Source: Moniliella sp. 'wahieum' (lineage: Eukaryota). Taken from it: a stretch of 64,000 nt of DNA. Positions 1 through 64,000 of the stretch are shown here, one piece after another. The notes beneath the pieces are model-generated. The model made no database searches. It saw only the letters and a list, made by a program, of their open reading frames with translations, and was not told where the DNA came from. The stretch's first letter is position 1, and every line of letters starts with the position of its first letter. A program made the position numbers and the translations under genes. Location of the stretch: the NCBI GenBank assembly GCA_003971905.1, contig RSEE01000007.1, positions 62,001 to 126,000 of the forward strand, read 5' to 3'.

Positions 1-689
1 TGCAGTGGCCACAGTGAGTGGGACAGATACGTACATGAGATGCAACAATGCTCATATGGCAAACGTCGCAAATCAGGGTCAAAACGGAGGTCTGCAGAAT
101 GAGGTTCTTGAGTTCAGAGATGCGCGAGTCGGTGGCAGAGAAGCCTGTCAAGGCGCGGCGGAGGGTGACGTAGAGCGCGATGGTTTCCAGCAAGTCACAG
201 CTGACGATGCAGCAGCTCATGACCAGCACTGCGGGCTGGACCGTGTCGAGAGCATCAAACCGCTTGAGAATACCACAGCCGACCATGGTGGCCGTGCAGC
301 CAACGATGCCACCAAAGGCCAAGAAGAGAATGATAGAGGTGAGCCACCACTGGCGCCGTAGAGAGTGAATCCTCCATGCCAAAAAGCATTCGACAATAAA
401 GCAGCTAATTGCGCCCGACTCCATCGAGCCAATAAAGCTGGAACCAATATAAGCCAGATATTGAGGCTCTCATAGTGCCTCACAAGCCACCCCGACAAGG
501 AATTGCAAGCGCACACCGTGTTCGTGATCTCAGCCATGGCTACAAGCGCGACGACGAGCTTCAAGCCCCAGGGGTCACGCACAAACCTGTCCAAAGCAGC
601 CACAACTGGCAAATGGTAACGCCAAAGAGGATGAGGTTGACATAGAGCCCAATCAGCAGGTAGCCTGTGGTATTGGCGACAGACACCAT
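1..689 (-). CDS. Multi-pass membrane protein, DUF6534-like basidiomycete family (3' part runs off the window; frameshifted)
   Basis: Joined minus-strand frames read MVSVANTTGYLLIGLYVNLILFGVTICQ..RFVRDPWGLKLVVALVAMAEITNTV..VECFLAWRIHSLRRQWWLTSIILFL..CDLLETIALYVTLRRALTGFSATDSRISELKNLILQTSVLT. This matches the G-x-LLIG / F-xx-D-xxx-LK / WRI / TGF-xx-TD pattern of the family. Confidence 0.7.
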
Positions 690-1429
690 GGTGCAGGTAC
701 GAGAAGAGGGAGAGGCAGGGGCCGGGGCTGGCGGTACAAAGAGCTGGAAATATGAAGAGGGATCGTGATGAGGTGGTGTGTTTAGGACGTTGTCGTCGAG
801 GAGCGTGGAGAGTTGGTGGGGGTGGTTGGGAAAGGTAAGGGGGTCGTCATGAGGGTGGAGCGAGTTTTAACGTTAGCCCCCGACGAGAGGACCCCAATGG
901 TCGTGAAACGGAGGAAGAGAGCGCAGAAGAGTAAGCTGTGTAAGTTTGATGCATGATATTCTTAGTCAGTGACCAGTTCGCTCCCGTCTTGTAGGTGGCC
1001 AGCACTACTTACCGGTTGCTAGGTACTCGTTATCCCCGTCTTATTGCGTGAGAGAGAGCTTGAGGCCTGGCTTCGAGATTGAGAGAGGACTCAGAGTACT
1101 GAGGCCGAGTACTGGCGGTACTGAGTACTGACGCCTTGAGCGAGCCTTCGGTGGCCGCATCCATTAGTCAGTGGCGACAAGGAGCCACAGAGGTGCCACC
1201 CTCAGGCCTCAACGTCCTCGTCGTTGCAGCCGCCAAGCCCCAGACCCTGTGGGGCGTGGCCACACTGGTGGGGGCAAACGCCGACCTGCGCCCGCTCGTG
1301 GAGCTTGGTGGAGCGCATCCTGCATCCAGGCCGGCGTATACACCCCGATCGCAATATTACACGCTTCAAATCTCAGATTCCAGATCTCACATTTCACGCC
1401 TCACAGCCTTCGCAGAAGCCTCTGTCGCA

Positions 1430-1470
1430 CATCGACCCTCTGTATGTATCGACCCTCTGTATGTATCGAC
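1430..1470. repeat. 17-bp direct tandem repeat (ATCGACCCTCTGTATGT), about 2.3 copies
   Basis: Read directly from the sequence. Confidence 0.9.
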
Positions 1471-1739
1471 ATGAGTGCAACATAGTCCGCGGAGCCGACG
1501 CCGGCGGCTTCAAGAAACTGAAAAGGCTCAGGCGCTCAGGCAAAACCTTGGCAACCTCCTGCTTCAACGTTCAACCCCGCCGATCCAGTACGTATATTAT
1601 TCCGTACTTCGCCCAGGTGGGGATCCAGACAGAGAGTATAATACAGCCCGTTACTAGTTACTCGGAGAGGCTCAGCGAGACTAGGCGGCTCAGCAGCTCA
1701 GCACCCCCTGCGCCTGAGAGGACCTGAGGATCTCAACGA

Positions 1740-2020
1740 GTAGTACGTAGTACTGGGCCTCAGGGCCTCAGGGGCTCGGGGCTTGGGGTAGAGTTGTGAC
1801 CGGTGTGACCTGAGGCTTCAAGCTTCACTAGCTTCACTGAGGTACTGAGGACTCGCCTGGGCGGCATGAAGCTTGAAGCTTCAAGATGAAGCTTGAAGTT
1901 TGAAGCTTGAAGCTTGAAGAGCTTGAAGCCTCGTGGCGCGTGACGCGTGACTAGCATAGATCGGATCATCGATCATCGATCATCAGGATCGATCATCTCG
2001 ATCGTCAACGCGTCAACCTT
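1740..2020. repeat. Cluster of 7-bp-period T[C/G]A + 4-bp-palindrome repeats (AGCT, CGCG and TCGA cores)
   Basis: TGAAGCTTGAAGCTTCAAG, GCGTGACGCGTGA, GATCATCGATCATCGATCATC. Confidence 0.85.
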
Positions 2021-2939
2021 CTGAGGGATCACGAAAAGTGATAACCCATACCTCTGTGGTGCGTTCCAGCAGATCCGCGGGAGCGAGAATGGTGGCTGTG
2101 GGGTGCGGAACTTTTGCGGGATGCTCCAGGAGGAGGCCTTACTAGTTACTTGAAAAGGCCCAAGGCCTAACCGGCCTAACCTCCTAAGGGCCAGCCGAAC
2201 ATATTTGGCCGCGGCCTCTCGTTAAAGATGATCGATGACTCTGACTGCCAGACACCGAGAAGGTAATTAGACCGAAGCGGCAAAATCATGAACCAGGGGC
2301 AAGGGGTCGGAGTTAATCCCAATCATCGATGGGCATCATGTGCATGATGCATGATGCATTGAACTATTGACTATTGGGTAGTGGATGTTTGTGACGCGCG
2401 ACGGGTGATCGAGCCTCCTCGCTCAGGCTGAGTGTGGTGCATGTGGCGTCACACTGGCGTAGTGGCATGGTGACACTGGTAGCCCAAACCCGGTTCTTTC
2501 GGTGTCTTCCTTCAGGTATTCCTTCCTGGAAGGCAGGACAGGGGCAATGCAATTCACTACCAGCTGCAAATCTGGGATCCGATCCTCCAGTTCCCAACTG
2601 AGCGAATGTGGAGAGGCGGAATGGGAGATGAGATCTGAGAAGGAGCACGGAGTGCCAGACGGAGCCTGCGGGTGCAATAACAGACTGTGGGTGGAAGTGG
2701 CAGAGATGTGAGAGCGCCCGAGTCCAACTATGTTGACACCTGCACTAGCATCCATTCCCTATCCCGCCAGCCACGCAAAAAAGCAGGGAACTATAGTAAC
2801 TCTGGTAATAAAACGAGTAACTACGAACTTGTACCTAATAGTAATGTCTTGTCTTCGTGGTTGACAGAACATCCGCGGGGGGCGCAGAGCATATGCCCTC
2901 TACTGTCTCTCACTGCTGCCTCCCACAAAAAGGCTCCTA

Positions 2940-3450
2940 ACCCTCAGGGCCTGAGGCCTGAGGTCAGGCCTAATGCACGTGTAACAACGATACCCCACAC
3001 GCAAACATAGTGACTCAACGCGAGGAACTAGCATAGCTAGCAACTAGTAACTAGTAACTAGCAGCGCGTAACGGGTGTTAAGCTTTAAGCTCTAAGCCGC
3101 ACTAACCCGAACAACGTACAACGCACTCCGACCAAGCCACATGTGTCACACGTCATGCATCGCGCATCACTTGCATCGCGCATCATGCATCACTAGTCAC
3201 TATTAGTGCTACATGTTGCATGGCCATGTCACATATATGTCACAATGCCACTAGCGTTAGGCCCCTGGCCTCAAGCCAAAAGCCTGTGGCGGCGGCTTAG
3301 CGCCTTAAGCCAAGGCTTAGTGGCTTAGGCCTCAGCCTGAGGTTTCCCGAGGGCTTGAGTACTTGGGTACTACATACTAGACTTCGGGATGATCGATAAG
3401 ATTATCAATGGCCGTCGATTTTCGACGTCGATGATTCATCGATGATATGA
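2940..3450. repeat. Cluster of 7-bp-period palindromic repeats (GGCC, CTAG, TGCA, CATG and TCGA cores)
   Basis: CCTGAGGCCTGAGG, AACTAGTAACTAGTAACTAG, CATCATGCATCAC, TCATCGATGA. Confidence 0.8.
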
Positions 3451-4349
3451 TAGCCTCTCTGCTCTTACCAGAAGTTATCTCTCGGACAATTCCCTTTCGA
3501 GGAAGTGCTACTGGATGATGTTCTTATCTCTGCACAATCGCGCGATCACGTCTTAACGAGCGTTGCATCTATATAGAGGGATCTTGTAGCAATCCTGTGG
3601 TAATATCGAACAAAAAACACTTTCTTCCCTGAGCTCTGTTGAGCGCTGGCGGAGAGCAAAAAGTAGCGTTTTTGTTGCATAGCGGAGGGTGCTCAAGTGC
3701 TCATGGCGCTCAGGCCAGAAAAGAGTTTTGTATACCGAAGAGGGGAATGAAGGATGTGGCTCCAAGGAGAGGGGGTACCGCCGAAGAGTAGAGGGAGCGT
3801 CCGCGCAGATAAGAGGGTGATGATGCTTATATATCACACGCAGGAGATGTGGCGTGATTAGCGCATCGCCCCAGCATTGAAGAGTTGTGCATGACAACTG
3901 TGGTAGAAGAGGTTACCGGTTATCGTGGTAGTAGCGAGAGAGAAGGGTCACCGGTCACCGTGACCTTCTGTGATCATCGATCACCTAGCAGCTTCATCCG
4001 TATATTAGTCTGTTCCAACGGGGTGGGGGCTTGGGCCTTCGTCTCAGGTTCAGTATAGCTATCTATTCAAAAGTAGGTTTCCTTTGTTCTTGTAACACAA
4101 AACTTACGCCTCTGGCTTTGCCTTGCCATCACCTGTATCTCGCACTCGCTTCAACTCATCTCGATGCTCCTCTTCCATCTCTTCAACGTATTCGCTGTCT
4201 CTCTGTATTATAGAGACTCTGCTGTGTCTTGCCTGCGTTCTGGCCTGCATGTGTCCTACAAATCCACTATCCCTGTCGAGCGGAGGGTTGCTTTCGGGTG
4301 GGAACCCTACATTTTTTCGTATCACGTAAAGCATTGCACCACAAAACTC

Positions 4350-6314
4350 TGATGCATGCATCTGCTCGCCCACCCCGCTGTTCCACCCACACCCACGCGA
4401 CCCCTTGGATGCAGATGAATGCCACCGGCAGATCAGCACCTCAAGCACTGGCCTCACCAGCCACAGCTGCTACCAACAGCAGCAGCTTGCTCACGAGCAG
4501 CGACGGGTCTTACGTTTGCTCACCTCCTCGTGGCGTGCATTCATGCGCCAGCTCTACCAGCTCCAAAATACCCCTCCAGGAGCACCTGCCTCGGATGACG
4601 CCGGTGCCCCACGACCTCAAGTGACCTTGATCCTGTGGGTATCCTTCCTCCTGAGATGCTATCGTGGGAACTGTGTAGCATCTTCGTACCTGCTCCCACC
4701 TGCATTCACACATTAATCGCTCTCCTGTCACGCTGTGTGCATCAAAACGAGAACTGGATTCGTCGGGGCGCATACTGACTCCTGTATCTCTTTTCTCTCT
4801 TTTCTCGCGGTACAGTGGAACTCCCGGTCCTCACCAGGTTGCGCTAGGTCTATTCCACAACAGCGCCCAAGGGCAAGTGAAGCTCGGTACGTGTCGCTGC
4901 CTCCTTCCCAGCTGAATCCACGCCATCCATCCACAGCGCTGCAGGAGAAGCCCATACCGCACGCAAGCAGAACAGATATGACTGACTTGTATGGTCTACT
5001 CCCACATCATTCGCCGATCGCTTCCGCGGCTGCATGGATTTACTCATTTGCAGCGCGTTGGGTAGCTGTAGTCAAGGAGATTCACAACAGCCTCTGCCGA
5101 GGGATGAGCATTACTATCCGTGATCTGTTCTATTCGGATGTTCCACTATTTGGCAACCAACGCACCGTTGAACGCATCGTCCAGCATCTTCAGGTGGCCT
5201 TCCAAGTGCAGCGCCCCGCGCTGGGCGTGGGGCCGCCCCGAAAAGTCTGTTCCACGGGCCAGTCCACATCGTTCCCCTCGGCCCGCGAATAAATGCACCC
5301 CTACCCCCCTGCCGCCTCAACACCGTCCCGGATCCCCTCCTTCCAGCTGAAGTCTATCTTCCCGCGCCGACCTTGATCCCAGATGATGGCGCCATTTCCC
5401 ATTTGGAAGCCTGGGCGCCCATCGAATGGATCTTGGTCATCGAGAAGGAAGCTGTTTTCCACACCATGGCTGAGACCCGCCTCGCGGCTGGCGTGCCAGG
5501 TCTCCTTGGTCCCGGCGTCGTTCTCACTGTATGCATATACCCATTATTCCCCCCCTCCCCCGAGACTGGCCGCGCCGCGTAAGTATACAGTGACGCCTGA
5601 CCTTTGCATTCTGTGTTGTGTATATTTAGGGACGAGGGTACCCAGACTTGGCAGCTCGTGCGTTTCTTGCCAACCTACAGACTACCTTCCCCTGGTCAGT
5701 GTACCGTCTCTCCCAGACCCTGCGTGGGGTGATGAGAACGTCCGAGTACTGAGTGCCTCGATTGCTTGTGTGCATATTCCATTCTCCTCGATTCTTCGGC
5801 CGATAGCGCTCCCACTTTTGCCTTGACCGATGGCGATCCACACGGGCTAGACATTGTGCGCGTATACCGTTCTCATCTTGGCACGGCACAGACCGTGCAC
5901 TGGCTCGGCCTCCGCCGCGCCGACGCGCCCACTCCGGCTCAGGTGCAAGGCAACCACATCTCTAACCACGTTCCGTCGCCGACGGCGTGGCTGCCGCTGA
6001 CCCGCCTCGATCGACTCAAGGCCGTATCTTTGTTACGCGACCCTCTCACCGTTGCTGCTGAGCGGTACGTGCATGCACCTAACACCTAAGCCATTTGTTC
6101 CCTGTCGCGCATACAGGAGGGTCACTGATCGGAGTTTCCTTCCCAGTCTGGAGCTGGGACAGATGCTATGGGAAGGAACGAAGTGCGAATTTGAGATTAG
6201 CAATGATCCACTCACTTTGCCTACAAGCGGCAGTACCAGGAGCAAGGATTGGAGCGGCCATCCGTCGGCACGGCTGGTCGTTATGCGCATGGCCGAGGCG
6301 CTTGCACGGATCAG

Positions 6315-6353
<39 letters not shown>

Positions 6354-6447
6354 ACACCAACACCAGCACCAGCACCAGCAACAGCAGCCAACCGCCTCCT
6401 GGCCCGCTTGTCTTCTCACTTCCTGTCCAGCCCTTAAAACGGGGTGA
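4350..6447 (+). CDS. SPO11: Meiotic recombination protein Spo11 (Topo VI-A family), multi-exon; start approximate
   Basis: Winged-helix motif TIRDLFYSD with the catalytic Tyr, then FGNQRTVERIV. Toprim motifs ILVIEKEAVF, GRGYPDLAAR, LTDGDPHGLDI and WLGL. C-terminal LELGQMLWEGTKCEFEI. GT-AG introns separate the motifs. Confidence 0.9.
6316..6389 (+). repeat. (CAACAG)n/(CACCAG)n microsatellite encoding poly-Q/QH at the Spo11 C-terminus
   Basis: Read directly; in frame with the final Spo11 exon. Confidence 0.85.
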
Positions 6448-7071
6448 ATAAATGGCGTGTGTGCATATTATGTTGCTTGTAGATTATGGCGTAGATCGGG
6501 GCCAAAGTGGGTGGGGGGGGAGGGTACAGGAGATAATCTTCATGTTGGTATTTGAATGTGGGGTCCATCTCGAGCAGGTAGGAAGTTGAGCCCACCCTCT
6601 GTCCCTGTCTGTCCCTGACCTCTGAGCCGCCTGGCCTGTCTTTCCGCCCGATGCTGTTCGGCACCCTTTGCTCCCGGCTACTGTTTTGCTGTCCTGGTTT
6701 TTTGGGCTGTGCCGCCCGGTCGCGCGCCAGGCTGAAGCAGACGGGTACGAGGTACTGTGCCTAGTGGCGACCAGGCTGGCGGTTGTAGCGCGTGCTGAAG
6801 CAACCGTACCTATATGTAGGTTGCGGCCCCAGCTCCATCTGTGTCTCGATCATTGTCATTGCCATCATTGTCGTTGCCATCTGGATCCAGATCCTTCATC
6901 TCGCTGTCTTGGTTCCTGTCAGAGCGCAGACGGGGTAAGCACGTGCAGGAGAACACTGGGCACGGTGCATGTGGAGCTCAGAAAGACTCGATCTTTACTG
7001 AGGTACTGAGATGAGAAGTCATGAGCTGATCAGGCGCGCAAGCACAGCAGGACAGTGGGGGGGAGGTACGT

Positions 7072-7571
7072 CTAGGCGCGCCAAAAGAGGAACGCATAGT
7101 CACCCAAATCTGGAAAATGGGCGCTCGTTAGTGGTTCCTTATACAAAAACAAGTTGAGGGGAATGTGCTAGGTTGGGCGACACGACGTACAGAAGTAAAT
7201 GAAGTGCCGCACCTCTGTTCCCGAGCGCCATCGAAAGACGAAGAGTGAGTCAGTAAAGTGTCCAGCCCGCCACGTGTCTTGGAAGCAAAGGACGCCGACG
7301 AGAGACGTACCATGTGTACAATAGGAACCGAATGCACGCCCCACCACGCTCTGCCACGTAGGACCAAAGAGCGCGTCGAGGCGCTTCTTGGTAAAGGCAG
7401 CCATGTCCTTTTCGAGGGTGTGGGTGCGCAGCGCTTCTTGTGCAAGCGCAATTGCACTGGCCTGCATCTCGGCCGTCATGTCGACGTTCTTGATCACTGC
7501 CCGCAGTGGGGGGCATCAGGTGCGACCACGCCTTGTGGCGTGCCCTCGGCGCCGGCTTTCTCGCTGCTCAT
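7072..7571 (-). CDS. DYN2: Dynein light chain LC8 (two introns; start approximate)
   Basis: VIKNVDMTAEMQASAIALAQEAL..EKDMAAFTKKRLDALFGPTWQSVVGRAFGSYCTH | EVRHFIYF | LGDYAFLFWRA-stop (TAG at 7072-7074). Confidence 0.9.
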
Positions 7572-7722
7572 CAGAAGCGGTGGTGGCGATGGTTGGCGTG
7601 TCCATGGCCCAGACATGCCGGCAGCGCTTCGCCCAAGGTGGGGCCGGCGGGCGCGCTACGTAAGCACGCTAGTGCCCTAGCGCGGTGCTGATCCGCCCCG
7701 GTAGATCCCGTGCCAAAAAAAA

Positions 7723-7794
7723 TGGACGAACAGGGAATTGAACCCCGGACCTCATGCATGCTAAGCAAGCGCTCTACCCCTGAGCTATCCGCCC
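7723..7794 (-). tRNA. tRNA-Ala(AGC), intronless
   Basis: GGGCGGATAGCTCAGGGGTAGAGCGCTTGCTTAGCATGCATGAGGTCCGGGGTTCAATTCCCTGTTCGTCCA folds as a cloverleaf with the G3:U70 Ala identity pair, followed by a poly-T Pol III terminator. Confidence 0.95.
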
Positions 7795-8010
7795 TTTGAT
7801 ACGTCAAAAACCAACACTGTTTCCATATCACGTGCGCCTCTTCCACCATCATCCACTCCTATCTTTTCTTGCGCTTCTTGAGTCCCCATCGGAGCGTCCT
7901 CGCTCACAACGGTGGACAATCGAAGAAGTGGGGGCTGGTGGATGGCATTCGCCGAGCCTCATGGGCTTGCACTTTGCACGATGGGTTGAAAAGAGACATG
8001 AAACAAAAAG

Positions 8011-8110
8011 TGATCGAACCCGGGATCGAACCGGGGACCTTACGCGTCTCAACGAGACCTGTTGCTCCAGGATGTGAAGCGTACGTCATGACCAGCTAGA
8101 CCATCCGACC
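8011..8110 (-). tRNA. tRNA-Val(CAC) with a 26-nt intron at 37/38 (8047-8072)
   Basis: GGTCGGATGGTCTAGCTGGTCATGACG-TACGC TT CAC A [intron] C GCGTA-AGGTCCCCGGTTCGATCCCGGGTTCGATCA, followed by a T-run. Confidence 0.93.
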
Positions 8111-8349
8111 GTGATGCGATGTACAGTGACGCACGATGGATTAGACCACACAGCAACCTAAAGTCCTCACGTCGGAGCCACTTCTCTTTGAAAACTGTAT
8201 ACACCGCTAGATTCACTAACCACGCCGTGTCTGCTCAATAACAGTAGCAACCAATGTTACACATGTATGGGACTGCCCAAGAGGCGATGCCACGCCGACC
8301 GATGGAAACGGGGGTTGAGGGAATAAAGCACGCGCGTAGCAGCACTTGA

Positions 8350-9866
8350 TCACAGGGAGGGGGTAGGCGAGAACTGAGGACTTAGGCAAAGGGAGGGGGG
8401 GTTAAAAAATGGTGACCTGGACCCCCTTGATATCGTGGCCCAATCGTCGAGCCAAGGAGAGGGTATGAGGGACGAGCACGCGCCGCATATCTGCCTGCTC
8501 GTGTCGGTCGCGCGTACGTCCGGAGCGAGAGAGGGGGGTTGGGATGCCGAGCGAAAACGTCGGGATGTGAGGGTGGTGGTGGTCGCCGGATGGTGAGAGC
8601 GGGGATGTGCGTGACCAAATAGTCGGCCCAACGACTGTTTCCGGTGTTCATGATGCCCGTGGGGCGACAGACGATGAGCAGGCGTGGTAGCTCCTTGAGA
8701 AACATGCGGAAAGGGGAACCCACTCCCTTCGCGCTCACTGCCGCGGGAAGAAGAGCGGGCGAGTGGGCTGCTGGGTGTTGTGTGCCCCGAAACGGGCAAC
8801 GGAGTGAGCCAGTCGGCATGGTCGTGCTCGTCGAGATCCGAAGCAAAATGTAATTGGGGCCCTGCTGTGCCGGTCTGGGGCGACCAATCCACATCGTTGA
8901 TCACGACAATTTCGCTATAGTGCTTGGCGTGCGCCAGACGCACAATCGCTTCCGCCAACGTGTCCCCGTCTTGCGCTTGCTGCCACTCTGTCGCCACATA
9001 CAATCCCGCCTTGTCTGGGGCACTGACTTGCGCGTCCAGTTCCCCAGCCAAGACAATGAGCCGATCAAGAAGTTGCTCGCGCGCCTCTTCCCCCGCCTCA
9101 TCCTCGATCCGCAGATCGTCCGTCAGCTCCAACAGTTGTTCAGTGCCAGAGAGAACAGAGGGCGTGGCACTCCCCTCACCACTGGGAAAGGAGCCAGGTG
9201 CATGGTGGGACGAATGGATCATGGAGGCAAAGATACTTCCGGCACGAGAGTGCGTCGCTCGGTCTCGCAGCGAACGAATGGAGTCGGAGGAATTTCCGCC
9301 CTCTCGTTCGGGGCTTTGGGCACGCACTGTGCTCAGCAAGCTAGTACGCCGCGACCGGTCTCCCGGTGAGGTGGGGCGGGAGATGGTGGTTTTTTGCCGC
9401 TGCGAAAAAGTGTGGTGGAAAGAGGGATGTAGGAGGCGGGGAGGATGGAGACGCATTCGACATTCACGCTTGGTAACGACGCGGGGGAGGAAGAGTCCGA
9501 ATCAGCCAAGGGAGAGTTGGTGCTGGTCAGGTACTCGGCCAGCTCGTGACCGACGGACTGGAGCGCTTGAATGGAGCGGGAGTGCTCCAAGTCGAGCAGG
9601 GAATGGCGCTCATCCTCGGCGGATGGTGGGGGAAAGGGGGAGAAAGGGGGTGGGGAGGACGTTGGCGGGGGAGGCGAGTGGGAGGGTGAACGGGAAAAGT
9701 GGCTATGGGGGGTGGAGGGGCGGCTGGTGTAGGCCGGATGGACATGATGGCGGAAGACGGGCTGGTAGACGAGGAGCACCGAGCGCGGACCCGGGGCTGG
9801 CGCTGGGCGGGTGGAGGGGGCGCGGGTGGCGATGGGCTTGGTGAGGGGGAAGGAGATGCCGGTCAT
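8350..9866 (-). CDS. Hypothetical Ser/Pro/His-rich protein with weak universal-stress-protein-like segments (one frameshift near 9420)
   Basis: Two overlapping long ORFs (9333-10088 and 8350-9456) join into MTGISFPLTKP..; the segment DTLAEAIVRLAHAKHYSEIVV resembles a USP helix/strand. The family call is weak. Confidence 0.55.
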
Positions 9867-10029
9867 GGCGGTGGCAGAGCGTATGGCCAGGGCGGCTGCA
9901 TGGAGGCGGAGGGGCAGAAGGAGCAGAGGACCAAAGCGCGCTTGGAGACCTCCCACACGAGCTGCCGGCCGCCGACGGGGCAGGCGAGTGGAATATAGCA
10001 TCGCCAGATTGCAGATCGCGTCAGACGGT

Positions 10030-10240
10030 ATGACGCGCATGACGCATGATGTGTGATGCATGATGCATGAGCTGGACGCACCACGCAACTAGCAACGAGT
10101 CACCCCTTGCGCGTCACGCGTCACGCGCATCCAATTCGTACGTTTGCAGGCCAAACTCACAACCCTAGCCGCGCCATGTCAATGTCACATGTCACATGTC
10201 ACCAGCCACCCTGGTCACTAGTCAGCCACTAGTCACCCCT
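10030..10240. repeat. Cluster of 7-bp-period palindromic repeats (TGCA, CGCG, CATG and CTAG cores)
   Basis: TGATGCATGATGCATGA, CGCGTCACGCGTCACGCG, TGTCACATGTCACATGTCAC, GTCACTAGTCA. Confidence 0.85.
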
Positions 10241-10679
10241 CCTGTGCTTTGCCTCCTCCGCTGCCTCGCCCACAACACCCAGCCCTCCTCATCCACACCC
10301 CAACAGCGTCAGCCGCCCCGTGTCAGCCTCGCGACCTCGATCTGAGCTGCCGCTCCTCGCCTCACCGCGTCACGCCCTCAGCGCAGCGCGTCTGTTATGA
10401 GCGCGTCAGTCTCAACTCGCGCCTGGCGTGTGCTGAGGAGGGTTGCATGGTTGCAACCTGCCACATTCAACACGAGCCCACCTCTCCAGTCGCGCCCCAA
10501 ACGCTCCAAATCACGCACGGGCAGAGCAGCTGCTCAGTCTGAGCCAGTCTGCACTACCGTCTCCCCTTGTAGCCCTTCCTAGTAAGACCCCCATCCCGCG
10601 CGTCCATATCGAGTATCTCAGTGTGCGGACAGACATGGGACAGGGGCACGGGCTCTATAAGTCCGCCCTCCCGACCCGT

Positions 10680-11720
10680 TCCCCGTCCTGCGGGTTGCGC
10701 CCTTTCTTCCGTTCGTCACTTTGTTTTCATCTTCTCTGTCTGGGTCCGTATTCGCATACTTCCACTGCCTGACCTTGGGCGCCACCCTGTTTAGTATGCA
10801 CTTTCGTTTCGTTCTTGGTCCGTAGCCGGGTAACCCACAGTCTCCTAAAAAGTTCTTGATTGGAAAACCCACACTCTCTCCCTCATATGGGCAGAGAGCC
10901 CTCGCGAACTAGTTTGATAGGGGGCTCAAGAAACCCCTCGCACGGGTCTCAGTCAGAGCCTGGGCGCTACTGGCCCAGCGCCGAGCTGAGCCCTCGCTGA
11001 GGGCGCAAATGTCCCTCTCGGATGCGTTCATACATCTCAGGGCAGAGGCCCCACTACCAACATCAAGCACACCACAGTGCCTGATGTTCAGACGCATGAG
11101 TCCTGAGAGAGTCCCCTTGCGAATTGGACCAACGGAATCCCACTCGGACCATTTGACCAGTAGCACTGAACTATAAACTAAGCCACAGTCTGCCAAACTC
11201 CTTTTCATACCGATCCACCCTTCGTGTGTTCGGGTCCAAATGTCCAGAGCCCCCTCCCTTTTCGCACCTATAACCCTCTGCCACCTCGACGACGCCTTGC
11301 TTGAACAGTTTGTCATTGCAGTGCCCTCAGCCTGAGCGCTGCGGCTTAGCCAACACCCTCAAGCCTCCTCTCCGTTCTGGGTGCACGCGAGTGATAATTG
11401 CTAGCTCTAGTTCATAAGCCTTGGCACGCTCGGGCCCTCAGGGGGTGTCGACTGATGAGCCCACACCTGCTCAAAAGTACAGATATCATACAACAACACG
11501 ATAATGAAAAGACAGTGAAACGCGAAGTCCATCTCAAGTTGGCTCGTCCGCGTTTGGGTGAACCGCCGGACAAGGCCCTAGAACGACGCCTCTGGATTGT
11601 TCCAGGAAATGGGAATGTCCTGGTTGCAGTTCTTGGCCGGCACCGCACCCACCGTGACATTCATTCCCTGACGAGAGTGCTGCGTAAGGCAAAACACAAA
11701 ACATTATTATGATTCACAGT
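10680..11720 (+). ncRNA. Candidate ~1 kb structured non-coding RNA (identity unknown)
   Basis: TATAA at 10656, no credible ORF, and a series of nested helices whose imperfect pairs are G-U on the + strand (10896-10927, 10935-11003, 11059-11088, 11143-11249, 11317-11343, 11518-11555, 11556-11650). Confidence 0.45.
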
Positions 11721-11987
11721 GTAATAATTCACCCAGGGCGGGCAGAATGCCAACTAATAGGGGTACCAAACCCATCGTCCGCTTCCTTTCCATGTCCCTA
11801 TGCCATCTGAGTCGCCCTTTGTCCATTCTCTCAACCGGACAGGACTTGAATAGATTGGAAAGAGGGGAATGGGGTCCCGGCAGTGGGGCAGAAGTGCAGG
11901 CAAGTGGGGGGGGAACCGTGGCTGGCAGTAGCAGCGACAGGTAGGGTTGTTGGGCCCAAGGGACCTGCCGCAGCCGGAGAGCGGTAG

Positions 11988-12208
11988 GGTTTCCAGCGGT
12001 TTCCTACCGTTTCCAGCGCTTTCCAGCCTTGGTTTCCAGTCATTTCCTGTCGTTTCCTGCCGTTTCCGGCCGTTTCCTGCCGTTTCCGGCCGTTCCTGTC
12101 GTTTCCTGTCGTTCCTGTCGTTTCCTGTCGTTTCCTGTCGTTTCCTGTCGTTTCCTGTCGTTTCCTGTCGTTTCCTGTCGTTTCCTGTCGTTTCCTGCTA
12201 TTTCCTCC
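11988..12208. repeat. 10-bp minisatellite (TTTCCTGTCG)n, about 20 copies with degenerate edges
   Basis: Read directly; perfect core at about 12120-12190. Confidence 0.95.
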
Positions 12209-12615
12209 CGTTACCAGCCGCTCGCACACCCACCGGCACCGGTTCACTTCCTACTTGTTTCCTGAGCGCTCAAGCTGAGCGCCACGCGGGAGGGTCTGGT
12301 GGGTTTGCACGGAATGGGTAGTACGGTACTACAGACACATTCTGCAGATTTACACCGACTCTATAGCTGATCCTCAGCAACAAACAGCAAGGGCGTTGAG
12401 TTGAGACTCAACTTTGAGTTCAAGTTCAGGTTCAACGCCCACACCGAGCGCCGAGCAGAAGTGGATTGGACTACACGAATAGGGAACGTTTTGAGGCAGC
12501 ACCACACCACTCCTCATGTGCCCGCTGCCATGGGAAGGACAGGGCGCGGGTGGGGTGGGGCAGGACGAAGAGACGGGAGGCGCAGCAGCACAGCTGTTGG
12601 TGTTCAGTTCAGGGT

Positions 12616-16581
<3,966 letters not shown>

Positions 16582-17385
16582 AAAAGTGGCGTGGCCAACG
16601 TCCGGTTTTGGATGACCGGATCATGGCCGCCCCGCGCGTTGTCCTTTTCCTTCCTTGCTCCTGTACTGCACCTACCCCTCGTGCGTTCTGTTCGGTCAGC
16701 GTGCCCACTTTCATCTGCATCTGTCGGAGGCCATTCGCTGGGCGGGAACTAGTGTGCACTAGTAGCTAGTAGCTAGCGCAGTCCATCCCGCGGTCCCTCC
16801 CCGTCGGGGGAGCAAAGGAGGATATCAAAGTATCGAATATAGAGAGCGAGAACCAAAGGAGAGACAGGTATCGTGGGCAGATCAGGGCACCAAAGAAAGG
16901 AGAGACTAGTGAGGTGGGTCATAATGGGGGAGCCGAGCAAGGCGAGAAGACAGAGGGTCGGTGGCAAGTGCAAGAAGCGTTGCCAATCAAGCGCGCAAAC
17001 AGACCAAAAGGCAGATTGCCATCGGTCTAAAGCGGGGGAGCAGGGGTCATCCCCCATCAGCGGCCGACTCAGGGTGCGGCCCAGAGGGAGAACGGGAGAA
17101 CGGGAGAACGTGGGGAACGTGGGAACGCGGACGAAGGAGTGTCGAAGGCACCGGCGAATGGGAGCGTGAAACGAGCGGGGCGGAGGGGGAGGAGAAAGTG
17201 AGTGCGGACTGGGGCGGCAGGGCGGTGCGGCCAGCGCGGGGCAGGGACGGTGGTGCATGACGAAGCCTCATGTGGCGACGACGGCGTGGCAGCACGGCAA
17301 AACGAGCGGCGGGAATGCAGGTTTCTCTGGCTGTCGGGCAGGCGGAGGCTAAATGTGGACCGACGTCGGTCTTGGCTCAAGGCAC

Positions 17386-20300
17386 TCACCGATCTCGCGT
17401 GGGTCCTCGGCTCCCGCGCTGGGGATGGCGAACGGAGTGTCCACGTGCGATGGTGAGTATGGGCCAACGACCAATATCGTGCTCGCCGTCACAGCAAACA
17501 CGCACATTGTCCAACCCGGACCGGGTGCTGCTACTGCTCCCGTCGTCCTCCTCGATCATCGCCTCGGCCGTACGGCGCTGCCCCGCCTTCCCAGGTTCAT
17601 TTGGCAAAACGTCCCAGGGTGACACGGGTTCCCACCGTCCACTGCGTTGGCGCTGGAGGCTGAGGACTGAGTCGGGAGAGGCATGGATGGGAAGGGTCCT
17701 GACTTGACCTTGAATGCGACATGGCCGAATTGGAACGAGAGGGTTGATGCGACATGGCCGAGTTGGAACGAGACGGTTGAGACGCATGGGAACTAGCTTG
17801 CCCCGCTGTTCGCCACGGCACCTTCCACAACCTGAGCGAGGGACTGCGTTCGGGCCAGCGCGACCTTCGCTCGAGGAAGAACGGGCGAGGATGCTGGTCG
17901 ACAAGAGCTGCGGGCTCTCCCCGATTCGGGAAGGCAGAGGCGAGTGCGCACGGTCCAGGGGCTGAGGCGACGCCATGGTCGTGCCCCCCGCCGCTGAGGA
18001 CGGCGCCGGCGACATGGGCGCGAACGGGGCTAAGGGTAGGTAGCTCGAGCGGCGGCAAATCCTGGATTTGCAGGCGGCGCAGCTTGTCTCGTTGGACCAA
18101 AAACCGCAGGGCTGTGAGCCAAGTGCGGTGTGCCTCGGCCGAGGGGGCAGTCAGGTGCAGTTCCTGGCCATTGGCACAGGTCAGAACGAGAGATTGGGTG
18201 TGCAGACTGACACTTTGCTCCCCCATCTCACGGGGCGCCGTACAGCACGCCATCGGGGTAAGCGCGTTCCTCCCTCACCCCGCTGAACTGCACCGACTTG
18301 GACTGGGTCAGGTCGCCAGCCGCTTGGCTCGGGGTAGGGGACGGGTGGCCTTGGCTCCAATAGATGCGCATCGTGTAGGGCTGCAGCCAGACGAACCGCA
18401 GATGGCGACGTTCGAACAACTTGTTGCGCTGCCGCGACGTCCGCTGCGTCCTCTCGGTCTCTCCCTCGCCGTTCGAATCCGGCCCGCGCGAAAAGGAACG
18501 GGCCAAGCTTCCGATGCCCCGGGGAAGGCGGGTATACTTGACCATAAACATCCCGATCATTGCCTGCGAGATGGCCTCCATCTCCGGCTGCTGCAAGCGG
18601 GAGGTGACAAGGGACGTTCGTGGGATAGAAAAGGAGGGCAGGCGCGAGGGGGCCGAGTTTGGGGAGAACCAATGTCCTGCGCAAACGCCGGCGAAACAGG
18701 CGGCGAAACCACGCTGCGAGCCTTGGCCCGCGGGGTAAAGTAGATGGATGAACGAGAATGAGGTCGAGCGTGTGGTTGGGGCGAGGCGACGAGTTGCATT
18801 CCAGCCAGCATGGCTACCCTCAGGTGCGGGAGGCGCCGATGCAGGAGTGGATGCAACGGGGGACTCTCGTGGTCCATCGGTGTGAGCGAGAGACAGCACC
18901 GGTAGGAGAACGCGAACTCGAAGGTATGCGGGTGTGCCGTCCCGACAAAGTGGGTTGAGCAGGGGACTGTTTCCCTTGGATGAGAAGTGGCGTGAACCAT
19001 CATGGAGGATGGCCTCGGCCGCCGAGGCGCTCCTTGGAACATGAGCACGGCGGGGGGGGTAGACATCTGCGCCGGCGCGGATCTGGTTGGGATGGAGAAG
19101 GGTGGGTATCATCGCGATGACGGTGGGACTGGTGGCGCTGGTGATGGTTGTGACGGGGAAAGGAAGGGAGCGGTGAGAAACGCGCTGCTGGCGTGCACTC
19201 GCTCTTGAATGAGAGGAAGATTTTTGGTACCGTGAGAAGAGCGGTGCTCATGGCGAGCGGTTGAGCTACGAGTACTAGACTCATGCCGGGGCCTTAGGTG
19301 AGTGGCATCATCGAAAGCCCGGGATCCTATAGGCTCAACGTCGGCTTCAGCACCGTCGTCGGCTGAACTTTCTTCTGCTCGGGGATGCGCGCTTGTGCGG
19401 CGGCATGCAAGGGACGAAGTGCTAATGGCTTCCCGGAGGTGGAGGGAAGACGGTGGCGGTTCGCCGGCGAGGGCGTTGGGGGAAGAGAGCCGGCAGTAGA
19501 GGTATGCGATGCCGATGGCACCAATTCAGGTGGGGAATTGGGCGGACACGAGGGAGTGACGGACACAGATGGCATCACGGGCCACGTTCCGTTTGGACTG
19601 TTTCGTCAAGCCGGGCCATCTGGTCCGTCGCAACATTTTCCTCAACCCGACGGGGATACTGCGTCCCATTGTCCAGGCCTGCTCATTGGACGAGGTTTGT
19701 TGGGGTGAGCCAAGGCTGGCAGCCGACTGTCGGCCTAGATGCAGGGCTGATCCAGAGTCGGTATCCAGTTGAAGGGGGCGCCAATGTCCAGAGATGAAAG
19801 CCGTGAACCCTCGTAGGCATCCACAAAGCGATCTTCCGACTGTCCCGAAGCCTCTGAAGGAGGTCGTAGCGGTTCCAGAGCCAAGCTGTTCGCCCTTCCA
19901 TCCCAACAACAGCCGAGACACCAGACTTGTCGCTCTGGTCTTTTTCGAGCAGCATACGCAGTGCCGCCCCGTGCTGTTTAACGATTGCTTCGAGCTGCTC
20001 TGATAGATTCTCAGCTGCTGCCGAGAAAAGAGCCGGGTCGGGGTTGGAATCCGGACTGTGCCTGGGTCCTTTTGTCCCTTCCAATGGAGGCGATGTGGGA
20101 CATAGATCGGTTTGTGGTATGTCCTCTTTGTGGCTGAGGGCGTCTCGTTCGCCTAGGTTGATCATCTTAGAAGCAGAGGGTGGAGGAGCAGGTGCGGTTT
20201 GCAGTACATCTTCCAAAGCGTGGCACAGTGCGGGGCGCATCTTCTTAGGCTTGATCGTTTTGGCACGCGTCCTTGGAATAGCTGGAGGACGACGAACTCT

Positions 20301-21896
20301 GGGGAAGATGCGAACGGTTTTGGGACGCTGGCCTGAGATGGCTCGACGGAGGGAGGAGGTGTCGGTGGCCCAATCGGCAGGATCAGACTTCCGGCTCTGC
20401 TGATGCGTGCCAGTGGAAAGACGATGGGTATCGCCAAGGGAAGAGGTTGTGGCATGGAGGGCAAGAGACGTTGGGCCTCATCCCTCTGACCCATGATCAC
20501 AACTCTCTCAGCGCCTCACGGGCTCGGTCTTCCGCTTCACTTGCTCGCTGCTGGTGACGAGACAATGCGGATCTTAACGTGTTGCGCTCGTCTTCGTAAG
20601 CAGCACGGGTCTGAGCAGCGGCTTGGCTAGTAGCGGTAAGTTCAGATGATAATCGAGCAATGTTTGCCTCGCTCCGAGCCAGAGCGGGCCGCATGGCAGA
20701 TAAATCGTCCTGGGTCGACTGATGAGCCAGCTGCAAGTCATGCAGCTCATTTACAACAGATTCTAGCAGAGGGTCAGCACCAATAGAATGCCCCCAATGG
20801 GTATGCTAGAGACCAGAACATACCTTTGCTTCTTGGATCACCTTGATTTTATGCTGCTGCTCTGCCACGGTGCGCTGCAAGCCCTCACCGTCTTTGCCCG
20901 CTCTCACGCGCTGCGCGAGGTCACCTTCAAGCTGGGAAATGGACTGCTCTGACTTTTGCTTGAGGTCGGCCAATGCCGTGACCAAGGCTGCATTGTATGC
21001 TTGTAGTCGGCGCAGTTCAGCCAGAAGCTGGTCCTGCAGCTGACGGGCAAAGATGCTGTCCAGCTCAAGCTGGGCGGTCGGCTTGCCGCGCGAAGCTGGC
21101 TGGCTCAGAAGGGAGGGAGAACTAGCGCTGTCACTTGGCAGAGGACTGGGATTGGCCATTGCACGACCAGACGAAAGCATTGGGGAAGACATGGGGGGCG
21201 TTGCGGGCTCGCCGAGCCGCTTGTTTCTCTTTGTCACCTTCTGCTTCGTCGGTGGAATCAGGAGGGAGGTGAATGGTGACCTTGGTACGCCCATCGGCCT
21301 GCTCGATGCTCCGCCTAGCAAGCCAGTCGCGTCGTCCGTAGGGCATGGGTGTCAGCTTGGATGGCAGCAGTGAGGCGGTGGAGCAGGGCTTGGCGCTGAC
21401 GGGCGAATTGGGTTTGCTCCAAGGCGATCTGGGCCTCGAGCTCGGCCACCTGCGTCATGAGCCGAGGGGCATCCATGTCCAGCGGAGGCGGTACATCCAC
21501 AAGAGGAGGGTGGGAGGAGGAGGAGAAGGAGGCGGATGCGTATTGGTCATACTGGCGCGCACGTTGCACGTCTTGCTCGGCAACGAGGCAGGACAGACGG
21601 AAGGCCTGCAGCCGGCTGGCGAGCGCATCCAGCATGGTCTCGGCGGCGGCCTGCTGGTGCTCGAGAATGACGGCGAGGGCAGCGGCGGGGCGGGCTTGCT
21701 GGGCGACGTGGGAGCGGTGGTGCTCGAGAAGGCGGCGACACTGGGCCGCAGCGGCCAGGACGGCGGCGGCGTGGGGGTTGCTGTCGTGGTCCTGGGTGGG
21801 GGAGTGGCTGCTGGCGCTGCTGCTGCTGCTGGTGGCGCTGCTGCGGATGCTGGCCGCAGCGTCGGCGTCGCTGGCCCAGTGCATTGCCGGCGGCAT
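17386..21896 (-). CDS. NUM1: Num1/ApsA/Mcp5-like cortical dynein anchor (coiled-coil N-terminus, C-terminal PH domain; intron 20763-20823)
   Basis: PH motif AISQAMIGMFMVKYTR..RHLRFVWLQPYTMRIYWS..SKSVQF..LHTQSLVL..ELHLTAPSAEAHRTWLTALRFL; coiled-coil LELDSIFARQLQDQLLAELRRLQA. Confidence 0.8.
17713..17790. repeat. 33-bp coding tandem repeat (about 2.5 copies of SHQPSRSNSAM) in the Num1 tail
   Basis: ATGCGACATGGCCGA[A/G]TTGGAACGAGA[G/C]GGTTG repeated. Confidence 0.8.
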
Positions 21897-22149
21897 TGCC
21901 GCGACGCTGGGTGGAGTCCCGGGGAGGGGGAGGGGGGGGGGGGGATGGTGGCGGGCAAGCGCTGCTGCGGGTGTTTGGCTGCAATAAGCGCTAAGCGCAG
22001 CCAGCAGGCGGCCGAGGCGCCCTGGCGCTGGTGCACGCGCAGCACACAGATGCGGTGCTGTGCGGTGCGGTGCGGTGCGGTGCGGTGCGGCCCCTGGCGT
22101 CTGTGCGCCGCAAGGCCATTAAGCTTCCTGTGGCAACCAGGCGGGTGCA

Positions 22150-22280
22150 CGCTTCAAGCTTCAGGCGCTCAGCAGGCAGTCTAGTCAGCAACCCACTATA
22201 AAGATCAACACATCCAACGCCCTCTTCACGCTTCAAGCTTCAAGCTTCAAGCTTCAAGCTTCAAGCTTCAAGCTTCACCC
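22150..22280. repeat. (AGCTTCA)n perfect heptamer array (about 7 copies, 22229-22277) upstream of NUM1; (GCGGT)n at about 22052-22090
   Basis: GCTTCAAGCTTCAAGCTTCAAGCTTCAAGCTTCAAGCTTCAAGCTTCA. Confidence 0.95.
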
Positions 22281-23816
22281 AGCTTTCGTCCCTTGTCGAT
22301 CCGCCCAGCACGCCCTGGGGCAGACGGCCTGTGTGCGATTGGCAGGCCAGCCGCATCATGCATCACTCTCCAGCTGCTCCACCCGCTCTGTGTGCGCGCA
22401 GCACCAGCCCACACACGCCCACCCGCTGGGGGACGCCTGACGCGTGACGCGCGTGACGCGCAGCCCCCGCGCAGGCTGCCCCACGCCCCCTCCTGCGGCC
22501 ACTGCTGACGCCCAGCAATCAGTCATCCGATCGACATTGGCCGCTGGGGCGCGCACACCTTTGCCTTCCCCCCCGCCTCATCAGCCTCATCAGCTTGTGT
22601 CAATAATGTCAACAACCTTCGCTCTTCCTTCACGCTTCGCTCCACCCTGCTACCCCACCGCCGTGCCTACCCACATTGGCCCGTTTCTGTCTCGTTTAGC
22701 AGCGGCAGTAGTCGAGGGATGCATCCGTCGCAGCCGTGGATGGCAGGAATGCAAACGCACGCACCTGCCGCTGCCTGTAATGTGCAAGCTGCGAATACCC
22801 CCCCCCCCCCCCCCCCGCTAAGAAACACACCGCCTGGGCTAGACCCGTGCCGAGAAGAGAGTGATCCAGAAGAAAAACACAGTGTGCTGTAAGCGCTCAT
22901 GTTGACCCACTGTGGCTGCCTTCAGATGGCCCATCCCGACGCCAAGAGCTGGGAGATGGTGGTGATGATCATCACCACCGAGGGGCCATCAGACGACGGC
23001 CAGTTGTTCGTCCAAAACATCACCCGGCACAACAGATTTTTCGAGCATCAGTGAAGTGCATTTCTTCAGACGACGGGCACCAACCCTCCCATGCACACCG
23101 CTGTTGTACACCGCTCTTTCTCTCATTCCTTAGTAGTGCTAATGCATCCTTTCTCCCCCTCCCTCTCTTCCACTCCCGTTCAGTCTTTTCCATGTTCCAT
23201 TGTTCCTGGTCGCCCTGGCTCAGGACCTTGCGGCGTGTGAGATGGAGGACCGAGCACCGATGAGAGAGGCCCAAGGCCCCAAACAGCCCAGACCGCTATA
23301 AAAGGCTGTGTAATATACCTCCGGCTCCGAGCGCACCCCCGCTGGACAGTGAGCGCTCAAGCAGGTGACTAGCACGGTGTACAACGTTCGAATGTGTTAC
23401 AGTAGATGCTGCTTGAGCGCTGCGCGCACCACGCCCGAGCATCACGCCCGCCGCCCTCCCTGCCTTTCGCGCTTCGGCCAGGCTGGAAGTGAAGCTGATG
23501 TTTGTTCATGTGGCTTGCCCCGCGGGGGGGGGAAAGGATGAGGATCAAATTCATCGAGTGGAAAGAGGTCGAGGTATATATGCCTCGGAGAAGAAGAGAA
23601 CATGCAATCTGAGGCAACGGAAAAGGAAAGAGGAGCCTAAACAAAGGGAAACAGGGTCTAGAACAAATCAGGGTCCAGCACACCTGGTGACTATGTGTGA
23701 CCATGTGGGTCTGGTCCAGACAGCATCGCATCCCCCAGGACAGCAGCAGTGAAAAAACGGAAGGAAACCAAACGAAAAAATGGAAACCCAAAAAGGAGCA
23801 GCATCAGTTATGGTCA

Positions 23817-23925
23817 AGAGGGAAGAGGGAAGAGGGAAGAGGGAGAGGGAAGAGGGAAGAGGGAAGAGGGAAGAGGGAAGAGGGAAGAGGGAAGAGGGAA
23901 GAGGGAAAAGGGAACAGGGAAGAGG
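23817..23925. repeat. Polypurine (GGGAAGA)n heptamer array, about 15 copies
   Basis: Read directly. Confidence 0.95.
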
Positions 23926-25402
23926 AGAAAACACCATCAGTGTTCCAGGCGGCGCTCTCGCCAGCGCACCACGCAATGAGACCGTCGCTTCGAGTGGACA
24001 GTGCACGGCGGGTGCGCATAGATACGGAGATGATCACATATATGTGTTGCGGCCCTGACTTCCATGCATCTTCTCCGAGGTATATATACCTCGCCTCTTT
24101 TCTCCTCGATGAATATGACCCTCATCCTTTCGCCCATATCCATCTGCTGTTAGATGCGATCTTTCGTTTTGCCCTTCGCCATGCGGCCGTCCAGATCGAC
24201 CCTCCGCTTAATTCTCCTCATGCTTGTCTTGTTTCGGGAAGTTTTCGGGGAGGCAGGCCTGCTGCGACGCTATTGTGGAGATGCTAGCTTTCTCTGAACA
24301 GTCCCTGTGTAACTCTGTCAGTACTACTAATAGGCCACACTGCTCTCATGTAGGCCCGTCTGCGTCTTCCTTTGTGCTCCCGTGTTCGCCTCTCCTCTGT
24401 CCTAACGTGACGGCACTTCCATTCAAGGTTTCATTCGCCTTCGGTGCTCGGGATCAGCTCTCGAGCAGCTCCCTAGCTCTTTCACTCAGTAATAGGGACC
24501 ATGCGATTGCGCGGACGGTTTGGCTACTGCGCAACAGATCACCATGGTCCTTGGGTGCATAATGTTTAGCTTTGCTCGAACACGAATTGACTGTCCGAGA
24601 CGTAGCACGTGCCCCCCGTATCATGCCCACAGGTTATGGCAAGTTCCCGGGCCTCAATCATCGAATATCATCATGCAGCTCTTCAGTGGAAAAGGAAAAA
24701 CTGTGCATCTATAACTCCACATCTTTCTGCCTGGTCGCTCGAAGGGGCATTTTTTGCTGCCGCCCATCCCGAAATGGATGACCCTGCCAGTATGACGCTC
24801 TCGCCGTCGATATGCCAATTTGGAAGAGATGACAACGATGCCAGCCTCATATTTTCTTGTTGGTGGACGGCTTAGCAGGAAATCAGGGGGTGCCACGTGT
24901 CTTCTTTCTCGCTTTCTCGCTGTGCCAGCTCGAGGCGGATGTAGTCGCCGGATGTGACCGGGTGTGGCTAGGCATGGTCCGACAGCATGGACAGCACAGG
25001 CAGTGGTAGGCAGTGGCGTGGAACTGGAACTAGCAGCCTGTTTTAACGTTAGCTCGCGTCTCGTCCGCCCTACTCTTCCTCTCCATCTCCAACCAAGCGG
25101 GCAAGCTTCAAGCTTCAAGGTTCAAACTAGGCGGACGCTCGGGACACAATGGGGAGCGTTGACGCTGATCACACTGCCCCCCGCCGTGCTTGTCGATCCT
25201 ATTTGCCACCGTCGCCCCGGAGCGCTGGCATGGCCAATCGGTACAACCCAGCGCTGCTGTGCAGGTGCAGCCCAGCGCAACCCCCGCCTCGCCTTCCCTG
25301 CCCCATCGACCATCTCATCGCCCCCGGTCCCCCGACACCCTGGCGCGCCATCGACCATCCTTCTCGTGCCCCGCCCTGCCCATCACGTAGAGCTTGTCGC
25401 TC

Positions 25403-26268
25403 ATGACCAACTTTCCCCCGACAGCGGTGCCGGTGCAAGCGGTGGTGCGTACGGTGCCCGTGCGCAGCAGCGACGAGTTGCGTGCGGCGCTACTCGGTGC
25501 CGAGCCGGGCGATGAGCTGGTGCTAGCCCCTGGCGAGTACCGCGGACCTTGGACGGTGGAGGCCAAGACGGGGATCACCATCTCGGGTCCTGGGCTGGGT
25601 CCGGGGGCTGGCGAAGGAGCGGGCGCGGTGCTGCGTACGACCCACGGGGGCAAACCGTGTTGCTGGTGCAATCCTGTCAGGCTTGTACTGTTCGCGGTCT
25701 GGTGCTGCAGGGCGGGCAGAAAGGGCTGATGGTGGATGGCTCGTCGGACTGCACGTTTGACCATCTCGATGTCGGTCAAACACGCATGGAAGCCGTCCAC
25801 TTTCGCAACCAAAGCCAGCGGCTCGCTCCAGTTTTGTCTCGTTCACGACACGGGGCTCGGCGGCGACCAAGCCGCCGGCCACGGTCGCACCCAGGCGGAC
25901 GATGGCGAGGGCGTGTATGTGGGCACGGCGCTGTCCAACACGCCGCGCGACGCACGGGGGCAATTGGTGCCGGACCGATCGGACAAGGTGCGGGTACTGT
26001 ACAACCGCATCTGGAACACCAGCGTCGAGGCAATTGATATCAAGGAGTTCACGTCTGAGGGCGTGATGCGGGCAACACGCTCGATGGCGGCGTGGCGCGG
26101 TCGCGCGGGGTGCCGGCGATGGTGGAGCTCAAGGGAGCGGGCTACGTGGTGGAGGACAACACGTTCACACAGCGCACGGACAAGCACCTGGTCAAGGTGT
26201 TTGCCATCCGCGGGGCGCCGGGCTCGGGCGAGGGCAACGAGGTGGGGGCGGGCAACCGAGAGGCGTAG
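25403..26268 (+). CDS. Right-handed parallel beta-helix (pectin-lyase fold) protein resembling bacterial 'sheath polysaccharide-degrading enzyme'/PL9-like lyases; intronless, indel-broken
   Basis: Joined frames: ELRAALLGAEPGDELVLAPGEYRG..TVRGLVLQGGQKGLMVD..MEAVHFRNQS..VHDTG..GEGVYVGTA..DRSDKVRVLYNRI..EAIDIKEFT..GNTLDG..VELKGAGYVVEDNT. Confidence 0.75.
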
Positions 26269-26531
26269 AAACTGGCCCGTGCGCTGGTTGGGGATGGTCT
26301 GGATCACCAGAACCCACAGGGTGGATTGCGGATTAAGGATTGCATGTTGCCGTGTGTGATGCAGTGCGTGATGGGAGGCGGGTGTGGATGTGATGTGGCA
26401 GTGATATCGATAGTCGGGCGCTGCGGTCGGCGTGGCATGAGCCAGGCTAGGCGAGGCCCACTGTGGCGCCAAGGCGCTGCCTCGGCCGCCCGCCGGCTCT
26501 CTCCATCTCCTCGCCCGCCCCGTGTCGCGCC

Positions 26532-27774
26532 ATGGCCAGCGCGCCTGCCGCCGCCGCCGACGTTGTCCTCTTCCGCCGCGCCGTCTGGGACGCCCGCATC
26601 CCCGTCGCCATCCTTGTGGACGATGCGCGTCTGCCGCCCGGCAGCGACCCCAGCATCGACGCCTACTACACCACCGTTCCCCGCATCTCCTACCTCCCGC
26701 TGCTTGTGCCCGAGGTGCGGCGCTTCCTGCTGGCGCAGGTCGTGCCCCAGGCGCTGCTCGATGGCATCCAGGACCGCCAGATCTCATTCGAGGCGGCGGG
26801 CGAGCCACTCAAGTGGCACTGGCCCGTCGGTGTCCTGTACGACGCCCACCACGCCCACCACGCCCACCGCGCCCCGACGCCCCGCCCGCGCCGGCGCCCC
26901 CACCTGATCTGCCCTGGCGCTTGACCCTCAAGATTGCCGACAAGCCGCAGGACAAGTTGCAGGACACGCTGCACCCGCCGCCCACGGCCGAACTGTGCAA
27001 GACACACTTCATGTCCATGCTCAAGGAGGCCGACTTTGTCCACTACGGCTCCACCAAGCGGGTGGTCAACTTGCGCCGCCAGGAACAGGACTCGCTGTGG
27101 GAGGCGATTGTGGAGGTACGTTGTGCCTGTTATTTCTCTTGCTGTAGCTCGTGTGTGCATTGGCGGGCGCGAGATTGACCGCTGTTTGCGTGGCAGACAA
27201 CTTTGACAAGTACTGGGCCGTGGCTGCTAAAGTGTATCCGCCTCCCTCGTTTTCCTTGGGTGTGGGCCTGCCAGCACGACGTGCTACAGCAGGCGGCGCA
27301 CCTGGTTCGTTGGAAGACAAGTCCGCCCTCTCTTCCGCGCTTACTACCCATGCCAATGAGAGCCAAGCTTCCATCGCGGCTTCCCTGCACAGTGTGGCTG
27401 TGAGCGAAGCGCCCAGTATGGCCCCTTCCGCCACTGGGGCCGCAGGCGCAGGCCCAGGAGCCGGCGCAGCGGGTGGAGTGCGTGCGATTCCCATGCGCTT
27501 TCATCTTCCAGACCATGCCGGGATGGCACAGGAAGCCGTCTCGCCTCTCGCTGAGGACGGCAAGAGTCCCGCCACGCTGCAGTCGGTCCTCACCACGCTC
27601 TTCCCGCTTCTCTTTCCTCCCGCGTCGGCCGAGCCGCCACGAGCAGGTCCGCATCCGCGTGCATGTGCATTTGCCCATGGCGTCCAACTCCCGCTCGAAG
27701 CGCAGCTGTACTGGCTCGGGCTGGCATTTTACTGGACCCGACGGCTGGTCGGTTGCATTCGCATTCCTGCCTGA
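26532..27774 (+). CDS. ATG5: Autophagy protein Atg5 (intron at about 27116-27196)
   Basis: FRRAVWDARIP..PRISYLPLL..PLKWHWPVGVLYD..LPWRLTL..FMSMLKEADFVHYGSTKRV..LWEAI..FDKYW..VRAIPMRFH..ATLQSVLTTLFPLLF..HGVQLPL..PDGW. Confidence 0.93.
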
Positions 27775-28389
27775 GAGTTGGCGCACCTTGGTTCCAGCAT
27801 ATCGAAATTTGCTCTTTACCGACTTGGTATGCACAGGACATTGCAGGGAGTAGGACAGGCAGTGCATAGCCATCCCCGATATGGGAGACGCAGCCCATTC
27901 TGCCCTAGATACCGGATGGAGTGGAACATGACGAGGGGACAGGAGAGAATAGGGCCAGCACCCCACTGGTCGCATCATTGTCAACTGACAGCAGTGGCAC
28001 AGTGAGATGGTGTTGGTTCTCTCAGTTTGGTTTGCTGATACATACGTGGTATGTGCGGTCATGAGGTTATGGTTGGTGTACGTGCTGGCTCAATCCTGTC
28101 TCGATGGACTTGTTTGGCTGGCGAGTGATGTTGGTGGGGTTTGCCAGCGCGCCCTCCTGCCTGAGGCCTGAGCCCGCTAGTAGACCGATTCACCATCTCC
28201 AGCGGTAAGAAATGCACAGATCTGAATCGGGAACATTTTTCTCAGTTCGTGTAATCGTTAATCCACGAGAGCCTGCAAGCGATGATCGCATTATCTGTAC
28301 CCTATCCATCATCCCTCCGCTTTACAAGCTATCCGGAACGGTGCAGCAACTGACAGCCTTTGGTATGCGATTGCTCGGCGCAGCGAATC

Positions 28390-29656
28390 AGAGTGCTGGT
28401 CCGGGACAGCTTCTGCAGTTGGTTCAGGAGCACATCGCCATCCTGATGATTCTGGCTTGTACTGTGCGTTCTTGGAATCGGGCCGCCGGGTCTCAATCAC
28501 GCCGTGCACCTTGTCTCACTGCGGGCAGCCGTGCCGACGCAATGAACCGGGACAACTCGCGGTCAATAAATTCGTCGTTACCCCAAATGCGTCCGACTGG
28601 ACTCGCAACGTGACGGAGCGGTAGGACTCGAGCAGTTGGGCATACGCAATGATGCGCATTTCCCGTACGTAGTAGCGTGCGTGGGCATTGAGCAGGCGCG
28701 AGGGAAGGAGGTAGGTCTGTTCGACCTGGGCCAGCGCTTCGAAAAAGGCCTTGTAATTGCCATTGTACAAGGATTGGGTGTAGGTCCTCAAATGCGGCAG
28801 CTCGTCAATCACTTGCAGCACCTCGGGCGCATTCAGAATCTTCTTCTTCAGCTCGGTCCGCGGCAATGCGAGCATATTTGCAATCACAGCCAGCGACACG
28901 AACGCATGGTAGTCCAGCAGCTCGGTGGCGGTAAACGTGGAGAGCGCCTCGAGGAACAGCTCTCCGCCCCGCTTAAAGTCCCGAACGGAGAGGAGGTGGA
29001 GCCCCTCGTACACCTTGAGCCGGTTCCGCCGGTCCCAGTCGCCCCCTCCTCAACCAACTTTTTAACCTCGGTAATCGAGGAGGTAACAAGTGACGTTTGC
29101 CGAAGAAGAACCCGATGCGGATCAGGCCGAGAGTCAAGTCGATTTTGCTGCCGAGCCCAGCGCCCTTTTCGATGGCCTCCTTGGTAGTAGCAATCGCCTT
29201 GTCCTGCAGAGAGGGCGAGTCAGCAACCAAGAGAAAAAGAGGGAAAAAGGAATGCACATACTTGGTCCCCGATCTTGGCATAGTAGCTCGCCTTGTTCTT
29301 AAGCACCGCGTTGATCTCCATCTCGCCCTCCTCCTCGGTGGCCTTGGTAAGCTGCTGATCAAACTTGGCGAGCTCCTCCTTGTTCCGCTCCTCGAGCTTG
29401 GCCAGCAGATCTTGAGGCGAAGACGTGGTGGGCACTGGTGCTCTCTACCGGCGAAGGCAACTTTGCTGATGAGTGGGTCGGCGAGCAAAGCAGCATAGTA
29501 GGGTGCCATTTCGTCGGCCTCAATGCCAGCGAGCAGCTCCGAAGCAGCGAGCGCAGACGAGGGCGCAGCCGCATACCCACCGTGCACAACAGTAAAGAGA
29601 AGCTGCTGCCAGTGCAGGTTGGGGATGGGCTGGATGCTCTCCTCGTCGGCGGACAT
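28390..29656 (-). CDS. RPN7: 26S proteasome lid subunit Rpn7 (intron 29204-29261; end approximate)
   Basis: EMAPYY..KASYYAKIGD..GSKIDLTLGLIRIGFFFG..DWDRRNRLKVYEGLHLLSVRDFK..STFTATEL..YYVREMRIIAYAQLLESYRSVTL..DKVHGVIETRRPDSKNAQY..GDVLLNQLQKLSR. Confidence 0.95.
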
Positions 29657-29917
29657 GATGACGATGGTGGTGGGGGCGAGCGCGGCGGCTGCGACGGGTA
29701 TACCTGCCCTCGTCCGGCCCGTAGCACTGGCAAGCAACACACGCGTCCTTGCTGCTGCTACCAGCGGCGCGGAATCCGCGCCGGCGGAATCGCGGCGGCT
29801 GGCGGGGCGCCAGTGTGGGACCGCGTGACGCGGCCACTCGTTGCGTGGGCTAGGGCTCACCCGATTGGCTGATGCGCTGGGCCCACGGCTCGGCCCGCTG
29901 CTGCCTCCCCCACCACC

Positions 29918-31279
29918 ATGGCCACCCCCGCATCCGGCACCTTGCCTTCCGTCGCCGCTGCCGAAACTGCGTTTGAAGCCGGAGACCGCGCCGGGGGCGA
30001 GGCGCAGCTCAAGGCTGTGCTCGCGCAACAGCCGCCGGCCGACAAGGCGTCTTCGGCCACCGGCGAGGCCGTGTTGCGCGAGCAGGAACTCGCTCTTCTC
30101 CGTCTTGGCCAGCTGTACTGCGACGAGGCCGATGTGGATGCATTGGCAAGCGTTGTGCGCGACTCGCATGCTGTACTTGCACACCTGGCAAAGGCCAAGA
30201 CGGCAAAACTTATCCGCCAGCTCATTGACCTGTTTGGCGACATTCCTGGCGATGCAGCCCGCGCTGCCCAGATCCGGATTACCGAGGAAAACATTGACTG
30301 GGCCAAGGAGGAAAAACGGATTTTCCTCAAGCAGAGTCTTGAGACCAAGCTGATTTCGCTGTACTACGAGGCGAAAAACTACCGTCAGGCGCTGCCGTTA
30401 ATTGAGCGACTGCTCAAGGAACTGAAGAAGCTGGATGACAAGATGATCCTGACTGAGGTTCACCTGTTGGAATCGAAGGTCAACTTTGCCATTTCCAACA
30501 TCCCCAAGGCAAAGACAGCCCTCACTTCGGCTCGTACGTCGGCCAACGCGATGTACACGCCGCCTTTGCTGCAGGCACAACTGGATCTCCAAAGTGGTGT
30601 TGCATGCGAAAGACAAGGATTACTCGACTGCCTACTCGTACTTTTTCGAAACCCTGGAGGGCTTCTCTGGGCAGAACGATCCGCGGGCAGGGCTGGCGCT
30701 CAAGTACATGCTGCTGTGTAAAATTATGCTTAACCTGCCGGAGGATGTGGCGGCGATTATCCAAGGCAAGACGGCATTGGTGGCCGAATCCAAGGCGGCC
30801 AAGGGAGCCAAGGGATGGGGCGCCAAGGGTGCTGCGGTGGAGAAGGCGACAGAGCGGGATGTGGAGGCCATGTCGGCCGTGGCCAAGGCACATGAAGAGC
30901 GGTCGTTGGAGGCATTTGAAACCGCATTGAAGAAGTACCAAGCGGAACTGTCCAATGATCCGATCATTCGCAATCACCTGGCCGAGCTGTACGACACGTT
31001 GCTGGAGCAGAACTTGCTACGAGTGATTGAGCCCTACTCGCGGGTGGAGATTGGGTATGTGGCGCAACGGGTGCGTCAGCCGGAGCGGGAGGTGGAGCAA
31101 AAACTGTCGCAGATGATCTTGGACAAGATGTTCAATGGGATCTTGGACCAAGGGAATGGGTGTCTGGTTGTCTTTGACGAGGCACCACAGGACAAGACAT
31201 ACGAGGCTGCGCTACAGACCTCAAGCACGTGGGCGACGTGGTTGACTCGTTAGCAAAGAAGGCCAACAAGTTGGGGTGA
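29918..31279 (+). CDS. RPN6: 26S proteasome lid subunit Rpn6
   Basis: EQELALLRLGQLY..KAKTAKLIRQLID..EKRIFLKQSLETKL..LLKELKKLDDKMILTEVHLLESK..ALTSARTSANAMY..DKDYSTAYSYFFE..LKYMLLCKIML..LYDTLLEQNLLRVIEPYSRVEI..KLSQMILDK..GILDQG. Confidence 0.96.
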
Positions 31280-31763
31280 GCTGTTGATGTGCCCAATTGT
31301 AATCATTGTATACACCATCATCATTCAAGCACTCCGATCTGTGGCACGAAAGGGTGCCAGGTATCCGATATTAAAGCATGGGCAGGCATCCAAAGGCGAA
31401 CGGTGGAGGCGCACCGAGGGTACGGGGGGGGGGGGGGACAAAGAGAAGAGTATATAGGTATGCAAAATGATAGAACGCCACGCAAACGTCCTCCGGGAGT
31501 TGTCTAGGCAAGATGAGGGATTGGAAGAAGAAAAGTACAGGGAGATGAGGGAATTGAAGGGAACAGGGTTGTGGCGAGGGGGCCAGTAATGCAAAAGTCC
31601 AGATGAGGGGGGAGAAGGGTGGAGGAAGGATAAGAGAGAGGAGGGCGCGGTGCCTAGCTGGACGGGGAAACAAGTGTCGAGGCATGACTACTGTACGAAC
31701 GCGTTCGTACCGGCAAGACCGGGGTTGTCTGCGCCGTCAACACACCCTCTTCTGCCAATCCAG

Positions 31764-33279
31764 TCAGGGTGGCCGTCCAGAGTGCGAGAGCGTGGTGGGC
31801 GTGCTTTCGAGGGGCCTGAGCTGAGCCCGAGGCGTGCGGGAGGGAAACAGAGGTCGCAGCGAGGCAGGACAGATGGTGGAGGAAGATGGACCATGCATCT
31901 CGGCTACAAGGGATTTGCCCCGCCTCAGTTCTTGGAGAAGGAGATCGACGCTTAGTTGACCGACTTGGCTGTTTCGCGGACGATGGGAATGCCGGCCAAG
32001 CGCTCCAAGGCCGATCGGGGGTTGCGAATGGGAGAAGACCTTGATCAGCTGCACTTCCTCGTCCACATCAAGAAAACAGGGGGGGCAAGTGCTCCCCTCG
32101 CGGTGATCAGGGGGCAAGAGGGAAGTGTAGCCCCTAGACCAATGAATGGGGGCTCCCCAGCCAAACAGCCGGTCCACCCCGCGCGTGGTCGCATCGAGGA
32201 CATGCGCACGGTCCAGGGGCCGGAGAGCAAAGTGAGCAAAGACGGAGAAAAAAAGAATGGCCATTCCAGCGCCTGCAATCAGGTCCACGGCAAAATGATG
32301 GTGGAAATACATGGTAGACCAGCACATGAGAGCAAAGTACACCACCATAAACCCAGTCCCTGCCGCGCCTCCGTAGCGCGCCACAAAAAGCGCGCAGCAT
32401 GCAGCCGTGGCGCGTGGAGGGAAGGGATCGCACCAAAAAAACGGGCCCACGGCGGAAGCCGTCCGAGTACAAGTGGTACCAAGTACTTCATCCACGCGCA
32501 CCAGACCCGCCGCGTTGCCAGGGAAAGAGTAGTCGGGAACTGTGCCGGCTGGATAGACGTCGTGGAACCAAGGGGCGGCATGCGGGTTGAGGATATGGAG
32601 GAGACCCGACAAATTTTGTAAGCCGAGGCACCAGCCAAACACGTTTGCTGCACCGGGTGCACCAAAGAACCAAATCCACCAGCCAGTCAAAATGGTGAGG
32701 CAAAGTGAAGCACGCCGTAAAAGATCCAGGCAGCAACGTCCTGGAACGGCGACGGGTCGAGGCCGATGGCTAGGTCGTTGAGGATGCGGAGGGTGGGGGG
32801 GAACATGATGAGGACAGTCGGGTAGAATACGGCCTGGTGAGGCTTGCGGCCTGCATAGCGGATCCAGATGAGGAGTGCGAGCGGGCGATGAGAACCATGG
32901 AGAGAAAGACACCAAGGGGCGACAGGAGAAAGGTTTCGAGCACAGGCAAGACGGTGGTATGGATGGGGGGGCGGATGTGGTCGGGGATGCGGCGGGCCTG
33001 CTTGAATGCAAATGTCCAGACCAGGGGCGGGGCATGCCGAAGAGGAGGCCGGCGAGCCAGCGAAGGGGATGCTTGGCGTTGAGAAGCACGCGGCTGCAGT
33101 GGCACACGAGGCGGCGGAGAGACGGGATGCAGGTGCTGAGGAGGAGGATACCCGCGAGCACGGCCGCGATGGCAGCACGATGCGGCCCCAGAGGGCACAT
33201 CGGCAGCCGACGCGGGTCAAGGACAGCGCTGTGGTGCGTGGCGCGGAGATGCGGCCAGCACCTCGCGCGGCGACGACAT
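31764..33279 (-). CDS. PAP2-fold inositolphosphotransferase, Ipt1/Aur1 family (closer to Ipt1)
   Basis: LGLQNLSGL..HAAPWF..GNAAGLVRVDEVLGTHLYSDGF..PVFFGAIPSLHA..WSTMYFHHHFAVDLIAG: C2 (PSLH) and C3 (H-xxx-D) catalytic motifs. Confidence 0.85.
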
Positions 33280-33847
33280 GGACGGCAGTGGCGGTGGCGG
33301 CGGAGCAGGGGGGGAGGGGGCCGAGGAGGACAATGACCAGTGACTAGTGATGGAGTTTGCGTATTCCAACGGCAGGCGCATATTTGACCGGTGAGCTGTC
33401 GTGTGGCCGGTGATGCTGAGATCAGCGCTGAGCAATCGCAGAGCGGGTTGGGGGCGCTGTCGATGGGTGATGCGATGCATGGTGTGTCAGCTGTTGGCAT
33501 GCCACATGTCAGCCGTCTGTCTGCGCTGCTGCTTGATCGGCTAGTGCTGGTGCTGGCCAGAATATAACCAGGGTTGACGTTTTTCGCGTGGCGGGTGGAA
33601 CCAAGCTGCCACGGTTGCTGCCCGGCGCGGCCCAGGCGCAGGGCAATGGTTAATGGATGTGCAGCCGCCTCGTGTCCCCGCACGTTCTTGGCCGTGGCTG
33701 GGCACCCACCCGCTCTCTGCGCTGGCCAGCTCGCGATCTCCCTCGGCCGACGGACGGCCGCTCTACTGCAAGCGGCAGAGACGCTAATATCTACCAGTGC
33801 TATATATAGGGTGCTTCTCGTTGCAGCAGGTGCTACCCGTAATATTG

Positions 33848-36800
33848 TTAGGGGGGCGCTTCACTCGCAGTGCGTCCAGCGCCTGCGCGCTTCTTGGCCA
33901 GCATGTTGCGCGCCGCCTCCGCCATGCGGAACTCCCGCCGCGCCCGCCGCTCCTCCTCCAGCACCACCCGCCGCAGCAGCACGCCCAGCGGCAGCCCGTG
34001 CTCCGCCCCCGCCCGCGCCCGCGTCCGCCCGTCAGCCCTGACCTCACACTCGACCCGCTTCCGCCTGCCGACGCGCCCCGCTCCGGCGCACCCCCGAGCA
34101 GGCGGCCATACCGGGCTGCAGCAAAGTTCGCCGGGCCCGCCATCGGCAACCCAACGCCCGACCGGTCCCAGTCTCCCTCGTTCCACGCCTTGTCCGTCCC
34201 GGGCACCGCGCCCTGCCAGCGCAGCATCCCGCCCCGCCAAAGTGAGACGAGACAAGTGCCGGCCCCAGCCAATCGATCGTATCGCCCAAGTCGAGCCGCT
34301 TGCGGGGATCGCGGGGCAGCCACAGTTGGCGATCCAGCGTCGCGACGTACGCCGGGGTGCCGTAGTGCGCCAGATCGTCCTTGCGGTCGTCCCATAGGAT
34401 GGGCGCATGCGGCACTGCCAGCGCCGTGTTCGGTTCCGGTTCAGGCGGCCGATCGTTCGGTCCCGCCCCGGTTCGCGCCAGCTCCACCCATCGGAATTGA
34501 ACCCGTCCTTCTTCTCCACCCCTACTGCGCTGTCGGTGGTCAGCACCCGCGTTTGGTTCGGCAGCCACCCGCACTTTGCGAAATTGGGCGACGGCACGTC
34601 CACCTTGCCATCCGCCCAGCCCGGCGACGTCGGACTGGGTTCGTAGTACGGCACAGGCAACAGCCCCTCCTCGTTCGTCGGCACTTGCACAAGGAGAGAG
34701 GGGATGCATGGTGCAAGCCCTCGCTCTCGTTCTCGTTCTCGACGCCTGACAGCGTCCAAAGAGGCGAGATCGGGGTCGATGAGGTCACCCCCTGCGCCTG
34801 GGGCGGACCAAAGAGGTTCTGGGCCAAGGTAACGGGGGGGGAAGCGCTCGTCGTACGAATCGCCACACGCACGGCCAAGAGGTAAACCGGAAGGAAGTTT
34901 GTGGCTTTCCTCGGAAGACTCGGAAATGGCTCGCTTGCGAGGGAGATCAGCGTCAGATGTGCTGGTTGAGGGCGCGTACACGTCCTTGGAAAGGATGGGG
35001 ATGGAGAGACTTCCGTGGGTATAGACGTGGCCGTGACCGTGGCCGTGGCTGTGGCTGTAACCGTGACCATGATCGTGTTTGTGCTCATGGTCGTGGTTGC
35101 GAGGAAGGGAATTAGACCTTTCTGGATGGGGAGTCAAGAGACGGGTACGATACGAGGGAAAGGAAGAGGGAGGATGACGGGGTTCAGAGTCCTGTGGCAA
35201 GGGCAGAGGCAGGCCGGGCTCCAAGCGAGGATCAAGTCCATAACTTTGGTTCTGATCGTACGGAATGGAAGGTAGCATCAGAGCCAAATTACTAGGCGAT
35301 TCCTGCACAGACGGCAACGATCGTTCCGACAAAAAGGGAGAATCGAAGGAAGAATCAAACTTGCTCTCGGAATTGAGCAGGTGCGTGTCCTGGCCCGTCC
35401 AGAGAAGGTCTTCGGTCGAGAATCGCGACGAGGGACAACCTCATGGACCCTTTCTCCTTGTCTCTTCCAACCGAAGAACTAAAAGAAGGAGCATGCGCCA
35501 GCGGTGGTGCCTCAGGAAGGTTGTCGGTACTGCTGTAAGCCTTGGGGAGAGCAGGCAACGCTCCGTTCCTCGGTCTCGAGAAGGCAAAGCGGATAACGTG
35601 ATACCCAGTGGATTGGTGTCCACCGCACCGCCAGACTCCACATCCTGCTGGGATGCGACGGAAGGGTATGGTGGGAGGAAAGGATGCGAAGGCAATGGCG
35701 AGTTGAAGCCTAGGATGCTGTGGCCGTCATCGATGGTGACCCAGGACGATCGTTGGGCTTTGCGGTCCTCCCGCTTGGCGTGGGCCGAGGTGGAGTGCGC
35801 CACGGCCGAGGCCATGCGCTCTGAATCTTTCTTGGCCTTCTTGGTTTTGGACTGGAGAAACGCCCATGCGGCGTTCCACGTGGCGATCCAAGTTTGCAGC
35901 ACGGCCGGCGCCCTGGTATCCAACTTGATGTCGAGCTCTAGCCGAGTCCGACGCGCGTTCGAGTACAGGAGCGATACCCAGCCTGGCATGTCGTTTCCAT
36001 CCGCACAGAACCGGTCCAAAAGCCAGTGAAGCCGACCCCACCACACGCCATCCGACTCGACCGGGGCAGGCAACCGCACAGGGTACCGACCGCGGGCGCG
36101 AGCGTCCTGTGGGGCCCCGGGATTGGGCGAGGGGGGTGGGAAGTGGCGCAGCGGCCCGGAGATGACCGGTCGCGGGTGGTAGGGGGGACTCCTTGCCAAG
36201 GTGGGCAGCAAGATGAAGGGGAACGTCGTTGCCCACCCGGCATGGGCGTACTCGGCGCGGAGGCGAAGCCAGGAAGGGGTCTCGTTGACCCCGCACACAG
36301 CATTGGCCTCGTCGTCATCCAATGCGCGGACTTGGGACAGCCAGAACCGCGTGCCGACCAGTTTGGCAAGCACGGTGAGCGGGATGAGAAGGATGGTGAG
36401 AGCAATGTACACTGCCTTGACCTTGGTTACCGCGAAGAAGATGGTCAGCACAACGTGGGCGACAACCAGAGCATCGAGCGAGAAGCGGAGCATCCGTTTA
36501 AAGTAAATCTCTCCTTGGTTCTCATGAAAGCGCGAGACGTAGACGTACGCCAGATCTTTCTTGAACACAATCCTGCAGCAAGTCAGAGGGATCAGTAGCT
36601 GCTTGGTATATGATGAATGGAAAGGGAAGCTACGTACAGTGCCATCCAAAGGTAAACCACGGCAAAGCAAACCACAAGCGGGTTGAAGATGGCAAAGACG
36701 AAAACGATGGTCAAGGCTGTGAGGTGGAGCGGCATCCAGATCGCATGGCCAAACTTGCGGGGGAGAACCTTGAACGCACGATCGCGCGGCGAGCGCGAAC

Positions 36801-39313
36801 CCATGGCTTGCACGGCTTGGATCAAACCAATCACGGCCTGAATCAGCTCGGCTCCGGTCTGAGTGACAATGTTGAGCATAAGATAGGAGCAAAAGAAGGG
36901 CGCGGCCGAAGGAAAGGCAAATGCAATGGAGGTCAAATCGAGCCTTGGTGATGGCTCCCGACTCGGACCAATATGGTCTGCAATGTGGTTGCCCCACCGA
37001 AAACAGGATGACGGTGTTGCAGACGACAAACTTCCAGTACCTGCACAGGCACTGGTCGTATAACTCGGTTCGAGTCAGGAACCGATGGGCGCGCAGGTTG
37101 ACTTGGAAGATAAACTCGGGAACCAGGAGCATGATGCCCGACACCAACAGCGTTGGCAAGGTGCCCGACACGAACCGAATCCAGTGGCTGTGGTTCTCCA
37201 AGACATGCAACCCTCGTCCCGAGACTCGGGAAATCCCTCCAATGTTGGCCAACACGGAAGCCGCCGCTTGGGTCGGAATCATCCAGAACACCGTAAATGC
37301 CCAAAAGAAGCCACCCACCCCGGCTCCACGTACCACGCGACTAGCAAACGTGGTCTGCATCAGTCGGTCCCACATCAAATCCCTGCGCTCCGGAGCGAGA
37401 TGGACCGCAGGCATCAACTGGTCGCTCAACTCGCGCCAAACCAGCCGGGCCTGCCTCGGGTCGCGGAAGGTAACAAACGCAACAGGGGTCGGGCTCCAAT
37501 CCGACTCGGGAAGCTGCCGAGCCGCATCCACCAGCGCTGTCAAAAGATTGAGCTTGGTGAGCAGCAGATCGATAGTCGGCACCGTCTCTCCCTTGTAGGG
37601 CCCTGAACTAATCCGAGTCATGGGCTGATATCGATCAAGCAGGGCACGCGGCACGTTGAAGAGCTCAGGCCAAAAATTAGGCCGCTGTGAGCCCTCGGGT
37701 TCACCATCTGGGGCGCCGAAGAGGAGCCACGCATGGGCTGGGGTAGCTTGATGAAGCGGGAGAGACGCTGGGCGAGGGCCGCATCCTCCGGTGGCTTCGC
37801 CACGACGTACACGCCATCCTTTTCATTGTGGCCCAATGCGGCTAACACGTTCCGTGCCAGCTCAAGGTGGGCAATCTCAAGCTTGGCCAAAGTTGCGTCG
37901 CGCCGCTCCACCAAGCTGCTCAGACCGGACATCTTGCGCACTAATTCGACGTGCTGGATGGGGGAAGGGAGGAAGGAAGAGGGGGGGGGGAGGAGAGTGG
38001 CAGATGTACTTGCACTTATACTTGCACTCATACGTGTACTTGTGCATGTACCTGTGCTGGCGCATGTGCCTGTGCTTGCACTTGCGCTTGCGCTTGTGCT
38101 GTTGTTGGTGGATGTGGGGGCGCTTTTGGTGCTTGAGCCCAAACCTGTGGGTATGCTGGAGCTTGGGCCCATGGTTGCGATGGCTCTGCCAGCAGGGCTG
38201 CCTCCCAGGCCAAGGTGCTGCTCAAGCGCCGATGCTAAAGCGGTGGGATTCCGCAGCCGCTTAGGCAGGTTGGTGAGCATCAACGTGCGTTGGCGCCATC
38301 CCGCCAGTGCCGGGTCCTTTTCTGCCGCATCGGTCGAGAAAAAGGGGTGGGCACCGTCGGAAGCACGACCAGTGAGGCAGTCGATAACGTTGTGCAGGCC
38401 GTCCAAGTGGTGAAGGGCGTGGATGGTAGGCGATAGCGGGGAATGGGGATGAGGCTGGAGCTGGGGATCAATGGGAATGACGGTATGGTCAGGGGTGGAT
38501 GGGCGCGACTTGCGCGGGTAGATGGTGCGGGTGCGCGTGGCGAGGATGAGATCGCGGCGGATCTTGATGAAGCCGGGGCGACCCAAGCGAGGGCAGCGAA
38601 CCAAGTAAGAGTGAGCCAATACATGGCTAGCAGGTGCACCCACAGCCACCGCCGGCCCGCCATGTTATTGACTCGCGGGCACTTGATGTTGCCCAAGGAC
38701 GAGCACTGGGTCGAATCCGCTGGGCTGGTCACAAAGTATGCCAAGCTTGCGCAGGCCATGTTGGAGCGCGAGCTGCATGAACTGAAGCGGAAGTGCAGAG
38801 CGAGCAATGCTGGCGTGGTCGTCAGCAGCTGCACCACCATCCACCACACGGCCGCCCGTAGGAAGCGCACGTAAATGACCGCATCCAGTCCAACGTGCTT
38901 CGTGTACCACGAGTCCTTTAGCATCAGTGCCCGCCACGCCCATAGCACAGGCCATCGCGTTAATGGCGGTGATGGGGTAACAGGGTGAAACTCGCGAGGC
39001 GTGTAGAGGTGTGCCATCTCCCATTCTTCGGGGGTGGTATCTGGGCGCGAGGCGTAGACTATCTCGCCTGTAATAGCGTCCCACCTCACCCCCACATCGT
39101 CGGCCATTCCCTCTTGCTTTCCCAACCCCGTCGCGTTTTTCTTCGTGGCGGTGAGGAACCCCAGGCGAGGCGGGAGCGCGGAAGGCGACGAACATGCCTT
39201 GCAAACTCGTAAAAGACGATGCAGAGGGTGCCGCCTGCGGCGAGGATGTACGCGTTGGTGGTGAGGCCGCTGAAATCGCTGTTGTAGTACTTCCGGTTCT
39301 CCGGGTCGCTCAT
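33848..39313 (-). CDS. CSC1/OSCA/TMEM63 (DUF221) calcium-permeable channel with a long low-complexity C-terminus
   Basis: GLDAVIYVRFLR, LWVHLLAMYWLT, RTLMLTNLPKRLR, LVERRDATLAKLEIAH, TIDLLLTKL, AFVTFR, APERRDLMW, then multiple TM helices and HENQGEIY. An intron near 36574-36635. Confidence 0.85.
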
Positions 39314-40349
39314 GGTTGTGTTGGAGTCCCCCACCCGATACGGACAACAGGCTCAAACGATGCGGTGATGAGGTAGTGTCGAGCTGTTGTGAGAAGGTGG
39401 TGGTTGTGAGTCGGGCACAAACGCACCAGTAACCCAAGTAGCATAGGTAGTATTGTAACGTTGTAACGTGTAGAAACCAGCATTTGCCATCGTTGATTTT
39501 TTTGTCATCGTTCCTGGGAAATCGCGGGTCTAGTCAGGTCTAGCAGGAACCACCCACGAAAGGTAACATTGGGGTGGATACGCACACAGAACAGGATGCA
39601 TTTCATATTATGTGACGAGAGCATCTCTAGTCTCAGATCTCGACTGGTACTGCGGCCGACTCTGACTAGGACTACGAACCCTCGGCGACCGCCAAGTGCC
39701 AAGTGCTGTGGGTGTCGGACTTGGCATAGGCAACGTGAAGAGTGTGTTATCGCGGCGGTAATGGGGCCCAATCCTTAGTACTGGAGCATGCCTCATGCGG
39801 GGTTGCCGCAGGGTCCGGCATGGGTGAGCGGTGAGCTTCACCGGCGAGCTTCGGCTCGAGAATGGGTGAGCGGATCCTGGGTACGATGCATGATGCATGA
39901 TGCCCCACATCGAATATGTCAATCGGGTTTCACTCGACGCTTCCAGCACCTCATCGCTTTTCCTCTGTCGATTTCCAGCCCAATTGCAGGTGACCGATGA
40001 CCGGCCCGACCGACTGAGCTCAGTGGCACATGTCGATCTTTCTACTCAATCTGTCAACGGCTGAGGCTCAGCGCGCTCAGCTTCAATGCGATGACCATTA
40101 GATTTCACAGCCTGATGTGAAAGAGATATACCGGTAACCGCGTTTTCATCCATCGTTTTTCCTGTGGCGCGCGTTAGATCTTAGACCTCATCATTGGAGT
40201 CGTTGTCCTCAGTTGAGACGTTGAGTGTACTGATGATCCTTTGGGTGGCGCTGGAGGAGCTCAACCGCTGAAGGCCACTACCGGATCGGAGCTCATCGCA
40301 TAAACAATCCATCGATGGCTATACGGAAACGGATGAACGTGAGGGATTC

Positions 40350-40870
40350 AATATTCAACCTTCAAGCTTCAATGAGCGTTCAATGTCCACTACATTCAAC
40401 ACGTTCAACGCTGAAGTTCAGCGTTACGCTTCAACCGTTCAACGTCAGCGCGTCGACGTGTTCAGCGTCCAGTGCTGGGCACTAACTACTAATTGCGCCT
40501 CTCAGTACCTCAGTCGTTCACAACCTGACGACGTTCTCCGTTACAATATACCAGTTCCTGTCCCGGCGTCGCGCGCACGCGGTCACGTGTCACATGCACG
40601 TCGCATGGGACAATAGCCCAATGCATGATTCATCACATGTGCCGTGGAACCCCGTCACGCGTCACATACATCATCTTGGTCGGAAGTTTTGTCACATTGG
40701 CATGCGCCGGCGGGGAATTATACGGAAAGTCGTTTCCCTTCCAGGCGATCGGAGCTTGGCGCTGTTTATCACAAGGGGAAGTAAATTTATAGGAACTTGT
40801 CAGCGCGATCATCGAGATCATCGATCTAATCTCGATCTCATTGCAATGAGATCTCAGAAAAGCGGTCGAT
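40350..40870. repeat. Cluster of 7-bp-period palindromic repeats (AGCT, ACGT, CATG, CGCG, TCGA and GATC cores)
   Basis: TTCAAGCTTCAA, CGTTCAACGTCA, TGTCACATG, GTCACGCGTCAC, GATCATCGAGATCATCGATC, TGAGATCTCA. Confidence 0.75.
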
Positions 40871-41869
40871 CGATGATTGCGATGATATGTAGTGGCGCGT
40901 GGTGCATTGACATATGCGCTTGAGAAATAGATTTGGTCGGACCCAAGGCAAGTAACCAAGTAACTACTAGCCATCCTACGGGTGTCACAGTAGGTGCTAA
41001 GGCGAAAGAGGTCAGAGGCGAAACTAATAGGCAAATGGTAATGATGTAGCAATCGTTGGTACGGAAGAAGCAAGAGCAGAGGCATTGTGCGAAGATGAGA
41101 AGAAAGAAGGAGAGCGAGCGCTCGGAACGAATTGGAAATGGGAGCGAAATCCGCCAAACAATGTCATCGGGGGTCTTGCGTTTTCTGTTGTTGATCTTGT
41201 CGCAGGCATGCGCAGGCGCTCAAGAGGAAGAATCCGGCTCAATAACCTGTTGGAATTCACAATTCCAGATGGTAGTTGAACACGATGAACTTGATTGCTT
41301 TACACATGAGTACTGCAGAGGCTGGAGACTGCAGAGGGACAATAGAAATGCACTGAAGGGAACTGGGCTGTTACCGATGCCACTAAAGCGTGGAACTACA
41401 CCCCTTTGGATGCAGGTGCATCTTGTGTGTATCTTGACGACTTTTCTCCTGCAACGTTCAACGTTCACAGTGCGCAAAACGTTGAATGTTGAACGTCGTT
41501 GGACGATTGTCGTTGTCGATTGTCGAGAAGCGATTACCGGCCTTATTGACGCTGGATCTCATCGATCATCGCGATTTCGTTGGCTTCGTCCCCACACCCC
41601 ATACCTCACAGCTGGGTGTCACATTTCACAGCGCGGTGTCACATACTCTCAGAACACAATATGTCACTGGTCACCGATCACCCCCAGATCAATGTGTTCA
41701 GCTGCCCAGCAGTGCATGAGCTTGTCGCAGAGACTTGTCCCGAATCTCAAATTAGTACTCAGTATGTCTCAGGGTACACGTACCTGGCGGCCCTAGAACG
41801 GGGTCCTGCTACCTAGTGCTACTGGCCACATCCCGTTCCTAGTAAAGCGCCTTCCTTGGCCTCACATAC

Positions 41870-42000
41870 CTGTCACATGTCGCATGCGTCCCTGTCACAC
41901 ACACCGGCTGCATCTATGATGCATGATGCATGATGCGTGCTAAGACGCACCTGAGGCCTGAGGCCTGAGGCACAGCCGGGTGACCGGTGATTGCGTTAGC
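41870..42000. repeat. Cluster of 7-bp-period palindromic repeats (CATG, TGCA, GGCC and CCGG cores)
   Basis: TGATGCATGATGCATGATGC, CCTGAGGCCTGAGGCCTGAGG, GGTGACCGGTGA. Confidence 0.85.
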
Positions 42001-43814
42001 GCTCAGCTAACCACTTCCCCACAAACCGCAATTGGCCGGTTGAAAAGTTTTGGATTCCAGACCTCTCGGATGTCATTAACTGATTCAGGTCGTTCGGGCT
42101 CGAGCTCGATGGCACCACAGGTCCATGCCAACGCACGTCGACTGTGGGCTGGTGCGGAATTGCGCTTTTGCGCGTCACGCGCAAAATGCGGGGCAATCGA
42201 CGAGGCCACCCGCGGTCTCGGGCCACGCCCGACAGTCCCACGTCACACTCACGCCGCGACGATGCTGTGGGCGAAGACGATCTAATGATCTAGTTAAGCT
42301 TAGTATAATGATCTAGTACACAACCCTCGGGCGCACTTGGCGAGGTGACATTATGGTGACACAATACGATAGGTGTGAGGCGCTAGGCGCTCAAACTCAA
42401 AGCTACTTGTACACCATATCCCACAGCCTGGTTCGTTTGCTTAGAGAACCCACACATCAGTCTGCACTTAATACTTGCTTCGCTTATATAGGGATCTGCG
42501 CTCCCTTTATTAGCGCTCCGTACTACTCGTCTGAGTGCTCACTAAGTGGTTGAGCCTATACTTCAGAGCGTATTACGCTTGGGGATCGTCGATAGTGCCT
42601 TTTCTTCCCTTGGTGTTTGGTCTTTGTGGGGTTTCGCTTGCGCTTACGCTTACCGGTCATATCGCGCAAGCGATGCTGTGCAATGTATCCCATGCCATAC
42701 CTTAGACATCCCCTGCTATTCTGCTATGCTATGGTATCCGTCCTATCTATGGCATCTATGCTTCGATGCTATGATAGGCTATCCTATTCTGTCCGATGAC
42801 ATGGTGCCGAAAGCTGAAAGGGTAATACCAGCTGTTGCAGACACCGTCTACTGTTTGTTATGCGCAACAACAACCAATTTCCCGACTTAGGCGCTCGGAG
42901 AGACAAGGTGGCGGCAGCGTGTACTATGTCAACGCTTTACCACATTTTGCATGCCATAGCTGGCCTATTCCCTTTCCGCTTCAATCTATCCGGCCGGGTG
43001 GGGGCAAGTGCGAGCTCTAGTTCTGAAAGCTTCGTGTCACACGGAACCATATGGGGTTTCTCTCAAAAGCGACGCTGGGCTCCCGAAACCGCATATACAC
43101 CGTTGTGGGCATTTTTTGTGGTGGCGCTCGGCGATCATATGCAGATCATCATGGGAACAACGGTCTTATTCGCCGAGCAACCGAACCCGAGCACCGAGGC
43201 AACTCTTGCCGGTCCCCCAAGGAGAGCTCTGCGCCCCACGCACGTATAACGATCGATGATCCTAGGTGAAGAATCTGAAACTGGAGAAGCTTGAAGATTG
43301 GCCTGCCGAGCGCTGGGACGAAGGCAGGTACGCATATGGGACGTTCCGTACTACTCAGCACGCAGTCTGAGTATTCACAGTTCAGCAGTTTGGCACAGCC
43401 ACTGTGGTATAGTACTTAGTGGTGCCGATCTGTGGCGACTATAAGCACACCATGGACACGCTCCCCGTGCAGCCTGATCACATGCCGACCGGTGAAGTAT
43501 GATGGGGGAAAGCGATCGATTCTCATAGGGTCAGAGCTTCCAGCGAATCAAGAATGTGGGGCACCCCATCTTCCGTGTTCCTCTTGTACACAATCCACCA
43601 CCCTATTTGTGCCTATTACTCCGTACCTCGACAGAGGGTTGTATTGTGATTTCCGGATACAGATAAATATGACTGGCACACAAACCCCGACCATTTTGAT
43701 TTCACCCACGAACTCTTCCTCCTTCCCCCCTCCCTCCTCTTCCCTCCTCTCACCCACCCCCACCACCCTCCATTCACCCTCTTTCCTTGCTTCACTCACG
43801 CTCTTTCTCTCAAC

Positions 43815-45344
43815 ATGAAGTTCACCTTCTCCCTCTCCGTTGTGGGGGTGGCCACGCTCTTGGCGGCTCTCACCAACGGTGTCGACGCCGCCTCGAACCG
43901 TCGTGGGTTGTCTCGGTCTAACCGGCACCAGATGTTCGCTCGGGACTACCCTCCTCCTCTCCAGGATCCTTTCTACCGGGCTCCTCACAACTTGAGCCAC
44001 TACAAGCCTGGTGACATCATTGAGATGCGCGAAATCAAGCCTACCATGGTTGGTCTTGTCGATTGGGCAAAACTTACCAGATCCATTTCCGCACCACCAA
44101 CTCGGCTGGTCACCCCTCCTCGTCTGTCACCACTGTCATTCAACCCGCTACTGGAGGCAAGCAAAAGATGCTTTCCTACCACTTGTGGGAGGACTCGGTT
44201 CAACGCGACTGCGCTCCCTCCTACACTGTTTTGAAGGGCCCTACTGCTCCCAACGTTATGGTTGTCGGTACGTTAGTTGCGAACGACGACTATGGTCGAC
44301 CCATGGACTACGACTGACTGATTGTGCAACACACAGGTGACGATGTCCCGATCTGGTTTGACTTTTTGCTGAGCAACGGTATCAGCGTGGTGGTTCCCGA
44401 CTACGAGGGCCCCAAGTCGGCGCTGTTCTCTGGTTTCACTGCTGGTTACATCATTCTCGACTCTGCGCGCGCTGTCCGCAAGGCACTTAATTGGGCCCCC
44501 GATGCGCAGGTTGCTATGACGGGTTATTCCGAGGGCGCTCACGTCACTGCGTGGGCGGCTAACTTGGCTCCCAGCTACGCTCCCGACCTCAACATTGTTG
44601 TGTCACCCACGGTGGGACCCCCATTGACATGGAGCTTACCCTGAAGCACTTTGACGGCTCCTCTTTCTCTGGTTTCACCATTGGCGGTATCCACGGCATG
44701 ATCGTTGCTTACAAGTCGTTCAAAGAAGCCATTGAGCAGTACGGCGGTGGATCGATTCGTCAAGACTTGTCGATCATTACCAAGCCCCCTACTTGCCACT
44801 CCATCCTCCGTGGTCCTCAGTTCGCCGGCAAGTCCTACCTAGACATGATCCAGGTGCCCGGTGGTGGCAGTGTCTACGACTGGGAGCCGTTCCGTACCAT
44901 CCTGGACCGTGAGACGCTCTGGAACAACAAGTCTTCGGTTGTGTTGGCTACCCCAAGTTCCCTCGCATGATCTACCACGGATCGGCCGACGATGTGATCA
45001 ACTTTGAGGCTGTTAACGACTACGTGAAGCAACAGTGCCAACACGGTGCTAACATTCAGTTCAACGTCTACACTGCCAACGCCCACACGGCTCCTCAACT
45101 TGTTATTGGTGGTGACCTCAATGCGATGCGTTTCGTTTTGGAGGTGTTCAACCTCAACGGCCACACCCTCAGCCCTCTCCCATGCGGCGAGCCCACTCCG
45201 TCTCTCTTGAACGCCGGAACCCTGGCCTTGGACGGCATCCTGGGCTTTGACATCATCGGATCGCTTGCGCGTCTGGGTAACCAGGCTGGCACCTTTGCCA
45301 ACATTGGTTTCGGCCCCCACGTCAACAAGACCAACAACGCCTAA
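43815..45344 (+). CDS. Secreted lipase, LIP/Candida antarctica lipase A-like family (signal peptide; intron 44268-44336)
   Basis: Signal MKFTFSLSVVGVATLLAAL; DPFY, YQIHFRTTN, LSYHLWEDS, CAPSY, VVPDYEGPK, LDSARA, nucleophile GYSEG, YAPDLNI, PKFPRMIYHG..DDVI. Confidence 0.9.
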
Positions 45345-46214
45345 GCGTTTCGCTTCACCTCTCCTTTGTTTTCTGGCGGCCACAAAGAGTGAATTTCTCG
45401 TATTCCGTCTGCAACTCTGTCTGCTTACTGGAGGGATTTTGGATACAGGGCTCTAGATTCTCTTCTCTCCCAGTTTTTGCGAGGCGGACACCCTTCTATG
45501 CGAACCGTCTGCTACAGTGTGGGATCGGTAGACACCACACACTTCAGTGTATTAGCCACATTTGTGTGTTTTTCATCAATATTTCTTCTTTACTTATTTT
45601 GGTGGTGCGGGCACCCCTAGTTCACCAGACCAACCGTGTAGGACAAAACCTCTTGAATGGAATGGTCTAATCGATGTGTTCTGCAACTCGAAGCATGTCC
45701 AGGTTGGAAGAAGTCAGCACTACTGTTGGAGTGTGGTGGCATGTGACATGTGATGCATGGTGCATGATGTGCATGATGTATGATGGCTTGATCCTCGGCC
45801 GTATGCCGCGGGCAATCGGGACTGGTCATAGAGTTGCGCGACTCGCGCGCTCCGGATTGGTTACCATCGCGCTTCGCTTCCCTCCTTCTTCTTCTCCCTA
45901 TTGCGTTCAAGGTTCAAGCTTCAAGGTCGGACTAGGGTCAGGAAGAGCTTCCAAGAAGCCATCTCTGACTGTGTTTGCGCCGTGAGTGCAATTGTCCTTA
46001 GCTTGGTAGCGTAGCGCGTATTAGCTACTTTTCTCGGTTATAAATTAACGGACAGCCGCGGTTCTGGGCTCCCATTAATCAATTGTGACAGATTCATCGC
46101 GCTCACCCATTCACCGCCCAACAATGTAGTTTTCGCTCTACTAGTCCCCATTCTTTCAAGCCCGACATTGCTATGCTCCACCTTCAACTGTTGAAGACTA
46201 CACTGCCACACATA

Positions 46215-47936
46215 TTACTGGCGTCGCCACAAAAATATATACCTCTTGTAATTTCTCGTCTGGTAATGCTGATCGGGACCGGGCGGTTCGATGGCGATTC
46301 TATCCAGCGTTGAACGTTGAATCTTCTTCCCACATTGGATCCAAGAGGGCGTCCTGAGAACCAGGCGTGACCACTTTTGTGCTGTCGAGATCCTGGAGAA
46401 TGGGATCCTTGGTGTCTTCAATCCTCATGAACCTTTACTAACAGAAGCCCATCAAAAACGGGACCACGAATGTGGATGATGGCTGGTGAATATAACGGGT
46501 GCAAGACTGGATTCGTGAAAACGATGGTGGTGGGGAAGCCCCCAGATAACGCCATTCTGTGCCTGATACGACATTGGAAGGCCGTGTCAATATTCAATGA
46601 TATATGATCATACTGGTGCAGATTGGACCCTTTTCTATCGGTCCAGAGTTCGGAAGGGATGCCGAAAGCAGGAAGGTCGGGATCGCTTTGAAGCATCGAG
46701 TCTCAAAAAACAGGAACTGCACTGCCGTATTGAGTCGGAAATTTGTGAGAATCATGTCAAGTACCATTGAGGAAGAGCTGTTCGCCACCAGCGGTCCAGA
46801 TCCCATCGGCCTTCAGTGGAACATGGCCCGGTACACATACTGCATCGGGCAGGCAGTGTATGTAGGATGTGGTTCTGAGATCTGAGATCAGATCTGAGAT
46901 TTGAGGAGAGGTACAGGAGGGTATGAGAAGGTAGGGGCTTATATAGCCGAGGGTATCACGGAACAGAGGGAGCGTTCGGGCAGAAAAGAGGGGCGATGCC
47001 TATCACGCAGGATGGCTTGATTGGGGCATTGCCCCAACACCACCACCACGACCGGAGGCGGACGAGGCGATGAAGAACGGGCACATGGTGGAGGTGCCAT
47101 GGTCGAACAGCCCCACCCGCCTCGTGTGAGAAGAAGCGTGGATGTAGGATGTAGGATGCAGGCCGTCGAGATGGTAAACACCTTCTTCAATGACGGGCTC
47201 CCCCATCCTCAAGGAAGGGGTCACCTCGGGCGGGGGCGGGAAGAGCGTGAGTGAGATGGTGGTTGACGAGAGGCGTGCACCTAGCGTTACTGCTGGCTAA
47301 TAAAGGCGGCGTTGGCCTGTATGCGCGGGAGCGGGAAGGTGGCAGAACGCCGGCGCGTAAGCCAGTTGAGAGAGAAAGGCTGTGTATACTACCATTGCTC
47401 TTCCGTTTCGACCATGGGCCCGCCAGCGTTGATGAATGGGTGGGAAGATGATCTTGGCCAAAGTTGACCAATGCTGGGCAGCGCCCCCATGCGGGCGAAA
47501 GCCCCACCATGCAGGCGGACAGCCCCACCATGCGCGCAGACAGCCCCACCATGTGGAGGCGGTTGTCGGTAAGGGGGGAGGCGCGTATAGGGGCGATTCT
47601 TGTCAAGGGGAAAGGCCATAAAGTTGAAGAACCAATGTGCAGCCCAACTGAAAGGTCGACGCTGGTAGAGAAACGGTCGATCCCCTCTCCGTGGGCGAGG
47701 AAGGGTAGCTGGGCTGGAGAAGGGCAAGGCGCTGACGGACGGCCGCAGCAAGCTCGAGATGAGGATGCGTTCGCCGTGTGGAAGGTCTTGTGCCTCTTGG
47801 AGGGCTTGAAGGTCTGCGCCAGGACAGGGCCGGGTGCCTCGGGTGAGAGGGCGTTGCTGTCTGCGCCGCGACTGAACCGGTGCCTTCGCCGAGGTCTTGT
47901 ATCGAACAGCGAGTCTTGAGGCCAGGGTACGTTCAT
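46215..47936 (-). other. Possible hypothetical or degenerate gene; contains a 21-bp repeat x3 at about 47500-47552
   Basis: Co-directional ORFs 47187-47936, 46418-46696 and 46215-46421; no family recognised. Confidence 0.25.
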
Positions 47937-48633
47937 AGGTATCGGCTCCTGCGCTTCCTCAGTTTTGAAGATGAATTGAAAATGTTATACTCCAATCCTT
48001 TCCCTCTTACTCTGCCTCCTCTCCGCCTCCCTTTTGCCTTTCGCCTCCAATCGCCAAATGCCAAAAATATCTGCCAGTCTCTTACGAAAAAGTATCTCTT
48101 CCTCTCACGCCCCCCCCCAAGGTTGTTTCTGCTTTGCGGTTTTGCCTTCTCTGTGATGGGATGGCATGTGACGGTGGCAGTGCCAGCGAGAGACGTTTAG
48201 ATGGCGGTCAAAATTCAAAAGTTAACGACCGTCACGGTCGCGTGTCCGGCCATCAAATCCAGAGTCTTTAAGCAACGCAGAATCATGAAACCGTTCAGTT
48301 GTGCCAGTAGTCAATACCAGTATTACCTGCGTGGTCGTCAAACGCATGCCTTGCCCTCCGGGCGCTAAGAAGGAATGCTTTTACCTCGAGGAGCCGCGGT
48401 CGATGAGAACAGAATCACTAGCCGGCTATGAGTATGACCACGATCTGCCTGGATGGAAGACACATGCTTGCAGCATGGCTCCTTGGCCCGTGAGCGACAA
48501 CAAGAGAGAGGAGGACGACAATCTGGTCGGGAGTGGAGAGGCCAGGCCAGACTGTCAGGGAAAGGGGGAGGGCAGATGAAGAGGTGGAAGGGGTGCGCCC
48601 CATGTGGCACACCACCTTCGGGCTACCTTCGGT

Positions 48634-48916
48634 TTACTCCACGAATGTGGGGAAGCACTCCTTGAGCGTCTGAGAGGGTAAAAAGTTAGCGCAGTCGGCC
48701 ATTGCCAGGGGCGACGTACTTTCTTGTGCTTATCCTCGGCATGGACGGTAAGCGCAGGCGCCTTGGTGGTCTGGAGGAAGGTTTGGCGGCAGGTCATGCA
48801 CTGGATGGTGAGCGCCTTCTCGTTCGCCTTGAGGTTGGAGGTGGGGCCTTCTTGGCTGCGGCCTTGGCGTTGCGTTCGCGCTTCTGCGCTGCTTTGGCTC
48901 CGTTGCCGCCGCCCAT
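48634..48916 (-). CDS. Small 4F5/SERF-like C2H2 zinc protein (At2g23090/ZNF706-like; intron 48670-48719)
   Basis: MGGGNGAKAAQKRERNAK..SNLKANEKALTIQCMTCRQTFLQTTKAPALTVHAEDKHKK | TLKECFPTFVE-stop. Confidence 0.88.
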
Positions 48917-50350
48917 GCTGGTAGGTGCGGTGGTGGAGGGGAGGCAAGATGTCGGGCGTCAGCCGCTGGGCCCCTGCCACGTGGCTTGCGAGCGATGGCA
49001 GTGAAAAAGTGGTGCAGGGCATTGCACCGATCGGACGCGGGTCGATTCAGGACGAGAGTGATGTGCTGTGATGGCCGTCTGCGGCGTGCTTCAGCGTGAG
49101 ACCATCCGCAGCAAACATCGAATCCAGCTCCCGTCGATTTCAATTCTCACACAGCCCCCGCTGTATCGTTGGCAGCCTCGGGGGAAGGGGTGTGCTACAA
49201 GACAACGGTGGGCGGCTTGACCATCTGCCCGGACCGCGTCCAACGGGCGACTCCGCCTACCAGAGCGGAGGCAGGTCGACACTCGTTTCGAGCTCATAAG
49301 GACGTGGAATGGGCTGAAAGGTGCAGCAGAGGTAGTCAAACCACTGGACCTGGGACGAGTGCAATGGATGTCGCTATATACAGTAGCTGATGGTGGCCAC
49401 TTTTGGCATCTCGAGGGGATGCCGCTCATCCCAACGGCATCCACGCAGCAGTTTGTCTTTCTTTTTGGGGGGCACGTATGCCCCCGTATCCATAAAGTAC
49501 AGTAACACGAAGTGGGTGAGATCGACACTCAGAGTAGAGGAAGATGTGGTAGTTTGCACTGCTAAACAACGGCAAACCGTCTTCCAGAGCTGTGGGACCG
49601 GCGAGCGTCGTGTTGTACGGAAGCTGTGGTCGTACAGCAACTGTGGAGTTCAGAGTTGATCAAGAAGCCTGTCTGTGAGTATGGTCTAATGACGGATTTT
49701 GTACCAAATGAGTGCTGAGCGGGGGAGGATGCGTATATACCAGTGCTGCTTTCGTCCAGGAGGTAGACTGGGGACTGTGCTGTGGCCACCCGAGAGGGTC
49801 AGGCTCTTCCATGCAGAGCCATTATTCTTTCTCTGCAATGTGCTCGTCCTGTTCATCTACTGTGTGGGTAGAATCTGCGCCGTGACAAGCATGCCGGAGA
49901 GAGACTGTAATGCAACAGATCCGCCGATGGGAGAGCACCTTACACGTCCGTTTGCATGGACGGAGGCCGGTTAGCGCGGTGGGCACCTGGGTGGGATGTC
50001 GGGCGCTCGGCAAACGGTGCGGCGCCTCGACCATTATGTGCAGGATGGTGGGACGCATCATGTCGGGGTTGCTGGGAGCGGACGTACCAGCACGGGGTGT
50101 ACCTGGTGGGGTACCGCGTTATACTGAGTACTGGTTGAGATTTCAAGATCACGCTTCGAGCGTGGGGCCGGTCGCCAGGAACCGGTGACTGGCACCCGTC
50201 ACGTGTCACGCGTCACCGCCAAGTGCGGGGCAGAAGGGCGACACTGGCGCTGTGCCTGCGACAAGGGATCGGCACGGCCCCGCACGGCGGCGCCCACCAC
50301 GTGGGCTAGGGTTGGGCTGCTCGCCCTCCCCGCCTTCGCACTCGGCGGGC

Positions 50351-51859
50351 ATGCCGGCGGCCGGCCAGCGCGCCTCCATCGCTGCCACCACCACCGCCAT
50401 GAGCTCCACCCTGGTCACAGATCTCTTCGTCAAGCCCCTCTCCGATGTCGCTGCATGCGACTCCACCACGATCCGATGGGGCTTCGAAGGCCACCCTGGC
50501 GAAGAAGACATGCTCCTCATCAAGATTTTGCCGCCTCGGACAATTCCAACCTAGTCAACCTCACCGAGCAGCGCCAGGTGCAGATCGTCACCCTCGGCCA
50601 CGGCACCGAGTACCGCCGCCTCGACTGGCGCGCAATTGTGCCCCCGGGCCAGTACCGTCTCTTCATTCAAGACGACCAGTCCGGGAAGAATGCCACCACC
50701 TTCTCTTTAACATCTACCCCCCCGCCAAAGGCAATGGCGACTGTTACAAATACAGCGACTCACCCAACCCGTCCCCCTGCCCGCCAACGTAGCCAAACAG
50801 AGCCCGGCGAGGCCCAACCCAAGTCCAGCGTCGTTGCTCCCTCGGTTGTGGTTCCTGTGGTGGTGGTACTCATGCTGGCATTGCTAGCTGGGTGGATGTG
50901 CTGGCGTCGACGTGGGCGCGGCAAGCGGGCGGGTCGTTGGAGCTCGTTCAACGCGTTTATCCCCGCCCTATGCCGGGTACCTCGCACTCCCAAAAACGCC
51001 GCAAAAAGGACAAGTTGTCTGTCGCGTTGCCCAGCCCGCCCGTTTCCGCTGCCGCTCGCCAAACCACGGCACGGCAGCTCAACGAGACTGATTTGGGCGT
51101 ATATGGCTTTGTGAACACCGAGGGCGATGCCTACCCGATGAATGACCGCTCTTCCGCTCATCGTCGCTCTGCCCGGCCGGGCTCGCTGCGCTCCACTCGT
51201 ACGCCGGCGCAGGAAGAGAAGGATCATTTGCTCTATGACTCACACGGCTCCGACTCGTACGAGGACGATGGTATGGAAGATGATGAGGACTTTAGGTCGT
51301 CCATGGTGCTACGCTGTACGATGCGAACCGGGGCAGTTTGTTGCCGGCGGGAAGGGGCAAGATGTTGGTTGTGCCACAGAGTATGGGGCGGAACGAAGCC
51401 GAGCAGGCCGACCCGTTATTCCGGTATGGCGATGGTTCTGACCGTCTTGCCCAATCCCGCCCGCGCTCCACTCGACGCGGCGAACGCCCGCGTGACGAAG
51501 AGGAGATGGGTATGCTCTCTTCGTTCCGGCCCAACGCGCGTCGGCCGCCCAATGCCCCCAAGAAACGCGACTCTTCCACCTCCTATGCTTACTCGACCGA
51601 GTCGAACGAGGAGCGTCGGCTTGGTTCGGGCTCCGGTTCGGGCTCCGGATCCGGTTCCCACGCTCACCTCTTCACTGGACGGATGGGGTACGGAGAAAGC
51701 GAGGGATACGGCGACATTCCCACTCTGCCCACCTCCACCTTTTCCCTGCGTCCGCCGACGTCGGCCAAGACGCGGGAGCATCACCACGAGGCATCCTTGA
51801 GCGCGTCGCCGTCGGGCCAAGCACGGCCGCTGACAGGGCGCAAGTCGCGTCCCTACTGA
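50351..51859 (+). CDS. Hypothetical single-pass membrane protein (beta-rich ectodomain, disordered tail)
   Basis: Joined frames: ACDSTTIRWGF..LDWRAIVPPGQYRLFI..; TM segment VVAPSVVVPVVVVLMLALLAGWMCW followed by RRR; Ser/Arg-rich tail. Confidence 0.6.
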
Positions 51860-51899
51860 CGCGAGCGATGATCGCTGTTACCGTGTATCCTACTTGACT

Positions 51900-52090
51900 T
51901 TGCTTGATTGCACTGCATTGCACTGTACTGGATTGGATTGGATTGGATTGGATTGGATTGGATTGGATTGGATTGGATGGATTGGATTGGATTGGATTGG
52001 ATTGGATTGGATTGGATTGGATTGGATTGGATTGGATTGGATTGGAATTGCATTGCATTGCACTGTACTGGATTGGATTGGAATGGATTG
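51900..52090. repeat. (GGATT)n/(GCATT)n pentamer satellite between convergent 3' ends
   Basis: Read directly; about 38 units. Confidence 0.97.
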
Positions 52091-52118
52091 GCGGGTGCAC
52101 GTTGCACACAGAACGCAG

Positions 52119-55100
52119 CTAAGGGTAGATAGATAGTAGCTCGGACTGCTGAAGTTGACGTTGAAAGCACAATCCATGCAGATTCGTCGCTCCAGCCCGC
52201 CTTGAGCGCTTCAGCGGCCGCGTCGCCTGCCCAGCAAAGAGGGGCCTGGGAGCGGGGCCTGGTCGGTGACCGTGGCCGCTGGACGCAGCCTGACGAAGCG
52301 GGACGAGAGGACGTGCTGGCGGGCAGCGAAGGCGCGGAGGCGGAGGGCGGAGCTGCCGCCAAAGCGGGCGGCGGCACGAAAGGAGGCGCGCTGTCGGCTG
52401 CGGTGGCGCCAGATCTGCAACGCATCGGCAAGCAGACGTTCGCTGGTCCCAGTCCAGCGCTTGGTTGCGTGCCTGGGCGCGCGGCAGTTGCGCCAGCCAG
52501 CGGTCGAGCACGCGAGCGCGTACATGGGTATGCCACATGCGGATCGCGACCAGCTCCGGCGTCTGCGCGCACCACACCGCCATCGTCGATGCCAGCACCG
52601 CCCGTCCGCGGCGGAGCAGCACCTCGTACTCTGCCTCGCGCAGCGACGCCTCGCGCGTCTGGTCGTACCAGCGCTCCATGGCAGCCGAGAGGAGGCGCGT
52701 GTTGTGCGCGGCGCGCAGTCGCTTGCACGTCTGCGCCTCCACCGCCCGGTCCACCCACACAGCCAAGGTGCGCCGCAGCGTGCGTCTGCGCTTCTCGGCC
52801 ACGAGAGCACGTAGTGTACCGCGCCTCTGGGCAGCGAGCCAGAGGGTGCGCCATGCACCCCAGGCCCGGTGCACCAGCCGCAGTTGGTACTCTTCCCACG
52901 CATCCAGCTCCAGCTCAAGCACCGCCGTCGTCTGGGCCGCCCAGCGCTGAACTACCGCGCGCAACATCTGCTGCTCCCGTTGCTGCACCAAGTGGTCGCA
53001 CACGGCACGGTGGGTGCGCCGCCGCACCATGCTGCTCCTCCACGTCGAGAAGGTGGTGTGCAATACCGCGGCTTGGCTTTCGGTGACAAACGCCTGCACT
53101 CGTACCTGGCTCAGCCGGTCGCGCCACCGACGGAACACGGTCGCACAGAGCAGCGTGGCAGCGATGCGCTCGGCGCTCTCTCGCCACTGGCGGTGCAAGC
53201 GTACACGGATCCGCCACCGCTGCATCGCCCGACGGAGCAACCCGCGCTGCTCGGCCCGCTCCACCGCCTCGTCTCTCGCCTGGATACGGTGCAGCTTGGC
53301 CCGCCAGCGAGCGAGGAGGTGCGCTGCGCTGTGCGTCTGCCTTGCGCGGGCGAACTGATGGACGCGCGGCATACCATGTCTGCTTTTCCTGCAGACGATC
53401 ACGCCACTGGGCCAAAACCTTGGCTTGGAGCCGTCCTTGGCGCGCCTGGAGGTAGAGGACAGTACGGTAGCGGGAGCGCCACGTGTGCAGCGCGCGTTGC
53501 AGCACCCCCCAGTTGTGCCTGGCTTGGATGGGGGGCAGGAGCAGCTCAAGTTCCTTCACGGCTGCCAGCCGTGCGCGCCAGCGGTCAAGCACCGCCAAGG
53601 TTACCTTTCGTGCCGCCCTGCGGTCGGCTTTGAGCTGAAGTTTGCGCCGTTGCAGCGAAGCGATGGCGACTTGTTTTAGGCGATGTACAGCCCAGACCTG
53701 GACGCGGCGCGGAGCCCATGCCTGTTCGAGTGTTGCCAGTGCCCTGAAGAGGCGGGGTCAGCGTTCGGTCAGGGTCACAGTAACAGATGGGAGCAGGGGG
53801 ACATACAAGTTCTTCCGCCATCGGTCCCAGGTGGAGTGGAGAAGAGTACGGTTATGTTGGTGCTGGAGGTGAGTTTCAATCGGACGCAGGGTCGAGGCCG
53901 TGAACCAGTGACAAACGTCTGCCTCAAGACCCGTAGTTGCCAATGCTTCTGGGCGTGCAGCACCAAAACCTGTGATGTATGTGTTGCATGGCGTTCAAGT
54001 GCCAGAGCGCAAACGCACCGCGGAGCAGATGGGCGTCACGGAAGCGTTGGGAACGACGGAGAGGTAGGTATGCCTCCAACGATAGAAGCTGGCCTGGACC
54101 AACCGAATCTGGTGTTGCTCCTTCACGGTGGACCAAGCCGCACGAAGGAGACGAGACCGCGCTTTGTGCACCCGCTCGCGCCGCGTGCGAAAGGAGGTGA
54201 CCCAAGCGGAACGCAGTGTGCCGCGGACGGTTCTGGTCCCACTGGATGGCCAACCTGCGCAGGCGGTCGAGATCGCTGTGCTGTTCACGCCAGTGCTGGA
54301 GGCACTTGCGGAGCAGATGGCGTCGTTCGTTTCCGCTACTCGTGTAAGGCGCTGGTGGCGAGTACGAAGGCACGCAATCCACTGGTCCAGTGCCAACCTG
54401 AGCAACCTGCGATGATCCATCGCCTCCGCCTCGACAAGAAGTCCATGCTGCCTCTCTTCCTGCAGCAGTGCGGAGCGAGCAGACGAGGCAGCTCCTGCTC
54501 CTGCCGTTGTTTTCGCGAAGCAGCGATGACACTCGAATAATGTGCACCTACTTGCCCTGGCAGGGCGGGGGCGGGGTACGGGCCAAAGTCGAGGGGACGG
54601 AGCGCTCAGGACGGATCACAGATTCGGCAACTGCATCCGAACGGTGGGTAGGCCTGTGGCATACGGATACGGCCCTATGTGCGCTGGGACCGCTGGTCGA
54701 GACGGGGAGGCAGGTGTGGTGTGTTTTCCGCTCTCCTTTGCCGTGCTCGCTCTCTCCATCCACCCGTGCTGGCTGGAGGCGTGCTAAAGGAGGAGAGAGT
54801 GCTTATGCGAGAAAATGAAGTTTGGGGATGGGGCCGACGTGGAGAGAAGTCGTGTTGGGAGGCAGTCGGACGCGGAAGACTGTCTGGCTGTAGTCTTCTG
54901 GAGGAGGGACGGGTGGGAAAGGGAGAGGGGGACGGGGATGGGGATGGTGTGGCATTCCTTCCAGCAACGACTGCAGTAGAAGCAGAACCAAACCGGACGT
55001 GCGTGGCTTTCGGGTGCTTGTTCCTCGCTCATCAGTATCCGATGACGCGTCCCCAGTAGAGGAGGTCCAGGGCGGTGCGGTCAGAGGAGGAGGCGGAGAC

Positions 55101-55718
55101 TTCAGAGGCCTCCTCAGAGGTGGCCAGCTCGGCCTCGTCGCGAGGCAGCGGCGCCGACAGGGCCGTCCTTGCCCGGGCACTCGTGCCTATACCAAGGGGT
55201 ACGAGCGAATGGGAAAGAAAGGGGGCCTTGCTTGGGGGACCAGGACTGTGGGGGCCTGGACGGGAGGTACCGGCCGAGGTGGAGCTGCTGCCACTCCCGG
55301 CGGGCGCAGTGCGGGATGGGCCCCTCCCCATCGAAAGAGATGCTGCTGGTCGAGTTGTCAACATCAGTCTCCAGGACAGTACGAACAGCAGCCCACTTGC
55401 TCGCCCAGGAGGCACCGCGGACGCCGAGAGGCGCAACAGAATGTCCCACAGCGCGGCGTCCTGCTCCCGCCCAATGTGGGAGACAGAACATTGCAGCGCA
55501 TATGCCTGCTTCATCAGTGAGATCAGCCGCGCCAGCGGGGAGGCGGGCAATGCATCGTCGAAGAACTGGATTTGGGAGGGCGTGATGCGAGAAAATGCGG
55601 CGCGGTCGATGTTGGAGCCGGGCAACATGCTAGCAGTAGAGTAGGAGAGGGAGAGGGAAGCATCGGGGGCAAGGGTCCTATCGCGCCCAAGCAGACTGGA
55701 CGCGGGGTGGACGCCCAT
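52119..55718 (-). CDS. SFI1: Sfi1 spindle-pole-body centrin-binding repeat protein (ends approximate; introns and indels)
   Basis: Many A-x7-LL-x3-F/L-x2-W[RK] repeats: LLRKCLQHWRE, LLRLALDQW, LLRGAFALW, VLQRALHTWRSR, LLRRAMQRWR, TVFRRWRDRL, LHTTFSTWR. Confidence 0.82.
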
Positions 55719-56054
55719 TCCATCCACGCATCCTGGCCAAGCGAACGCTGTGGTGCGAGGCGGCGGCGGGGAGAGGCGGGTGTGTGCGGTGTTGGTGCGG
55801 GTTGGTGCGGGTGTTAGTGCTGGTGCTGGAGAGTAAACGCGTTCTTTTCAATGGCTGGTCGTCGTCGCCTAATAAATCGAAAATCGGTCCAATCCAACGC
55901 CCAGCCCCGTTACTTGTGCACTGATTGAATTTCCCCAGGCGCGCCCGCCTTGTCTGCAACCACAACTAATTGCTTGCTACAACCACCACAGACGCCCACC
56001 AAGAGGAGTGTCAAGCCGGGCGAGCACCTCCCGCCGCACCAAACGATTGTATTC

Positions 56055-57923
56055 TCACATCTCTGTCCATCCGCCCACCGTCCCGCGCTCGCCTGATACC
56101 ACAGTGAGGAGAAAGACGAGCAGGTTGGTGCCAAAACCCATGGAAAAGCCACGGTACAAGTTGCGCAGCCCACCAAGCGAGCTATACCCACTTTGCGCCA
56201 ACACCTCCTCCTTATTGGCTTTATCCTTGTCCTTGTCCTTGTCCTTGTCCTTGTCCTTATCCCTGTCCTTGTCCGACAACTTATCCGCCTTGAGCGCTGC
56301 TTTGCCCGTCAGCGGCTGCGGCGACAGCGTGGCCTCTTCGCGTACAATGTGACAGAGCGTGTCCCAGATCCCGCTGTAGGGCTCGGGACGCGTCAGCACA
56401 CACGTCCGTAGCCTCATCGGCAGACCAGGCAATACCGCTCGCCCGCGCGCAGCTCCTCATCCACCTTGTTCTTGCCTTCGGGGACTCGGGCGCGGCAGAA
56501 GCAGGAGACGGGAAGGTGTAACGGGTCTGGACCTGCAGCCGGCGCCGCGCGGTCTCGATAGGCAACGTGACCAGCAGGCCCAAGGTGGACACGAACAGTT
56601 CGGCCAGTGCGTAGCGGGCTGGCGCGGCGCCCGGCTCGGTACGAAGATATTGGTCAATGAGCAGCGGGGTAGCAAGCGCAATGAGGGGACGGAAAGTAAA
56701 ATCGAGCAAGGTAGGAAGTAACAGGTTGGGGTGGAAGTAGATCCCCCACCATCCGCCTTCTTCCTTCTTGAGTGTCATCAACGTGTCCCACGGCCACACG
56801 TATTTTCGTCCACCCCACCATCCACGCGCATGGGTGGGCACCAAGCTTTGGGCAACCAGGCGCGTACGAACAAGGTCGAGGGGCGAGATGAGGACACCGG
56901 TGATAACATGGAGAGCAAGACGGTGCTCAGAGCACGCCAAGGGCGTGGGGAGTAGGACAAGGGCAGGTCCACCCCAGAAGTGAAAAGCTCGGACGAAGGG
57001 AGCACCGTCGCCCGGGATCCAGGCACGAAGAGGGATACGACGCCGTATACGAGGGGTTGCAGTGTGGCGCTAGCCAGGTCCATTAGGAAGGTTGTGAGGG
57101 TGCCTTTGAAGAGGCCTAGGACGCCCTCTTTGCCCCGTGCCACCGCCTTGATCATCTCCCATACACCTCCCGTGGGAGTGGTGGGCATGATACTCACTTC
57201 GCTCGGGCGGTGGGAGCGGCGGCGTACACCACGCCGGCGTGCATGCACATGGTGTAGGCGCCGCACCCGCGGGCGGGATGGTGGGGGGGCAGTGGGATCA
57301 CCAAAGTACTTGCTGCTTTCGGGGGCTGAGTCGGAGGACTAGATAGGGGGTGGGGGTTAGGACTGCAGTAGCACAGGGCCACGGGAGCCAAAGGGAAAGC
57401 GACGTACGTTGGCGTCTTGATCCGAGGCGTCCGACTCGGACTCGGACTCGGACTCGGACAAGACGGCGCACTTGGGCTGTTCGGCGAGGCGGCGTGCGTG
57501 GCGGCGTTGGACGCGGGCGTAGTAGACGTCTGGGCGGGGGGTCCACTGGATCTGGAGCAGGATCTTGCCCACCTCGAAGGGCATGGCGAGGAGGGTGGAG
57601 GCATAGCGGAGCCCGCCCGTGTAGACCAGCGCCTGGCCCGTGGCGAGCAGGGAGCGGGGCGGGCCGCGGTGGGGGGGCGGGGACGGGGGCGGGCGAGCGG
57701 GAGGGCGGGAGAGGCAGACGAGTCAGGCGTAATGTAGCGGTTGCTGCCCGACGACGGGCGCGCGGACGCAGACGCCGGCGGGGGCAGATGCTGCGAGTGC
57801 TGGCGCGGTGGGCGGGGGCGGCGGCAAAGCGCACGCCCGGTGGGGCGGCGGCGGGGGGACGACGAAGGCGTCTTCGCGTGGGACGTAGTACGGCCGCAGC
57901 GGATGGGGGCTGTTGTCGGCCAT
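56055..57923 (-). CDS. UGO1: Mitochondrial fusion protein Ugo1 (modified mitochondrial-carrier family)
   Basis: MADNSPHPLRPYY, YASTLLAMPFEVGKILLQIQW, EGVLGLFKG, SPLDLVRTRLVAQ, EGGWWGIYFHPNLLLPT, LPIETARRRLQVQ, YSGIWDTLCHIVREE, GLRNLYRGF. Confidence 0.88.
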
Positions 57924-58311
57924 GCTGGCGCGTCGGCTGGCGGCAGAGCAGTGTGGATGGGGATGGTGGTGGCGGCGCCTGCGCCCCCCAGCCCGCCCTG
58001 TGGGGGATGGGGGAGCGGAACCGCGCGCGCGGAATCGCGGAATGGACAACGCACAGCTGGTGGCTGCTGTTCCGCCGCGGCTGCCATGGCCGCAGGCTTA
58101 TTGCTGCTGGGGCACGAGAGCGGCCACGGCAATTATACGCGCACGTCGGCCGCAGGCAGACGCACTCCAGGCGGGTCCATCGCCATGCGCTCCGGGCATT
58201 GGCATTGGAGGGGCTGCTCGACAGCCGACGCACCTCCATCGGCTGGCAGCGCAGATGGGATAGGAGGCAGCAACTGCTTCATATGCATATCCACATCCTG
58301 CTTGTTAATGA

Positions 58312-58402
58312 GGGCGGCTAGCTCAGTGGTAGAGCGTCTGCTTTGCATTCCTCACGTGGATTCGAATGTAGAAGGCCGGGGGTTCAAACCCCTCGCCGTC
58401 CA
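58312..58402 (+). tRNA. tRNA-Ala(TGC) with a 19-nt intron (58348-58366)
   Basis: GGGCGGC TA GCTC AGTGGTA GAGC G TCTGC TT TGC A [intron] T GTAGA AGGCC GGGGG TTCAAAC CCCTC GCCGTCC A; G3:U70 pair; TTTTT terminator just downstream. Confidence 0.95.
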
Positions 58403-58968
58403 GATTTTTGACCTAGCGCAGCGCTGGCTTGATAGACCAGTGCTTTTTACGCAGCCCCCCTTCTGGCCGCGCCTGCCAGCCCCAGGCCTTCCTCTCCTCT
58501 CCCTCCTTCCCGGCCGGGCACGTCCGTACCCGTCCAGGTGATCCGGGATTTGCAGCTGGCTCCACACTACTCCGGCCTACGCGCCGACACTAGTCCATGC
58601 CGCCTATCGGTACAGCCCGCCGCGCAATCTCTTAAACATCACGTAAGGGGGGGAGCGGCAGAAACGAGAAGAGGTGCCGCGCGGGCGGAACCAAGCGCCC
58701 AGCAGCCTCGCCTTGCGTGCGTTTAAGAGAGATCTATGGGGTTGGATGCCGACGCACCATCGTCGTCCGGATCTGGTTGTGGCGGACGACGTGGTGGAGA
58801 GGGATGGGAAGGGGCTTCTGGGCTGGAAGGGATAAGGTCGACCAAGGTCGAGGGCTGGTTGGTACGATTGCTGGACCTGTTGGGGAGACGAAGGGGGGAA
58901 GGGTAGGGATGGAGGCGGCTCGGGGCAAAGTGCGGGTTGGGTTGGGAGGGTGGCGCCGCGGTGCGCCA

Positions 58969-60705
58969 TTACCAAGAAGGCGGCGTAAGAGGGAGGGTCA
59001 ACCAAGCCTGCTGTGCTTGTTGGAAAAACTCCTGTCCGTACCGAAGACGTAACTCATCGGCCGGTTTCATCAGCTTGAACTTGAGCCCCTGCACCCCACG
59101 TTTGCGGATGCCAGCGAAAAACCCTCCTGGGATCGGGGCGCGGCAGACGGGGCAACTGCCCTTCATAGGGTCAAGATCTCGGGGCGGCGTTTCCATGCGG
59201 GGAGTGGGACCGGAACTGAACCAACGCATGGCTTCTGCCCGTTGCCGCTGACCAGCAGCAAAGCACTCATAGGTCCAACCACGGCGGGTGTGCTGGTCCA
59301 AAGTGGACCACAGCGCTGCCGAGAGGCGGTCTAGAGCGTCATATTGCACCTCGAGCGGCAACCCAGGCAGGTTCAAGTTGCTTAGTGACCCATTGACCTG
59401 AGAAACCGAACGATGGCCGAGATGACCGGGAGGGCTCGGTCGATGGGAATCGTGGGAATGCACCCAGTCAGGGTCGGTGTGCGATCGGGCGCGGCCTCAT
59501 CAAAAGTCTCAAGGGCCCGGATCAGCTCGTGCATCACCTTCAGATTTTCCGCCTGGGACGAATGTCTTCATATCCTTCCAAGGCAAACCAAAAAACCGTG
59601 TCGAGGGGCTCTGGTGCGCCCCCTTCCGACGGCAAACGCCCATTCGGATGGATGCTGAGCTCGTCCCGGATGTCCATCAAGGACTGCTCATCTGGACCCT
59701 CGGGCCTGCGCGCGCCGGCCAAAAGAGAACTGAGGGCGGGAATGGGGGCCGAGTTAACGTACCGCCGTATCCCCAAATTGGTTGATGGCAGAGTGTTATC
59801 TCAGGTGCAGCCAGTGGCCCGGCGGTGCGGCGATGTCTGGTACGGCGTCGCATCCGGGTGGCACGTCGAGGATGACACTCAAGAAATCTCGCGAGTTGTC
59901 GTCCCGGTGCGCTCGCCATCGCTGAATCACCTGCTCAAACAGAAACGCGGCTGCAGCACGTAGGGCTGGATCGATACTGCAACTGTCTGCTGTAAGAAAG
60001 AAGATCTCAGAACCTGGCTCGACATTACCGGGTTGTAAGGGATCAGTCGAATGGAGAGGCCGGTTCCACAGCACAGAGTGCGCCACCGCAATGCGGCTGG
60101 CCTCCAGGGCACCATCGTGCTGATGTTCCGTCTCTGTGCGCATCATTTTGAAGAGGCATTCGCCACAGAGCATATGTCCGCAAGGTGTGGATACGGCGTT
60201 TCGGGGCGGGTCGAGGCAAATGGGGCAGCAGTACGTGTTGGCCAAAGGGGAATAGGCTGCGCGTCCGGGGCAGTGGTGATTACCACGATGGTCGTAATGC
60301 AGTCGTGTCCACCTTGAGCATATCGTGACTGTCCGAGGTGGGGATAGGCTTGAGGCGTTTGCTGGGCGGTCGGGCCAAGGGGCCATCAGGACCGCGAGAT
60401 CGGGGGCGAGGACGGAGATGAGAGGCGTAGGCCGGGGAGCTGCTGCCAGCAATGTCGATCGGTGCCAAGGGGCGCTTGGGACTGATGGGGCGAGGAGGGG
60501 ATTCATATCTGGAGTCCGACAGCGGGTTCGACATCGCTCGAGCAGGACGAGTCGTCCGAATCGTCCAAAACAGTCGTTGCCGCTGGGGGGGGCTCCATGG
60601 GGGTGGCGAGCGGGGGCCGGGGCCGACAGAAGAGTCAGAGTCCGAATCGAGCGCGAGCGTGAGATCGGAGCCACGGAAGAGCGGGGGGGTGATGGGGCGG
60701 TCCAT
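58969..60705 (-). CDS. RING (C3HC4) E3 ligase, Slx8/Rfp (STUbL)-like, with a large insertion inside the RING
   Basis: YCCPICLDPPRNAVSTPCGHMLCGECLF at about 60160-60235 and KGSCPVCRAPI..VQGLKFKL at about 59070-59165; acidic/SIM-like N-terminus (LTLALDSDSDS, PIDI). Confidence 0.72.
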
Positions 60706-61108
60706 GGGGGGGGCGAGGGCAGTGGGGGTGGGCACAGCAGTGCGCGCGGGCTGCGCCAGGCGAAGGCAGCGGTGGCGGCCAGCCGAGATGAGGTGGCGGC
60801 GATTGATTTTTGTCACGCAACCCAACCAACGCCCAGCAGCGCCCGCACGTGACCACCGCCTCGGGCGTTGCGGGCGCAACAAACATTAAAGTTGAAGGCA
60901 GTGACGCGTGATGTTGGTGCATGATGGCACGCGCGAATTGAACGTTCAATGCGCAGCCGCCTGGCGCCAGTCGCGGCCAGGGCAAAGCAAGCGGACGCGC
61001 TGTTCGTCGCTGCCGCCGCCTCACCACCACCACCTCTTCTCCACCACCACCTCTTCCTCCACCTCCACCTCCCACCACTCCTCCACCTCCTCATCCGCCC
61101 CCTCCGCC

Positions 61109-62670
61109 ATGGCCAGCAGACCCGGCCACAAGTACGCCCAGCGTGCCCTCGAGCGCATGCGCGGATCCGGGTGAGTCTTTGCCTCTGTTGGTGCGTGCAA
61201 CGCTGACCCGCTTCCCTCCAGCACAGCCGCCACGGCCGCCAGCTCCTTTGCCAGCCAGTTCCGCTTCCAGGTCGCCCGCCGCCCCGACGGCCGCTCCCCC
61301 CGCGTGCGTGTGCCTGTGCGCCGCTCCAGCGGGGCACCGCAGGATCCCCCAATACCAGCTCTACCCCACGCGTCCGCGTCCGCATCCGTCGCTCCAGCGG
61401 CAACGCCAACCCCCAGCCTTCGCCGCATGCACCCAGTCCCGTGGATGCCCCCACGCCTCTGGCCCAACGCCCCCTCCCGCCCCTCGCCGTGCCAAAGCTC
61501 CAGCGTCTGGGCAGCGCAAGAGTGTATCCTTTTCCAGGGGGTCAGCTGCGCCCAAACGCGCCCCGCCCACCAAGAAGCCCGCCGCCAGCCCCAAGTCCAA
61601 GCCCACGCCCAAGCCCAATCCTAAGCCGAGCAGCGCCGCTTCGGCGAAAAAACGCATCTCTTCCGCCACCGACGCGCTGCGGTCCGGAACCAAAAAGGCT
61701 GTGCAAGCGATGTTGCCCTTTGGCAATGCCGACGCGTGTTTCCCGTGATGAAAGGGGAGATGCTAGCGCCTCCGCTGCACCGCCCCCCAAGCGCGGACGC
61801 CCTTCGGCCTCCGCGGCGACAAAGGGAAAGGCCGGGGGCAGACGACCTGGACGGCCACGCAAGTCGGCAGAACCAGCTCGGGAGGACTCGCGGGTCCCCA
61901 CCCGCCGCCCTTGGAACTGGACGAGCCTCCATCTGACCCACGTGAAGCGCTGCCCCTGTACGTGCGCCTCAAGCAAGCCCAAACGGAAGGTCCAGACGAG
62001 CCCCAAGCCGTCCCACGTAAACGTGGTCGCCCCCGCAAGACACCTCTAGCCGCGTCAATCAGTCAGCCAACATTACTGGAGACCCAGACGTTGCGAGGTG
62101 GGAAGGCGTTCCGAAAACGGCTGCGTGCTGCGACACGATTGCTTGCGTCCGAGTCGGAAGATGAGGAAGGCGCGATGGCTGCCGCCGAGGCCGGGCTGCG
62201 TCCTGGTCGCCGCAAGAGCATTGCCGAGCGCTTGACCGACGCCGATGTGGTTTGGGCCTTGGTCGACGGCGAGTTGAAGGAGAGTGTACGGAGTGCACCG
62301 AATAATGGCCTGGGCGTTTCGTTGCGCGCGATCCGTTCGCTGGTACGGGAACAGTTTCGCGTACTCAGTGCCAAGGCCACCCGTCGACGACAAATGATTG
62401 CTCACTTGAACGCTCACGCGCCTACCAGCGCCAGTTGCGTCAGGACGTCTTTGCCCGCCGCCGCATTGTACTCGACCTACGACGAGAGATGAGGTGCTGA
62501 AGCAACAGCGAGCAAAAAGGAAGACAAGCAAGCCAAGTACGTTGGCATTCTCCTCCATTTACCTGTAGGAAAACGTGGCTGACCTTTATTTCCTTTGACA
62601 GTCAGCCAACGAAGGCCTGGCCTACCTCCAACGGCCGCCCAGGGTTCTGTTGTTGTGGACATAACGCGAC
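61109..62670 (+). CDS. AT-hook protein, CENP-U/Ame1-like kinetochore subunit (intron 61171-61221; end approximate)
   Basis: N-terminus MASRPGHKYAQRALERMRGSG resembles fungal CENP-U starts; AT-hooks KRGRP, RPGRPRK, RKRGRPRK; C-terminal coiled coil after DADVVWALV. Confidence 0.5.
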
Positions 62671-62820
62671 TAGTGTATATGCATCTTTGCTAGTTGCTAT
62701 GGCTTCTGGAAACCAAACATGATGTTGTGGTGCGGGCACGGGGGTATCTGTAAACATCAAGATTGTGGTCGACTAGCAGTCATTCACCTTGGCAGACTTA
62801 CTCACGCCCACGGAAATGGC

Positions 62821-64000
62821 CTAACCAGGTCCCTTGTAGCCCAACCTGTCGTACCATGGCCTCCCGCTCCAACGTTTTCGCTCAAAGGCGGCAATGCTCG
62901 CCTCATATCGGAGCGTGAGACTACTGTCGTCCAAACCATTGAGAAGACAATACTTGGTAAACTCAGAGATGGAGAACGAGAAGCGCGACCCATCCTCCAG
63001 CACAACCACTTAATTTGCATTTCCAAGTCCACCGTCACCGTCTTAGCCGCCTTTTGGCATCCGCCATGACCCGGTCCACCTCTGCCTGCGGCACCACCCC
63101 CACCGCCCCCACATTGCCATTCCTTGCCAGATTGGTAGCGTGGATGTCGGCAATCGAGGGCGCAATGACAGCACGGATGCCCAAATCGAGCCAAGACCGA
63201 GCAAATGCTCGCGCGACGAGCCGCAGCCCCCATTGGACCCTGCTACCCCAAACTTGGCGTGCGACCAGGGCTCTTGGTTCAAAACAAAGTCCGGATTGGG
63301 CGCCCCTGTATCATCCTTGTTCTACCGCAACGTGTTCAACAGGCTGTGACACCCCAGCCTAAGCGAGAATCACTTTGAGGAACTTGGCTGCAGAAAAGGG
63401 ATCAAATCCGTATCCACATTCGCCTGCTCTCCATTGGCGCTGCAATATCTGAGAGAGTGGTAAACTGTTGCAGACCGCTGCCCACCGTCGCCTACTCCCT
63501 GGGCGGCACATCCTCCAAACGGTTCTCATCTGTTTGGTGGGCGAGTACGTCAACGGGAGGTTGTGGGTCCGGCTTGCAGCGCAGGTGGGGCCTGAGATGG
63601 GGAGAGGAACGCTTTAGTTGCGCGGCATTCGCAGTCTCCCCTTCAGCATGTGCCGCCGCCTTTTGCCAGCAGGAAGAGTCCGGTCATCCGTCAAACGCCC
63701 CGTCAGAGCGCCAGCAGCGACCATGGCAGGCAATACAAGAGGAGTGCGTCCTTCTGGGCCCTGACGGGCTTCTTCAAAGCTGCAGTTGGACGTAGAGGCA
63801 CGCCGCTTGCCAGCGTCCAGCTGGTCTGGATTCAATGTTCAGCCCCACTTTTGGAGCAGCCTGCCTCGCGCCAGTGAACCTCAGCCTCCTTGAACCTCTT
63901 GTCCAGATCCTCAGCCACGTGACGGCCGTGGAGCACCTGGGCCGCACGGCACAGAAATCCTCAATGTGGGAGTTGGGGCAGGACCCAATAAAGACCTTGC
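62821..64000 (-). pseudogene. LEU1: Degenerate 3-isopropylmalate dehydratase (fused LeuC/LeuD), 3' part
   Basis: Remnants [84 protein letters not shown]. Invariant residues are substituted, about 20 codons are deleted and there are many frame breaks. Confidence 0.8.

What the first reader, a model, noticed from the sequence alone, without database searches (positions are those of the whole stretch)
10656..11760. Unannotated ~1 kb highly structured RNA candidate behind a TATA box (telomerase RNA is one hypothesis)
Seen: no credible ORF, TATAA at 10656, then dense nested helices. These are GAGCCCTC/GGGGGCTC (10896-10927), a long hairpin 10935-11003 (CCCTC/GAGGG, CTCAG/CTGAG, CTGGGC/GCCCAG), AACATCA-GCAC/GTGC-TGATGTT (11059-11088) inside a CTCTC-GGA-TGCGT junction, 11143-11249, TGCAGTGC/GCGCTGCG (11317-11343), AAACGCG/CGCGTTT (11518-11555) and a multi-way junction at 11556-11650. 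There is also possible long-range pairing of TCACTTTGTTTTCAT (about 10716) with ATGAAAAGACAGTGA (about 11504). Several imperfect pairs are G-U on the + strand, which favours selection on a + strand RNA. I found no U1/U2/U3/U5, SRP or RNase P/MRP signature. Inference: size and architecture fit a fungal telomerase RNA. The canonical UAACCCUAA template is absent, but CCTATAACCCT (11267-11277) would template a variant TTATAGGG repeat. GTAAGG (about 11684) and CTAAT (about 11755) could be spliceosomal 3'-end signals.
Basis: partly seen in the sequence, partly recalled or inferred. Interest (0 to 1): 0.7.

Follow-up and report, generated by a model that had tools for sequence, protein, structure and literature searches.

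The report
Probable fungal non-coding RNA, not telomerase
Behind a clear promoter in a fungal genome lies about 1,000 bases that make no protein and fold only moderately well; it is very unlikely to be the telomerase RNA, which has a much better candidate elsewhere, but its front part may be a real RNA that pairs with ribosomal RNA.

Summary
Telomerase RNA is not supported. Three contig ends carry plain TTAGGG. The proposed template is mutated in the second allelic copy (C40), which also has a 320-bp Helitron-like insertion inside the unit. There is no Sm site. What remains is a non-coding stretch with a TATA box and pyrimidine-rich start, single-locus, with fewer allelic substitutions than its flanks (3.5% vs 5.7%, p = 0.011), concentrated in the 5' third. 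New lead: three 11-13-nt segments at 10749-10823 are antisense to one 67-nt stretch of the organism's own 25S rRNA (0 of 2,857 shuffles, 1 of 113 real background windows), without C/D or H/ACA boxes. No expression data, no homologue, no covariation.

The parts
10656..10661 (+). TATA box (TATAAG)
   Evidence: identical in the C40 allele, no substitution 10650-10759; highest downstream pyrimidine content of 32 TATA-like sites
10700..10743 (+). Pyrimidine-rich tract, inferred transcription start region; 10706-10730 can pair with 11504-11527
   Evidence: sequence; predicted pair probabilities 0.92-0.99; start site itself not measured
10744..10794 (+). Possible 51-nt intron (GTCCGT, branch CCTGAC at 10768, TTTAG)
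   Evidence: motif scan with recalled consensus; signals identical in both alleles and 2 substitutions fall inside it; splicing not shown
10749..10759 (+). 11-nt segment antisense to own 25S rRNA 663-673 (one G-U)
   Evidence: intact in allele
10799..10823 (+). Two abutting segments antisense to own 25S rRNA 696-708 (13 nt) and 642-653 (12 nt)
   Evidence: first intact in the allele, second carries a C.A mismatch there
10895..11130 (+). Folded core: multi-branch domain with hairpin 10935-11003 and arm 11035-11108
   Evidence: z -4.55 on +, -3.38 on - (borders chosen after looking); holds under 3- and 4-mer shuffles; no substitution 10874-11015; allele z -3.1 with another outer helix; 0 of 130 pairs with compensatory change
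11267..11277 (+). Proposed telomerase template, rejected
   Evidence: C11275 is G in the allele; paired with 11439-11446; telomeres are TTAGGG
11483..11484 (.). A|T site where the C40 allele carries a 320-bp Helitron-like repeat
   Evidence: 54 matches from 40 of 373 candidates scored; 5' TC, subterminal hairpin, 3' CTCG|T shared by the 5 copies inspected
11537..11755 (+). 3' domain closed by a long imperfect helix (11537-11562 with 11728-11755)
   Evidence: z -2.69; two allelic changes keep pairs as G-U but allele z only -0.98
11684..11760 (+). GTAAGG, A/T-rich tract (11690-11730) and ACTAATAG: possible 3'-end or splice signals
   Evidence: GTAAGG and ACTAATAG identical in the allele; chance-level motifs, function inferred only

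Best explanation
A single-locus RNA polymerase II non-coding gene, not telomerase RNA. Inferred mechanism: the TATA box at 10656 starts a + strand transcript near 10700 that runs about 1,050 nt to an A/T-rich end near 11730-11760. The working part is the 5' 430 nt: a weakly paired leader (10700-10890) followed by a folded 235-nt domain (10895-11130) that could bind protein and protect the RNA. The 3' half is a loosely constrained tail that tolerates a transposon. The only target I can point to is the pre-rRNA: the leader can pair with three pieces of 25S rRNA 642-708, as a placeholder or folding chaperone of the snR190 kind would. Shown: non-coding, promoter-like motif, reduced allelic divergence, local folding, the antisense matches. 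Inferred: transcription, ends, splicing, any function. I put about 0.45 on the non-coding gene and about 0.10-0.12 on rRNA pairing as its job.
For: TATA plus the most pyrimidine-rich downstream tract of 32 sites. 37 substitutions in 1,071 nt against 73 in 1,273 nt of non-repeat flanks, Fisher p = 0.011; substitution-free runs 10874-11015 and 10650-10759 are the 2nd and 7th longest in 1-12700. Core z -4.55, centroid equal to MFE; only 1 of 136 background 236-nt windows reached -4.5. + strand folds better than - over the whole length. 6 of 9 substitutions in pairs with P>=0.8 keep the pair. Antisense cluster: 36 nt covered by runs of 11 or more; 0 of 14,709 shuffles of the 201-nt leader and no other of 1,276 background windows; 0 of 2,857 shuffles of the whole stretch; no second such cluster for that target in 753 kb held. 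Two copies only in the genome.
Against: No expression evidence. No homologue in 80 metagenome RVB2 loci or in 20 kb upstream of the older adaptin duplicates on C4 and C16. Whole-length folding is matched by 3 of 40 background windows. 0 of 130 pairs covary; over all MFE pairs only 8 of 18 substitutions keep the pair. 11016-11483 diverges at the local average (4.7%) and 8.7% of 1,071-nt windows in 1-12700 are as conserved. The core folds on both strands and holds CTNAG at 21 per kb against 2.9 in the window, so a mutational palindrome habit may explain it. The rRNA statistic was designed after seeing the matches; total matches are not enriched (11 vs 11.8 expected), 1 of 113 other real 1.1-kb windows equals it at 11 nt and 3 of 113 at 10 nt, a 7-nt version is unremarkable (62 of 636), one segment is mismatched in the allele, and no C/D or H/ACA arrangement supports it.
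Confidence: 0.45

Rival explanations
1. Ordinary spacer DNA between a divergent gene and the 3' end of RVB2. The TATA region is a real or chance promoter element that at most gives an unstable transcript; hairpins come from this genome's habit of making short T-N-A-centred palindromes and duplications.
For: 3.2% of 120-nt windows reach z -3; CTNAG seven-fold enriched in the core; a 7-nt insertion at 10828 in the allele and 7-nt arrays at 10037-10202; no strand bias in wobble pairs; Helitron-like insertion in one allele; no homologue.
Against: Lower divergence than flanks; core survives 4-mer-preserving shuffles at z -3.5; best TATA context in the window; antisense cluster.
Confidence: 0.38
2. 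A spliced non-coding host transcript that releases a very divergent or oversized snoRNA from an intron starting at 10818, as fungal snoRNA clusters do.
For: Two GTCCGT donors, branch-like sites at 10768, 11080, 11451, 11667, 11753; basidiomycete cluster snoRNAs are intronic in non-coding hosts (PMC3596301, passages); 10812-10823 resembles a guide for the U18 site (position mapping recalled); earlier notes report off-consensus boxes in this genome (not tested).
Against: No Rfam snoRNA near cut-off; no guide of more than 10 nt next to a D-like box, no H/ACA pocket of 12 bp or more; the base after the U18-like segment starts AGCC, not a D box.
Confidence: 0.1
3. A strongly diverged, oversized nuclear RNase P RNA.
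For: 5' end pairs with 11504-11527 like a P1 helix; this genome's MRP RNA is about 600 nt; basidiomycete P RNAs are known to escape descriptors (PMC2996960, passages).
Against: No CR-I or CR-V match and no P4 partner on either strand with recalled patterns; no Rfam hit.
Confidence: 0.04
4. Telomerase RNA with a variant template giving TTATAGGG repeats.
For: Size, TATA box, a long-range 5' helix followed by a separate 3' domain resemble the general layout; GTAAGG and ACTAAT kept in both alleles.
Against: Telomeres TTAGGG; no TTATAGGG doublet in 124 loci held, including three contig ends; template mutated and paired; no Sm site; better candidate on C3/C61.
Confidence: 0.02

Closest known systems
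Ustilago maydis telomerase RNA UmTER (PMC9564094; read part 2 of 7 and passages) and Malassezia TER (PMC12506658; read parts 1-3 of 6)
   Same: About 1 kb non-coding stretch between protein genes in a basidiomycete; possible long-range enclosing helix and separate 3' domain.
   Different: No 1.5-repeat template, no AUUUUU Sm site, no NDK1 or Emi1 next to it; folding much weaker than the C3/C61 candidate.
Yeast snR190 chaperone snoRNA (PMC8536666; passages)
   Same: Several long antisense elements to separate places of 25S rRNA, no evident methylation role.
   Different: snR190 is a box C/D RNA binding domains I and V; here no boxes were found, the target is 642-708, and neither expression nor pairing is shown.
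Non-coding snoRNA host genes of fungi (PMC3596301; passages)
   Same: Polymerase II unit without a long reading frame, with intron-like signals.
   Different: No recognisable snoRNA with boxes C and D in the putative introns.

Membership tests
Telomerase RNA | Template of about 1.5 telomeric repeats matching the organism's telomere | tested here: not met
   No 8-mer permutation of CCCTAA in the stretch; telomeres TTAGGG; motif mutated in allele
Telomerase RNA | Single-stranded template | tested here: not met
   11273-11280 predicted paired with 11439-11446, P 0.9; prediction only
Telomerase RNA | Sm site near the 3' end (AUUUUU in UmTER, AAUUUUU in Malassezia) | tested here: not met
   No A-T4-6 on either strand of 10600-11900; motif
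Telomerase RNA | Pseudoknot with U-A triples and CR4/5 with P6.1 | not tested
   No pseudoknot prediction run; no covariation possible with two alleles
Telomerase RNA | Binds TERT and is needed for telomere length | not testable with these tools
   Needs experiment
RNase MRP RNA | CR-I/CR-V P4 pseudoknot, Rfam RF00030 match | tested here: not met
   No hit here; the family is found at four other places, three over the cut-off
Nuclear RNase P RNA | CR-I and CR-V forming P4 | tested here: not met
   Recalled patterns find neither strict motif; genome-wide RF00009 search rang nowhere, also not in controls, so it is uninformative
Box C/D snoRNA | Boxes C and D near the ends with a guide of 10-21 nt directly 5' of D or D' | tested here: not met
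   One TGATGA (11453); best guides next to D-like boxes are 9-10 nt, chance level; strongly off-consensus boxes cannot be excluded
Box H/ACA snoRNA | Hairpin pocket 13-17 nt before an H or ACA box pairing around a U in rRNA | tested here: not met
   0 pockets of 12 bp or more; shuffled rRNA gives 0-6
U3 / U14 / snR30 processing snoRNAs | Antisense elements to their 18S sites plus family boxes | tested here: not met
   Best matches 8-9 nt to 18S 1-30, 25-45, 78-100, 785-850 (site ranges recalled); no Rfam hit
Transposon or LTR | Many copies, terminal repeats | tested here: not met
   2 of 2 candidates are the two alleles, while the same search finds 373 candidates for the insertion

The most novel reading that the evidence does not exclude
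A polymerase II RNA without C/D or H/ACA boxes that chaperones early large-subunit assembly by pairing with three separate pieces of 25S rRNA 642-708, two of them through one continuous 25-nt guide that staples 642-653 to 696-708, with a folded 235-nt domain as protein platform.
Probability: 0.1. Interest if true: 0.75.

Novelty: new member of a known kind. Interest (0 to 1): 0.3.

Why it matters
As it stands it is one more unannotated fungal non-coding locus and a useful negative: it removes a false telomerase RNA candidate and backs the DJ-1-linked one. If the rRNA pairing were real, it would be a ribosome-assembly RNA outside the two snoRNA classes, acting on a part of 25S rRNA for which I saw no chaperone RNA described (one literature search, listing only, and one search of this scan's notes; not exhaustive), and it is directly testable by deletion and compensatory rRNA changes.

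Tried and rejected
Sequencing runs: none was listed, so expression could not be examined; this is no evidence either way. Rfam on window and allele: nothing near cut-off. RF00009 genome search: rang nowhere, uninformative. Telomerase synteny of relatives: no template of 8 nt or more in the six NDK loci examined of 18 matches (about 1.5 kb flanks) or within about 1.5 kb of the three Emi1-family matches, nor in 10 kb around two of them. A TAACCCTAA near the DJ-1 gene on C151 is lost in its allele on C48, rejected. Metagenome RVB2 loci (best 80 of 568 relatives): best identity 78%, no shared neighbours; one 24-nt match in L045 lies in a pyrimidine-rich antisense coding stretch with no flanking likeness, judged chance. 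Older duplicates of the adaptin gene on C4 and C16 (80% DNA identity) keep neither RVB2 nor this stretch. Joined antisense pattern in viral contigs: 0. Scrambled rDNA pseudogene: pieces are not colinear with rRNA. Protein-coding gene broken by assembly errors: not supported. Upstream gene product: no homologue. Bacterial promoter scan not applicable. [quoted passage not shown] Supplements of PMC9564094 and PMC12506658 (TER alignments, P6.1 consensus) were not opened and could sharpen the test of the C3/C61 candidate.

Full report
Setting. The window is G000:C7:62001-126000 of a 69.5-Mb fungal assembly in 223 contigs. The stretch lies between a gene of unknown function on the - strand (ends of frames 8350-10088) and the 3' end of RVB2 (TIP49 domains), in the order SPO11, dynein light chain, tRNAs, unknown gene, this stretch, RVB2, beta-adaptin. 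That the organism is a smut-related basidiomycete comes from earlier notes of the scan and my own recall of gene likeness; I did not test it. The stretch has one second copy, on C40, 91-94% identical along with 28 kb of flanking genes; I treat it as the other allele. It is the only comparative material I found.

Observation. All motifs quoted are present at their coordinates. The stretch is non-coding by Pfam, by a Markov coding score and by its indel spectrum: 9 of 16 allelic indels are 2 nt or longer, against 2 of 18 in RVB2 and adaptin. Rfam gives nothing near a cut-off in either allele. Folding is moderate: z -1.72 for 10690-11689, -2.83 on + and -1.41 on - for 10690-11760. Of 41 background windows of the same length one overlapped the stretch and was dropped; 3 of the other 40 have an equal or larger energy gap and 5 come within 1 kcal/mol of it or exceed it. 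Two positive controls from the same genome score -6.9 (RNase MRP) and -5.5 (telomerase candidate). The signal is local: 10895-11130 gives -4.55 on + and -3.38 on -, about -3.5 on both strands under 4-mer-preserving shuffles, and 1 of 136 background windows of that size reached -4.5; its borders were chosen after looking. A second domain, 11537-11755, gives -2.69 but -0.98 in the allele. The claimed G-U bias is absent in a symmetric count (28 G-T, 36 A-C). Among 37 substitutions 18 fall in predicted pairs: 8 keep the pair and 10 break it; among pairs with P>=0.8, 6 of 9 keep it. No pair changes on both sides (0 of 130), which two 96%-identical sequences can hardly show. CTNAG words are 21 per kb in the core against 2.9 in the window, and earlier notes describe a T-N-A-centred palindrome-making mutation habit in this genome; a 7-nt insertion at 10828 in the allele fits it. 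Part of the hairpin signal may therefore be mutational.

Telomerase test. (TTAGGG)5 occurs three times, at the starts of C8 and C92 and the end of C88, in telomeric polarity and without variant units. The control pattern read backwards matched 43 times, so the count alone means little; the positions carry the argument. No TTATAGGG doublet occurs in the 124 loci held (not a whole-genome search). The stretch has no 8-mer permutation of the telomere unit and no Sm-type site. The proposed template reads CCTATAACGCT in the allele and is predicted paired. Published basidiomycete TERs have UAACCCUAA and an AUUUUU site in Ustilago (PMC9564094, part 2 of 7 and passages) and a species-matched template with AAUUUUU in Malassezia (PMC12506658, parts 1-3 of 6). 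One, on C3, has CCTAACCCTAA about 120 nt after a TATA-like motif and ATTTTTG about 685 nt further on; both are identical in its allele on C61. The C3/C61 RNA itself remains a candidate, not a proven TER.

What speaks for a real unit. The TATAAG has the most pyrimidine-rich downstream tract of 32 TATA-like sites in the window. Substitutions are 37 in 1,071 nt against 73 in 1,273 nt of non-repeat flanks (p = 0.011; the 225-nt tandem array was left out of the flanks), and the runs 10874-11015 and 10650-10759 have none. The deficit is confined to the 5' third; 11016-11483 diverges at the local mean of 4.7%, and the allele carries a 320-bp Helitron-like repeat at 11483/11484. So either the 3' half is dispensable or that allele is damaged. 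A possible 51-nt intron (10744-10794) and an A/T-rich end region are read from recalled consensus only.

Other families. RNase MRP is elsewhere. RNase P was not located genome-wide, but that search rang nowhere; recalled CR-I and CR-V patterns do not match here, though basidiomycete P RNAs can deviate (PMC2996960, passages; PMC1636426, passages). With the organism's own rRNA I found no H/ACA pocket, no guide longer than 10 nt beside a D-like box, and no more than 8-9 nt against the U3, U14 and snR30 sites.

The rRNA-antisense lead. Three segments on the + strand, 10749-10759, 10799-10811 and 10812-10823, pair without gaps (one G-U each) with 25S 663-673, 696-708 and 642-653. The last two abut, forming a 25-nt run that would staple two rRNA pieces 42 nt apart. 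Taking the best 80-nt target anywhere in the rRNA, 0 of 14,709 shuffles of the 201-nt leader reach this at a threshold of 11 nt, 7 at 10 nt and 76 at 9 nt; among 1,276 real windows only this one does at 11 nt, 2 at 10 nt and 20 at 9 nt. For the whole stretch: 0 and 17 of 2,857 shuffles, but 1 and 3 of 113 other real windows. Total matches are not enriched (11 vs 11.8), the 7-nt version is weak (52 of 1,539 shuffles, 62 of 636 windows), the statistic was built after seeing the data, GGTCCGT may simply be a splice donor, and the allele has a mismatch in the 12-nt segment and a disrupted 14-nt match to 25S 322-335. By recalled numbering 10812-10823 would guide the U18 site Am649, but no D box follows. 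It works like, at most, the snR190 placeholder (PMC8536666, passages); it is not a member of that class on the tests run. I rate this lead at about 0.1.

Relatives. None found: 80 metagenome RVB2 loci share no neighbour and one chance match; the older adaptin duplicates on C4 and C16 lack the stretch; the scan has no look-alike note.

Verdict. Observation partly confirmed; telomerase reading not supported (0.02). Most likely an unannotated polymerase II non-coding gene with a constrained, folded 5' third (0.45), closely followed by ordinary spacer with mutation-made hairpins (0.38). Novelty: new member of a known kind. Interest 0.3, carried mostly by the testable rRNA-pairing lead.

Noticed in passing
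G000:C3:357405-358218 (L031:5406-6219, +) and allele on C61 (L036): Telomerase RNA candidate divergent from DJ-1: TATA-like motif, CCTAACCCTAA at L031:5528 identical in both alleles, ATTTTTG about 685 nt downstream, z -5.5; the older duplicate on C33 lacks the template but shares a 25-nt block near the 3' end.
   Followed up: partly
G000:C40:528740-529059: 320-bp non-autonomous Helitron-like repeat, A|T target, TC start, subterminal hairpin, CTCG end; 373 candidates in the genome.
   Followed up: partly
G000 C38 and C9 (L016-L019): RNase MRP RNA of about 600 nt, twice the model length, in four copies arranged as two inverted pairs about 23 kb apart.
   Followed up: no
whole genome: (TTAGGG)5 matched only 3 times, all at contig ends, but the control pattern read backwards, (GGGATT)5, matched 43 times; where these arrays lie was not examined.
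   Followed up: no
window 11989-12220: Array of about 23 ten-base units (GTTTCCTGTC type), 15% divergent between alleles, no other copy among loci held.
   Followed up: partly
window 8350-10000 (-): Gene of unknown function divergent from the finding; no Pfam, sequence or Atlas relative for the part searched.
   Followed up: partly
window about 12750: Allelic divergence drops from about 4.7% to about 1% at this point and stays low to about 21700, like a homogenised tract.
   Followed up: no
G000 C4:508437-509059 and C16:448873-449595: Older duplicates of the beta-adaptin gene (80% DNA identity) without RVB2 upstream: the assembly holds both an allelic (about 94%) and an older duplicated layer.
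   Followed up: partly
window 8010-8105 (-): Intron-containing tRNA gene, invariant between alleles, missed by ARAGORN and by Rfam at gathering score; read by eye.
   Followed up: no
window 12616-14120 (-): RVB2 is split by several frame breaks in both copies at different places, consistent with an error-rich assembly.
   Followed up: partly
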